Position numbers and translations under genes: made by a program
Shown: positions 1 to 64,000 of the stretch, piece after piece
Layout: every line of letters starts with the position of its first letter
Numbering within the stretch: the stretch's first letter is position 1
Assembly (NCBI GenBank): GCA_040954595.2
Contig: CM082591.2
Span: forward strand, 2,269,745-2,333,744
DNA: 64,000 nt
Direction: 5' to 3'
Source: Balanoglossus misakiensis
Lineage: Eukaryota > Animalia > Hemichordata
Notes under the pieces: generated by a model
The model's input: the letters and a program-made list of their open reading frames with translations, nothing else
Told to the model about the DNA's origin: nothing
The model's database searches: none

Positions 1-123
1 GCAGATTGCCACACATACTGCAAAGCAAAGTCAATAATGCTGCCATTAATCCAAGCCTTTGGGTTTAATGTTTCTAGGTCTTCTTCTAGTAAAAATCCTA
101 ATGCCTTCTGCCATTCTTCTAAC
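1..123 (-). pseudogene. Ulp1/SENP (C48) protease-like exon fragment, probably transposon-associated; runs off the window edge
   Basis: After the acceptor tatctag (ends 124) the minus strand reads RLEEWQKALGFLLEEDLETLNPKAWINGSIIDFALQYVWQS, matching the N-terminal DL.TL.P..W+N..+I.F motif of Ulp1 catalytic domains. The upstream putative exon (209-457) does not join in frame, and a decayed duplicate lies at ~561-717. Confidence 0.55.
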
Positions 124-717
124 CTAGATATCACACAAATATAAAATCATATGGAATTGTAAATGCATCTGAAAAATGGTTTGAGAGTTTCAAAATCTAG
201 ATGTTTACCTTTGGAAAGTGAATATCTGCAGTATTCTCCAAGTTAATAATGTCGTTAACTGCAAACTTGGTGTTGGTTTCAACTTCATATGCCCGTAACA
301 ATGTCATGGCATCTCCTACTGTCTTCAGGAATCCAATGTAATCACTACTGCTCCCACAAAAATATTGTCTCCAAGTCATGCTTGAATTGTAGCAGAATAT
401 TCGACGTAATAGCGCTGTATGATCAGTACGATTTGAGAGTTTGAACTCAACTGCCAAAAACTACAATAGATACATTAGACAATAATTATATGGGATTTTA
501 TTTTGCCTTCTTCGTCCAGTTTGCGTAACAATGTTGTTATAATGTTCTCTCCATTCTTTTCCCATTAATTCAAGCCTTTGGGTTCAATATTTTGATGTCT
601 TCATTTGTGAGTAATCTTAACGATTTCTGCCATTCTTCTAACCTAATATAAAATCATATGGAATTGTAAATGCATCTGAAAAATGGTTTGAGAGTTTCAA
701 AATCTAGATGTTAACCA
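42..717. repeat. Direct duplication of ~160 bp (42-209 and 561-717)
   Basis: Both copies share ccattaat.caagcctttgggtt.aat and an identical aatataaaatcatatggaattgtaaatgcatctgaaaaatggtttgagagtttcaaaatctagatgtt. Confidence 0.85.
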
Positions 718-1605
718 ACTATTTTCCACTCTCGTTTTCCCAAAGCTGTTTATACATTTTTTGTGGTGTTTGTTTGTACATTTTTGTTTCTTCTTTTCTC
801 ATATGAAATATCTTTTTCATGAATTGGGAATAAAGCATTATTATTATTAACTATGGAAAATTATAGTGCTCTATTTAATAGAATGAGGTCCATGCATTAA
901 TAAAGCATTATTGTATTATTAAAGCGCACCATATAGTAGCTATACTCCAACCACTGAATGACGTCACATATCAAAACTCACTACGCCCTCATCGGCAGAG
1001 ACGTGGGATACTTCTGTTCAAAATGCGTTGATTGGCTAGTCCTGACCCTTAGGCAGAGGTGAAGCGTGTACAAAACATGTGCCGTGATTGGTCACAATTT
1101 CATGGTGAATTGCCAGCAAGCCAGTGTTGCGTATTGTAACAAAAGGCAATATTTCAGCGCCGATTTTGAAGTTGATACATACATAAAACGTCAACAGTGC
1201 TGTCCCACTGGTGGTTACACTTCGAAACGGTATGTACCGAATTCGTTTACATTTCGAGTACAGTGAGGGTACGGAAATAAGAAAATGTTATCTCCTGAAT
1301 TGTGGCAAACATTCCAATCGGCGTCTCAATGTCGCGTGAGAGTTGAAAAGGGCAAGTCATGAACCCAAATCCTCTGTCGACACATGTACATACATATACA
1401 TGTATATTGCCAAGTTCGGAGAATGTTTTTACCCACACAGGGGCAAAATTTAATTAAAAAACGGCATCGATACCACCCATTCCATGTCAAAATTCATACC
1501 TGCTAAACCCTTTGCCCATTTATAACGGTCTTCCGTGTGTTTTGGGGCGATTTCTGAGGAGGACTACGCATTCTCCAGTTTCGAGCCTCGAGGTATCTTC
1601 AGCTG

Positions 1606-1745
1606 ACCGCTGGAAAGTACCAGGGCTGTGATTGGTTGCCACGTCGTTGGCTTGAAACATTTAAAATAGGCTCTAATTTAAATGTTTCAAACGAACGCAT
1701 ATTCTGGGCAGGCAACCAATCACAGCCCCTGTACTGTCCAGTGGT
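1606..1745. repeat. Fold-back inverted repeat (MITE-like) upstream of the SPC24 start codon
   Basis: Outer arms 1612-1640 and 1711-1739 are 26/29 complementary. Inner arms ttgaaacatttaaa (1652-1665) and tttaaatgtttcaa (1677-1690) are perfectly complementary. Confidence 0.8.
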
Positions 1746-1817
1746 ATATTGATATTTCCCTAAAGAAACTGCCTTCATCAACCTTTTTCTGTCATCTCAA
1801 CAGACATTCTCTCAAAG

Positions 1818-2937
1818 ATGGCAGATTACAAGGCTGAAGGAAAGATAGTGATGCCGGAAATGGCCAATGCCCTGAAACAGTCAGAACCGGTCGCACTGCT
1901 CAAGGAAGTACACCAGTTACTGAAAGAAGTGCAAAGCCTCCAACAGAAACAGCAAGAGGGAATCAAGACCAATCTCCGTCAGTTCATGCAAATTGTCGAT
2001 GACAAGGAACAGAACGGTGAATTGATAAAGAAAGAAATACAAGAAGCTGATGCTGAAAACGAGCTTGGTGAAAAGAAACGTGCAGAGGAAACTGAGCGTA
2101 ACAAGGCCATCCTGCAAGAATATGAATATCCTTTAATATATTATTTTATCTTTGCAACAGATGTGTGATGGAGGGTCTAATAAACAGATCAGAGTCTCTC
2201 CATCACACTTTCAATACAGCACTGGGCCTACTTCAGTTGTTACATGAGGTTGCAGTGTTTTCATTTTTAATGTTTTCCTGATACAAGAAAGTAAAACCGT
2301 ATAGCCAAATTCTTGTTGTTTGTTGTCCTGGTTTTGACCCTTGACCTGTCGATTGCACAGCTTGTATGAAAGCCATTGAAGAGAAGACAGAAGAAGAGAA
2401 AAAGCTGCAAGATTACAGGAAACAAGTGACAGAAAGTACAACTTCTACATTGCCACAGACAAGGTCTGGTTTTTGAAGTCTTTGATTCTGTCTTTGTAAA
2501 CAGTACCGGTAGTTGATTCTAAGCAGAAGTTTATGTGTACTGAAAAAAACTTTGTCTGTTCTAGCGCTTAACAATGTTGGAATGCATCATGTGGTTTTCT
2601 TTATCTCTTTCCAGGTTTAAGGTGAATTTATTTCAGAAGATACTTGGAATCCAATGGGATTACGAGAGTGATCCTAATGAAATCAAAGGCTGTATCCTTG
2701 CAACAAGTGAACTGATCGCAAAATTGATTTCTTTGCACATTTTTATACACTGTGGTACGCCTACTGATGGCTTTATAAGAAAATTTCATTGTGGATTTCT
2801 TTTCCTTGATTGTCGTTATACCAGATGTGTGCACAAGACACGACGCAAGGCCATTCTGTTTGAACAAACAGCAGAACTCTGACTTCTTCATCACTAACCA
2901 CTTGTGGGATCTGGTAGAAGCAGCTCATATGGAGTGA
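1818..2937 (+). CDS. SPC24: Kinetochore protein Spc24 (Ndc80 complex), 200 aa, 4 coding exons
   Basis: Exons 1818-2125, 2359-2463, 2615-2691 and 2825-2937 total 603 nt in frame. N-terminal coiled coil followed by LFQKILGIQWDYESDPNEIKGYV...QNSDFFITNHLWDLV, matching the Spc24 C-terminal RWD-like domain. AATAAA at 3281. Confidence 0.9.
2126..2358 (+). other. U12-type (minor spliceosome) AT-AC intron
   Basis: 5' site ATATCCTTT; branch CCCTTGAC at 2338-2345; ends tgcAC. Only the AC junction keeps the frame, since the AG at 2360 leads to a stop. Confidence 0.9.
2692..2824 (+). other. U12-type GT-AG intron
   Basis: 5' site GTATCCTTG; branch TTTCCTTGAT at 2801-2810, ~15 nt from the terminal CAG, with no polypyrimidine tract. 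Confidence 0.88.
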
Positions 2938-3568
2938 TGGCTGGCCGTCCACGGCTGGTCATTTGTCACACAGTGGAACCTGGTGTGTTCATCACCTTCT
3001 GCTGTTCAACACTGCCTTTTTCGACTAGTTTTCTTACTACTGCCCTTAAGTTATTTTGTATTTGATATAATCACTGCCAAACACTTTAGCAATTTCTCTC
3101 CTTTCTATACATATTTATGAATATGTTCATTCAGCGTAAATGTTCAGTGAACAGACTTTTGATATACAAAACAATCATGTTGTATGTGATTTCTAACCGC
3201 CCAGATTTTTTAACAAATTTCCTGTCACACACACACACACTATACAATGTTAGAGTTATGTATCTTAGTTGTTTTTGAAAAATAAATTGTAGTGTTTGAC
3301 ATCATTTTTGGTATATATAGTTTCTTTAGAACGATTATTTATGTTGTTCTGCTCACTGAAGCATTGTTGATGACCAGTTGCAGATCCATTCACAACTTGA
3401 ACTTGGATGAATAAAATTCCGACACCATTTGATGTGCGCCACCTACCACCAAACTGCTGTAAACTTTCGTTTTACGCAGGTCAGTCATGAGGTACTGGTC
3501 TAGGGGGTCGCAAAGACGAAAAATGACACACAAATCATGACGTCTTCTTATTAGAAACATTATAAAAC

Positions 3569-3574
3569 TTTATT
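3569..3574 (-). terminator. Putative polyadenylation signal of a minus-strand transcript converging on SPC24
   Basis: AATAAA on the minus strand followed downstream by GT/T-rich sequence (tttgtgtgtcatttttcgtcttt). Confidence 0.45.
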
Positions 3575-3921
3575 AAGGATCTAAAGTTTGAAATAGCCTG
3601 CAATTCACTTGGGAATACTACCGGAAAATGTCACACAAATTCCCATCACACTACCATTGTAAGGAAATCCAGTTGTCTCCAAGGCAACCTGTAAGGTATC
3701 CCTAGGTTGGTGTCCAGTTGTCACAGTAGGTATCCCTAACTTACACAAAGTAAACAAGAGTTGGCATCTCTAAGTCTTTAAGGAGGACGACTGTGTGAGT
3801 GCAACTAAACTATGGTACCCTGGGGAACAAAGTAACCAGGCAACTAGATGTTAGAAGCTGTAACCATGCCAACCTGACCCTGGAAACAATACAGACTACA
3901 GAATGGCAGGAACCATATTTT

Positions 3922-4935
3922 TATGTACACAAACCTAACACTACAGCCTAAAAGAAACAACGTTATATTGCACATTATTACCTTGTGGAAAATGAAACAA
4001 ACCAAAAAAGAATCAAAAACTTTTCCAACATCAGATTTTGGCAAGTTAGAAAGAATTTTTGAAGACAAAATCAGCTGAAATGTCATAAATAAATTTGACT
4101 TGGACTTCATCAAAAGGTACTCAGATACCACTATCATCGTTAGTCAAAGTTCCCTATTACCCATAATTCCTAAATTTCATATTTACATGTTAGCTAGTTA
4201 ATATTTGTCAATGGTTACCACAGAGAGGTTGGCATGGTTACTATTATACAACTTGACCAGAAACATATCTCTATCTATTATAAGCTAAATTGTCTATACT
4301 AAACTACAGTGAACTTTAGATGACCTAGAGTTCAAAGGTCAATGAATAGGACACTATATATCTAAAGATATCCGACCCCCAAAATATTCCAATTTTTATA
4401 ATGAAGTATTCATCAATTCTTTCATAAATAATTGGATATTTACAAAAAAGGTTACTCTTTATATACACTCGGTAGGGTTAATACAGGGATCGTGTCTCCA
4501 TTAAAAAAAATGAAAACAAAAAATAAATGAATTCCAAGCTGTGTAATTCTGAAACTTGGGAGGGGTCCAGAACATATTCCCCTATCCTGTATATTCCTAC
4601 AAACCACAGACCAGTGGAACCAACAATCCATTTTTTATAATATTTACTAGTTACATTTTGTATTATAAGTTTTGTAATTAACTATTGGTTGTAATAAGCA
4701 ATATTACACATTCAGTTACAAACAACATCTACATGATCTAAAAGATGCAATATCATTTAACAACTTTGCATATTTTTTATAATTTTTATGACTTTTGTTT
4801 ATTTTCTGTAAGAGAGCATTACGGTCGAGTGTTTATATCTACAAGGAGAACAGCCCAGCTATTGGACAGAGAATTTTTGCACCTTTAAAGATAGGAGAAA
4901 GAGAATATCTACGGTGAAATCACACTGTATTTACA
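3922..4935 (-). promoter_or_regulatory. Cluster of six Pumilio response elements (UGUANAUA)
   Basis: Plus-strand tatNtaca at 3922, 4180, 4437, 4460, 4836 and 4928. I saw none in the opposite orientation within this interval. Confidence 0.5.
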
Positions 4936-5289
4936 GAGCGTTTGAGACAACCTGCACACGGAATCTAAAAACATTCCATACGAGATACTCTATTAAAAAT
5001 GTTAAAGTCGTGGTTGAGGTCAAAGGTCACACTCATCTAAGACTGTGTACCCTACGCTGCCGTGGAAACAGTCAAGGCTTGAAAGGACATTCAGCAGGTC
5101 TATAGTTAGTTAACCAACGCTTCAATTCTAACGCTCCAATTCCTACTGTATGTAAAGAACATGATGGCAGCTTTGTTACCCATGATTCTTTGTGTCATCA
5201 TGCACTGCACAGTCATTTACAACAACTTAAGGATACTTTCTCATCCACTGTTCAAGTGAAACGCTGAGTTAAGGGGTACAGCCCTGTGC

Positions 5290-5725
5290 AAAAACATAGC
5301 GATGCCACAGTCTGTCTGTGGATATGCCAAGGCATGGAAACATAGCTATGCGTATGTGAACATAGCTACGAAAACACATAGAAGCATGGGTCTGCTAGCA
5401 TAAAACATAAACTATGCAATACACATGGCTATGAAAGAACATAACAGTAGAAACACAGCCATGCAAATACTAAGAAACATAGTTATGCAAATATACACTG
5501 AAAATGTAGCAACATAGCTATGAAAATACACAAAGTATAGTGATGTTTAGAAACATAGGTCTACAAATGCAAACATGGAATCTGGCTATTGAATTATGTA
5601 GACACATAGCTACATAAATACATGCAGATAGCTATGGAAACATAGCAATTCAAATATACAGAAACATAATATTGAAACATAGAAACATAGCTATGCAAAC
5701 ACATAGAAACATAGCTGTGTACATA
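5290..5725. repeat. Degenerate array of GAAACATAGCTATG-like motifs (~15 copies)
   Basis: Recurrent acatagctatg / acatagctac / acatagttatg with irregular spacing; the core CATAGCTATG is palindromic. Confidence 0.75.
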
Positions 5726-7705
5726 ACACGGGCATGTGAATTCTAAATACATATCTCGACTCTCATAAAAAAATGAGTTTATAACAAAAGACAACAAAAC
5801 TGAGGTAGCCATTTTGTCAAATTTTTTTCAATCGCGTACTTCATGATTAGATGGACGATGTCTACTTTACTTTCATCTCCAGATGTCTACACTGGATTTT
5901 CGCATATCCTGATGCTAATAAATAAACAGGCATGTATGTGTGTGTACACACAACAATAAATAATCCATAAAATATATTCAAATGCACAAGGAAATTTCAT
6001 GGGGGCATGGGGGGGGGGGGTGGGGGCTGGTTCAAAGAAATTTACACATTCTAAATTCTCGGCAAGTACAAGAAAAAAAGGACAAAACAAGATACAATAT
6101 GTACCGATAAATGCATACCACATGGGGATAAAATAAAGGCTCTATCTTGATTATATATCCAAGCATAACTTCTACAGTGAAGCATGAACATATATATAGA
6201 AAACATACACGCAGAACTATGGACATTTATAATGGATTTTCTATGCTGTGCTTAAAACAAAGAAATATTAAATAATCATTATTGCTTGTCAAGTTTATAT
6301 CTCCCCTGATTTGAAAAGGTCAAATATACAAATCAAGAAGTTTGTGATTCTGAAAGCACCAAGGTCACTACACTTCATTTATACCTAGCCAATCAAAATC
6401 CTCCATCGGTTAAAACTAGCCAATCATAACCCTTTACCAGTTTAACATAGCCAATCAAATATCTCGATTCAGGTTTATGAAGACACAAGCACACTTCTTC
6501 AGGCAGTTGATGTCAATCCCCCTAGGTCATCCAAGTCTTTTTGAGTATACTTAGGCAACCCATGTTGTGGATTGTGCTCCCTCAGGTAAGTCAGTTTTAG
6601 GATTGAGCTCCCCCAGGCAAGTCAGCTTTTGGAAAAATACAGCTGCTTCATCAGGCAGTTGCTTTGAACACATTCCAGTTGAGTTTCCCTGAAGATCTTC
6701 TTAGGGGGTTCCATCCCAATCCACACTGTTGTATCTATCACAGAAAAAAAAATCATTCGCAGTTCAGAAAGATAGTTTACTTTCAAACTCAAAGTTTATC
6801 ATCCTCATCAGACAAGATGTATCAAATTAATTGAGCCCGTATCAATCATCTTCACCTTTATCTCAGCTGAATCAGATTTAATTACTACGACTGCAGTAAT
6901 CCTCAACATACAATGCACTTTCATTAGGAAACGGTCTACAACCATTGCTTCGCTATTTGTAACCAGGATCGTAATTGATTACAACTTCATATTTCATTAA
7001 GCATATACATTGTTTCTATGTCTTGCATCTGAAGATCCATTTCAATCTCGGTTATCATTGTGTCATCAAATTGTGACTTTCAATGAATCTCTGATCAACA
7101 AAGGAACAGATTAATTAATGATGGGTGAATGGTTGGACAAAGACCAAACCATAGCCCCAAGTCTGTAGCAACTAATGAATACCAAAATAAAATCTGATCT
7201 GCATACCTAACTTTGCTATCCAAGTTTGGGGTTTGCCATCCACACGCAGGCAGGCTACCTGTACCATGTCGTCTGTCTTTGCACAACACACAACCACAAG
7301 CATTTCCAGGCTGACTTCATCAGACCCATTGAATAGTTGTCACTCTTGGTGAATGGCAGAGTCTATGGTTCACTGTGATCATCCACACTACTTGGTTTGA
7401 TGCAAGTCTTGCTTCGGGACGGCAGCCAGTAGGAGGACATTATGTTAGTAGCCATTTGTATCGAAGTTGCGATTTGGCACACACAGAAATTAGCTGTCAG
7501 TCAGACCATGATTTTGTACTTGACAAAACAAATTTGAAAACGGTTAACGTTCCACGACAAAACTTTCCAGGCATAAGATGTGCATTGTTGTTTCAACCAG
7601 ACGGTTCTTGATGAATTCAGGCATAACTGTATTCAAAGCAGAGTTCTACACCACACGTGACAATTGGCATATGTGCGCTCAGAAAATTCCATTGGTGAGG
7701 ATTGG

Positions 7706-8270
7706 TTGATGAGCTGTGTCATTGGTAAAGAGTAGTTAACGAGCTGTGTTCTGAGTAGATCTCTTAACCAGTGAAGCCATGGTGATGATACTTGTACACA
7801 CCACTAGTTCTTTGGGTTTATGAGCTGTTGTCCACGGATAGTCTTTATGTCACCATGAGCTTTCTTGCATGTGGATCTGGGTGTCACTATTACGAGTTGT
7901 CAAGTGTTGCTCCCCAAATGAGCTGTGTTCCAAATACTTCTCCATCACACTACAGAAGTCTGGGTGACGAGATATCTTACAGTAGACTAAACGCCACTGA
8001 GAAAAGGTTAGTTGATAGGCAGTTTTGTCCATACATTGACGTCAAGAGTAAAACTTGCTTGATGAGATGTGTTCCAAGGTGATGTGTTTAACTATAGTTA
8101 AGTTATGAGCTGCATTTCCAAGTTGATTTACTTCAATCCCTAGTAAAACTTCATTGATGAGCTGGGTTTCACGTTGACTTCTATGTTGAGCTGCGTAAAA
8201 GTGTTGATTCGCGTAACTAGTAAAGTGCTGGTTAACGTTCCTAGTAAAGCTTGGTTAACTAGTAAAGCCG
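7706..8270. repeat. Dispersed array of TGATGAGCTGTGTTCC-like motifs (~10 copies) plus four CTAGTAAA motifs
   Basis: gagctg cores at ~7711, 7741, 7822, 7920, 8107, 8159 and 8188, with variants at ~7857, 7894 and 8064; spacers are unique. Confidence 0.7.
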
Positions 8271-8765
8271 AGTTGACAACCAGTGTTCTATGCCGGTTGA
8301 TGTTCACAGACAGTACAGATATTGACAACTTTTTAAGGCATTTTTTAGGTTGTGCGTGACACTGTAGTATTGTACCTATGGTGAGTGACCGTTCTGGCCA
8401 CGAGTCCACAAAGTTGTAGCAATGAATGATATCACCCTTGACTTCGACTTTGACCTTGAAATGGCAGTATTACAGCATCCAAACTTGATGGCTCATGAAA
8501 CCTCACAAAGTCAAGGGTTCCATCAAGTCCAACATTGGCAACATCAGGATTTGTGCAAGATGGCAGTGTTAGAGCTCGTGTCTGGTGGCAATTTCCAAAA
8601 ATTGCAAGAGACAACGTTCCCCTAAATAGTATCAACGCTCAACATGCATACTTTTGTTGACATAAGGCAAATAGAAAATTTCCCCCATCTTTTAAAGTTT
8701 GCATTTGATTGGCAATTCAAGGCATTTTGTTAACAATACAATAATTTCTGTCAAAATCTGTTTGT

Positions 8766-8832
8766 TATCAATTATCAAGTGTCTCATCAAATTATCAAGT
8801 GTTCCATCAAATTATCAAGTGTTCCATCAAAT
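8766..8832. repeat. 20-bp tandem repeat, ~3 copies
   Basis: atcaaattatcaagtgttcc repeated. Confidence 0.85.
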
Positions 8833-9888
8833 ATCTTTACTCTTCCACAGGCAAACAAGTGGTTTCAGTAAAACCTGTTTAAACCGGACATCAAAGCACT
8901 GAAGAAATGTTTCACTGGAAATATTTCACGATTTGTAATGGACAGTGCCATCTATGGGTAAATTGGGTGGGCAGTATATGTTCTGTGCACATCGACGTGG
9001 GATGTTTCCTGATTTGTGAAAAATTGCTTTTTTTCGATATTTGGATGCCATTAAATAAAAGCATTGGCTACAAGCAATCATTTGAGTTGTGATTGGGGAT
9101 GTAGGTATGCTGTTGTGAGCTGAGCTGTCAGTGGATTTGAATGACAAGCAATGGCTCCCTGCTAATACACTGTCTCACAAAATTGTTGACCTTTTTGAGA
9201 AAACGAGCTGACATGTGGGGAAAATGTGACCGTGAATTCACATCACATCTTCGTGAGATCTTAGAGACTGGAAAGCAGTCTGATTTTCTAGAAACATGAC
9301 ACAGCACAGTATCGACATGATACGGAACGGTGTTGGCATGACAATGCTGATAGCAAATGACCATCGCTTGCAAACAAAGAAGCCCACAGATACAGATGTA
9401 TCACTACCACAGCCAACACACAACAGCATGGTTGCATTCAAAATGTACTCTCTCTAAAAAAATATTACTTTGAATAAAAACAATTAATTCAACTGTCTGA
9501 TATAACTTGGACTCTTTGCAGCATTAGTAACTTAATTTGTGACTTTTGGGATTTGTGATTTTCATTTTCAGGGTGTCGTCATGGTGTCTCGGAGGTTTGC
9601 CGAATTATGTTCATATTTAGCCAATCACCACATCATTAGTGCTGACACACAACACAAGAAGATCCCCCATCTGCTGGTTATTGCCTTCCATCTGTGGTCT
9701 TTGAATAACACGGTGATGTTGAAACTTTCATGCATTTCTTCATCCCTGCACAATATTCCAGGCATTTCCATTCTTTTTTCAAACACAGAATTTGAAGCAA
9801 AGGCAGCAGTGAGTTGACACGATCAGTGGCCATGAGTACACCTCTTCCAATGCAGTCCACACTTCATCATCCGGCAGGAATATTCCAT

Positions 9889-12800
9889 CTACAGTCCAAG
9901 GCAGGATTTTGACTTCTGAAGATGTTGCAGCTCTTCCAAACTCAGCACTGGATAATGTTTGCCATCTGCATTTGGCTCTGCAGAAAACAAGATTTGATCA
10001 GTTTCTAAACATGTAGAGAACAGCAACAATTAGGGACTATTGATCATAGAAATTGACACTTTTGAAATGTATCCTTTTTTGTAGCAAATCATGTTGATTC
10101 CTTACATTATGATTCCTGTACTTTTGACGGCTTGTGATTTACCTACAGTTGTTGCTATTTCCACATTAATTCTTTTTCTGTGCACTGCAGACGTATAACA
10201 AGTCAGTGTGACGTGAGGTGCAGAAAGTGATTCCAGGTCTGACCCCTGGCCCCCTCTGCAGTCTAAATGAATTACATTTCACAAGCGTCAACTTTTTATC
10301 ATCAATGACCCCTGAGAAATTAATGAACACACATAATATCGTGACTCTGTGGTGAAAGGAATATCAAAGACATGCATTTGTTAATTATTTATTTCAGTCA
10401 TGAAGACTATCAGTTGCTTGGTTTTCCATTATATATCAAAAGTTTTGTCAATCCAAAATGCCACCCTTGGGAATCAATTTTCAGGGTTTAAATTTCATCC
10501 TTTTCATTTCTTTGGCTAACTTACAAGCTTGCCAAGAGTGATTTTTAATCTTACAAACACAGTGGAGAGTGCTATCTTGTTTCATGGAGTTGGAGCTGGA
10601 AGCCATATTGGATTGGCAGCCATATTGGACTGGTGGCCATATTGGATTGACGGCCATATTGGACTGGTGGCCATATTGGATTGACGGCCATATTGTTAGT
10701 TAGAGAATTACCAGTATTGCACAGAATTTTACTGAACTACCAGTATACTACATACAGCACAGCACACTACGCTACACCATAGTACTGTTACAAAACTCTT
10801 TCTACAATTAGCTGCACTATGCACCAGGCAAAACTACTCTACATTGCACAGAATCCATACGCACAACATCACAAAAAATTCCAGCACTAAGCAAAACTTG
10901 TGGTCAATTGTCCTTGCAACTTCATTAATTCACCACATTTTCGAGACGTAATTAAACATTTTAATGAACATCTGTGTGAGGCTTCAATATAGTTATGCAG
11001 GAATTTCAATGAGCGAAATTCATTTGGCTGGAATCTCACCGAGTAGGTAATTTAGAATTCAGGGACTGTGCCTAAGTTCGTATGAATCCTGTATGCATCA
11101 CAGCATAGCAACTACACACGCATTACTGTACTTTCAACCCTTTCACCACCGTGGTTCGGTCCAACCCCATTGTTTTCTCTGGCAAACTGTGGACCTCAAG
11201 ACGGAATACGGGGGTGAAAGGGTCGACGAACACCCACTGAAGTCATTCTCACGTGATGTACATCGCTGCACACGATAAAAGCGAACACCAACGATCCCGA
11301 CCTGTCGTGTCGCCAAAACCGAGGTCATAGGTCGGCAGTAGAAGTCAAAGGTCATAGAGACGTACACAGTGAGAGAAGAGAAAGCAGTTGCAAAGAGACT
11401 CTTCCTGTGGATTTAAGAAACACTGTACAACAGCAACAAAATACACTAAAAGAAAGAGATTGAGACTTCGAAAACAAGATGGAAGAGTTAGTGAAGGAAG
11501 AAGAATACAGAGAAGAAATACAGTAAAACCTGTCTAAACTGCTTCTTCAGCCCGTTCGATGTTCAGTTTAGACAGATTTTCATGTACAACAGAGACAGTT
11601 ATCTGAAGTGATAGCTATATTGCTCTCTACATTGTACAAGTTGGAAGTCTACCTAGCAAGATAAAGAATATTATGGCCAAGTTTCAGTAGCTTGTTATGA
11701 TTAGGTCCAACTGGTAATGACAGGAATTGAATCTGTTGGTAATTTGACAAAGTGGGTTAGAAAAAAGTTCTTGGGCTGGCCTACATATCTGGCAATCCTG
11801 ATATGTATGTATAGTGTTTCCAGCAACATCAAGGTCACTATGAAGTTCAATGTGTGCCGAGGAAATAAATTACTGAGTACTGAGATATTGAAAGTTCCAC
11901 AGGGAATCTCAAAGTCAAAGATCTACACAGCAGATGACAAAATTTGAGCTTGATATGCCCAACACAGTCTGTCATCACTGCAATTGCTCATTCACGAGGT
12001 CAACTTGCGGTCGCGAATATTTCTACTGGCATGTCCCATATAACGAAAAGTAGGTTTCCAACACTAACCCAGATGTTCATAAATTAGGTACACATATTTT
12101 AACGCTATTCATAGTTTTTCCAATTTAATTTATGGGTGTTATGAGCTCAAACAAGAGCAAAACTTTGAAATACGGAGGAAATAAGCCGGTGTCTAACACC
12201 AGCGACCAGACCTAGCTACTTTCTCGCTTATTACGTATGTACGCAGATACCACGGGTGGTCTGTACGCCGGCAAAAATAAGTGGAAAAAAAACGCCAATG
12301 ATAAAAAATACTCTACATTATGTATCATTCATTCATGCAAATTTTTTTCATCGTGCCCCTCGCATGATAAATCACTTTAACTTCGACAAAGAAACGTGGA
12401 TCTAATTATGATTGATATGAAATCAGATACCACCTGAATGTAATATTAATACACGGTGATATTTGAGACGGCAAAGGAAAGGTCGACGAACTATTTATAT
12501 CTCCTTCCAATGTTAGTATGCTATTTATATGTCAGTACACTACTTTTATTCGCAATTAGCATTTATCTTGTTCTTTTAAATAGCTTACATTATTTCTTCG
12601 CAGGAAACAGGGAGATGAAACGACCAACGAGTTTGCACATTACACTGTAGCAGAAAATACAGAGGAATGCTACCACTATAAAGGGACAAAAATTTTCATT
12701 AATTAAATTACAATTTTTGCTGCTTTTTTATCTCGTTTGAATTTGTTATTGTAACTCTTACCACCAGAATGCAATATTAAATCTCCCAGTAAATGAAATT

Positions 12801-15800
12801 AAGTCTTTGATAAGATATGTTTTCTTTCTATAAAGAGGGTAGTGTATAAGAATTAAATACCAAGATATGGGGTTCTATCCCCCTTTTCTCTTAATATTTC
12901 TAAGTTTCTCTCGTTTATGAAGTTTAAGTGAGACTTTACTTGCTACCACACATTCCTGCAGAGTATTGAGATCTACACCGATGTTGAAATCCAAACAGAA
13001 CCATGGCTTGTGGTGTGCTTATATCTGTCCTGGTGGCCTGTTTCAAGTCACGTTGATGGCTTCGACAAACACTAACCCTCGTCGTAAAAAAATGTGAAGA
13101 GGCAACTTGGGCACTCTTGAAATCACGCACCGACATTATTTTGAGATACTGACAGGTTTCGAGTGGGGAGAGAGAAAGAGGAGTGTGTCCTCGTTGTGGA
13201 CAGAAAGCTGACTTTTCACTCTGAATTTCTGTGTCAAATCACCATTGTTTGGTGTGTTTTTTAAGCTTTTTTTCATGTCATCAGCTATAGCTTAATATGT
13301 GACGACAGATTTAATACAATTTACACCAAAGGGCTATATATCATGGAAAGATCTTTCTATGCTTTTTATTTTTACACCAGGAGAGCTTTCTAGAACACAT
13401 CTTTTTAGAACAGGATGAATTCTAAAACAGATGGTTGAGTACATACCACAATGGAGATTTCTGCGCACTTTCACTGATTCCAGATATTTTCAGATTACCA
13501 ACCTACAATGAAAAAAAAAATAATTGGAAATTAGAAATGAATCTGTGTCATATGACATCTTTGATATTGGACATTCACCTTCCAGAAAATCCCCATCACA
13601 AGGTTAGATAAGGATTAGGATTAAGGTGAATATCCAAATGACAATGCCCAGGGGGCGACTTCCCTAGAGTCCTGATATGTTATTTGGAAAATACATGAAA
13701 ACAAGATGGCTGCCCGTGGCGGCCATGTTGTGTTGGATGGGCAGCCAAACAAAATAATGTGCTATACACATTGATCAGTGTATTTTCTGTGTACTGTATA
13801 CTTCAGGTAAATCCACACCAGACTCATGACACATGAAAAGAATGATACAACTCTAAACTTTGGAGCCTGGCCTAAACAAACCAACTGAGCTCATTGAGAA
13901 TACAATGATGGTGATGGAGACTATAGTAATTCTGTGAGACAGTATTATTACTACTGCGCAGGCAAGATGCTTGAAAACATACCGAAAATAAACCGAATGC
14001 TATTCAAATATGCGTCGACTTTGACAGAGAAGGGACTGGGGACAGTTGTCAGCATACCGTGCATAGTTGTTCATTACATGACCCGCATTATCCACTGAAA
14101 CGAGACACTATGCGTGTGCTTAATTGCAGTAACTTCTATCATTCGCGGTATTCCATCAACGATGGTGTGTCCACAGTCACTACTGTCAGTGCTAACCCCC
14201 CTCGGCTAGCCGCATCCCCAATACATCTGTTCATTCCATTGCGTGCGTGGAAAACATTGTTCGCTGGAAATCTATCTGGGGCATTTAAAAAACGCGACAA
14301 CACGTCCAGCCTTAAACTCCTCTATTGTCGCTCCTAAATTACCGAGGATTACCACAGCAACCAAAGAAATGTGCGATGAAATGTCATTTTGGAGGACTAC
14401 AATTTGTATTTTTTTTTCTCATGGGATAACTTTCTTCTAATGGGATGACTATTTTCAAGGATCTGTAGCTGTGTGTAGATAAAATGAAACGATAACATCA
14501 CTGGGATGATTATATACTGGTATAATAATAGTGTCCTTTGATATATGACGGAGAAATGTGTCTTGCCGCATCAAAATGACAAGCTGAACCACGCATTTGG
14601 CCATAACTCTTTAAATATATCAACCTAAAAGATGGGAATCTAGTGATTGTCTGTAATGGCTATATCATCGTTAGCTCTCAGTTGCCTTTGTCTGTTAAAA
14701 AAATATCTTGTATCCTGATCAAAATGTACCACTGCTTTTTGCTTTTTTACTCTTGAAGTGAGTCAGTTTCAAGGTAGACTGGCTAGCTCGTAGTGAATTC
14801 ATATGCACTGTCAATCATTATTAAGAAAAAGTGTGTTATTGACAAGATCGTCTATAAAAACATCGTTCGCCAACTGTGAGAAGACAGTGTGATTAGACGA
14901 CTCAATGTCAAGTATTGGTGGTTACTATGTAACGGTGAGTCAAGCAGGGTTTCCATGCTTTCAAAGTTCTACAATTCCCTGCTTTCCCGGAGATTAGATT
15001 TTCCACTGGTTTTCCCGGAATATTTGACGCGGTTAACTACCAAGATCGCTGAATGTCAGAGATACGTCAGAAACAAATCGCAACAAGTGCATCAGTCTTT
15101 GAGTAACTTGGATGCCTTTGAAAAAATTCAGAATATTTTCTGTCAGCTGGTTGTGATGGAACTTTCTTTACCAGAAGTACATGAGGATGACACACATCAC
15201 AAACACAACATCACATACATTACTGTGGTTTGAATTGATTTATCACGTCAAGTTTAAAGATGGGGGACTGAAGGCACAAGATCTTTTTCCAGATGCCATT
15301 TCAACAGACTTTTATTTTGTATTTCAAGTGTCTTTCTCAACAACAAGTGGAGATCTGGGTGTTGAGTACTTCATATTTTCACTTAGAAACCGGATATTTC
15401 CTCCCTGTCTTTTGTGAGGTGCCATTAACCTTCTTACAAAAAGTAAAACTGAAGTTAGCTGCTGTTCACAAATACGACAGACTCAACACAGTCAAAAATA
15501 AAATGTTAGAATTCGCAAGAAATCTATTATTTATTGTCTCCATCATTTGTGAAAGATTTGTGAGAAAAACCACCTTCCTCATCATTCTTCTCCTGTCTTC
15601 TAGTCAACCATAAAAGCTCTTTTCCACAGAAGAAACCTGTAGCTGGCCCCCTTAGACTTGTCGTATTCACCTGAATAAAGAATTGTGCATTCAATTTCCT
15701 ATTTTGTTCAGCAACCAGTAAAATGAATACGACAGCTTTCTGACACTTGGTTACAAACTCTTAATGTCGTTATTATGATATTATTATTCCAATTTTTCCA

Positions 15801-18351
15801 GTCGCTATTTAATACGCTATTTTCAAATGATTCCATTTCGCGTCAATGACGGCTTTTCATCGTACTCGCAATGCTGTGAAACAATGGCGCAACCGCCGTC
15901 AAGTTATTCTTGCCTTGTTCGCGAATTCAGCGCCTAATTTTTATCCTAAATCTAATCTCGCCTGGATTAGCATTGAAACTCCTGTTTACCATGACAAAGC
16001 TGAAGAGCCTTTTTTGAAACTAAGCCTCCTTAAGTAAGTGAAAATTGCTTGTCTAGGTATTGGCCAATTAATGGGTTATTTGAGCAGTATGTCAAGTAAA
16101 TACCTGCACATCTGTTGCCACAGTAACGTAAATCTGGCCAGCTCCGTCTCAGACCGATGAGAAAATAAATCGACAGGACAAAGTATAAAGAGAATGTAGT
16201 GCTGTGTTTAGAGATGAGACCACGCATAATCAAAACACGCAAGTGATTACAGAGCAGAAATGGGCATTTTAGTTTCTGTCGGAAAGCTACAAACTGAAGT
16301 ATTTAACATTTTAAGAGTAAAAGAACAATTTGATTCCCTTATCCTGGGGTGATAACTCTACTACTTATCAACACCCACATTAATGTGACACTTGCATACA
16401 AGTTATCGACTGTATGACATTTGGATCAGTGCATAAGGGTACCTCATCTGTAACAGATATTTTCCATGCATTGCTTAACCGTGGTAAATTTCTGTCACCT
16501 TTGCGTGAGCGTTTGACATTTGTCAAATAGATCTGTTTTCTAAGCACGGCACCGCATCTATCCTGGTTGATATATTTGGTCGTTGGTCAGGCGGACACGA
16601 AGTATAATTTAAATTCTCGGCGACGGCACTGTAGCTTTGTACAGGGTAATAAAGATGAACGATTCTGACAGGGAAAACGTCAGGGATTATTTTCACATTC
16701 ATATAACACAATCTCGCGTTGGCAACTGAGACACTTAAGATAAGATTGTCCTTGAGAAAGTGCGAATCACCGATCTGACTTTGGATATTGGCTTCGGCGA
16801 GGAAGTCATGCTAGATCAAACACCGAGGTGTCTCAACTGATGCAGGGCTGTGTAAAATCTCATTGTTTGGTAGTCTGGTATTTAGCAGTGATTTGGAGTA
16901 AAGCGGACAATACACGGCTAAATACTAGACCAATTGTGTGGAGACTTAACTTATAAAGTTACATCACAGTGGTGGTGTGTTAAGCCACTGAGGAATTTCT
17001 TTGGTAGCAATGTTACCTCCTTGTGATCATGCATGCTTGTCAGTCAGTATAGCACAGGCTTAACCAAACATACAACTACTCATGCAGTCATCTTGCATAA
17101 TTTGTTTGCACCTTGTTGCAAGACAACTGATGTTTCATTTTAATGCAAACTGCAACATGAACTACACGAGTGGCAAAAGTCTGGCTTGGTGCTCGGGCCA
17201 CTGTGCTGTAATAAATATGTATTACATGGAAGTTGCTTGTAATGAAAATGGATCAGGGCAAAAGCAGAGGCGTCTTTAAGCACATGCTCAGATCCATCTT
17301 CAGAGGCATCAAAGTCAACAGATTAAACGATAAAATGAGAAGTTGCCATGGCGACACAACACAGACAATGATGATGGAACAGGACGAGAATAACTATGTG
17401 AACCCCAGCGGAGACATGTCGATGTTACACAATTCAACACAAGTACGAACGTGCAATGCTTACAGACTCCTCCATTAACCCTTTGAGTCAAAATGTGGTG
17501 CCACATTTTTATCATTTTAATACATTTTTTTCCAGTTTCTCCGTCAATTTTAGACCAAGAAGACATAATTTTACATCATCTGCAGGTCTTGATCAAAATT
17601 TCAGAAAAAAATGTTGAAAAAGTTATGACTAGGTAAATTCTGTGAAAAATGGAGACAAGTTGAATGGTGTTGAAAAGGTTGAACACAAGACTGTTTAGAT
17701 TTTCTTTTCATATCATTTAAAATATATAGCACACATTAAGTACACAATTAAATTAAGATAGTGATGTCCATGGTATGTTATAGGCAAGCAAATGCCTTGT
17801 ATTTGGAAGAACTAGCGACACTCAATCATCATATAGGTTAGAAGCAAACAGTTGTACTGGCATGCAAAAAACACATATTTGAAACGAAATCCATCCGGAA
17901 TATTCAACTGTAATAGATCCTCATCACCATCAGCTGTTACAACCAGTCCGTTTCATAAAATGGGATTTCGCTCGTCACATGGTGTGAAAAACCGTCACTT
18001 GAAAAGCCCGTTCCGGTCGGATTTGACATGTCCTATCAGCTTAGAGGTAATATTTTGTCGGGCTGGCCAATAACGTTAAGTCCTTGAGGCATATCAAGTT
18101 ACCGACGATCGAACGTGAAATGCAACATGTGTTGGGCCTCTGACAAGGATGAGTTCATCACAGCGACCAACAACATGTGTTTGTCGTATATTTCAAACTG
18201 TCTCTTTCACGCATACATTAAATATCACCCAAACCAGCTGGAATTTTCCCCATTTTTTTAAAACTCCACTTCAATAAATATCAGTGCTTCTTGTTGTTTA
18301 ATTGAATGTGTAATTTCACTTGTAATAGTTTGCTTGAAACACAAACAGTCA

Positions 18352-18401
<50 letters not shown>

Positions 18402-21400
18402 TGCATACATACATACATACATACATACAAACAAACAAACAAACAAACAAGATACAAACATACATATGCACATGTACACACACACACACACACACACACA
18501 GGAAGTTAATTCTCTCAGATCAAATCCTCTTTTCAAGTTTCTATCACATGCCCATCACAAGTAGGTGATAAGTAACTGGGATCTCGAGTTATCTGCAGTC
18601 TTGCTTGAAGGACACAGCCACACACGGTTCATATACCTGGTCTTTCACTCGCCCCATCCACCCCTCTAATCAACAGAAAGTCACCGATCCGGAATTCCCA
18701 CCCACTTCTCCGAACCCACTTACCAGTAATCACCCGAGGTTAAAATAATAAGTGCCAATCACAGAGACACGTGTAACATTTTCGGTAAACACACAAAGCA
18801 TGAGTCAAGTCATTGATACGATCCATATTAAATACCCACTGGCAGCTGTTACACTGGACTGCCTTTTACACCTATGCAAAAGCCTCCCTATTTCTGACTC
18901 TGTCATAAAACATGACCCATTTTGGTCAACTGGCTTTTGTTGCAGTGTGAATGAATCACTTTCAGTAAGTTTCTATCTTGGTGACGGATCTACATTGCCA
19001 TTTGACTGATGTCACCTACTTTACGATTTTACGGCCGATAAAACTGTTACACTGTCAAAGAGAATATATACAACATGAGGCCAGTCTTTTCTCGTTCAGG
19101 TAGGACATCCCTGACTTTATGAGTAAAGCACATGTACACTGTCCTCATGCTAAGTGTGAATGAAGTTTGTTCAGGCATAGCAATGCCCCAAGACATGAAA
19201 ACATTCTAAACAAAATGGCCGTCTGGCAGCCATGTTGGATCACATCACAAAACCAATCAAGATACATGAAGTCAATTCAGGTATGCCCAAGTACTTTACG
19301 GTCATGAAAAAAAAATTAAATGGCTACCCACAGTCAATATCATGACTGCATTATAAAACAAAACAAAATAAAGTACTTTGTGATCATGACCAGTTTGAAA
19401 ACAAACAAAGCTACAGTTATTTTGACTGATTGCTCTGCAGACCAAAAAGCTTTTGCTGACTTCCCGCCCCGGCTGTGACACCACTCCCAAGGTGGTAGCT
19501 ATACATCACACAGGGTGCAATCTGTTACTCATGTGATCATTCATTTTCCTTTGGTTTCTGGACAAACTGATGTAACTATACATCTGTTGTCTTGTGCATT
19601 GATGAGTCAACATGACAATACATCATTAGTAGGCCATATCACAACTGTGTACAGAGAACTGGGTTTCCAACTAGGTCAGCTTTGGGCTAACCCAAGGCCG
19701 GCCACACTAGTTTACAAATTTTAGCATGTCTCATTAGAACACAAAACAATATGTACATAATTACTCGGGCAGACAAGACAGAACTTAGGATAAGCTGTGT
19801 CATTGGTGGGAGTGTTCTGAACACAAAAACTAACACTCTTTTGAAATGGAAAGCCCTTCTACTTTTCAATAAACAAATTTCTCCTGCACTCTTACACATT
19901 AACATTGCCAGTTCCCAGGGCTGTACAGATAAGCTCTTGGTTCCCTAGACTCAACAGAGCACACTCAGTTCCCCAGACCCCCAAAAACTAGCAAACCCAG
20001 TTCCCCCAGAGCAAGACCCAATGCAAACAGACACACTTGACCTGTTGAGAGATAAAAAAAAAAAAACGCACAGCGCCAAAGGCCCATCAGTGACTATTTC
20101 TGTCCGATAATCATTTTCATATCTAACTAGCCAGAAAAGTCTATTAGCTAAAATTAGCCAGAGGAATCAGATGGGTATTTTATTGAGATCCTCATCTCCA
20201 TGAATTCATCTCGAGTGTCAAGAGGGGATAAACACAGAAGACTCCCCAGTTTCTCTGTAATTAAATACCGAGATGTGTTCACACACACAACTGTAGGACT
20301 GTTGGTTGACTCCATATATTACTAGATTAGGTTGGTCGGGATATTTCACGCGATTACCGACTGCAGCGTAATTGATTGCTCCGTACAACTCAATAACAGA
20401 TCACTCTAATCCTGCCGTTCACTGATGAACTGTTCAGGTTACCTCATAAACATTTCACTTACAATATGTCTTCATAAGTCGACTAACGATTTGACTAGTT
20501 TGTAGCACATGGATGCACAGACCCAACGCAAGGGGACGTATGTTGCCATCGTAATACACGGACATCAATATCGCTTTTACTAATTTCGAATTGCGGCGAT
20601 AAATCCCAACTTTTTAGCGCGTGGGTAAACTTAACAGGCCAGTTTCTGTAAGTAGATGAAGGTTTAATAGGAATGTATAACTTACCATTATATGCTTGGA
20701 ATGTTTCTGCGGTCTTGACCACTGCAAACACCGGGGCCAAGCAGGCAACGCATTCACAGCGAAGACACGCCAAACGTAGTGCACATCCTAGCACACAAGA
20801 CGCTGCTCTACCCACGACAGAATGGAGTTGTCCTAATAAACAGATCCGCCACAAGTAATCGTGTAGATGGCTGTTAGGGTACTGAGTTGACGTTTCGAGC
20901 CATCTGAGTTGCGTGTACTGTCCCCGTAAATATCGAAGATTCGGAGTTGTGTTTTCGTACAGGATGGGAGATCGTCGGCCATGTCAGATGTCGTAATCTA
21001 CGCACGCCAACAGTCATTTGCATGTTCACGTTTCGTTTCCGAATTCCATCTGCAATCCTGTATAAAACAGAGGAAATGAAAAAAGTCAGCGCGCTGCTGA
21101 GACCCCCACTTAGGCAATTTTTCTTTTGAGTGAAGCAATTATTTCTACCTGTGTTGTGCACTCTGTTCTGTGGTTTTGAAGAGAAAAATACACAGTCCCA
21201 TAAAAACATTAATATCGTAAAACTGACATGCTAATTCATGCCACAATGAGGTGTGTAGGTGGGAAAGGTCTCCTACTCGGACTGATTTATGACCAAAGAC
21301 AGGTGGAGACCCCCAAATCACACGTCGCTACATGTAAAAGCCATAACAGACTGTCCTTGTGTCAACTTTGACAGAAATCGCTTCGGGCACGTCGGAGCAA

Positions 21401-24400
21401 TATTGCAAAGTCACAAATCAAACTGGTTTTCACAGAGCTGTATTGAATAAACAATCTGAATGTCACAGTACTATGTAAAAACATGTTGATTCGTGATATG
21501 AAAAGAAATTGTTTCACGAATCATTGACGAAATACTGGTGGTCAGTCACTGTGTGTGTGGGCCGGGGTGAGTTGGTGATCTGTTGAACTTTGGCATTGTC
21601 ACTCAGAAAGAATAAGTAGTCTGCAGAAACAGCAAAAAAATCTCAAATGGCCAAAATGATGGCGATTTCATGAAGATCAGGAAAGATCACATGACTTGGA
21701 ATCGATGGCCAGGCTAGCAACTCAATAACAGAACTTCTTTAAATAATTACGCAGATGCTAGTATTATGCCGCACCCATATCGATGTTTGCCTGATGCGAC
21801 ATGCATATTAATATTCACCTGGCTTCATGCCTTATCCACATACACAGAACAGGTTATACATTCATTTTAACATGTGGTTCCATGTCAAAGGGACAGGAAA
21901 ATGTGTTCGGTATACACAGGTTTCCAGATTAGACAGGGTTCGGTTTGGACAGGTTTGCGTGTCAATCTTTTCTACAGAAAAAAAATTGACCAATGTTACA
22001 GCTAATGGTGAATTTATTAAGATATGTTATGAAACTTGAAGCAGATGGGGGTTGCTAAAATTAATATCATCTGGACTGTTATTGACAAGCTATTTTTTAC
22101 CAGACAACTGCCACAAACCACAGGATGTGTGCTTGTGCATCATTTATATCGACGCCAGTCAGAATGTGAGGGTAGTCATAAATTGAAGAATATTTTTAGT
22201 CCCGTGCACACAAGGAAATTGAGAATGGAAATCTGAATTGAAAACTGGAATTTTGCCAAGGAAACTATTGGTTAAAAAAAAGAAGGTGAGAATATACACA
22301 CATGCTCTAAAACTTACAAATAACATTTTTCACACTTCATGAATAAATTCAATGTGGTGGTTAGAGAGACAGAGAGAAAGATAGGAGCAGCCGATAATAC
22401 TTGTAACAGATGGTCAGCTCATTAACATGCACTAACGTGGTTGTTCAGTGCCATAATTTATATCAAATAATGGAAAATTCTTATGTCACAATAAATTCGT
22501 CAAATTCCAGTTATCTTTCCACTCTTCAGCAGAATTTCTCTGACAAGGACTTGGTGGGATATTGATTTATGATATCTATGTGTGTTTGTGGACGTGTGGG
22601 TCAACATGTAGGACGCTGCGATATTTTTTGCCGTTTTAAAACTTGTATGTGGGACTTCGGTCTTCATTGTATCTCAGTCAATTCATAGCACCATTAAATA
22701 TTTTATTCAGGATGCAAAACGATTTTTACTTCATTTTATATATATCATGCAAAGCAACAGATGTGTGAGTGAATACACTTGTCAACCTGTGATCTAGCTC
22801 TTGCGAAATTTCGACGGAGGAATGACGTAACACAGCACAACAGAAGTTCGTCACAAACACATGTTGCCCGGCCTATAATTGGCTAGAACACCTGTTTCAT
22901 TACTAACCCCTGCAACTTCGAGTTAACAGAAATGCATATTAAAGGTATATCACCCCAAGAATGACCAACCAATTTCTGGTACAGTCCTTCAGGGTAATTA
23001 ACAACTGTTATAGCCCACTTCGCAAGGCAATACGTGTTCGTACACTCCCAATCCATAATATGTGTTCATACTCGTGATGTCAATCCATAATATTTGACTT
23101 TACGAGTTAAAAGGAACGCCAACTTCACAATATGCTGCATTACAGGTTTTTCCAACATACGTTAGGTAGAGTTGCTATTTTGATAAAATTTAGCAGCTGG
23201 TATGCTAGGTCTCTGATATGGTTCCTTGCCCTAGTAATTCAAGAAGATATACAGAGATGATTTTTTCCTATTACCATGAAAATACAGCTATCGGATAATT
23301 TCATGTCAGAAGTGACCTTGATTATCTATTTTTCGCATTCACCCTCACTTTGTCAGTCAAGGATCATGACATCATGATATCCTGAGGAATTTATATCGGA
23401 CGATTTTTTTTAAGAGCGGGAAGGGACGTCCATTATCATGGAAAAGTCCGTGGCAATCCCAGGGATGAAGGAATGTGACGGAAATGACAGATGACAAATG
23501 AACTATAAAGGAAAACGTCCCCGTGATAAGGTTTAACGGCATCACGACCAATAAAAGTGTAATGCCCTGACCTGCTGTCCGTATTAACTTGTACCAAAGG
23601 TGATAAATAATAATGATGTGCACATAACATGTTATCTTCATTGCAGAGACAAATATCTACCGAAAAAAAACTCGAAGCTTCTGAAAATGTTGCTTTCTGA
23701 ATCAGACGATATAATTAAACATGACTTGTAAATAGGTGCTCTAAATAATTTTACCTCAACATGACCTAATTACACCTCTTCACATGACATGTAGTTACTT
23801 TCTATGGTGTTGTGTGAATGTATGGCATACCAGTACATTTTCAAGCAAATTATTAAACCTGGGGGTCTATAATTTGACTTTTTAGACACATTTTGAAGCA
23901 TTAAAAAAATATAGTTTAAAAGCCTCGCCAAGACGCTTGTAAATTTTTAATCACCGGGCACGGTGACAGAGTAAAAAGTACTGATTAATATTCAGACGAC
24001 GGCGTCGACCTGCGATGATGGTTAATAACCACGGACAGTCGCATGATATATGTCCTGTGTGGAAATGTGACTCACCAAAACTAGCAACATGGGCATTGCT
24101 AATTCCTAGATATGCACATTAGAGAAACCTTGTCATTGTTGCAATGGCTTTTGATGCAAACCTCGAGAGAGATCAATGCATTTCGTATTTGCCGATACAA
24201 GTCAGCAGTGTCTGCGTGTCAATATTAGTTAGAATGAAAGCAGCATTTGTATGATACGAGCGAATAATAATACGCTGAGTTCAATAACATTTTTACGAAC
24301 TTTTGAATTATCTGGTAAACATAGATTAAAATAGCACACCCAGTTCAAACATCTAACAAAGCATAAATTGAATCACCTTGTCCTACTTTACAGTGTTTTA

Positions 24401-27400
24401 AAAAATTATTTACCATGTTTTTATCAAATCTAATGACAGGCAAGCTACATTTACTGAAAAATATTGCCTCATAACTGAGATTTATCTGACATATTACCCA
24501 GTAACTGGGGTTTCTCTGACATATTACCCCATAACTGGGTTTTAACTGACATAACACCCCATAACTGGGTTTTATCCGACATATCACCCCATAACTGGGT
24601 TTTATCTGACATATTACCCCAAAACTGTACAACAGAATCCAATGGGAGTTCATCAACACTTTGATATTGTTAGTTCACTGTTTATAGAGGCCCATGAACC
24701 AATGTTGTTATGGCCCAACAAATTCTCTTTAAAACTACAGCATCTCAACGCATTATACACTTCATACACCATACATCAACACGGACCTGCCACAGTAATG
24801 GACACTCTTATCTACCTTATGGAATGATTTTTTCCCCAACATAAAATATCCATTTTTAAGTACATCAATTACTATGCAGTGAAGCTAGCGCTATGCCATA
24901 TGAATACCAATGCCACGGCCTTGTCAATAAATTATCATCAATGACATTGCTGCAAATGAAGCTATACTTCATTGTAGTTTACAGTAAGATTAATGCTGAA
25001 AAAACTGAAGTGTGAACAAATGAACTAGAACGAAACTTTTTTTTTCCTGAAAACAAATAATATCCCCAAAAATATGATTTCAGTAGTGTTCTTTTACAGA
25101 ACATCAAAAAAACAGTAGCCAGTAGTTCTTAGACATTAGTGGAATGTTTAGCCTGATTTCCTCTTTTATTAGTTTCAGATCCATTACCAGTTTATTTTTA
25201 TCATTTCCATCAATGTTGCTGATCATGCATACATCTAAGTTACCAGACAGATAGAACCACAGGACAGCTATTACTGTGGTTGTGAAAATAGATCTGATAA
25301 AGATACTGATGTATGTATATTGATCACTACTAGACTAGATTAGGCTTGTTACTCTGTTTCTACATGAATTACCGTTAGTCGTAAACACTCATGAATCGGT
25401 GGCAGCTTCTTAGACTAAAACGACAGCAGAAACCGACAGAGGTCTCATTTTTGAGGATCACAATCACTGCTGGGCCCAGATTGAACATGACACAACGGTC
25501 AGACTCATTAAAAAAAAGTTTGTTCAACTAGTTTATTGTTTAGTTCTCAAATCCGGTTGATCACCCGAACAAGACTCCATGAAGTGTGTAAGGAAAAATA
25601 ATGCCGTGATTAACGTCTACTGGGATTCCCTAAGCGGGCTTAAGCCATTTTGTTTCGGAATCAGAAACCGTTTGGTTCCCAGGAACTTCTTTTGTTCACC
25701 AAAGCCCTGTTCAGTCATTGAAGATGGCTGAAAGCATAGAGCTAGTTTATCCCCAGGAATGTGGATTCGAAACTCAGCATTCAATGTACGGTAGTATTTG
25801 ACTTCTACTGTATTACCCGAATGAAACCATTCTGGCCGACACCGTAATGTGTGTAATAAACTGATAGCAAGAGCATTTTCGATATAAAAAACATGGTTTC
25901 ATAAAACAGATTCAACATTCAGGTTTACTGCTCACAGAAGGTCAACACCAAGCACAATAAAAGGCCAAAAAACAAACCAACAATAGTATTCTGAACAATG
26001 TATGTCCAAGTACAAACTTTTGATGGCTGGTTAGTTCAGAATGCATCTGATATATGGCAATAAAACAGAGGCCTTGCAACTTCACGAGAATGGAAACGGG
26101 AGGTCGAAAATACAAAAGATTCATTGACAATACAAATGTTCTAAAGGTCAAAAGTGCTTATGATTCAGAAACACAAATATGTGGCCTAATCGATAATTGC
26201 AAATATCATACAAACACAAATAAGAGGAAATGACTGGTCTCTGGTGTCAATGACAGGTCAATAACACAATGAAATGAACAACTCAACTATTATGCAAATG
26301 ACAGGTCAACAACAACTGATAATGACTGGGCAATAATGCAAGGAAGGGTAGTGATTGGTCGAGATGGATCAGCTCAGTAATGAAATCCCCCCGGCGCAAA
26401 ACGAAGAACTCATCACCCAGACAAAATAACTTGTCAACGTTGTGACTGCTCGACAGAACATGGATACAGATGAGAAGATGAGGAGCAAAGCGACCGAGGA
26501 TGCGACACATCCAGAATACAAATCAGAGATCAGCCTTTTTCTGTTCCTGACAGGTGCACAAAGCAAGTGACTGACACACTGTCGCCTTGCTTTTAGCACA
26601 CTGTTGCAAACTTGATGACACATGAAACACACCCAAGATCCAACCGATGACACATGTCTATCCACGTACCCTACACTGAATACTAATGAAGTGTGAACCA
26701 CTCGATAAATTAATAATTCGAATCTTCCCACAGATTTGAAATATTAATATCATGTCGCAACACGTCTTCGAAAAAATCAATCTTTTGACTTATTTTTGGA
26801 CTGGCTCAGGGTCAGATCATCGGATGTTCGTTCAAGTTGGGCCGCATGGACGCACGCTTGGGGCGGTTCAGTATTCCCAGACTTCCTCAATAAAATCGAG
26901 CCATGCTGGACAGCACCCTAACGGAAAGGCAACTTCATTAAATACACATCATGCCACCGCCGCACATCCATTATTGAATGTACTAGCTTCCAGCTGGCAA
27001 TGGCCAGAAACGTTCCAATCTATTATGCAATGATATCAACACTGACTTCTCTACAAAATATATCACACTCTACAAAGACAAAAAAAACTTTTGAAATATT
27101 ATGCAAGTATACATATTACTCCGTTGACAAAAACATGATGAATTATCTCAGACAGCTCAGAGCTTCCACCCAACCCTCACATAATTCATATGATTGATTA
27201 TTTTGTTTGCTGAGGGATCTCACATGAAGAAGTTCAACGAACTTTGCACACTCAATATATGCAACATATTTCAACAATATCGTCTATAATAACTTCAATC
27301 AGTGAACACATTCAATTATTTCCAGTAAATTAAAATATGCACATTGCACATTAGCAACTATACACTTTGCAAGCAGAAATGAGCACTTGTGAAAAAAATG

Positions 27401-27705
27401 TCAGAACAAATAGATGACAAAATAATTTCACAAGTGGTCATTTCTTGAGAGCAAACACAAATTTGTCTGATGATATTATATAAAAGCTAAGATTCATTGG
27501 AGCAGTAAAGTTAGTTCACACTAAATTCAAACATATATGAACATAACATCCCATAATAGTGATGTATAGAATCTGAGCATAAATACACACAATACTTACC
27601 TTCATTTCTTACTGTTTCCATAGTAACAAAGCTGTGTGAGTGGTGATGATGTGTCACCATGGCTACCAGATCTGGGGTTGACTTGTTGCCACGTGTACCA
27701 GGCAT
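9889..27705 (-). CDS. Hypothetical 64-aa two-exon peptide gene with a very long 3' region (could instead be an lncRNA)
   Basis: Exon 27705-27600 (gccATG, MPGTRGNKSTPDLVAMVTHHHHSHSFVTMETVRNE, perfect AAG|GTAAGT donor) lies downstream of CCAAT and TATA elements. It joins in phase 1 to the acceptor cttgttttctgcag| at 9977, giving EPNADGKHYPVLSLEELQHLQKSKSCLGL*. The junction is inferred only. Confidence 0.35.
10602..10695. repeat. 17-bp minisatellite, 5.5 copies, with alternating variants (34-bp higher order)
   Basis: gccatattggactggtg alternates with gccatattggattgacg. Confidence 0.9.
11138..11222. mobile_element. Short MITE-like element with CCCTTT...AAAGGG termini (family B)
   Basis: Inverted ends ccctttcaccaccgtggttc / gaatacgggggtgaaaggg; a homologous copy lies at 46714-46787. 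Confidence 0.6.
11521..11584. mobile_element. Internally deleted Tc1/mariner-pogo-type MITE (family A)
   Basis: TA-CAGTAAAACCTGTCTAAACTG...CAGTTTAGACAGATTTTCATG-TA; same terminal repeat as 44920-45097. Confidence 0.65.
17476..17682. mobile_element. piggyBac-like (TTAA) MITE, family C
   Basis: Begins TTAACCCTTT and ends ggtgttgaaaaggttgaa. Internal aattttagaccaaga...cataattt matches the reverse complement of the 35199-35352 copy. Confidence 0.5.
18349..18500. repeat. Compound microsatellite (CA)n(TACA)n(AACA)n(CA)n
   Basis: Seen directly. Confidence 0.95.
21856..21957 (-). mobile_element. Partial copy of MITE family A
   Basis: Reverse complement aaacctgtccaaaccgaaccctgtctaatctggaaacctgt...gtccctttgacatggaaccacatgttaaaa aligns to 44925-45020. 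Confidence 0.7.
24461..24627. repeat. 30-bp minisatellite, ~5.5 copies
   Basis: Unit atattaccccataactgggttttatctgac. Confidence 0.92.
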
Positions 27706-27789
27706 GGCTCTGCTTGACAACGGGGCTCAACCTGTCGGGTCTGAAAACACCTTGCCATTGTCATACACATTGTCACTGGCCACCCTTCG

Positions 27790-28065
27790 TGTTGCCCGCG
27801 GGGCACGCGCTTTATAATAGTGCGTCCAAGGCAAATGTATGACAAGAAGGCGTCCCTTTCAGACCGTCCATTGAACCCAGTTCCCCCTCAGATTCAAGTC
27901 ATCGGACCAGTCCATCCAATCAATCCCGCAGTGCTCACCTCTGACCATTATCACCCAACCAGAACATCTGTCTCAATCCAGGACTCGTCCAATCACAGCG
28001 CTTGTCTCAGACCACTGCACCGGTGTTCTCTCTCTCACCCCAAAACATAGTGACTGCACCAATAT
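27790..28065 (-). promoter_or_regulatory. Putative Pol II promoter (TATA plus CCAAT boxes)
   Basis: Minus-strand TATAAA at ~27808-27813 followed by GC-rich gcgcgtgccccgcggg. CCAAT at ~27916, 27989 and 28059. A strong donor follows at 27599. Confidence 0.5.
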
Positions 28066-30448
28066 GCTCTGCCACAGTCTTTCTCAGCTTAGCATTCTGC
28101 CCCACACCGTCACAGCATCTGTTGATCCAACAACTGACCCCTCTCGTAATTTCCTTTGTCGTGACTTCTTTCATCTTAACCTCTCGCGACAATCCTTGAT
28201 TCCTTAGGCTAACACCATCATTCATTGCTGACCCGATTTTCATTCTATGCGGGTGTGTTATTCTGAGTTTGCAGTGGGGTGCTTTGTAGTGGTCTGACAG
28301 CTCCTCTGGGCAGTCAACACTGCCAACAAAGCCAGCTAGCTGCGCCTGCATCTTCACACACCACAACACACGACTCAAGTCTCGTCACAGTCTGCTCAAT
28401 TCCGGGGCTTCTCGGCCTGCTTGCATTGCGATCTCTATCTCTTGCCGCTATTTTTCTCCCAAGTGGTTTTTCTGTGCTTACTCTTTTCGATACATTCTCG
28501 TGCAAATGAACAGCGTGATTTCATTCATCAATGTAAACTCAAGGCAGTACAAAATAGTTTTAGAAAAAGTTAATGCATCTTAGTGACCTTGGGTTAACAA
28601 AGGCAAATTATCAACCATGATTGGTGTTAAGTTCAAACATTCCTGATCATCCATCTGCATTTTTATGCCTCGTAATTCCAAGCTACGTGTCAAAAATTAC
28701 CTGTCATCAAATGCATAGCTGTCCTTCCTCGACTAAATTAGCATGTTTATGAGTTGTTGTTGCCTGCTTTTTGCCATTGACACTAGAGACTGACAAAACT
28801 GCCCTGTGTATGGCCTCTTCTGCAAGTGAGACTCAAGATCTGAAGTTGAAATTCCACTTCAAATTGCACTGAGAATATTTCACTCACGACCATTAACTAA
28901 CACAAACTTTCCCTTTTTTCTCACCATCTTGGAATCATTTCATGAAAACCACGCTTTTCAGTAATTATGACAATGAATGTTATGATTCTTGAAATGGACA
29001 TTTCTAGAAACACTATGTTTAGGATTGTGTAGATTTTTATAGAGTACTCTACAGGGATTGTTACATCGCTATGACAACAAAGACAATAGTTTCAAAGAAG
29101 GTTTCATAGGTATTAATGTAAAAGCTGTACAGGTTACCCCTTATAAGAATGTCTTATTAGTTATTTAAGTAGGTCAAAGGTCACACATACATAGCTTCAT
29201 ATTCCATACGTCCTGATCAACAGGGTCTATCTCAAAGGTCAAATAGCATTATGGGTACTGGTAGCACGCTGAAAATCTTAGATTATTGCCTGTTTTGTTT
29301 TTGTTATACCTAAAACAAAAAATCACAGGTCTAATCTTTGAATTTTAGATTAATTATAATATTCAGCACACTATGTTTATAATAGGAGTTCTAGCAAGGA
29401 TTTAGTAGAACAATCTTAGCACAAAAGCATTATTATGAAAAAAATTATTAGAAGTGGGGAAAGATTTAAAGCAGGGATGATTAAGACGAAGCGTGGGATA
29501 AAAATTGATGCGAGCAGCTGATAATTATGCCAGATTGGAATGATCAATTTGACACAGGAAGGATGGCACGGGAAAAACACATTAATAATGGAACTGAAAA
29601 ACGCCGCACAAGTTAAAATAAAACTGACAGACACTCTTCACGTCATCCCGTTTGAAATGAATTAATACTGTGACTGACGGCACACTGAGGTCTGCCAACA
29701 ATGTAGAGATTTTTCTCTCGACTGCAGGATGTGAACACACTAAGCAAAGAATCGAGGGTAGGGGCCATACAAGGTAGTGGGATGCCGGCAGCTTATTTTC
29801 CCAAACATCACAGCACTGCAAATTCAATAGCCGTGCAAACAAACACAGCCCATCTAATTTGCGACAAACTACAGATTAATGGGCGACAAAGCTGTTCGAA
29901 TTGGAACCTTAGAAAAAAGACGGATTGGCTGTCGCTATTTCAAAAATTCAAGGCCATTGGAATTTCTGCACTGTAAGCGGTGTGACTTCTTTACTCTATG
30001 GTGCAAGAACACATATTACATTGCCGTCATACAGTCTGTCTCTCAATACGTATCTATAGATGTATAGGTCTTTGTGTACACATTGACATACAAAAAAATC
30101 AATGTGAAGATTGTTTAGGCTGAGCCAAGTACATTTAGCTTGCAAGACCCTTCAGCCTCATGTAAATATCGCTTGTGTAATTTCAGAGCTAAGCTCGACA
30201 CCTCTCTCTGTCCTAACCAACTTTCCCTACATTTATAAATTTAAAAATTCACGGAATTAGTAAACTGTTATAAGACTGAGTTAAATTTATGGAGTAGTCT
30301 AACTGGTATGAATTTTTTCACTCATTCACACTGAATGCATTAATTGTACATGTAGTCTTAGTTATGGCTTGTAATGTATGTACAAAATAGCCATACTTTT
30401 TTACCTATCAGGTATCAAGTTTTTATCATCTCCCTTCAGGAGGGTTAG

Positions 30449-32044
30449 TCACACGTCTGTTTCTATACTTACTGCATTGATGTTCAAATTGACAGAATTA
30501 CGTTGCACGCTGTTCATTTTAGTTCGTTCACTGGGGTTTTGACGGCCAGCGCCGGGCTGACTATGCGTTTGCTGCGATAGAGAAGAGCTCATCCCTTCCT
30601 CCATTTCAACGTAGTCCACCGAAACATTCTCTTGGCTAGCACCATCTTTCTTCTTGACGACCGTAGGAGCTGGTAAATAAGGGCAACTAGACACGTGCGA
30701 ATATTGCGTTTGTTCCTCGTTATCGTTCTCGCGGTGATAAAAATAATTAAAGTTGGAGACAATGACGGGCACAGGCAGAGCAATGGTTAACACACCTGCG
30801 ATTGCACACAAGGATCCCACGATCTTTCCGCCCGTCGTTACCGGCTTCATATCGCCGTACCCAACTGTTGTCATGGTAACAACAGCCCACCAAAATGCAT
30901 CTGGAATACTGTTGAATTGTGTCTCTTTCGAGTCGGTCTCTGCAAAGTACACAGCACTGGAGAAAAGAATAACGCTAACAAACAAGAAGAATACAAGCAG
31001 GCCGAGCTCTCTCATACTAGCTCGGAGTGTTCTCCCAAGAATTTGCAGACCCTTCGAGTGTCTTGAAAGCTTAAAGATTCTAAAGACGCGTACCAAGCGG
31101 ATAACACGAAGGATGGCGAGTGACATCGCCTTGTTTTCTTCCTCAGTGGACGTGGTCTCTTGGATCAGCGCAGTTCCCAGCGTAATGAAGTAGGGAATAA
31201 TCGACACCACATCGATGACGTTCATGATGTTCTTGAAGAACTGCAGCTTCCTGGGGCAGGACAGCAGCCGCACCACAAACTCCAAAGAAAACCACACTAT
31301 ACAGCAAGTTTCTATGATCCAAAACGGGTCGTGATAAAATGACATGAAAGTTGAGCCTGATGTTGTGTTGGTTATATTCTTCGGCTTGCTAGGTTTGGGT
31401 GTGAACTGAGGCATTGTCTCTAGGCAAAATATGACGATGGATATCAAAATTATAGTCACAGAGCACACAGCTATTACCCTGGCCCAGGGTGAACTTTCTG
31501 GGTATTCAAATAACAACCATATACTTCGTTGCAGTGGATTTTTTGGCAGCTCTTTTTCTTCCTCTTTGATGAACCCTTCATCTTCCCTGTATTTCGAAAT
31601 TGCATCATCACTTAATTCATAGAACTTGATTTCCTCGTTGAAAACATCGAGGGGTACATTGACAGGCCGTCGGAGCCTACCCCCGCTTTGGTAGTAGTAG
31701 AGAATAGCATCGAAAGACGGTCGGTTACGATCAAAGAAGTACTCGTTCCGCAGGGGGTCGAAGTATCGGATGCGTTTCTCCGGGTTGCCTAGGAGAGTTT
31801 CTGGAAACTGGTTGAGGGTTTTCAGCTGCGTTTCAAATCGGAGACCGCTGACATTGATGACGACTCTCTCGCAACACTGGTCGTGTCCCGAGACCTGGTT
31901 GTCGTAACCTTCATCAATGCTGCTGTCATCATGAACGAGCTTCGGCAGCGATCGCGAGTTGGGGACATTTCCCGACGACCGGGGGAGGGTACGGTTGAAG
32001 CTCAGTCCGTTGTTGCCCTCCAGTCCTGCCATAGCCACCTCCAT
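30449..32044 (-). CDS. KCNA: Voltage-gated potassium channel, Shaker/Kv1 (KCNA) family, 531 aa, intronless CDS
   Basis: T1 domain ([19 protein letters not shown]), S4 [17 protein letters not shown], pore [10 protein letters not shown]6 PVPVIV, C-terminal PDZ ligand ETDV, N-terminal MEVAMAG inactivation motif. Confidence 0.99.
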
Positions 32045-32349
32045 TTTGTCTGGGTGCGCTCGTGGTCTCCAGATTGGGGTGAGACCCCACTTCTCAATGA
32101 AATCTAATTTGGAAACAATTTTGACAATCTAGCCAATATGGCGGACATGCTATGGAGTTACAGTCAAAACTGTAAACGGGTTGCTTGTGAAACTGATGAC
32201 AAAATTAACTCACGGTCCACACTCCCACGTATGTCTACTGTGGAGTCACATCCTAATTTTCTCACAGATTTGATCCCATCCTGCAGAATAAGTCTGAAAT
32301 TCGCCCAATATTATCGGGGACGTTCAGCATCATGGCGGACATGACTACG

Positions 32350-32403
32350 TTTTATATTAAGAATGCCCGGATGAAAGCAAAAGGATGACATTACGTGACG
32401 TCA
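32350..32403 (-). promoter_or_regulatory. Candidate Kv1 core promoter: CRE palindrome plus TATA
   Basis: TGACGTCA at 32396-32403 and minus-strand TATAAA at 32350-32355, about 300 nt upstream of the Kv1 ATG. Confidence 0.45.
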
Positions 32404-33235
32404 CAGTACGTCCTTGCAAACTTTCATTTGGATAATAATTATGGACGTATACAGTGTATACAGCGGCCAATGCCATGTGATAAAATATACAAGGGCGAAG
32501 GAATGTGTACACATTTCCCTTTCAAAGAGATATACTGTTTTCCTTCAAGGACTATTTGAAAATTAAATAGCATTTCTACCAACAATTTATGAACAGTGAG
32601 TGAATGACAACTAAACTTCAAAGGGGGGTGTCCTTACGTACTTCAAACGTTTGTAGTCAACGAGTTTAAAAGTACGCGGTACTTATCAACATACTACTGG
32701 AATTACGCAGATGTGACCAAAGTACACACACGGACACAGCCTTTATTTACAGATAGGAGATTGTTGTGTGTCAACAAAAGTTCCTATCAAAAGATTATGA
32801 TATTTGACCAGCTTACAAACTAGTCTTTACCAAAAAGTCAGTACCTTCGTTACAGTCAGAATTTTGGAATATCAAATCGGATTTTGATTTGGAAAACTGT
32901 TCTAAAGCAAGGCAAAAATTAGGTGATCTTTATTGTTTAATATGCAAACATAGTCCGCTGGTCTGGCTAGTGTCCAACTCAAGAAAGTTACGTTTTCTCG
33001 CCAAATTTCAGCCCCTTTTAAGTGGCGCCCTCTACAGTCCAAGGAAAAGGGCACCAATCAAAAGAGCATTGTGGGTAGCTCAACCGTTGTAAGGACGCTT
33101 GTCTGGCTGATAGTGTTCCCCTACTGAGAAATCATGTGTTAAAACTGTTCTTTTATACATAGTTAGATTGCGCATCAGATCCAGATATATAGGGAAAGGT
33201 TAGTCAGTACTTAGGAGAGTTGAAAAGACTCCAAG

Positions 33236-36200
33236 ATGACGCAGTTTTTACCACCGAATCTGCTGGCGTTGTTCGCGCCGCGTGACCCGATTCCATACAT
33301 GACGCCTATGGTAAAACTTCCCCATGAAAAAACTGGACCGGGATACCATGGCGTTGGGGCGTTTCTGGCTAACTTTGAGGTAAGTCTTTTATTTGAGATA
33401 AAAACGAAGCCCATCAGGGCGTGCTTCTGTTCTTAAAGGACGATCTTTTGTCGTTTAACTTCATGACACGATGAAATGGGCTCATGTAGACATTTCAATA
33501 TGGCGGCCATGTGATCACAAAACGTGTCACGTGGGGACACTGGTCTCGAACAAATGAGGTATCATTCTCAAGTATAAGAGAACAGTGACCATAATAGACT
33601 CGATTTTCTTATGGTATAAACCAGAAGTATCGAAAAAATTACTTATTTAAATTTTACCAACATTGTATGGCTTCTGTGAAATGTACACAAAATTGGTTTC
33701 CTTTGTTAAATATTATGCAAATTAGTCACATGACATTTCATAGTGGTGTGAATCTTGTCTTGGGTGACAAAGCCAGTATGGCTCACATACATCATCATGA
33801 AAACTAAACTGAAATACAAAATATTAAATCAGCTATGAACACCATTGTATAATCTGTACCATTTATTTTTTCAGGATCCAAAAGATACGCCCCCACCAAC
33901 AAGAGTTGAAACTAAAGACGAACGCATGGAAAGAAAGGTATGTACAAACATCATTAATATTTAATGTTTCAATAATACTGGCCTAAATTATTGTGGACAT
34001 CGGGTTCATTTGATGAGGTCTGTATAATCAGATTAGGAACTGAAGATGTACATTGTAAGCATTAAATTAAGCAGTGATTTCCTTGAGAAAAATATGTGTG
34101 TAATAACTGAATTTGTACTTTTTATTTCAGAGGAAAGAAAAAAATGACAGCATTTCGATGAAACTGCAAGAGGAACTTGGCATGTGTAAGATTTTTCATG
34201 AGAATCGCTTTATAGAATGGTTGTCAGTGGACATTACATTGTTGGTCATTCAAGTAGTATCATTGTCTGTTATCCTGGGCTCTTCACATGTAGTGTCAGT
34301 CAATGAGGCTACATGTAGTAAACACCAGGTATAGTAAACATCGGTCTTTGGGAAAAAGTCAAATGATAACCATTGATTGGTGCGGTTATCATTGTTTTTC
34401 CAAAGTCTACAATTAACTCTTGTCACAGTCTAGATAAAATTATCTTCTGATGGGGTATTGGGATGTGAGTGTAATTTATTTTGTTGTTCTTTACAGGGGA
34501 TCCAAACAACATCAGTGGTGTAGGCGACGCATTCAAGACCCTCTTTGTTGCAAGAATTGTAAGTAGACCTGAAAGAGTTATTTATCTGTAATTCTGATGT
34601 TGGTTTTGAACTACTTGATGAGATAATTAACACTGCCATAACTGTTTTTATTCATGTCAACAGAACTATGACACTTCAGAATCCAAGCTTAGAAGAGAAT
34701 TTGAAGCATATGGACCAATCAAATCGGTATGTGGAAAGATGTGTATTTGTTGACCAGTATTTTGTTTAAAGAGGTTATTTTACTCTCATGTGAAGGTGTA
34801 GATGGTTATCAGTTTTAACAGATGTAAATATTCTTCTTTTTTTCATCTCTCAGATCCGTATTGTCCATTGTGTCAAAAGTGGTAAACCTAGGGGGTATGC
34901 ATTCATTGAGTACGAACATGAGAGAGACATGCACTGTAAGTATTACATCATTGATGAACTGCTGTTCTCTAAACACCCCCATGGAGAACTAAATATTAAT
35001 CCGGCAAATAATGTTAGCCAGTAAATAATGGTATCTGATCTTACCATTGTGATGTATGGATCAGTCACAAAGTTTTAAAATATGCATAATCCAGAGGGGA
35101 AAAAATCTGAAATGTAAGCCAGTTTTGTTGCTAAACACAGTCAATCATTAGTGTGTTGTTATGACTGTAAACCTAAAGCAACAGGGAAAGCTTTGATGTT
35201 AAACTCTTTGAACACCAAAGTCAACTTGTCATTTTGATAACAAAAAATTAAATTATATACTCTTGGTCCAAAATTAAGGGCGAAATGGCAAAAAAAAAGA
35301 AAATATTGGATCAGTGTTTTGACAGGAAATATTGTGGTGTTCAAAAAGTTAATAACTTGCAGGTCAAAGGGTAAATGTTAAATGCAAATAGACTCCCTAA
35401 GTGCATGGTAAGAGGTTATGAACTCTACTCATTGCAAAAATGTAAATGTATCTTCAAGTTGTGTTCAGAGTGATCAGACATATCTGGCAGAGGGTACCTT
35501 GAATGCATTTAACTTTCTTAAAATATTTAATAAGTTGACTTATGTAGGAAGTCATTAAATAATACCTGCAACATTTTCTGTCCGTCCCATGGAAAATGTG
35601 GAAGGTGCATGTTGAAGGTAGTCTGAAATGCGAGAGTTGGCATTTGCAGGAATTTAATATGGAGGGGGACATAAATGTAAAATTTTTGTGTAGTTGGGGG
35701 GACTAATATGAAGTGAAAATCAATATTTAATAAAAGCAGTTTATAGAGCTGAAGTTTAAAAAAGAAAACATTTAAGTAAAACTTAAAAATTATTCATGAA
35801 TGAAATTAAAATGGCTTGTGGTTAAAAGCCAACAGGTAAGACTTATTGTCTTTGTTGAATACAGAGAATGAAGTTTTTTTGTTGACCATTTTAACTGTGT
35901 CTCTGTATTATATTTTTGACACAGTGCCTTCCAGACAGATTGTACTGTCCTGTAGTCTCATACAGATATGGGTGGGTATGTGGTAAGCTGACCCAGGTAT
36001 ATTTTACTACACACTCAAAAAGAAATTATCCCTATATTGGCCAAAACTCTTTTCTCAGAAATCAGTTTCAGAACCTCAATTATTGAGACACCAAAATCTA
36101 TGACTGACTGCTCCGATAGCACAAATCAAAGTATAAAATTATCTGAGTTTTGAGCCAAATATTTGCAGACTCATGAAACAAATTAAACAGGCAAGATGAC

Positions 36201-39200
36201 AAATTTGCACAAAACAGTTTTTGGTCGTTTTTCCAAATTTGCATTAGACTCAAATCAGCTATATTTTTTACAACAATTCCCCTTACACTTTTAAGAATAG
36301 CCAGTTTTAAGAAAGTTGGTAGGTAGCATATCAGATTTTGATGAAAAATATCGACAAGATTTTGAAAAGAAATTTTAAAAAGTGAAAATTTGGCATGTAC
36401 AATACTAATGTAGTTTACATTTACCAAGCTGATATGCTTTCCAAGTTAGGCATCAGTTGAGTAGGGTCCACAAGCAAGTCAGGTTGAAATTTCTTTCTGA
36501 AGGCTTTTCTAGTCATATCTGTTCAAAATATTACGCAGATCCGAACCCTCTTCTATTCAGCTAGTTTGTAAAAATAATTGAAATTTGATGAACTTTTTGA
36601 AGTATCAACAAATGTGTGGAAATTTTTGCCCGATTTGTTCAAGTGGTCAGTTCTTACGAGTGGTCAGTTTTATCTATCAATCTGCCATCAACATTTAGTG
36701 TGTCTTTTTCTCATGATGTATTATACCTTTCAAGATGTCAAACGGCATCATGAGATTTGTTACAGTGAAACGCATATCTCTAGTGTTGTAAATTAAAGTG
36801 TCGTAAAAAAGTTTAATGAGAAATCCATTGATCCACTCAAGGAGAGAACTAACAGATATGGTTAGAATGCCTTCATTTTTTGAAAAACACCAAAACGGGT
36901 AAGTCGGGTAAGTTGCCAACAATATTGGAGGCAAATGGAAGACTTACTTCTGACTGGAGTTGTACCAAGTCCTGGACTGTTGCCATGCCAGCAAGTTCCC
37001 TTAGAAACAGTGAAGTGATTGGTTGGTTGTAGGTAAAAAAAATCTGGGTAATTTTGGTAGGTTGCATTTGGGAGAACAGCCCCAGTACAATGTGGACAGG
37101 TAAATCAAATTCTATGTTCAGTTGATTTTGCTAGTTCTAAGTTTACTTCTTATGAAAGCAAGTCTGTGGTAAGTCCTAGAAGTTTTTGAAAGTTCGTTGT
37201 GGAATTTTTGTACTGTTTGTGATGTGATTAATGCAGAAGGAAACTCATGTAATGTTGCAAGGTTCAGGTAAAGCGCTACACAGTAACAAATTACCACATT
37301 CAGGGAAACCAAAAAATGTCACAGATGAGTAAGTGGATACATTGTTGTAAGTGAAATGCAAAGTTGGATACATTGTTGTAAGTGAAAGTACAAAGTGGAC
37401 ACATTGTTGCAAGTGAACTGCAAAGTTGGATACATTGTTGTAAGTGAAAGTACAAAGTGGACACATTGTTGCAAGTGAACTACAAAGTTGGATACATTGT
37501 TGTAAGTGAAATGCAAAGTTGGATACATTGTTGTAAGTGAAAATACAAAGTGGGTACATTGTTGCAAGTGGAAGACAAAGTGGCTACATTGTTGCAAGAG
37601 AATTTTATTCAGGTGTACTGATATTCAAAATGCAGTACTTGGTAAGCTGCTGCATTGCTCAACAGGATTAGGGTAAAATGACAAAGTATTACAAATCCAA
37701 GGATTTGGGTAAACGGTTACATGAAGAAATTGATGCATTATTAAAATATTGAGGTATGGTGGGTGAAATTGAGGGTAAGGGTAAGATGGTACATGAGCGT
37801 AATGTGATACATTGTTACAATCCTAAGGATTCAGGTAAACCAATGTGTTGTTGCACAGACATGATTTTAGGTAAACTGTCACATCACAACCCAAGGAGTT
37901 GATGTGATTAAGTATATTTTAGTGGGGGTGGTTGAGTGTTTTGAACACATCAACATCTTAGTGTTTGAAAGTGCAGTTCAGTGAATGAAATCATTTGCTG
38001 GAAAGGTATATAGATGGTTAACCCTTTCTTTCATTCAGTAAGCGTTTATATATGTTGTACCTCTGGTCTGGCCCACCTGTGGTACATTGAGAAATGGTTT
38101 TTGCAGAGTTCAACAGAGCATATTGAAATATGAAAATATCCATCTGCATAAATTAAATATGGCCGAACTACAGTACTTGTCTTCACGCACAGAATGCTTC
38201 CACAAACCAAATGACCAGTTATATTTGTGAAAGCACTGTCTGCAGTGTAGATTCTGTGAAGATTAATACCCAGCTGGGGCCAGACTAGTGTGCCAAATGT
38301 CTCCCTGTCTGTACAGATGTCTACCTTCCATGTGTCGTCTGTACAGACTTGTGTTCACAGTCGAGACGTACCCACAACCCAGAAAACAGTTGTTTTTGTA
38401 CATGTTTTATGTTCACCTCGTTCAATATCATCCGATTTCCTGCGTTGGGTTCCTCGGAAAGAATAACGTGCATTTCAGATTTACAGGCTGTAATCCTGAC
38501 CAAACAGTAAGTATGAAAAAAAACTCTGAACTCGAACAACTCAAAGAAGTACACAACAGCCTGTTACAACAGATTCCTTTTAATTTTGTATCCTTGAACA
38601 GCTGCATACAAGTATGCAGACGGAAAGAAGATCGATGGCCGCCGAGTGTTGGTTGATGTGGAGAGAGCAAGAACTGTGAAAGGATGGCTGCCCAGACGAT
38701 TAGGTTTGTACGAGATTTAAGTTTCACAAAGTATTGGTACACTCCTTCTAAATCACTGTGTGTGCTCCATAGCATAGTTTGATTCCATAGCTAATTTAGT
38801 GAACGTTTTATTTTGTGTTTAGGAGGAGGATTGGGAAGTACTCGTAAAGGTGGACCTGATGTGAATATCCGTCATTCTGGACGAGAAGACATGATGTTGA
38901 AGTGAGTATTCTCATTGTTTTATGATTTACTCTCAATGTATTTATGTTATGATTCTACCTGGTGTTATACACCTCATAAGTATTTTTCTAGAACCCAGTG
39001 AATTATGTATTGATTATGTTATTGCTTTTGTCGTTTACAGCTCGTACCGAGATCGCGATGATGAAAGAGAACGGAGAGGAGGAGGAGGAGGAGACAGGGA
39101 CAGCAGGCGCAGGGATGCGGGTCGCAGAGATCGTGGGGAGAGGGAACACCGGGAACCCCGGGAACCTCGTAGGAAATCTAGAAGTCGCAGTCGGGAAAGA

Positions 39201-39980
39201 AAGAGGGAGAGAGAGCGTGACAGGGACAAAGATCGGGATAGGAGGAGGGATCGCGGTGATAGGGATCGGGACCGGGATCGGGAAAGGAAGCACCGTGATA
39301 GAGATAGGCGGGATAGGGATAGAGGCAGGGATCGAGACAGGGATAGGGATCGGGATAGAGAGAGGGAGGAAAGGGAAAGAGAAGAGAGACCCAGGGATGA
39401 GGCCCGGGAGAGAGATGATATGGAAGACATAGATCGGGAAAGGGAAGACAGATCTCGGGATAGGGAAAACCGGAATCGGGAAAGGGAAGACAGATCTCGG
39501 GATAGGGAAAACCGGGATCGGGAAAGGGAAGACAGATCTCGGGATAGGGAAAGGGAAGACAGGGATCGTGATCGGGAAAGGGAAGACATGGATCGGGATA
39601 GGGAAAGGGAAGACATGGATAGGGAAAGGGAAGACATGGATCAGGATAGGGAAGATCGGGATAGAGGAGATAGAGATCGGGATAGAGGAGACAGAGATCG
39701 GGATAGGGAAGACAGGGACCGGGATAGGGAAGGGAGAGACCGGGATAGGAGTAGGGGTAGAGACCGGGACAGAAATAGGGATAGGGACAGAGAGAGGGAT
39801 CTAGACAGAGATAATGAAGCAGAGATGTTCAGGGAGGAATATAACAACCGGCCAATGATAAAAGAAGAGGAGATAGAGGAAGGCGAAGAAATTGTTTTCA
39901 ATCATAAGCTAGAGCCCCCATCGCCACCTGAGGAGTTCATGATGCAGGAGATTACTGATGCAGAAATGGAACATCAATAA
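33236..39980 (+). CDS. SNRNP70: U1 snRNP 70 kDa protein, 529 aa, 9 coding exons
   Basis: Exons 33236-33379, 33875-33937, 34131-34185, 34497-34558, 34664-34726, 34854-34935, 38602-38703, 38823-38901 and 39041-39980 (1590 nt). [19 protein letters not shown]-terminus; RRM with [21 protein letters not shown] and [19 protein letters not shown]; RD/RE-rich tail. Confidence 0.98.
35199..35352. mobile_element. piggyBac-like (TTAA) MITE, family C, in the SNRNP70 long intron
   Basis: TTAA-actctttgaacacca ... tggtgttcaaaaag-TTAA inverted termini. Confidence 0.6.
35925..35996 (+). other. Candidate SNRNP70 poison exon (exon 7a-like) with three clustered donors
   Basis: Branch-like ttttaac (~35889), acceptor tttttgacacag|35925, donors at 35976 (gtatgt), 35983 (gtaagc) and 35997 (gtatat). 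In-frame TAA at 35984-35986. Confidence 0.55.
37333..37598 (+). repeat. ~31-bp tandem repeat, 9 copies, each with a GTAAGT/GCAAG 5' splice-site-like core
   Basis: Unit gttggatacattgttGTAAGTgaaatgcaaa; 5 copies carry GTAAGT and the rest GCAAG. Confidence 0.92.
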
Positions 39981-40810
39981 CCAGGTAGGAACTGGATTCT
40001 CTGTACCAGTACAACTGTAAACAGAAAGCCACTGGTCAACATTAATTGTACATTAGTGGAAATTTGTCAATTTAGTGTACTCCATTCACCCATTTTTTTT
40101 TTTTTGGTTCACAGAGTTTTCAAGTCGGCTGTTAGAGTCTTAACCAGCTGGGCGTCTACTACTAGCATATATGCAGCGACAAAGATACCAAGATACAGGC
40201 CATTTATATTTGTGCTGAGGTCCAAAACTCAGCAGCTGTGTAGTTTAGTTGAATAATGTAGTACATATTTAAGAGCGTAGGCGTAGGTCTGAACACAGCA
40301 AACTTCATACCAGTGGATTATGTTTTGAAGAGTAAGTTTCTGCCATTCATTGGCATTTACGGCAGTTTGCATTGAGTACAGTTGTTAATGCACTTGAATA
40401 AATAACTGGACCATGGAATTTTACTATAAGCAGAATTATTGAATTTCTCTGATTCATTTCAGTGAGTCGTTTTTCAATGCAAATCAATTACCATGTCACT
40501 ACTTTAATTAATGCGAGTCTTTTTAATACTTTCATAGTATGCATGATTGTCCAAGTTGTCCAACAGCTGAGCAAGTTTACGTTCAATTACGCTGGAAACC
40601 AGCTTTTAGGAGTCAACCAGTTTCAATGTCATTTCTGTTTTAAGAATAGGGCATTTCTGTTACTTTTTTCATAATGCTTTTGTCAAATTGATCATACAAA
40701 AGCTGCATTGACGATCCATTATTATTTCACTGAAACAAAGAGTTGTTACAATTAAATTTAATACAAAATGCTTGTTTTAGAAGTTAACCTTTGACCTTTC
40801 GTAATGAGAT

Positions 40811-40872
40811 AGGTAAGTACATCTTTGTCTAAGGTAAGTCATGTTTCCAGTCGATGGAATTAGAAGGTAAGC
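40811..40872 (+). promoter_or_regulatory. Three consensus 5' splice sites in the SNRNP70 3' UTR
   Basis: AG|GTAAGT (40813), AAG|GTAAGT (40834) and AAG|GTAAGC (40867); AATAAA at 41022. Confidence 0.6.
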
Positions 40873-42003
40873 TTGTTTGCAGACTTTAATCCGAATGAAT
40901 TTCATTGGAACCTCTGAAGAAGGGAGTTTTAGTTTGTTTTTGAAGCAGTTTGTGGAAATATATCAAGCAAAGTGTTGATTTTTTTTAAAACTTGAATGTG
41001 TAACTGTTACAAATGCCTGCCAATAAATGTTATTTTCAAATGACAAATGTGTTGACTGTTGTATTAAAACCTCCATGCTTTGTTGTACCAATACAGTTTG
41101 ACATTAAAGTCCTTGTGAACAATACTGGGTAAAATATTAAATCAACGTGATATAGCTGACAACTGATATGAGCAGCTCATGAAATGTTGCAGTAGATGAA
41201 ATGAAACACCCCACATTGTGTTTGTGGGTAGGTTGCAATCGAATATGTTATTGAAGTTGAGATGAAATGCAATACAATAAATTAAATTAAAACTTCCACT
41301 ACGGGTAATACATACCACTAGAATTAAATAAAGTTATAAATTAATGGAGGTGTAGCAATGTAATACACAATTAACCCAATTCTATTCGGATAACATCCTT
41401 TTGTAAACATGTCATTGCAAATTTTAGTCATGTCGTTGAGGGCGCTTATTATCAAGAAACAATACATGTACTCCTATCAATCTGTACTTTGTTTTACTCT
41501 TGCACTATTTATTGACACATCATTTAAAGAAAAAATCAAAATTTTCATTCCATCTCCGATGTAAAAACCAAGTACATGTAAATTTCTCATCTCCTGGACA
41601 CTATTTCAGTTGCATGTAAACATTCCTTTAGAAAATATATTGAAAATATATACAGTGCAAAAAATTTCAGTGTATTGAAAAAGGTGAGAAAATAAAAAAA
41701 CGTGAATGTACAGTACAAACAGTTAAAAATAGTGCAGTTTGACATAATACCAAAATAATGTATTTTCATTGTTTACATTTTCTATCTCAAAACTTTTAGA
41801 GAGAGAGAGCCCATGAAATACAGGTGACATATCATCTCTTCAAACTCATACTACAAAACAATTATTGCAATTTGATTTGACATCTAGCATAAAGTAAAAA
41901 CCCAGCAAGAATTATGTGGTGGGGCTCGGACCCAGAATATTGTAATTGTCCACGTGGGTGATCACCCCTTGGTGTTTTCAGTCAGCTGCGTTGACGTTCA
42001 TCT

Positions 42004-44217
42004 TCACATGTATGCATCACTGTACAGCTTGTCAGAGTGCTTGAACCTTTTAAACGTAACTAGCTTGTTACAAGGCTTGTTGGACCCCACTTGCAGCGAC
42101 TGCAGCGTTGACCAGCGATCGCTGCGAAGATCGTATGAATCCAGCATCAGATCTTTGACGCACACTCCGTCCGTGTCGTACACAAACTCCTTCATGATCA
42201 CGTACAGTTTATCGTGCAGTCTGTTGGCACTAACGATCTCAGTGTTTCTGTTGAACGTGTGGGGTATCGTTACACAGCGTTTCCACACGAACGTCGACAG
42301 GTCCAGAACCCACATGGTCGGATCGTCAGCACCCTCGGAGCTTCCCAGGATGTAGACGTCGAGGTCGACCAGGAACGCCGCCTTGAACTGACCCACGTTG
42401 GTCGGAGGGTGGTACTTGGATAACAGGTACCATTGGTTGAGATTCGGCAAGAAGAACTGCATGGTGTCCACGCTGGGATCACCGTTGAAGACGAACAAGC
42501 GATTTCTCTCCTCGTAGGATATCGCTATGGGACTACCGACACTGTCGAGTAACGGGGCCCCTTCCTGCCATTCGTCTGTCTGCGGATCGTACACCTCGAC
42601 TTCATCCAAGCAATATTTCCCGACACGCAACCCTCCAATACAGTAAATCTTCCCGGATAATGCACACGCAGCGTAATTCCATCGTTTGAATTTCATGGAC
42701 GCTTTCTGGGACCACGAATTGGCCACCGACGAATATCTCCACAGCTGGCCGCTTATATCTGAGAGCCCGGATATGCTGATGGTACCCAACACATAGATAT
42801 CGTTATTGAGCGTCACAACCGTGGCTGGTGTGAGGTCAGCACGTATAGACGGCAGTGCGCTCCACCTCCCGGTGCTGGGTTCGTACGATTCCACGGATAG
42901 CGTATTAATGCGGGAACTCACTCCACCAAGCATCACGATGACCTCGTTCGTCAACTTGTCACGTGCCTTGTAACGCTGACTGTTGTCTTCTTTATCTGAC
43001 AGTGGCGCCGGCTGACCGAGTTCATCTAAGTACTTGCTGACGACTGGTGACTGCATGATGCGTGACTCTGACTTCACCCGGTCCACGTAATTTCGATCAA
43101 TGAAGAGAAATCGCACACACTGCATGACGCTGTCGGCGTGTTGTTTCCGCGACGCGTCGTGGTTGATCCACCTGAGGACAGCATCGAGGACTGTGTCTTC
43201 CTCATTGATATTCAGATTGTCGTCCGAGATGATCCGGACGAGGTGATGTCGCGAGAGCTCTAAGAACTGCTCCGTCGGGTAAAGTTTGGAGAAGTTCTGG
43301 ATGGCCAGCTGGATGGCTGCTTTGTCCAGGACGGAGCTTAGAAATGCGGCTGACATATTGAGGACCTGTAGGCAGTTGGACGGCGACAGCTTCGACAGCA
43401 ATAACTCAGTACAGGTCTCCAGGAGTTTATCGGAGTGCATTTGAAAGTAGTTGGCCGTGACCAGCACGTCTTCCATGTCTTCGGCCGCGGCGACCAGCTG
43501 CGACGTGTAAATGAAATCCAGCAACACCTCGAAGATGTTCGCGGAGATTTCGTTCAGCGTGATGCGATGGCAGTTCCTCTCGTGCATATCGCTGGTGAAC
43601 ATCGCACGAAAGTAGTCGCTGCAACTCGCGAGCACGGCTCGGTGGCAGGAGAAGCGTCTGTCTTGGACGCGGATCTCTGCGTCGGTCAGGACTTCGGATT
43701 TTCGCATTTCGTTCAACTTCGCCAGGATGGTCGCCCCGTTGTTGACGTCGCAAAACTGTTGCTGTTTAGGGGTTCTTTTCAATTGCAACTTGCGCGCCCG
43801 CTTTCCATTCGACTGCTTGATGTGGAAGTGTTCGCACGCGTTAGCCAGCGCGGCCAGATTAAACGTCTTAGCGATACTCGCGACATCTCGGATGTTACTA
43901 TCATCGATGGTGATGTTTGATGTGTAAATGTAATTGATGACTTTGCTCAAAACCCTTGGGTCAATGTCGGTCAAGGTCACTGAGTCGACCTGTGTCCTTA
44001 CCTCTTTGCTTGGTCTGGGCAGATGACCGGTAGAGCTGGCGGCCGCCAGGACAACCTTGTGGCACTGGACGGTCGTGTCTCCTGCATGAACTGTGAAGTC
44101 AATCAGCTGACCCGTGCTTCTCAGTAGGTTCAGCAACATCAAAATGTTGCCCTGATGGCTGCAATCTGTTACCATGGTTTTGTGGCGTTTGCCTAAGTGA
44201 GAAGCCCCATTCCCCAT
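42004..44217 (-). CDS. Kelch-like protein with two BTB domains, BACK and Kelch repeats, ~737 aa, single coding exon
   Basis: BTB1 (DFTVHAG..VQCHKVVLAAAS), BTB2 (DAEIRVQDRRFSCHRAVLASCSDYFRAMF), BACK (EEDTVLDAVLRWINHD) and Kelch GG/W motifs. Likely start aagATGg MGNGASH after an acceptor at ~44245; the ORF-track start at 44271 is probably intronic. Confidence 0.93.
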   Translation of the reverse strand: MGNGASHLGKRHKTMVTDCSHQGNILMLLNLLRSTGQLIDFTVHAGDTTVQCHKVVLAAASSTGHLPRPSKEVRTQVDSVTLTDIDPRVLSKVINYIYTSNITIDDSNIRDVASIAKTFNLAALANACEHFHIKQSNGKRARKLQLKRTPKQQQFCDVNNGATILAKLNEMRKSEVLTDAEIRVQDRRFSCHRAVLASCSDYFRAMFTSDMHERNCHRITLNEISANIFEVLLDFIYTSQLVAAAEDMEDVLVTANYFQMHSDKLLETCTELLLSKLSPSNCLQVLNMSAAFLSSVLDKAAIQLAIQNFSKLYPTEQFLELSRHHLVRIISDDNLNINEEDTVLDAVLRWINHDASRKQHADSVMQCVRFLFIDRNYVDRVKSESRIMQSPVVSKYLDELGQPAPLSDKEDNSQRYKARDKLTNEVIVMLGGVSSRINTLSVESYEPSTGRWSALPSIRADLTPATVVTLNNDIYVLGTISISGLSDISGQLWRYSSVANSWSQKASMKFKRWNYAACALSGKIYCIGGLRVGKYCLDEVEVYDPQTDEWQEGAPLLDSVGSPIAISYEERNRLFVFNGDPSVDTMQFFLPNLNQWYLLSKYHPPTNVGQFKAAFLVDLDVYILGSSEGADDPTMWVLDLSTFVWKRCVTIPHTFNRNTEIVSANRLHDKLYVIMKEFVYDTDGVCVKDLMLDSYDLRSDRWSTLQSLQVGSNKPCNKLVTFKRFKHSDKLYSDAYM

Positions 44218-44919
44218 CTTGAGTTCTTCTTCAGGGACAATGACCTGTCGAATAATGACAAAATACTTCATACTTCTGTCTTCCTCTGATCTGAATTCCC
44301 AGGTTATTTTCTTGACCTCTGTATGACCTTATATCCAGGCATATCTCTTGGTATGCTTCACTCCACCAGACTGATATCAACCACAACAGACTGACATTAG
44401 ATCAGCATGTTTATTTGCTGGGCTTACTCGTATAAAAACAAGAATTTGGGAGATACCACTGCAGGAAACACTGAAATACTGACAGACCGCATACCAGCAA
44501 AAATACCATGATGTAAGGTCACACAGGGGTCAGGAAACAGACAACTTAAGTATTCCCCAAGGTGCAATGAACCCTTTGAAAATATCTACCTACCTTTAAT
44601 CTCAGACGTATTATTTGATGAGACCGTGCATATTAATTATGTTTGTTGGAGCTGGTGATTTTATGCCCTCATGTGTTGATCTTTGCATTCTTCAGTCTTC
44701 TGCAAACATTTTCTACCAGAGATGTATCTACACACGGTGTACAGGGACAACCTTTACAAGGCCCCTGGTGTAATGTGTCTTCTTCAAGACATCAACTGCA
44801 TGCATGCCTGTGCTTGTGTCTTAAGACATAGCATCCTGTTGGGGGGAAAAAATGAAGACTACTAGTATCTTTAACTTGCAATGTTTGGAAAGTTTTTGGA
44901 AAAAAAATAAAAGCTTGTA

Positions 44920-45097
44920 CAATACAACCTGTCTAAACCGAATCCTGTTTAATCTGGAAACCTGTCTATGCTGAACACCTTTTAATGTCCCTTTTGACAT
45001 AGAACCACATGTTAAAAGAACCTTTATGAAATGGACACCTCTGTAAACCGAACAATTTCTTCAGTCTGTTGGTGACCGGTTTAGAAAGGTTTTACTG
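44920..45097. mobile_element. Tc1/mariner-pogo-type MITE (family A), ~178 bp, TA target duplication
   Basis: TA-caatacaacctgtctaaaccg ... cggtttagaaaggttttactg-TA. Confidence 0.75.
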
Positions 45098-45873
45098 TAT
45101 ACTAGTTTGCCCTGCAGTACATTCAAATACAATCATTTGAACCAGGAAGTCCTACAATAATTCTTGCTGTATTTCCTTGTGATTTAGCGAAATTCGAAGC
45201 AGTTTTTTAAGAGACAATGACACTGCAATGTTCTTGTATTGTTGATAAAAATAGGTCACCTTACATTACGCGTGAAAACAAAAATTGCTCTAGAATATTA
45301 TGGATATGCACTAACACGCATAGCCCCAGAGTATATACAGTTTCTTTGTATGTTATTGGTTACATAATAGTTACCTGTCACCATGGTAATTGTACACAGG
45401 TCCCACGAGTGTGATTCGGGGTTACAACCACTTTCTTGAGATATGACCGTCTTGTCACGGCCCTTCCTTATCGAGTATAGTATCGCCGTTTCAATTGGAG
45501 GAACTGTGAAAACTACCTGACTATTAGCCAATCATGGTTCATTTCGTAATACCGTGGGAAGGGATATTTTACCACTTAGTACAGGGAGTACACGGAATGT
45601 ATGGTAAAACCCAGAAGATAATATTTCATGTTCTTAAAATATATTAACTCTACTGAGTCAAAAGCTGATGGTATATTGAATTTCTGAGATTATTAAACGA
45701 CAATAACGCTACGTTGTACTGTTAAGTCTCCAAATATGTAGGCTAAACCTGCCCACCCCTACTCACAATAGACCCACCATCCACTTCCGTTTTAAACGTG
45801 GCCTTAGCATCCGACTCGGTGCGATGTCCGTTGGAAGTAATCACAGTGGTTCTTGCTTCAAATTCGCATGAAT

Positions 45874-47392
45874 ATGTTTGAAATAACAGATTATCAGAGT
45901 AAGTGGATAACAATATACTTTGACCCGAAACGGTGGGCAGAAAAGTCATGGGGAAATAGACGTTCCAACCTGCTTTTTATAGAGGGCGTCATTTGACCAC
46001 CCATCTGAAATCGTCAGGTGTGAAACTTACATGTCATTTCGATTTCGTCTCTACGGTTGTCTGTTTATTTTCGTGTTCCGTAAGGACGTCGGTTTGTAAA
46101 CATTCACGACGGATATGACCATAGTTTTTTCATCTGCCCGAGACTTATTGTTATGTCTCCCAAAAGTCACACGATATGTCATTCAGTTGACATTCGTCTG
46201 AAAGCATAGATCCACATTGTATTGTAATGTACACAATAAATTACATGTACCGGTATATGCAGTATTGCGTCCCCAAATTGTCAATATTTCTCTATTTTAT
46301 CTGTTTACAGAAATTGGTGTAGGCCTGTCCGGCTTTGGTGTGTTTTTCTTATTCCTTGGAATATTATTTTTCTTTGATAAAGGACTCCTTGCGATAGGAA
46401 ATGTAAGTAGTCAGAACACACACGTTATCTAGACCTCAGAAACCGTAAATATCGCTAATAAATCAGTTTTGATATTGTTTTGGTTACATTTACATTTTTT
46501 CTGTTTATTTTGGTTTTCAGATACTCTTCCTTGCTGGACTAGGTTTTATTATAGGACTAGAAAGAACCTTCAGATTTTTCTTTCAAAAGCACAAACTTAA
46601 AGGAAGTGGATTTTTCTTTGGTGGAATACTGATAGTCTTAGTTGGCTGGCCTGTGGTTGGCATGGTCATTGAATTGTATGGCTTTTTCCTACTCTTCGGG
46701 TAAGTGCCATATTCCCCTTTCGCCACCATGGTTCAGTCCAAACCCATTGTTTGTTGGACCTCTAAAGAGGGAACTGGGGGTGAAAGGCTGAAAAAAATTG
46801 AATTTTCCCAGCTAACTGAACTGACTTCAGGAAAGCATGATTTTTTTCTTAACTGTTGTTTTGGTTTGTGTTCACAGAGGTTTTTTCCCAGTCGTTATTA
46901 ATTTTCTGAGGCGGATACCAGTGATAGGTCTGATATTAAATTTACCAGGAATAAGTCAGGTGAGTGCATCCCAGAGGAAGAGTTTTGCAACGTGTGTCTC
47001 TGTGGCACTGCTCAAGGATATAGATTAGTATGTTACTAATATATGATTTGTGTTGTCAAGGGTGCATGACAGACATTACTTACTGGCCTATATTTCTCCT
47101 GCTTAGAGCCAATGATCAGCCCAGGGTCCACATCCATTTCTATTGGGTTACTCACAAAATACAGCCATGTATGGATTAGGACGCCAGCACATGGTGTCTT
47201 GGACAAATCAGAGGCGAGTTGAATACCTTGCAATAAGTGGCCATGTTTTGTGTGTAACCCAATTATAATACACCTTTCAACATTAAATTTTGAAAGCAAA
47301 AACCATCATGATCTTATGAATAATCTACAACCTCTGTCTTCTTTTCTCCGCAGCTGGTCGGCAGATATGAAGAGACACGCATACAAGTTTGA
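45874..47392 (+). CDS. GOLT1B: Vesicle transport protein GOT1 (Golgi transport 1), 138 aa, 5 exons
   Basis: Exons 45874-45898, 46311-46402, 46521-46699, 46878-46959 and 47354-47392. MFEITDYQKIGVGLSGFGVFFLFLGILFFFDKGLLAIGN...GLERTFRFFFQKHKLKG; co-ortholog of GOLT1A/B. Confidence 0.95.
46714..46787. mobile_element. Second copy of MITE family B, in GOLT1 intron 3
   Basis: ccccttttcgccaccatggttcagtccaaacccattgttt...gggggtgaaagg matches 11138-11222. Confidence 0.6.
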
Positions 47393-49021
47393 AAAGAATT
47401 TCCAAAGGACTTTCTTCTCCATCCGATTCAATGTTCTTCGAGTCATTCAACTCCAGAAACAAACATTTCGCTGGAAATTGGAGAGTACACTAACCAGCAG
47501 ACACTTACTTGCAATTTCCTAAATCCTTTCACTGTCAAGACTTTATTTATCGTTGGCTATATTTTTATGCCCAATGTTTACAATAACATTGTTTACTGAC
47601 GTGAAAATTCACCAGATGTGAATTCATTGTAATAATACCACACTACTCCCACACCTATTTTCAAACTAGGAACTATTTTGATGTGACGTTACATGTTTAC
47701 AAAAAAATAAAACCACTAAATATTTAAAATTCGCTCGCTCCCAGTAAGTTACTGCAACAGTAGTAATACTTCAGCTATATATATGCCCTCATAAGTATGT
47801 ATAGGAAGCCATCTTTGTGCAATTTATCACATAAGAGGGTACATCACGTTACAGGGTGAAATGAGACGTAAAGAGGTAAACACTAGCCAGTTTAGAGACA
47901 TTTCATTTTATTGAGAAGGGCCTCTTCAGCAAGGATGCAGTTGCTATTAATATTCATGAGATTGCATCAACAGTATGCAAATGATGTGTCCCCCTAATTA
48001 CCATGCATGCATGCATAACAATTCAAGAATTTGTACCAATCCTGAGATAAAGAATGAAATGTACTCTTAACATAGTAACTGACATGTTTAGTTTATTTTT
48101 TATACGTCAGTGACTTTGTATTTATATACTGAAAGAACGATGAGGATAAATAAAATTATGCATCTTGCTGTCATTTTTAACCGGTGATATTCATTTGTCG
48201 TGGGCTATTTTTAAATTCTTTCAGGAATTGAAGTTTCCTGATGATGACACACTATAGTAGCAGTTTATCGACACAACACTGCTAAATCTCTCCCCTTGTC
48301 ATCTCATGTTTTTGAGATCAATGTATCAGCAGGTGGAATGAGTTGATGACGATGTGCACTATTCTCTACGAAAGTTAATTAAATATGCAAATTATAATAT
48401 TATGAGTTGCAGCTGTTTCCGCTTTCTTTCACAACTTATAGTCAAATATTTGAGGAAAAATGATTATCTGAATGATATATCTCTTGTGGGCTTCGTCAAT
48501 AGCAACTTTCAACTCTGACCCAGGGAAAGGAGATTGTAATACTCATAGACGGACACTATTACAACGTCATGTATACCACACGTGTATTTAGGGCAAGGAT
48601 ATCTTATTTAAACACGGTCTGGTGACCTTACTACGCCCTCCTTTAGTTAATATTCTCTCCTAAATTAGAAACACCCCCCCCCCCCCTCCTCTGCGGGAAG
48701 GGGGCAGGCAGGCACACGATTGTAAATTGGTGTACACTAAATGTCATCATGGTTAGCAAATAAATTAATACCTTATGTGGGGTCAAACATAGATCGAGAT
48801 TGGTCACGAGTCTGTATATTAAAGTCCAAACGTCTAGCAGAGAGGGCGGAGAAGGAAGCCATGAAGTGAATTCTCACCGTTTTTAATCAAAAGGTCGGAC
48901 TGTATTTGGCTCCTAATACCTTAGACTGGCCGACCAAGAAGGTCCTCGACAGTGTATAGAGCCTTCACCAAAAGTTGTGCCTGGTTTTGGCGACATTTGA
49001 TACACGAGCAAACGTCCCAAC

Positions 49022-52000
49022 ATGGGAGGAAGTACCAACCGTTCATACTCCCAAAGATTTATGGATGTTATGTTGGCTTTGAAGGTAAATTTATTTTATT
49101 TTCAAAAAATTCTTCTGAAATTATTGGCTTTTCTCGTATCGTATCTTCCTCAATCTATAAGGACTGGTTTTCGTCATTTTTACGTGACCAAAAATCATCG
49201 AATACAACATTTATAAAAACAAAGCAATTTACTTTGTCACTGCTTATCTTGGCCTACTGATATGTGGTTCATACACATGTATTTGAAACGTTTCTGGAAC
49301 GTCTCTGGTCAAATACTGACTGATTCTTATATATGTACGGTTTAAGTTTTCCTAGAACGTTTCAGATTTGAGAGGACTTTGCCGACCAGACCGGTTGAAG
49401 TGTCGTCCTTAGCAAACGAGTTGAGAAGTATAAAGAACACTCTCCGATCCATGACGCAAATGTACACACAATTTTGTATGATGACACTAAAATTGATCCC
49501 GTCTTCGTTTTAAGATTTTACTGGCAATAACATCCGTGGCGTCTGGCGAGAGTTATCTGTCATCACGTGTCAAGAATAACGTCATCTTCATGGACGAAGG
49601 AAAGGATGTGGTCAATACAAATCCCTATGGCGACGTCGTCAATCTAAACGTAAGTTCTGACGTTCAAAAACATAGAACATCGTCACAAATGTTGACAAAA
49701 CTAGCATATGTTGTCTCTTTGATACGTATCTGTATCCCCTTTTGATATTGCACAGACGGAGAATGTTGCTCCTAGCATGGAAATCACTGAGAGATATCTG
49801 TCACCACGAGGCATGCAAATCAAGAATGCCGCCCCCTGGTGGGGAAAAGGAAAGGAAATATGTGATGCCAGCCCTTATGATGAAGTCGACAATCCTAATG
49901 TAGGTTCTAGCGTTACGCAAAGATTATATGTCGAGGCAGACCTTCAGGGCTTCAGAACGTTGGTTTTTACCCAAATTCGTTCACAGCAAAGAACGAACCT
50001 GTAACCAACGACCAGGCAAAAATGGAAGTGGTGTGCCAATTTGCCTGCATGCATTCGCGAGATTATATGCTATCTGAAATTAATGATTCCACGTGTTTCT
50101 ATCGCAATATTTTATATGTTAACAGCACCAAGGCGAATGTTTGCCATTTGCCTTCTTAGAAAAAATTGCAAGCGTGTGTACCCATATCGTTCACATTATT
50201 GACCATCACTTTTGGTTAACCAAATGTTAGGTCGGCGTGTGTGCATGCCTTCTCCATTTATTAGGGGACCATTACTGCCAGTGTCTAATTATCGGACCTT
50301 ATATAAAAAGGTTCGTGATCAAAGGAAATTTGTTTTCAGGGTACTATTGACGCCGGAATTGCTGAGAATACCATTTCTATGGACCTAATAGTAGAAAAGG
50401 TGAGATTATAACCCCTGTCAATTAAATAAGAAAGTATGACGCTGAAATATCAGTCTTTGATTTTCTCACATGCCTCAAGAAAGACGGTCGGGAAACTTTT
50501 GGGCCCCTATTGAAAATGACCGATTTCTGCACAAGTATAATAGAACGTCCATTTTTGATACAGTTGCCTTACACCTTATATATTGGAGTTAACATACATA
50601 GCTTTTGGTAATTTTTATCGAGAAAGAAAAACATCGAAAAAAGGGTCAGAAAATAAAGAGGTCCCAGAAACGCCCGCAAAATGTGTAGGGCCTATGCCCA
50701 CAATCCATAGTAAAATGAAACATCGACGCAAATGACCGATTTCTGCACAAGTATATTAATAGAACGTTCATTTTCGATATAGTTGCCGAACATCTTATAT
50801 ATTGGAGTTAACATACATAGCTTTTGGTAACATTTATCGGATCCTGGTGGAGATCACTTTCAACCAATCAGGCACTTCTTTTTCACTTGCCCAATCATCA
50901 TACTTTGAGTTATCTCAAATGTAGCAATTGGTGCTTGTTATTACGTTCGCCTTGTGTTGATTTGCAACTTTTGGAATTTTTTTCCGCCAGTTGGGTTCTT
51001 GCGGCCATGCGGTTGAGTTGTCGACATTGCTTTCTCCAGCAATAAACGTGCTTTTTGCATTGTACGTTTTCCGAGTCAGACTTTTAAAGCAACCTTGTTC
51101 ATCTAAATACCGCAAGTCTCCGCTGAGTGTGAGAAAAATGAAATGATTCATATATTGCTTGCTTTATTTTCAGCTCCAAATTATCCCACAGCCTTACGAA
51201 AAAGATCCCAACTTATTACGCTACAATGACTTTAGTGGTTTGGCATCCTTCAGGACTACAATTGCGTCGTTCCTCACTGAGTATGCAAAATCGCCTCAAC
51301 CACTCAACCCAGATAATGTAAGTATCAGTCACTTTATATTTGTCTTTGGATGACCACTGAGTTGTCAGAAAGTTTATTATTGCTTATCATCTCTAGAAAA
51401 TACTTAAATTTTGTTGTTGCAGCTTGTTATACTCAACGGATGTGGCTCGGTCATCACTGCACTGACGTTAGTACTTTGTGATGAAAATGGTGAGTATATA
51501 TAGTACGGTGGCCCGTATATGAAACTGTTTTGCTGTGTAATCGTGCCCTGTATAATTGCCTGTTCAAAGAGATCATCATCATCACCACCATCATCATCAT
51601 CATCACCATCATCATCGTCATCTTCACCACCACCATCATCATCACTACATGTACAGGAAAAAAAAACATCATGCGAACATGGCAATGATAATGCCATATT
51701 GAATCTAGTATTTTTAATAATCGTTCCATTGCCATAATTTCAGATGCCATGTTGATACCGTCTCCACATTACAATGGTGTCGCGCCTGACGCTAACCTAA
51801 CACCTGGAGTATTCCTCGTTACCGCTGATCTCACAAGTGAGGTAATGTAACCGACTCCACAATGGTTCGCGTAATACAAGTCATTTTGACGTTACCAGCT
51901 ATTTTACAGATCTTCAATATTTGTGTTTACTTTTCAGTTTGTCTTAATTATTGTGGCTTTCATCTATGGAAACCAGTCATCTTTAAATCCAATGAAACTA

Positions 52001-53997
52001 TTTGAGCATTTGAAATAAGAACAATTGAGTGCTGAAGTATGTCAATGTCATTCCATTTTACAGCGATCCCTAGAAACTGGTCGACGATTCCAGCTGACCG
52101 TGGAGAAATTAGAAGTGGCTTACCTAAAGGCAGTAGAAAAGGTATATGAAACAAAACAAATTGTTATACTCAGACACCGGTATATGAATATCTCAACAGT
52201 TATCGATCTTAAATCTCACATATCTGAGTCCATTGAGACAAACATCAACCTGACTTTCATTTACAGGGCATTAACATCAAAGTTTTGTTTCTGATAAATC
52301 CAAACAATCCGATTGGTGATGTTTTCCCAAAACAACTTTTGCTGGATTGTTTAGCCTTCGCCAAGAGGTGAGTGTCATAATCATCATTCTGATCCATGTA
52401 TATCTGTATGTATGAATTTATGCATGTATGTATGTACCGGTATGTATGCATATCATTTCCTTCCTCTGTGTCACTTTTTTAATGCCTGTGTGTGTACCTC
52501 TGTCTGCAGATATAGAATCCACGTCATTATCGACGAAATCTTCATGTTTTCCACTTTCGGCGAAGGCACCGAGTTTGTCAGTGGCCTCAGCCTTGAAAAT
52601 CTGCCGGATCCGGACCGGACTCACATCATTTGGGGATTTTCAAAGGCAAGCACTATAGCACGCACTGTCAGTTCGAGCGATTTCTAAACATATACCCACA
52701 TGAAGTAATCTTCTTCGCGTGACAGGTTTTTTTGTAGCTAGTGTCAAAATGCAAATCTCTAATTTTGTAAACAAAAACTACAAGAAATTACTTTTTTACA
52801 AGGCCTGTATGATCACTTTGAGTTCTAAATATTCAAAACCTTTTAAAATATCGTTTTTATTTTATCAGGATTTCGCAATGTCTGGTCTGCGTGTCTGTGC
52901 TGCGTACACCAGGAGTGAAGATGTACTCTCCGGGCTTCAAGGTCTTGCTTATAGGTTTTCCGTACCAACTGGTATGCAAGCCGTCCTCGACAGTATGCTC
53001 TCTGATAAAGGTGAACTCGCATACTGACAGTAAAGTATCACTATCTTCTTTTTGTAATATTCGATATTAGCTACTTCATGACAAACCCTTGCTTACTTAG
53101 AGTTACATACATGAAATTAATAGTTTGGGTTATAATAAATAATATCAGATCCAGAACTATGAAATGAGGTTGAATGTGAAACTATGAAAACACATGCAAA
53201 AAGTTCTGTACACGTCACGAGAAACTGAAGCCATCATGGCAACTAATATCACCTTAGAAAATTAACTTTCCTGTTATACTGTTTAGAGTGGGTTGCAGGT
53301 TACTTGTCTAAGAATAAACGGAGATTGAAGGAAGCTGAAGAACATATGTCCAGAATGTTGACCCGGTTAAGGGTGCCACATTTGAGGAGGCCAGCGGGTC
53401 TGTACATCTGGGCAGATTTTCGAAAGGTAAAGTTCCGTGAGCGATGTACTATCGCCTAGTTATGTCCATTTGGTTTCAATCCACTAAATTTTGCATCAAT
53501 AGACCCTTTTCCGAATTACTCCATTTTATCTCATTTGCATACCACTTGTAGAAAATATCCGGCTAGTTTTTTTTTGGCCACAGTGACGTAAACGGCAGTA
53601 CATTTGCAATAGATATGGATATTCTCACAACTTACAACAAGCTGTGTATTATTTACACAGTACCTTAATCCAGTCACTTTTGAAACAGAGTACGACTTGT
53701 ACTCTGAGTTCCTGGAGGCCGGTGTTTATATCAGGCCAGGACAAACTTACTCCTGCATTGAACCCGGATGGTTTCGGATTGTGTTTTCTATCCCACGTGA
53801 CCTGCGGAACCTTGGTAAGCTCATTCGATTATATTAGTAGTATAGTGACATCCTGTCCCTTGACTCTCTCTCACACTATCACGTGTCACAGAAAGTTTTT
53901 TTTCCGTGTTACCTCTAAATAATTTCTCTTTTCAGTCGCTGAGAGGATAGCTTCAGTCATTCATCGTAGAAGGAAGACTCCAGAAATTGTCGACTAA
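49022..53997 (+). CDS. ACCS: 1-aminocyclopropane-1-carboxylate synthase-like PLP enzyme (aminotransferase class I/II)
   Basis: Exons 49022-49084, (49515-49649 or 49756-49899), 50340-50399, 51174-51317, 51423-51489, 51744-51841, 52064-52141, 52267-52367, 52510-52645, 52869-53010, 53287-53426, 53661-53814 and 53936-53997, all in frame. Motifs NPNG.I..GIAEN, LINPNNPIG, IIDEIF, WGFSKDFAMSGLRV (PLP lysine) and EPGWFRIVF. Confidence 0.9.
50514..50839. repeat. ~105-bp direct repeat pair (50514-50620 and 50730-50839) in an ACCS intron
   Basis: aaatgaccgatttctgcacaagtat...cttatatattggagttaacatacatagcttttggtaa occurs twice. Confidence 0.85.
51572..51645. repeat. (CAT/CAC)n trinucleotide microsatellite, intronic
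   Basis: Seen directly. Confidence 0.9.
52646..52868 (+). other. GC-AG intron immediately after the PLP-binding lysine codon of ACCS
   Basis: AAG|GCAAGC donor is required to join WGFSK to DFAMSGLRV in frame. Confidence 0.85.
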
Positions 53998-54430
53998 AAC
54001 TTTGGAGGATGGCCAATATATTGATAATTTTTTTACTGTTGTAATAAAACTAAGAATACCGTTATGTCATGTATGTGGAAAGGCTGCTTGAAACCTTTGA
54101 ATATAATTTGTGTTATTGGTGACTCATTTTATTGACGAAAAGAGAGATACTTGCACAAAGACAGGGGAAGGGGAGAATTGAAGTGATTTTTATGCAAATA
54201 TTATGTATGTATTTAGGCCAACAGATATAAATGCACAAGGAATATTCGCATTTTCTAATTAATAGTGTAATTTTAGCTAAGCAGATTTGAGTTTTTGTAT
54301 AATGAAAATTTCAAAATAAATGTGAATGGTCTGTGCGGGCGAGAAGTATGAGAGGCGACCTTTCACGTCACGGGTCACTGATCAAGCAGATTGTAGCGCG
54401 TGGCCTTCTGACAAGCAGCCATTTGTAAAC

Positions 54431-57445
<3,015 letters not shown>

Positions 57446-58197
57446 CATCTGCCAGACACGTGAATATTTCCCACTATATTTTCATATTTAGTGTATATAT
57501 ATGGCTATATTATGCCATTGGGATAAAATAACAGAAGCCTGTAATTTCGAGTTTCTTACAACAAAACTTTATTTTACTCAAAACTTGTGTACGCAATGTC
57601 TTACAAAGTGTCAATGGACAAATGAGAGGTAAACGTTACTGTAAGTGGATTTAATCCACTCTTAAATGTGATGATCTTGGTTTATACAGGCCCATGATTT
57701 GGTAATTTTAGTGACATACACAATTTCACATGTGGAACTTAATTAACACAATGATTTAAAACATTCCATATCTGCATACATACACAGCGTGAAATTTTCT
57801 ATTTCTACGCAAAAAAAAAGAAATACCCACTGGTAGACTCAAACAGCCCTACATAATAAAGCTAAATGCACAGGTGATGAAATTTCTCTATATGTGGACT
57901 TCTGATATTATTGAACACATCATTTTTGCAAGCGTTCTCTGATTTTATATCGTAAATGATACAATATAAACTATGAACTGCAGTTTTTGTAAACATAAAC
58001 ACTAGTATTGCAGGGCATTGATTGAGTTGGTAGACTAGACTAATATAAATACCCGAGCTTGAAGACATAATAGAAATACAAATCACAAAAAATTCTTTCA
58101 TGGGAAGTATGTTTTGTAGAAGATCTAATAAAATGTTGAAGAAGACAGCAGAGCAAATATCAATAGGCTTTATCAAAAAATATGCAACAGTTCCATT

Positions 58198-61100
58198 TTA
58201 ACTTTCTGTTTTGGGCTTTCTCTTCTTCAGACGCTGTCTCCAATCTCCTTGAATCTGAGTGAAATTCGGATTCTGGGATGATACACCACTAAAAAGGGGA
58301 AATAAATAAAGTGTTACAGGTTAATATTTTCTCAATCCAAACAGTAAAAGAAATGTCAAAATTGTAAGCAATTTTCATGATGCTTTAAGCAATGTATCTA
58401 GCCGCACTGACAATGTTGGTAATCACCAGTTAGTGTCTTATTCCATTGTGTCTAATTCTTCCATCAATATTGGTTCCTACCGTATCAACTGTTCCTTTTT
58501 CCATTCGGCAATCTGTCTCTGAGCAATCACACCTTTATCTTCCTCTTCAGACGAGCTGGCTTCGTCTTTTTCCACCTCTTCCTTGATCTGTTGCCATTTC
58601 TTCACTAACTTCGGCATCTTCTTGCTCGTCAAACCTTTCTTGACCTGCAATCGATGGATTCACAAAAATCACTGCCTTGTTAAATACAGTGGTATTTTTT
58701 TCTGCTCACTGGGACCCCTTATACATACACCCTTATCTCTGGAGAACTATCTGTTATACAATGTGTGGTCAACTGTCCTACTGAACAAGCCTGTGTTGGT
58801 GAACCATCCACTAATGTATATGGTCCATTGAAAGAGTAGGGGTGGTTATTCAGAAGTCAAACTTACCTTCTTTGTTTTTTTCGGTTTGGAAGTGGTTTGT
58901 GCTGCTGCTGGCTGGGCGGCCTCACTGGCAGCTGCGTTACTCTGTAATGTAGTGAACCGTATTCCGGGGTCAATACCCGTGAATGCTGGCTGTGGTTGAC
59001 TAGAGATGCTGGGCGCTGTGGTGTCTGACGACGGAGGTACAGGGGGTGCCACAACTGTCCTGACTGGCGGCGCTGATATCACTGACGCTGATGAATGAGG
59101 CGGTGAGATACCGGGGGGTGGAGGTGGTGGTGAGTTAGGAGGAAGGGGTGGGGTGCCGATGTCTACATTGACGTCGCAAATGTCCATTTCCACGTCGACT
59201 ATCTCGCCGTCCTCTGGAGATTCGGGAGGTGGGGGTGGCGGCGGTGTGTCGGGTGGCGGTGGGGGTGGAGGGGGAGGTGCTAGATCCCCGTTGGGTGGTA
59301 GGGGAGGCACTTCAGTACCCGGGATCGGTGGTAGAGAATATTCCTCATCAGGCTCCGGCTTGGAGGTGCTTGTGACATAGCCTGTGAAAAGATACACATA
59401 GGTTTTTGTAATGCCTATGATCATCTTTGACAATACTCCATTCAAAGCAAGGATATCGTGATGATATCAAAGGCAATGACAATAGGAACTATACCTTGTG
59501 TTGGCATAACCGTATTCGAAACCATGGCAGTCTGCAGTCCTATTCCAGAGACCATCTTGCTTGTGTCTTCAAACTGTCTGGAGTCCTTTCCACTGTCTCC
59601 CACTTTTTCCTTGTGTTTTTCCAGCACCTCTGTCGGAAAATCCCACTGTGCCTCTCCTGTGCCGTTGTTGGTGTAGTAATACTGCTTGTGCGTCCTACAG
59701 TTTGCGCCATGTGGGGAATAAAAAAGAGAACACAAAACAAATTAACAACCATTACGCTAATTATCTTTGTTAGTCGTGTGGTAGACAGACAGACGCAAGT
59801 CTTGTCAACAGGACGACTAACGCGAGTGCTCGTACAACTGTCCGACGCCATCCAACATCTCGTACTCTAGTTTGGTTTCTGAAACAAGACGTGAATCGAA
59901 AATCAACCCCGTCCCAGGCACAGATACTACTATTACGTTAGTGCTGCATTTTAAATATGAAGCACTCACAAAACTGTGCCTAGGAACTGTACTGCCAAAA
60001 AATGGCCACCTTAAATATGTAAATGATAATGATAAGACAGCTTAGAGACACAGACAGTATAATGTACATTGTGTACAATAGGCTATAATACTATATCACT
60101 CATGACTAAACGGAAAAGTTCGGCATCAAATGTCATATGTACGTCATATGTAAATTACCATAATGTATATTTCACAAGTTTAAATCATAATTACAGATAT
60201 CTAATCCCTTCTGATATGTCTATTTTATAATTATCACACCGTATTTGTAAAAGAAATTGCACATTGCCATCACATGATACAATTGAGTGTTCTACACTGT
60301 CTTAACATAGCTGTAACTCCAGCCGTCCGGAACCTTCTGTAAAGGAGAGAGAATGTCAATCATTGTATCAAAGTTTGTAAACGCCACTGCATCATGCAAC
60401 CATCAATATAATTATAACAAAGAAAATATATATATAAAGAACCACACAGAAAATAGTTTTCACTAACCGCACCATAGCCCTTGTGTCTCTTCACCACATT
60501 CCATAGTCTCATCGCAACCAATCCCATCAATCTTCTTCTGCAGAGCATGTTGGGAAGATTCCACATTTGCACAGCAGCGTGGTACATTTCTTCTGTTTTT
60601 TCACTTTATTATTTTGAACGAAGCGTTTTTTTTGCAGTGTTCTCTCAATGTCACATCTGTCCATTTTTTTGTTTGCTTTGATTTTGTTTCTTAATTTTTC
60701 ACATACTGATGCAAATTGATATTTTGGTCCGAAAGTGAATTTTAATCAGTATACTTCGCAAACAGAGTTTTGTGACTATCTGAAGTCATTTTTGACTGCA
60801 TCACAGCCAAGATGGCTGATCAAGCCACACTCATTGACTGGATGTAAACACAAGTCATTGTTACATTTCGAACACAATCCATCAATGTGTCATTAGGTGA
60901 AACGTACGGTCATAAAACAACATAGAAAATAAAATGATGATAATGACCGTACCTGTCCCAATGACAAGACCAGCCACGTGGCATGGAACGCATTTCGTGT
61001 TGCTGCAGTTCCCAATCAGCGTCTTGCAATTTACGGATCAGGTACTTGCTGTCCAAGGCCCCTTCCTTCCAATCCAGAATCCGAGTCTGCAAACACATGG

Positions 61101-63837
61101 AAGTATATTTCAAACTCTGTTCAAATTATCAAATATTCCGTTACTTCCTGTTCCAAATACATCTTTGTCTCAGACAACTCACCTCTGTTTCCAGCAGCAT
61201 GATTTGAAACTTGGTCAGTGACGTCTTCTTGATGTCTAAGAACTCCAGCTTGTTGGTGATCAGCAAGGATAACTCCACGATTTCATTCTGTAGAGACACG
61301 GAAAAAGAAACAGTAAGTATGTGGTAGGCAATACTCAATAACTCACGATACAAAGATATTCTGACTGGCATGGCTTATTTCTATGTGTGTGTGTGTGTTT
61401 ATGTCAGAAGCCAACAACATCAAAGTGACAATACTAACCTTCATGTCTTCTTCCTCTTTAGCTTTCAGCTTCTCTTTGATTTTTTCATCTTCTTCTGCCA
61501 TCTTGTCGAGTTCATCATCGCACTGCGTCTGGGCATCCACTGTGCCACTGATTTTCTGCCGTTTGAATGGAATGATCGAAACTTCTTTCATTTCTGTAAA
61601 AAAAAAACATTTGTCAGATACCCATTATATTTCTTTCCCACAACACTACTGTATGTTGATGAAGTATTGAGCAAAACTCTTTGTATAGTCAAGCAGACGT
61701 CGTTTATCAAGAATGCCTATGACACTTACCAGCATCTTCAGTTTCACTCTCAGATCCTGCAGGAGTTGTCGCTGTCGAAGACGGTACAGATACGAGCTTC
61801 CTCTTCCCAACATCACTGCCTGATACCACCTACAATGTATAATATAGGTTGTCTGTGTCATTTATAGGTTACGATTTTCAGAACTACAACATGGAGAACT
61901 GTACAAATGCAAAATCCTAAAAGAAGAACCACGATGCATGTTATCAACTTACTGTCTGTCTCTCCAGTGCAAGGTCAAGTTGTTGATCAATGTCAAATTC
62001 CTCGTCTTCCATAGGTACTTCCATTTCTCCCCCGAGCGACCCTGAGCTTGTAACTCTCTGTATAGCCCCTGCACCAGGTCTACTATCACTACTTTCGGTA
62101 CTGGTCACATTTCCTGGTGCTTCCGTATCCAACGGCTTTTCCGCCACATCCCGACTGGGCTCGGACGATCCCGGCAATTTGTCCCCCTTCACGAATTTCT
62201 GCATCTGCATTTTAAACTTCGCTCGGCGTTTCTGGAGCTGGGTTAGCTGGCTCTCTGCAAGGCCAGAATCCTTGCTTGTTTGACTGTCCCGACTGCTGTC
62301 GTCTTGGCTTTGAGGAAAGGGCTTACTCGGGCCAAACACGGGCAGTGTGTCCGGTTCATCAGTCAGTTTTGTTTTCCCGAACACGGGGAGTTCAATACCG
62401 TCATCCTCGGATGGTAGCCCTCTTTCAATTGGCTCGTCCTTCACTTGTGGAAACATTGGTATCATTTGTGGGCCAATCACTGCTTTGCTGTCATCTTCCG
62501 TACTGGTTACTGCTAAGGCCTGCCCGCTGTTGCTATCACAACTAGAATCATAAACCAGAAAGAAATCAACTTTAAAATCATCAAATGAATTATTATTTTT
62601 AGTGTGAATGAGTTTTTTCGCTTGTAGGAATGACACGGTTATAACAACAGACATACCTTGATTCACTATTATACTCTGCAGACAGAATAGGTCCTGACAC
62701 AGGTAACTGTGGTCCGTACATCTGATCATCATTGCTTTCTTCTTTCACTGGCTCTGCTACTGTTGGTGCAGACTGTTTCACTGACTGAGGTACTTCCCAG
62801 GACACTTCATTGGTGACAGTATTCCAGTAATACGTGCAGTTAGTGTTGCTATCATACACTTCTTGCCATTCACTGCTTCCTGAGAACAGAAATTCAAAAC
62901 TTTATTTTGAAGTAAGATCTACGAACCACCAGAAATGTGTACTGAAGGTTACTTGTGGTCAAGAAAACCATGATTACTGAGAGCTACAGTACATCCAAAT
63001 GTACTACCTGAAACAACATCAGTGGAATCTTGAGTTGTGGAATCTGCTGTACTTTCCGGGACCATCTTCTGTTCACTATCATCAGCTGCTTTGTCTTCAT
63101 CCTGTGGTGCTAGTGCATCAATCTCCTGCAGACGAAATCAAATTCGGATATATCATAAGTGGGAAAAAACTCACGGAGTATCCTATAGAAAAGTTCAAAA
63201 CCTTACAAATACAGTAAACTGTCCTTACAGCTAAAAAATCAGCAACTTTGGAGTCCAAGTCGCCACTTTTTCTTCTATCAGGCAGGGCAGATGATGTTGA
63301 TATGCCGGCTTCTCTATCTGCATCACTGTTATCATCCTCTTCATCACTATCTGCATATGCGCCTAGAAGTCCTATACCTGAAATGAAACACAAGTCTGGA
63401 ATCAATCCCTTTCTCCATATTTGTACACTGCACCAAAGTGTCAAATCTGATGAGGCAAATGTATAAAACACTGGCTTAGCTAAGAAACCATCTGAAAGAG
63501 AAACTTGATTGTAACATACCAGTTGTTGGTTTTCTTCCGGGTTGCTTCACAGCCCAGGGCTGGCCATGTTCAACTCTACTGGAACTGTGTGGGGAGTTGT
63601 CACCTAGTGATGATGAAAAAGTAGACAACACATTCATCATTATGGCATTCTGTATTTAAAAGATCGAAATTGATGGAAAAGCAATCACAGACGCAGAAAT
63701 ATTCAGCTCAGATATCTGTATAAATATTAAATCTTACCAGCAGCATCCTTTTCTTTGCTAAGACTTGTACTTCCAATCTGAAGCACGGTTCGCCTCTTTC
63801 CAGCCAAAGCAAGACCTTTGTCTCGACGTCTTCCCAT
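58198..63837 (-). CDS. FNBP4: Formin-binding protein 4 (two WW domains, proline-rich), ~14 exons
   Basis: MGRRRDKG...RRTVLQI start; GLLGAYADSDEE; WW1 WQEVYDSNTNCTYYWNTVTNEVSWEVP; ETRILDWKEGAL; WW2 PRGWSCHWDR|THKQYYYTNNGTGEAQWDFP; poly-Pro; MPKLVKKWQQI; C-terminus NPNFTQIQGDWRQRLKKRK. Confidence 0.95.
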
Positions 63838-64000
63838 CGTTGTTTGTTGATGTTCCGCGGACGCGGAGGAGAATTTTGCTGGTACGTGCGTACCGTGATC
63901 GAAATGCAATTACACTAACGAAATTCTATGAGATTCATTCTTCTATAATATAAAATGTCCTCGAATAGGCAGGAAGTGTTAGTTTCAAAAATCAGAAGAC

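Follow-up and report, generated by a model that had tools for sequence, protein, structure and literature searches.

A putative ancestral U1 snRNP feedback switch in the long intron 6 of SNRNP70 from Balanoglossus misakiensis

The vertebrate SNRNP70 gene carries an exon-7a switch for cross-regulation between U1C and U1-70K, described as conserved in human, mouse and zebrafish (PMC3798272). In that account human site A is the most used site and is sufficient in vivo, the downstream intron is largely retained in the human case, and the U11 enhancer is discussed as well. The B/C-region sequences that it gives for all three species match a core of the form G-GTKK-GTAT. Decoys bear on the same gene: as given in PMC7373989, SNRNP70 retention drops from about 35% to 9% once they are blocked, and PMC9074902 describes donor motifs that impose U1-70K-dependent nuclear retention on reporters. 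SNRNP70 also occurs once in the human vertebrate-conserved list of PMC13100119, and is not in its file of eight ultraconserved sites. A literature search gave no invertebrate description of the switch, within a scope that left subscription papers mostly outside and is no proof of unpublished status.

The window, a 64-kb stretch of Balanoglossus misakiensis DNA whose own numbering is used throughout, encodes U1-70K on its forward strand:

33236..39980, + strand: SNRNP70 (U1-70K) coding region, a 529-aa open frame in nine exons with GT-AG introns
33236-33379, 33875-33937, 34131-34185, 34497-34558, 34664-34726, + strand: SNRNP70 exons 1-5
34854-34935, 38602-38703, 38823-38901, 39041-39980, + strand: SNRNP70 exons 6-9
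34936-38601, + strand: intron 6, 3666 nt, phase 1, within the Ser codon of ERDMHS

The closest named protein comes from Glandiceps talaboti (85% over 216 aa). An earlier note on this DNA had described one 3.67-kb intron among others below 0.5 kb and had equated it with the regulated human intron. Both descriptions stand: the other seven coding-region introns span 105-495 nt, and intron 6 is orthologous to vertebrate intron 7, since its ERDMH junction is common to a fish locus (L036) that bears a zebrafish-type exon 7a. The real donor of intron 6, ACT/GTAAGTAT (slash, splice point), scores -7.3 kcal/mol, lacks exon-side pairing with U1 and is outscored by 21 sites inside the intron. Donor mimics of the intron include the following:

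35368..35843, + strand: three upstream donor mimics (35371, 35408, 35836)
36896..37878, + strand: 14 GGTAA donor mimics forming the downstream array (shuffles lacking the 31-bp repeat give 1.8, 0/1000)
36896..36914, + strand: donor doublet with 9-nt spacing, the strongest array sites at -11.4 kcal/mol each

Across 34946-38601, GGTAA occurs 18 times on the sense strand against 3 on the antisense; with nine further sense GTAAG lacking the leading G, the distinct sites number 27 sense versus 6 antisense, bearing out the earlier claim of more than 20 sense GGTAA/GTAAG motifs, every quoted example of which was found in its place. Enrichment over background is present on the sense strand, with dinucleotide shuffles of the same interval giving 5.2 GGTAA and 1.0 GGTAAG and none of 1000 reaching the observed 18 and 9, respectively; the GGTAA excess persists after removal of the 31-bp repeat (18 versus 4.7, 0/1000 shuffles). 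The spread is uneven (14 in 36890-37880, 0 in 36001-36889, 0 in 37881-38601), and the top 1-kb bins of the window on either strand fall in intron 6 (12 at 37001; best elsewhere 6). Nucleotide alignment against 50-odd homologous introns leaves the doublet (18-23 nt) as the only alignable part, 18 nt of it identical in two bryozoan-like lineages, a match that may be convergence given the roughly 25 doublets in the set. Recursive-splicing ratchet points were ruled out by inspection, since the CAG/GTAA sites lack a pyrimidine tract.

The signal recurs in a comparison set of 20 representative complete homologous introns, the window's included, from about 12 related groups. GGTAA totals 165 sense versus 25 antisense in their 36,073 nt, with sense above antisense in all 20, and 17 partial introns of at least 1 kb give 85 versus 41; other SNRNP70 introns, used as controls, give 4 sense versus 6 antisense in 6,293 nt and 10 versus 22 in 12,207 nt. 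For 18 of the 20, the observed count is reached by at most 5 of 200 shuffles; L009, an unplaced locus at about 65% to everything, and L041 lack a significant array (200 shuffles each), and several partial introns (L001, L010, L011, L022, L025, L026, L034 and L052) show no excess. The top 6-mer of the introns is GGTAAG (105 versus 8.7 expected), and GGTGAG is not enriched (8 versus 6.2 expected), so the donor-mimic signal is specific. Within array sites, A at -2 and G at +5 trade off (Fisher p 6e-6), which would fit tuning to middling strength, and a donor mimic stands 35-95 nt before the real acceptor in 8/20 introns.

The equivalence to the human intron extends to the elements tested there, through an exon-7a-like unit that the earlier note had missed:

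35885..35924, + strand: predicted alternative acceptor (AG at 35923-35924) with a pyrimidine tract and a 49-nt AG-free zone
35925..35990, + strand: predicted exon-7a-like unit, G/GTGG/GTAT..G/GTAAG

A branch-like TTTAAC stands about 30 nt upstream of this acceptor, and donors at 35972, 35976 and 35983 follow it after 47, 51 and 58 nt. These fit the B/C core, and nothing else on either strand of the 64-kb window does; the core is found in 3 of 2000 shuffles with a pattern set after the sequences had been inspected. Judged on sequence, the three donors are the equivalent of the B/C region of the vertebrate triplet; a counterpart of vertebrate site A was sought, and no GT donor lies 8-12 nt upstream of 35972. 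If the intron beyond the unit is retained, reading on into it brings in a stop, TAA at 35984-35986 (codon 177), inside the third donor; splicing from 35972 or 35983 leads to a frameshift stop in exon 7, and 35976 yields a 51-nt exon that stays in frame and brings in no stop. The core occurs in coral, bryozoan-like, insect and fish loci and in 22 of 26 complete introns (20 with GGTAA after it; antisense 0), counted on the same intron sequences from which the pattern was derived, and is absent from L024, L039, L042 and L046. Array sites lie mostly downstream of it (14 versus 3 in the window), a bias that most introns share. When eight exon-7a regions were aligned with MAFFT, the window was shifted out of register, and the alignment was set aside.

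Evidence of RNA type comes from the species itself and from homologues. Run X3 is labelled 'DNA?' and was treated as RNA-derived because it contains five GT-AG joints (introns 1, 2, 7, 8 and a 3' UTR intron). It supplies two features:

38489..38601, + strand: 3' end of intron 6 kept unspliced in X3 record 17 (depth 4.3), a record with introns 7 and 8 spliced out
39985..40114, + strand: 3' UTR intron of 130 nt, 4 nt past the stop codon, seen as a spliced joint in X3

Record 17 is a single low-depth unitig from one sample, a unitig not being equivalent to a single molecule, and its retained piece holds a donor mimic at 38507. X3 covers none of 34420-38395, acceptor 35924 included; its lack of cover on 36830-38010 has no bearing on expression. 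Among homologues, nine contigs are spliced from Met1 up to this junction and then continue into the intron; of the 68 homologues that reach the junction, 18 lose the normal frame at precisely this point. In bryozoan-like, hymenopteran, coral and L038-type loci, truncated proteins can be traced to YAG acceptors lying 54-115 nt ahead of the core, and by analogy with these orthologues we infer use of acceptor 35924. The retention or unproductive splicing that had been proposed for this junction can be seen in RNA-type contigs of homologues, with record 17 as a possible case in this species.

Two repeats lie within the array:

37331..37602, + strand: 31-bp minisatellite (period 31, 8.8 copies), likely incidental
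37664..37886, + strand: older degenerate repeat of about 36-nt period, polymorphic, with GGTAA at 37673, 37709, 37781, 37835 and 37871

The 31-bp repeat had been described as built from donor mimics. Its units do contain GTAAGT or GCAAG, but the description holds for five of nine only (GTAAGT, -6.2 kcal/mol), the other four carrying GCAAG without GT; all of its mimics have T in place of G at -1, and none reaches -7 kcal/mol. With donors this weak, one of them GT/GC-polymorphic (GT to GC at 37348 in an X2 contig) and a motif class not enriched in the other 19 introns (TGTAAGT, 7 versus 3.7 expected; TTGTAAGT, 2 versus 1.4 expected), the repeat is likely an incidental passenger, and the role proposed for it is not supported. 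The older repeat duplicated real donor mimics. Sampled haplotypes destroy array site 37775 and place two array sites in a replaced 116-nt stretch; the 400 nt around the doublet (36844-37243) have 0 listed variants versus 11.8 expected at the mean rate, an invariance that is weak evidence because single runs hold other invariant stretches of 400-700 nt.

Intron orthology, a conserved core, a strand-specific G/GTAAG excess and RNA-type contigs that keep the intron or use an internal stop-bearing acceptor together argue that intron 6 is probably an ancestral feedback switch, through which intact U1 snRNP would throttle production of its own U1-70K subunit by way of a vertebrate-type core and a one-strand decoy array. 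U1 snRNP containing U1C would bind the close donors at 35972-35983 and so define acceptor 35924, joining exon 6 to 35925 in place of 38602. The remaining 2.6 kb would be poorly excised because at least 14 competing donors tie up its splice sites; enforcement of retention by the decoy array is likely. Bound U1 may help to keep the RNA nuclear, and any that is exported with an early stop (TAA 35984-35986 or the exon 7 frameshift stop) would be degraded through NMD. With U1-70K or U1C scarce, the weak sites would stay empty and normal splicing would prevail. The array would be redundant, its turnover proceeding through point changes and duplications on a local scale.

The earlier note had proposed that this lineage amplified the sensor, partly via the 31-bp repeat, into a multivalent array counting U1 snRNP, which we now consider very unlikely. 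In absolute terms the window's intron does lead the 20 in GGTAA (18; next 15), and five GGTAA sites were duplicated in the 36-nt repeat; the 31-bp repeat seems local, with no second copy in the 64-kb window and, at 80% likeness in X1/X2, no high-depth or loose-ended contigs (peak depth 242 versus about 62-73). Its sites, however, have the weakness and the GT loss described above, and lineage amplification is unsupported because 12 of the other 19 introns exceed this one in density, which stands at 4.9 GGTAA per kb, below the median of 5.85. That the donor mimics are neutral and arise from base composition, from local repeats or from intron biology in general is scarcely credible: the array zone is G-skewed and partly repetitive and some sites are polymorphic or lost, yet composition-keeping shuffles still give 0/1000, one and the same motif ranks first, on a single strand, in introns of distant animals that cannot be aligned, and neither the other SNRNP70 introns nor GGTGAG show an excess.

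U1 protects transcripts against premature polyadenylation, and the exon-7a core alone might sense U1. The array would then leave splice choice untouched and serve to prevent early cleavage and polyadenylation within the retained or slowly spliced intron, or to mark spoiled RNA for decay and for being kept in the nucleus. The position of most sites downstream of the core, in the part kept by the unproductive isoform, would suit such a division of labour, as would the eight AATAAA/ATTAAA in the window's intron and the known U1-70K-dependent retention of donor-bearing RNA (PMC9074902). We nevertheless regard it as unlikely: the sense strand of these introns is already short of AATAAA (19 versus 30 expected), arrays are present even in introns as short as 248-608 nt, and L039, L042 and L046 have dense arrays and no core, which suggests that arrays can themselves be the sensor.

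The preferred reading, a switch that joins core and array, may have a counterpart at the other end of the transcript:

40810..40874, + strand: three strong donor mimics (40813, 40834, 40867), 155-210 nt before AATAAA at 41022

This 3' UTR triplet is predicted as a possible second U1 brake. We tentatively suggest, as a rather speculative extension, that animals from corals to vertebrates might share a two-part U1 rheostat, one part being an ultraconserved donor core that gives access to a poison acceptor, the other a rapidly changing array of deliberately middling G/GTAAG sites, selected by number and not by sequence, which sets how steeply U1-70K falls as U1 snRNP rises; some lineages would have lost the core and retained the array alone, and this species would add a third brake, the three strong U1 sites before its polyadenylation signal. 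The U1C/U1-70K loop is among the few worked-out cases of the spliceosome balancing its own parts, and a core shared with corals would place the switch before the cnidarian-bilaterian split, testable in insects and other tractable animals. One-strand motif density would be a type of regulatory element invisible to alignment and missed by conservation tracks, and introns of 0.25 to 4.3 kb that naturally range between 3 and 18 sites offer material for relating site number to intron retention.

Among described systems, the ultraconserved pseudo-5' splice sites of PMC13100119 are likewise unspliced donor look-alikes in homologous animal introns, read by U1 proteins, but are presented there as single sites acting as silencers, whereas the window has an array. 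The enhancer of U11-48K and U11/U12-65K, which binds U11 snRNP (PMC5473595), similarly uses tandem donor mimics to yield unproductive, nucleus-retained RNA for a particle's own subunit, and a U1 site acting on 3' end formation in that system resembles the window's 3' UTR triplet; it belongs to the minor spliceosome and is described as a fixed tandem pair, in contrast to an array. Decoy exons of SF3B1, OGT, SNRNP70 and SPTA1 (PMC7373989) are akin in that splice sites tied to retention, unused or rarely used, sit far inside a long intron of a gene for a splicing factor; as reported, they are discrete and conserved from fish to mammals, whereas donors in the window are mostly dispersed and kept as motif density, not as sequence. 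The vertebrate exon-7a switch, in the description of PMC3798272, has three sites plus a distal site D, against 18 GGTAA and no clear site A counterpart in the window, where the element is known from its sequence; the two share the gene and the intron, an internal acceptor with close donors about 50-70 nt beyond it, a nearly identical B/C-region core and a stop brought in.

Within the window, SNRNP70 (U1-70K) forms an open 529-residue frame from nine coding exons, with the hemichordate Glandiceps talaboti nearest among the named proteins compared (85% over 216 residues). Intron 6 (34936–38601, 3666 nt) dwarfs the remaining coding introns (105–495 nt), all shorter than 0.5 kb as the earlier note had it. 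The model is supported by GT–AG joints at introns 1, 2, 7 and 8 and at one intron of the 3' UTR; these come from sequencing run X3, from the same sample as runs X1 and X2, which is labelled 'DNA?' yet carries such joints. The 130-nt 3' UTR intron (39985–40114) starts 4 nt past the stop codon and has an alternative X3 joint a few bases further on. Nested tandem repeats (39300–39810, periods 12–54) expand the RD/RE-rich tail, and the protein is ~90 residues longer than that of Glandiceps. Contigs of the one sample differ at ~250 places in 8.5 kb (33000–41500) and the X2 haplotype differs from X1; the sample is therefore highly heterozygous or contains more than one individual.

Intron 6 is rich in donor mimics. 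Its real donor aside, the sense strand carries 18 GGTAA and 9 further GTAAG (antisense, 3 and 3), bearing out the richness described in the earlier note; dinucleotide shuffles yield 5.2 GGTAA and 1.0 GGTAAG, and the observed 18 and 9 were reached in 0 of 1000. This sense excess persists in the shuffle test when a 31-bp repeat is left out. The window's densest kilobase, both strands considered, is 36890–37880, with 14 GGTAA. Scored by base-pairing to the 5' end of U1, 16 sense and 2 antisense sites are predicted to reach −8 kcal/mol; the real donor, whose exon side does not pair, is outscored by 21 sites of intron 6. The top GGTAA count outside intron 6 coincides with a minus-strand 30-bp tandem repeat (24461–24627, 5.6 copies). 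A 47-nt stretch at 35250–35295, 81% like 17525–17571 on the opposite strand, is probably a dispersed repeat fragment.

Searching metagenome contigs with an exon–intron junction pattern gave 59 homologous loci (L-numbers) and, including the window, 26 complete introns of 248–4325 nt. Dropping near-duplicates (L007, L014, L019, L031, L048 and L053) left 20 introns, which represent ~12 related groups. By protein likeness the set includes stony corals (L013 clusters with Orbicella; L018 has an internal exon in common with L044/L056), bryozoan-like loci (L002, 88% to Watersipora), a springtail (L042), leafhopper-like and hymenopteran-like insects (L016, L041) and a fish (L036), the remaining loci being unplaced. 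GGTAA is commoner on the sense strand in 20 of 20 introns (165 versus 25 in 36,073 nt), against 4 versus 6 in 6,293 nt and 10 versus 22 in 12,207 nt of other SNRNP70 introns. The observed count was reached by at most 5 of 200 shuffles in 18 of the 20, L009 and L041 being the exceptions. GGTAAG is the top 6-mer (105 versus 8.7 expected; antisense 5); GGTGAG showed no enrichment across these introns. Partial introns are less uniform (85 versus 41 in 39,272 nt, 17 loci), several lacking an excess. Among sites, A at −2 and G at +5 are largely mutually exclusive (17/30 versus 88/30, p 6e-6), a similar trade-off being familiar from real donors. Eight of the 20 introns have a donor mimic 35–95 nt upstream of the real acceptor (38507 in the window; L018, L020, L037, L040, L049 and others).

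Intron 6 carries a conserved core that the earlier note overlooked. Of 68 homologous proteins that extend to the junction, 18 depart from the usual reading frame at precisely this point, six by read-through and 12 as from another acceptor, although some of the 18 are gene models and possibly prediction errors. Their tails map, in four lineages, to YAG acceptors inside the intron, 54–115 nt upstream of the motif G-GTKK-GTAT-n-G-GTAAG. This motif occurs in 29 of 53 loci with at least 300 nt of intron, never antisense; among complete introns the core is present in 22 of 26, in full form in 20. It matches the B/C region of exon 7a in human, mouse and zebrafish, as given by the morpholino sequences and Fig. 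S2 text of PMC3798272. The window elements are:

35972, forward strand: core donor (the core is of GTGG form, which corals have too)
35976, forward strand: core donor
35983, forward strand: core donor
35924, forward strand: predicted alternative acceptor, with a 49-nt AG-free zone

No other match to the motif turns up on either strand of the window, and 3 of 2000 shuffles yield one, for a pattern that was set with the sequences already known. No clear equivalent of vertebrate site A is evident. Use of acceptor 35924 with the rest retained is predicted to give a stop at 35984–35986; pairing it with donor 35972 or 35983 would give frameshift stops, and with 35976 an in-frame 17-residue insertion. 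Array sites lie mostly downstream of the core (14, versus 3 upstream). Dense arrays also occur where the core is absent (L039, L042, L046 and L024, the last with an intron of 248 nt that has four donors within its first 60 nt). An exon at position 316 of the L041 intron (proteins P0128–P0136) yields a truncated internal-acceptor U1-70K isoform of 175 residues that is near-identical in ants, bees and wasps, and an in-frame version is carried by isoform X1 of the honeybee.

Beyond the core, the only sequence common to the window's intron and the other homologous introns compared is a pair of donors spaced by 9 nt (36896–36914), whose 18 nt are identical in two bryozoan-like lineages. Surrounding it, 36844–37243 has zero listed variants versus 24 in 37244–38004, a contrast that is suggestive only.

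The earlier note proposed that this lineage amplified the sensor into a U1-counting array that includes the 31-bp repeat; lineage-specific amplification through this repeat we consider very unlikely. The repeat (37331–37602, 8.8 copies) does carry GTAAGT in five units and GCAAG in four, as described, but these sites are weak, with T at −1 and a score of −6.2 kcal/mol (none as strong as −7), and the TGTAAGT class is barely enriched in the 19 other introns (7 versus 3.7 expected; TGGTAAG, 52 versus 2.7). Sense bias is shared by all 20 introns rather than particular to this lineage, and the window's GGTAA density (4.9 per kb) falls below the median of 5.85, its count being the largest of the 20. 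The repeat gave no high-copy sign in X1 or X2 and no second locus within the 64-kb window; we read it as a local minisatellite that is likely incidental. One X2 contig has GC in place of GT in the first unit (37348), which a different copy order may also explain. Local duplication did feed the array, since a more degenerate repeat of ~36-nt period (37664–37886) carries five GGTAA sites; there, one haplotype has lost the site at 37775 and swapped 116 nt with two more sites for 224 letters.

RNA evidence comes from X3 record 17 (depth 4.3), which starts at 38489, takes in the final 113 nt of intron 6, enters exon 7 and continues across spliced introns 7 and 8; it is one unitig from one sample, not a molecule, in which full and partial retention look alike. 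Nine contigs (L002, L007, L014, L009, L013, L016, L023, L038 and L042) are in frame from start codon to junction and then enter the intron, upstream introns being present in genomic relatives (L032, L015, L006; L029, L056; L058, L059). No retention fraction is derivable from these nine, because the search pattern required the intron's GT.

Of 11 AGGTAAG in the window, both strands, three fall within 60 nt in the SNRNP70 3' UTR (40810–40874), 155–210 nt upstream of AATAAA at 41022:

40813, forward strand: donor mimic, predicted U1 pairing −11.9
40834, forward strand: donor mimic, predicted U1 pairing −10.6
40867, forward strand: donor mimic, predicted U1 pairing −9.5

X3 contigs span 40817–40980 unspliced, with no joint listed from these donors, and the three sites are unaffected by a polymorphic 3-letter insertion at 40872. 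Since U1-70K participates in U1-dependent polyadenylation inhibition (PMC3798272, introduction), the triplet may be a second, U1-dependent polyadenylation brake; PMC5473595 describes a U1 site that influences 3' end formation. It is not a general feature: such sites number two in L039 and one each in L038 and L055, with zero in L002, L006, L009 and L020.

The exon-7a switch is published for vertebrates (PMC3798272); our literature search found no invertebrate account of it and no paper on the array. In the passages available, the pseudo-donor survey PMC13100119 has SNRNP70 once in its human list and not among eight animal-wide sites, and those of PMC12179342, PMC11162794, PMC5389617 and bioRxiv 10.64898/2025.12.30.697080 hold nothing on the SNRNP70 intron.

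In human cells, intact U1 snRNP at close donors activates an internal acceptor and the remainder of intron 7 stays mostly unspliced, giving an NMD-sensitive RNA, whereas productive splicing comes back when U1C or U1-70K is lost (PMC3798272); blocking decoy donors lowers retention from ~35% to 9% (PMC7373989); and reporter RNAs with unspliced donor motifs are kept nuclear via U1-70K and ZFC3H1 (PMC9074902). By analogy, the same U1C/U1-70K loop probably operates in intron 6, where the array would act as redundant decoys keeping the downstream intron part in the RNA, and may also mark that RNA. That the array serves only 3'-end protection or retention is unlikely; that its sites are neutral is very unlikely. 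The array in intron 6 is real and likely regulatory, and the intron is likely an invertebrate form of the known vertebrate switch.
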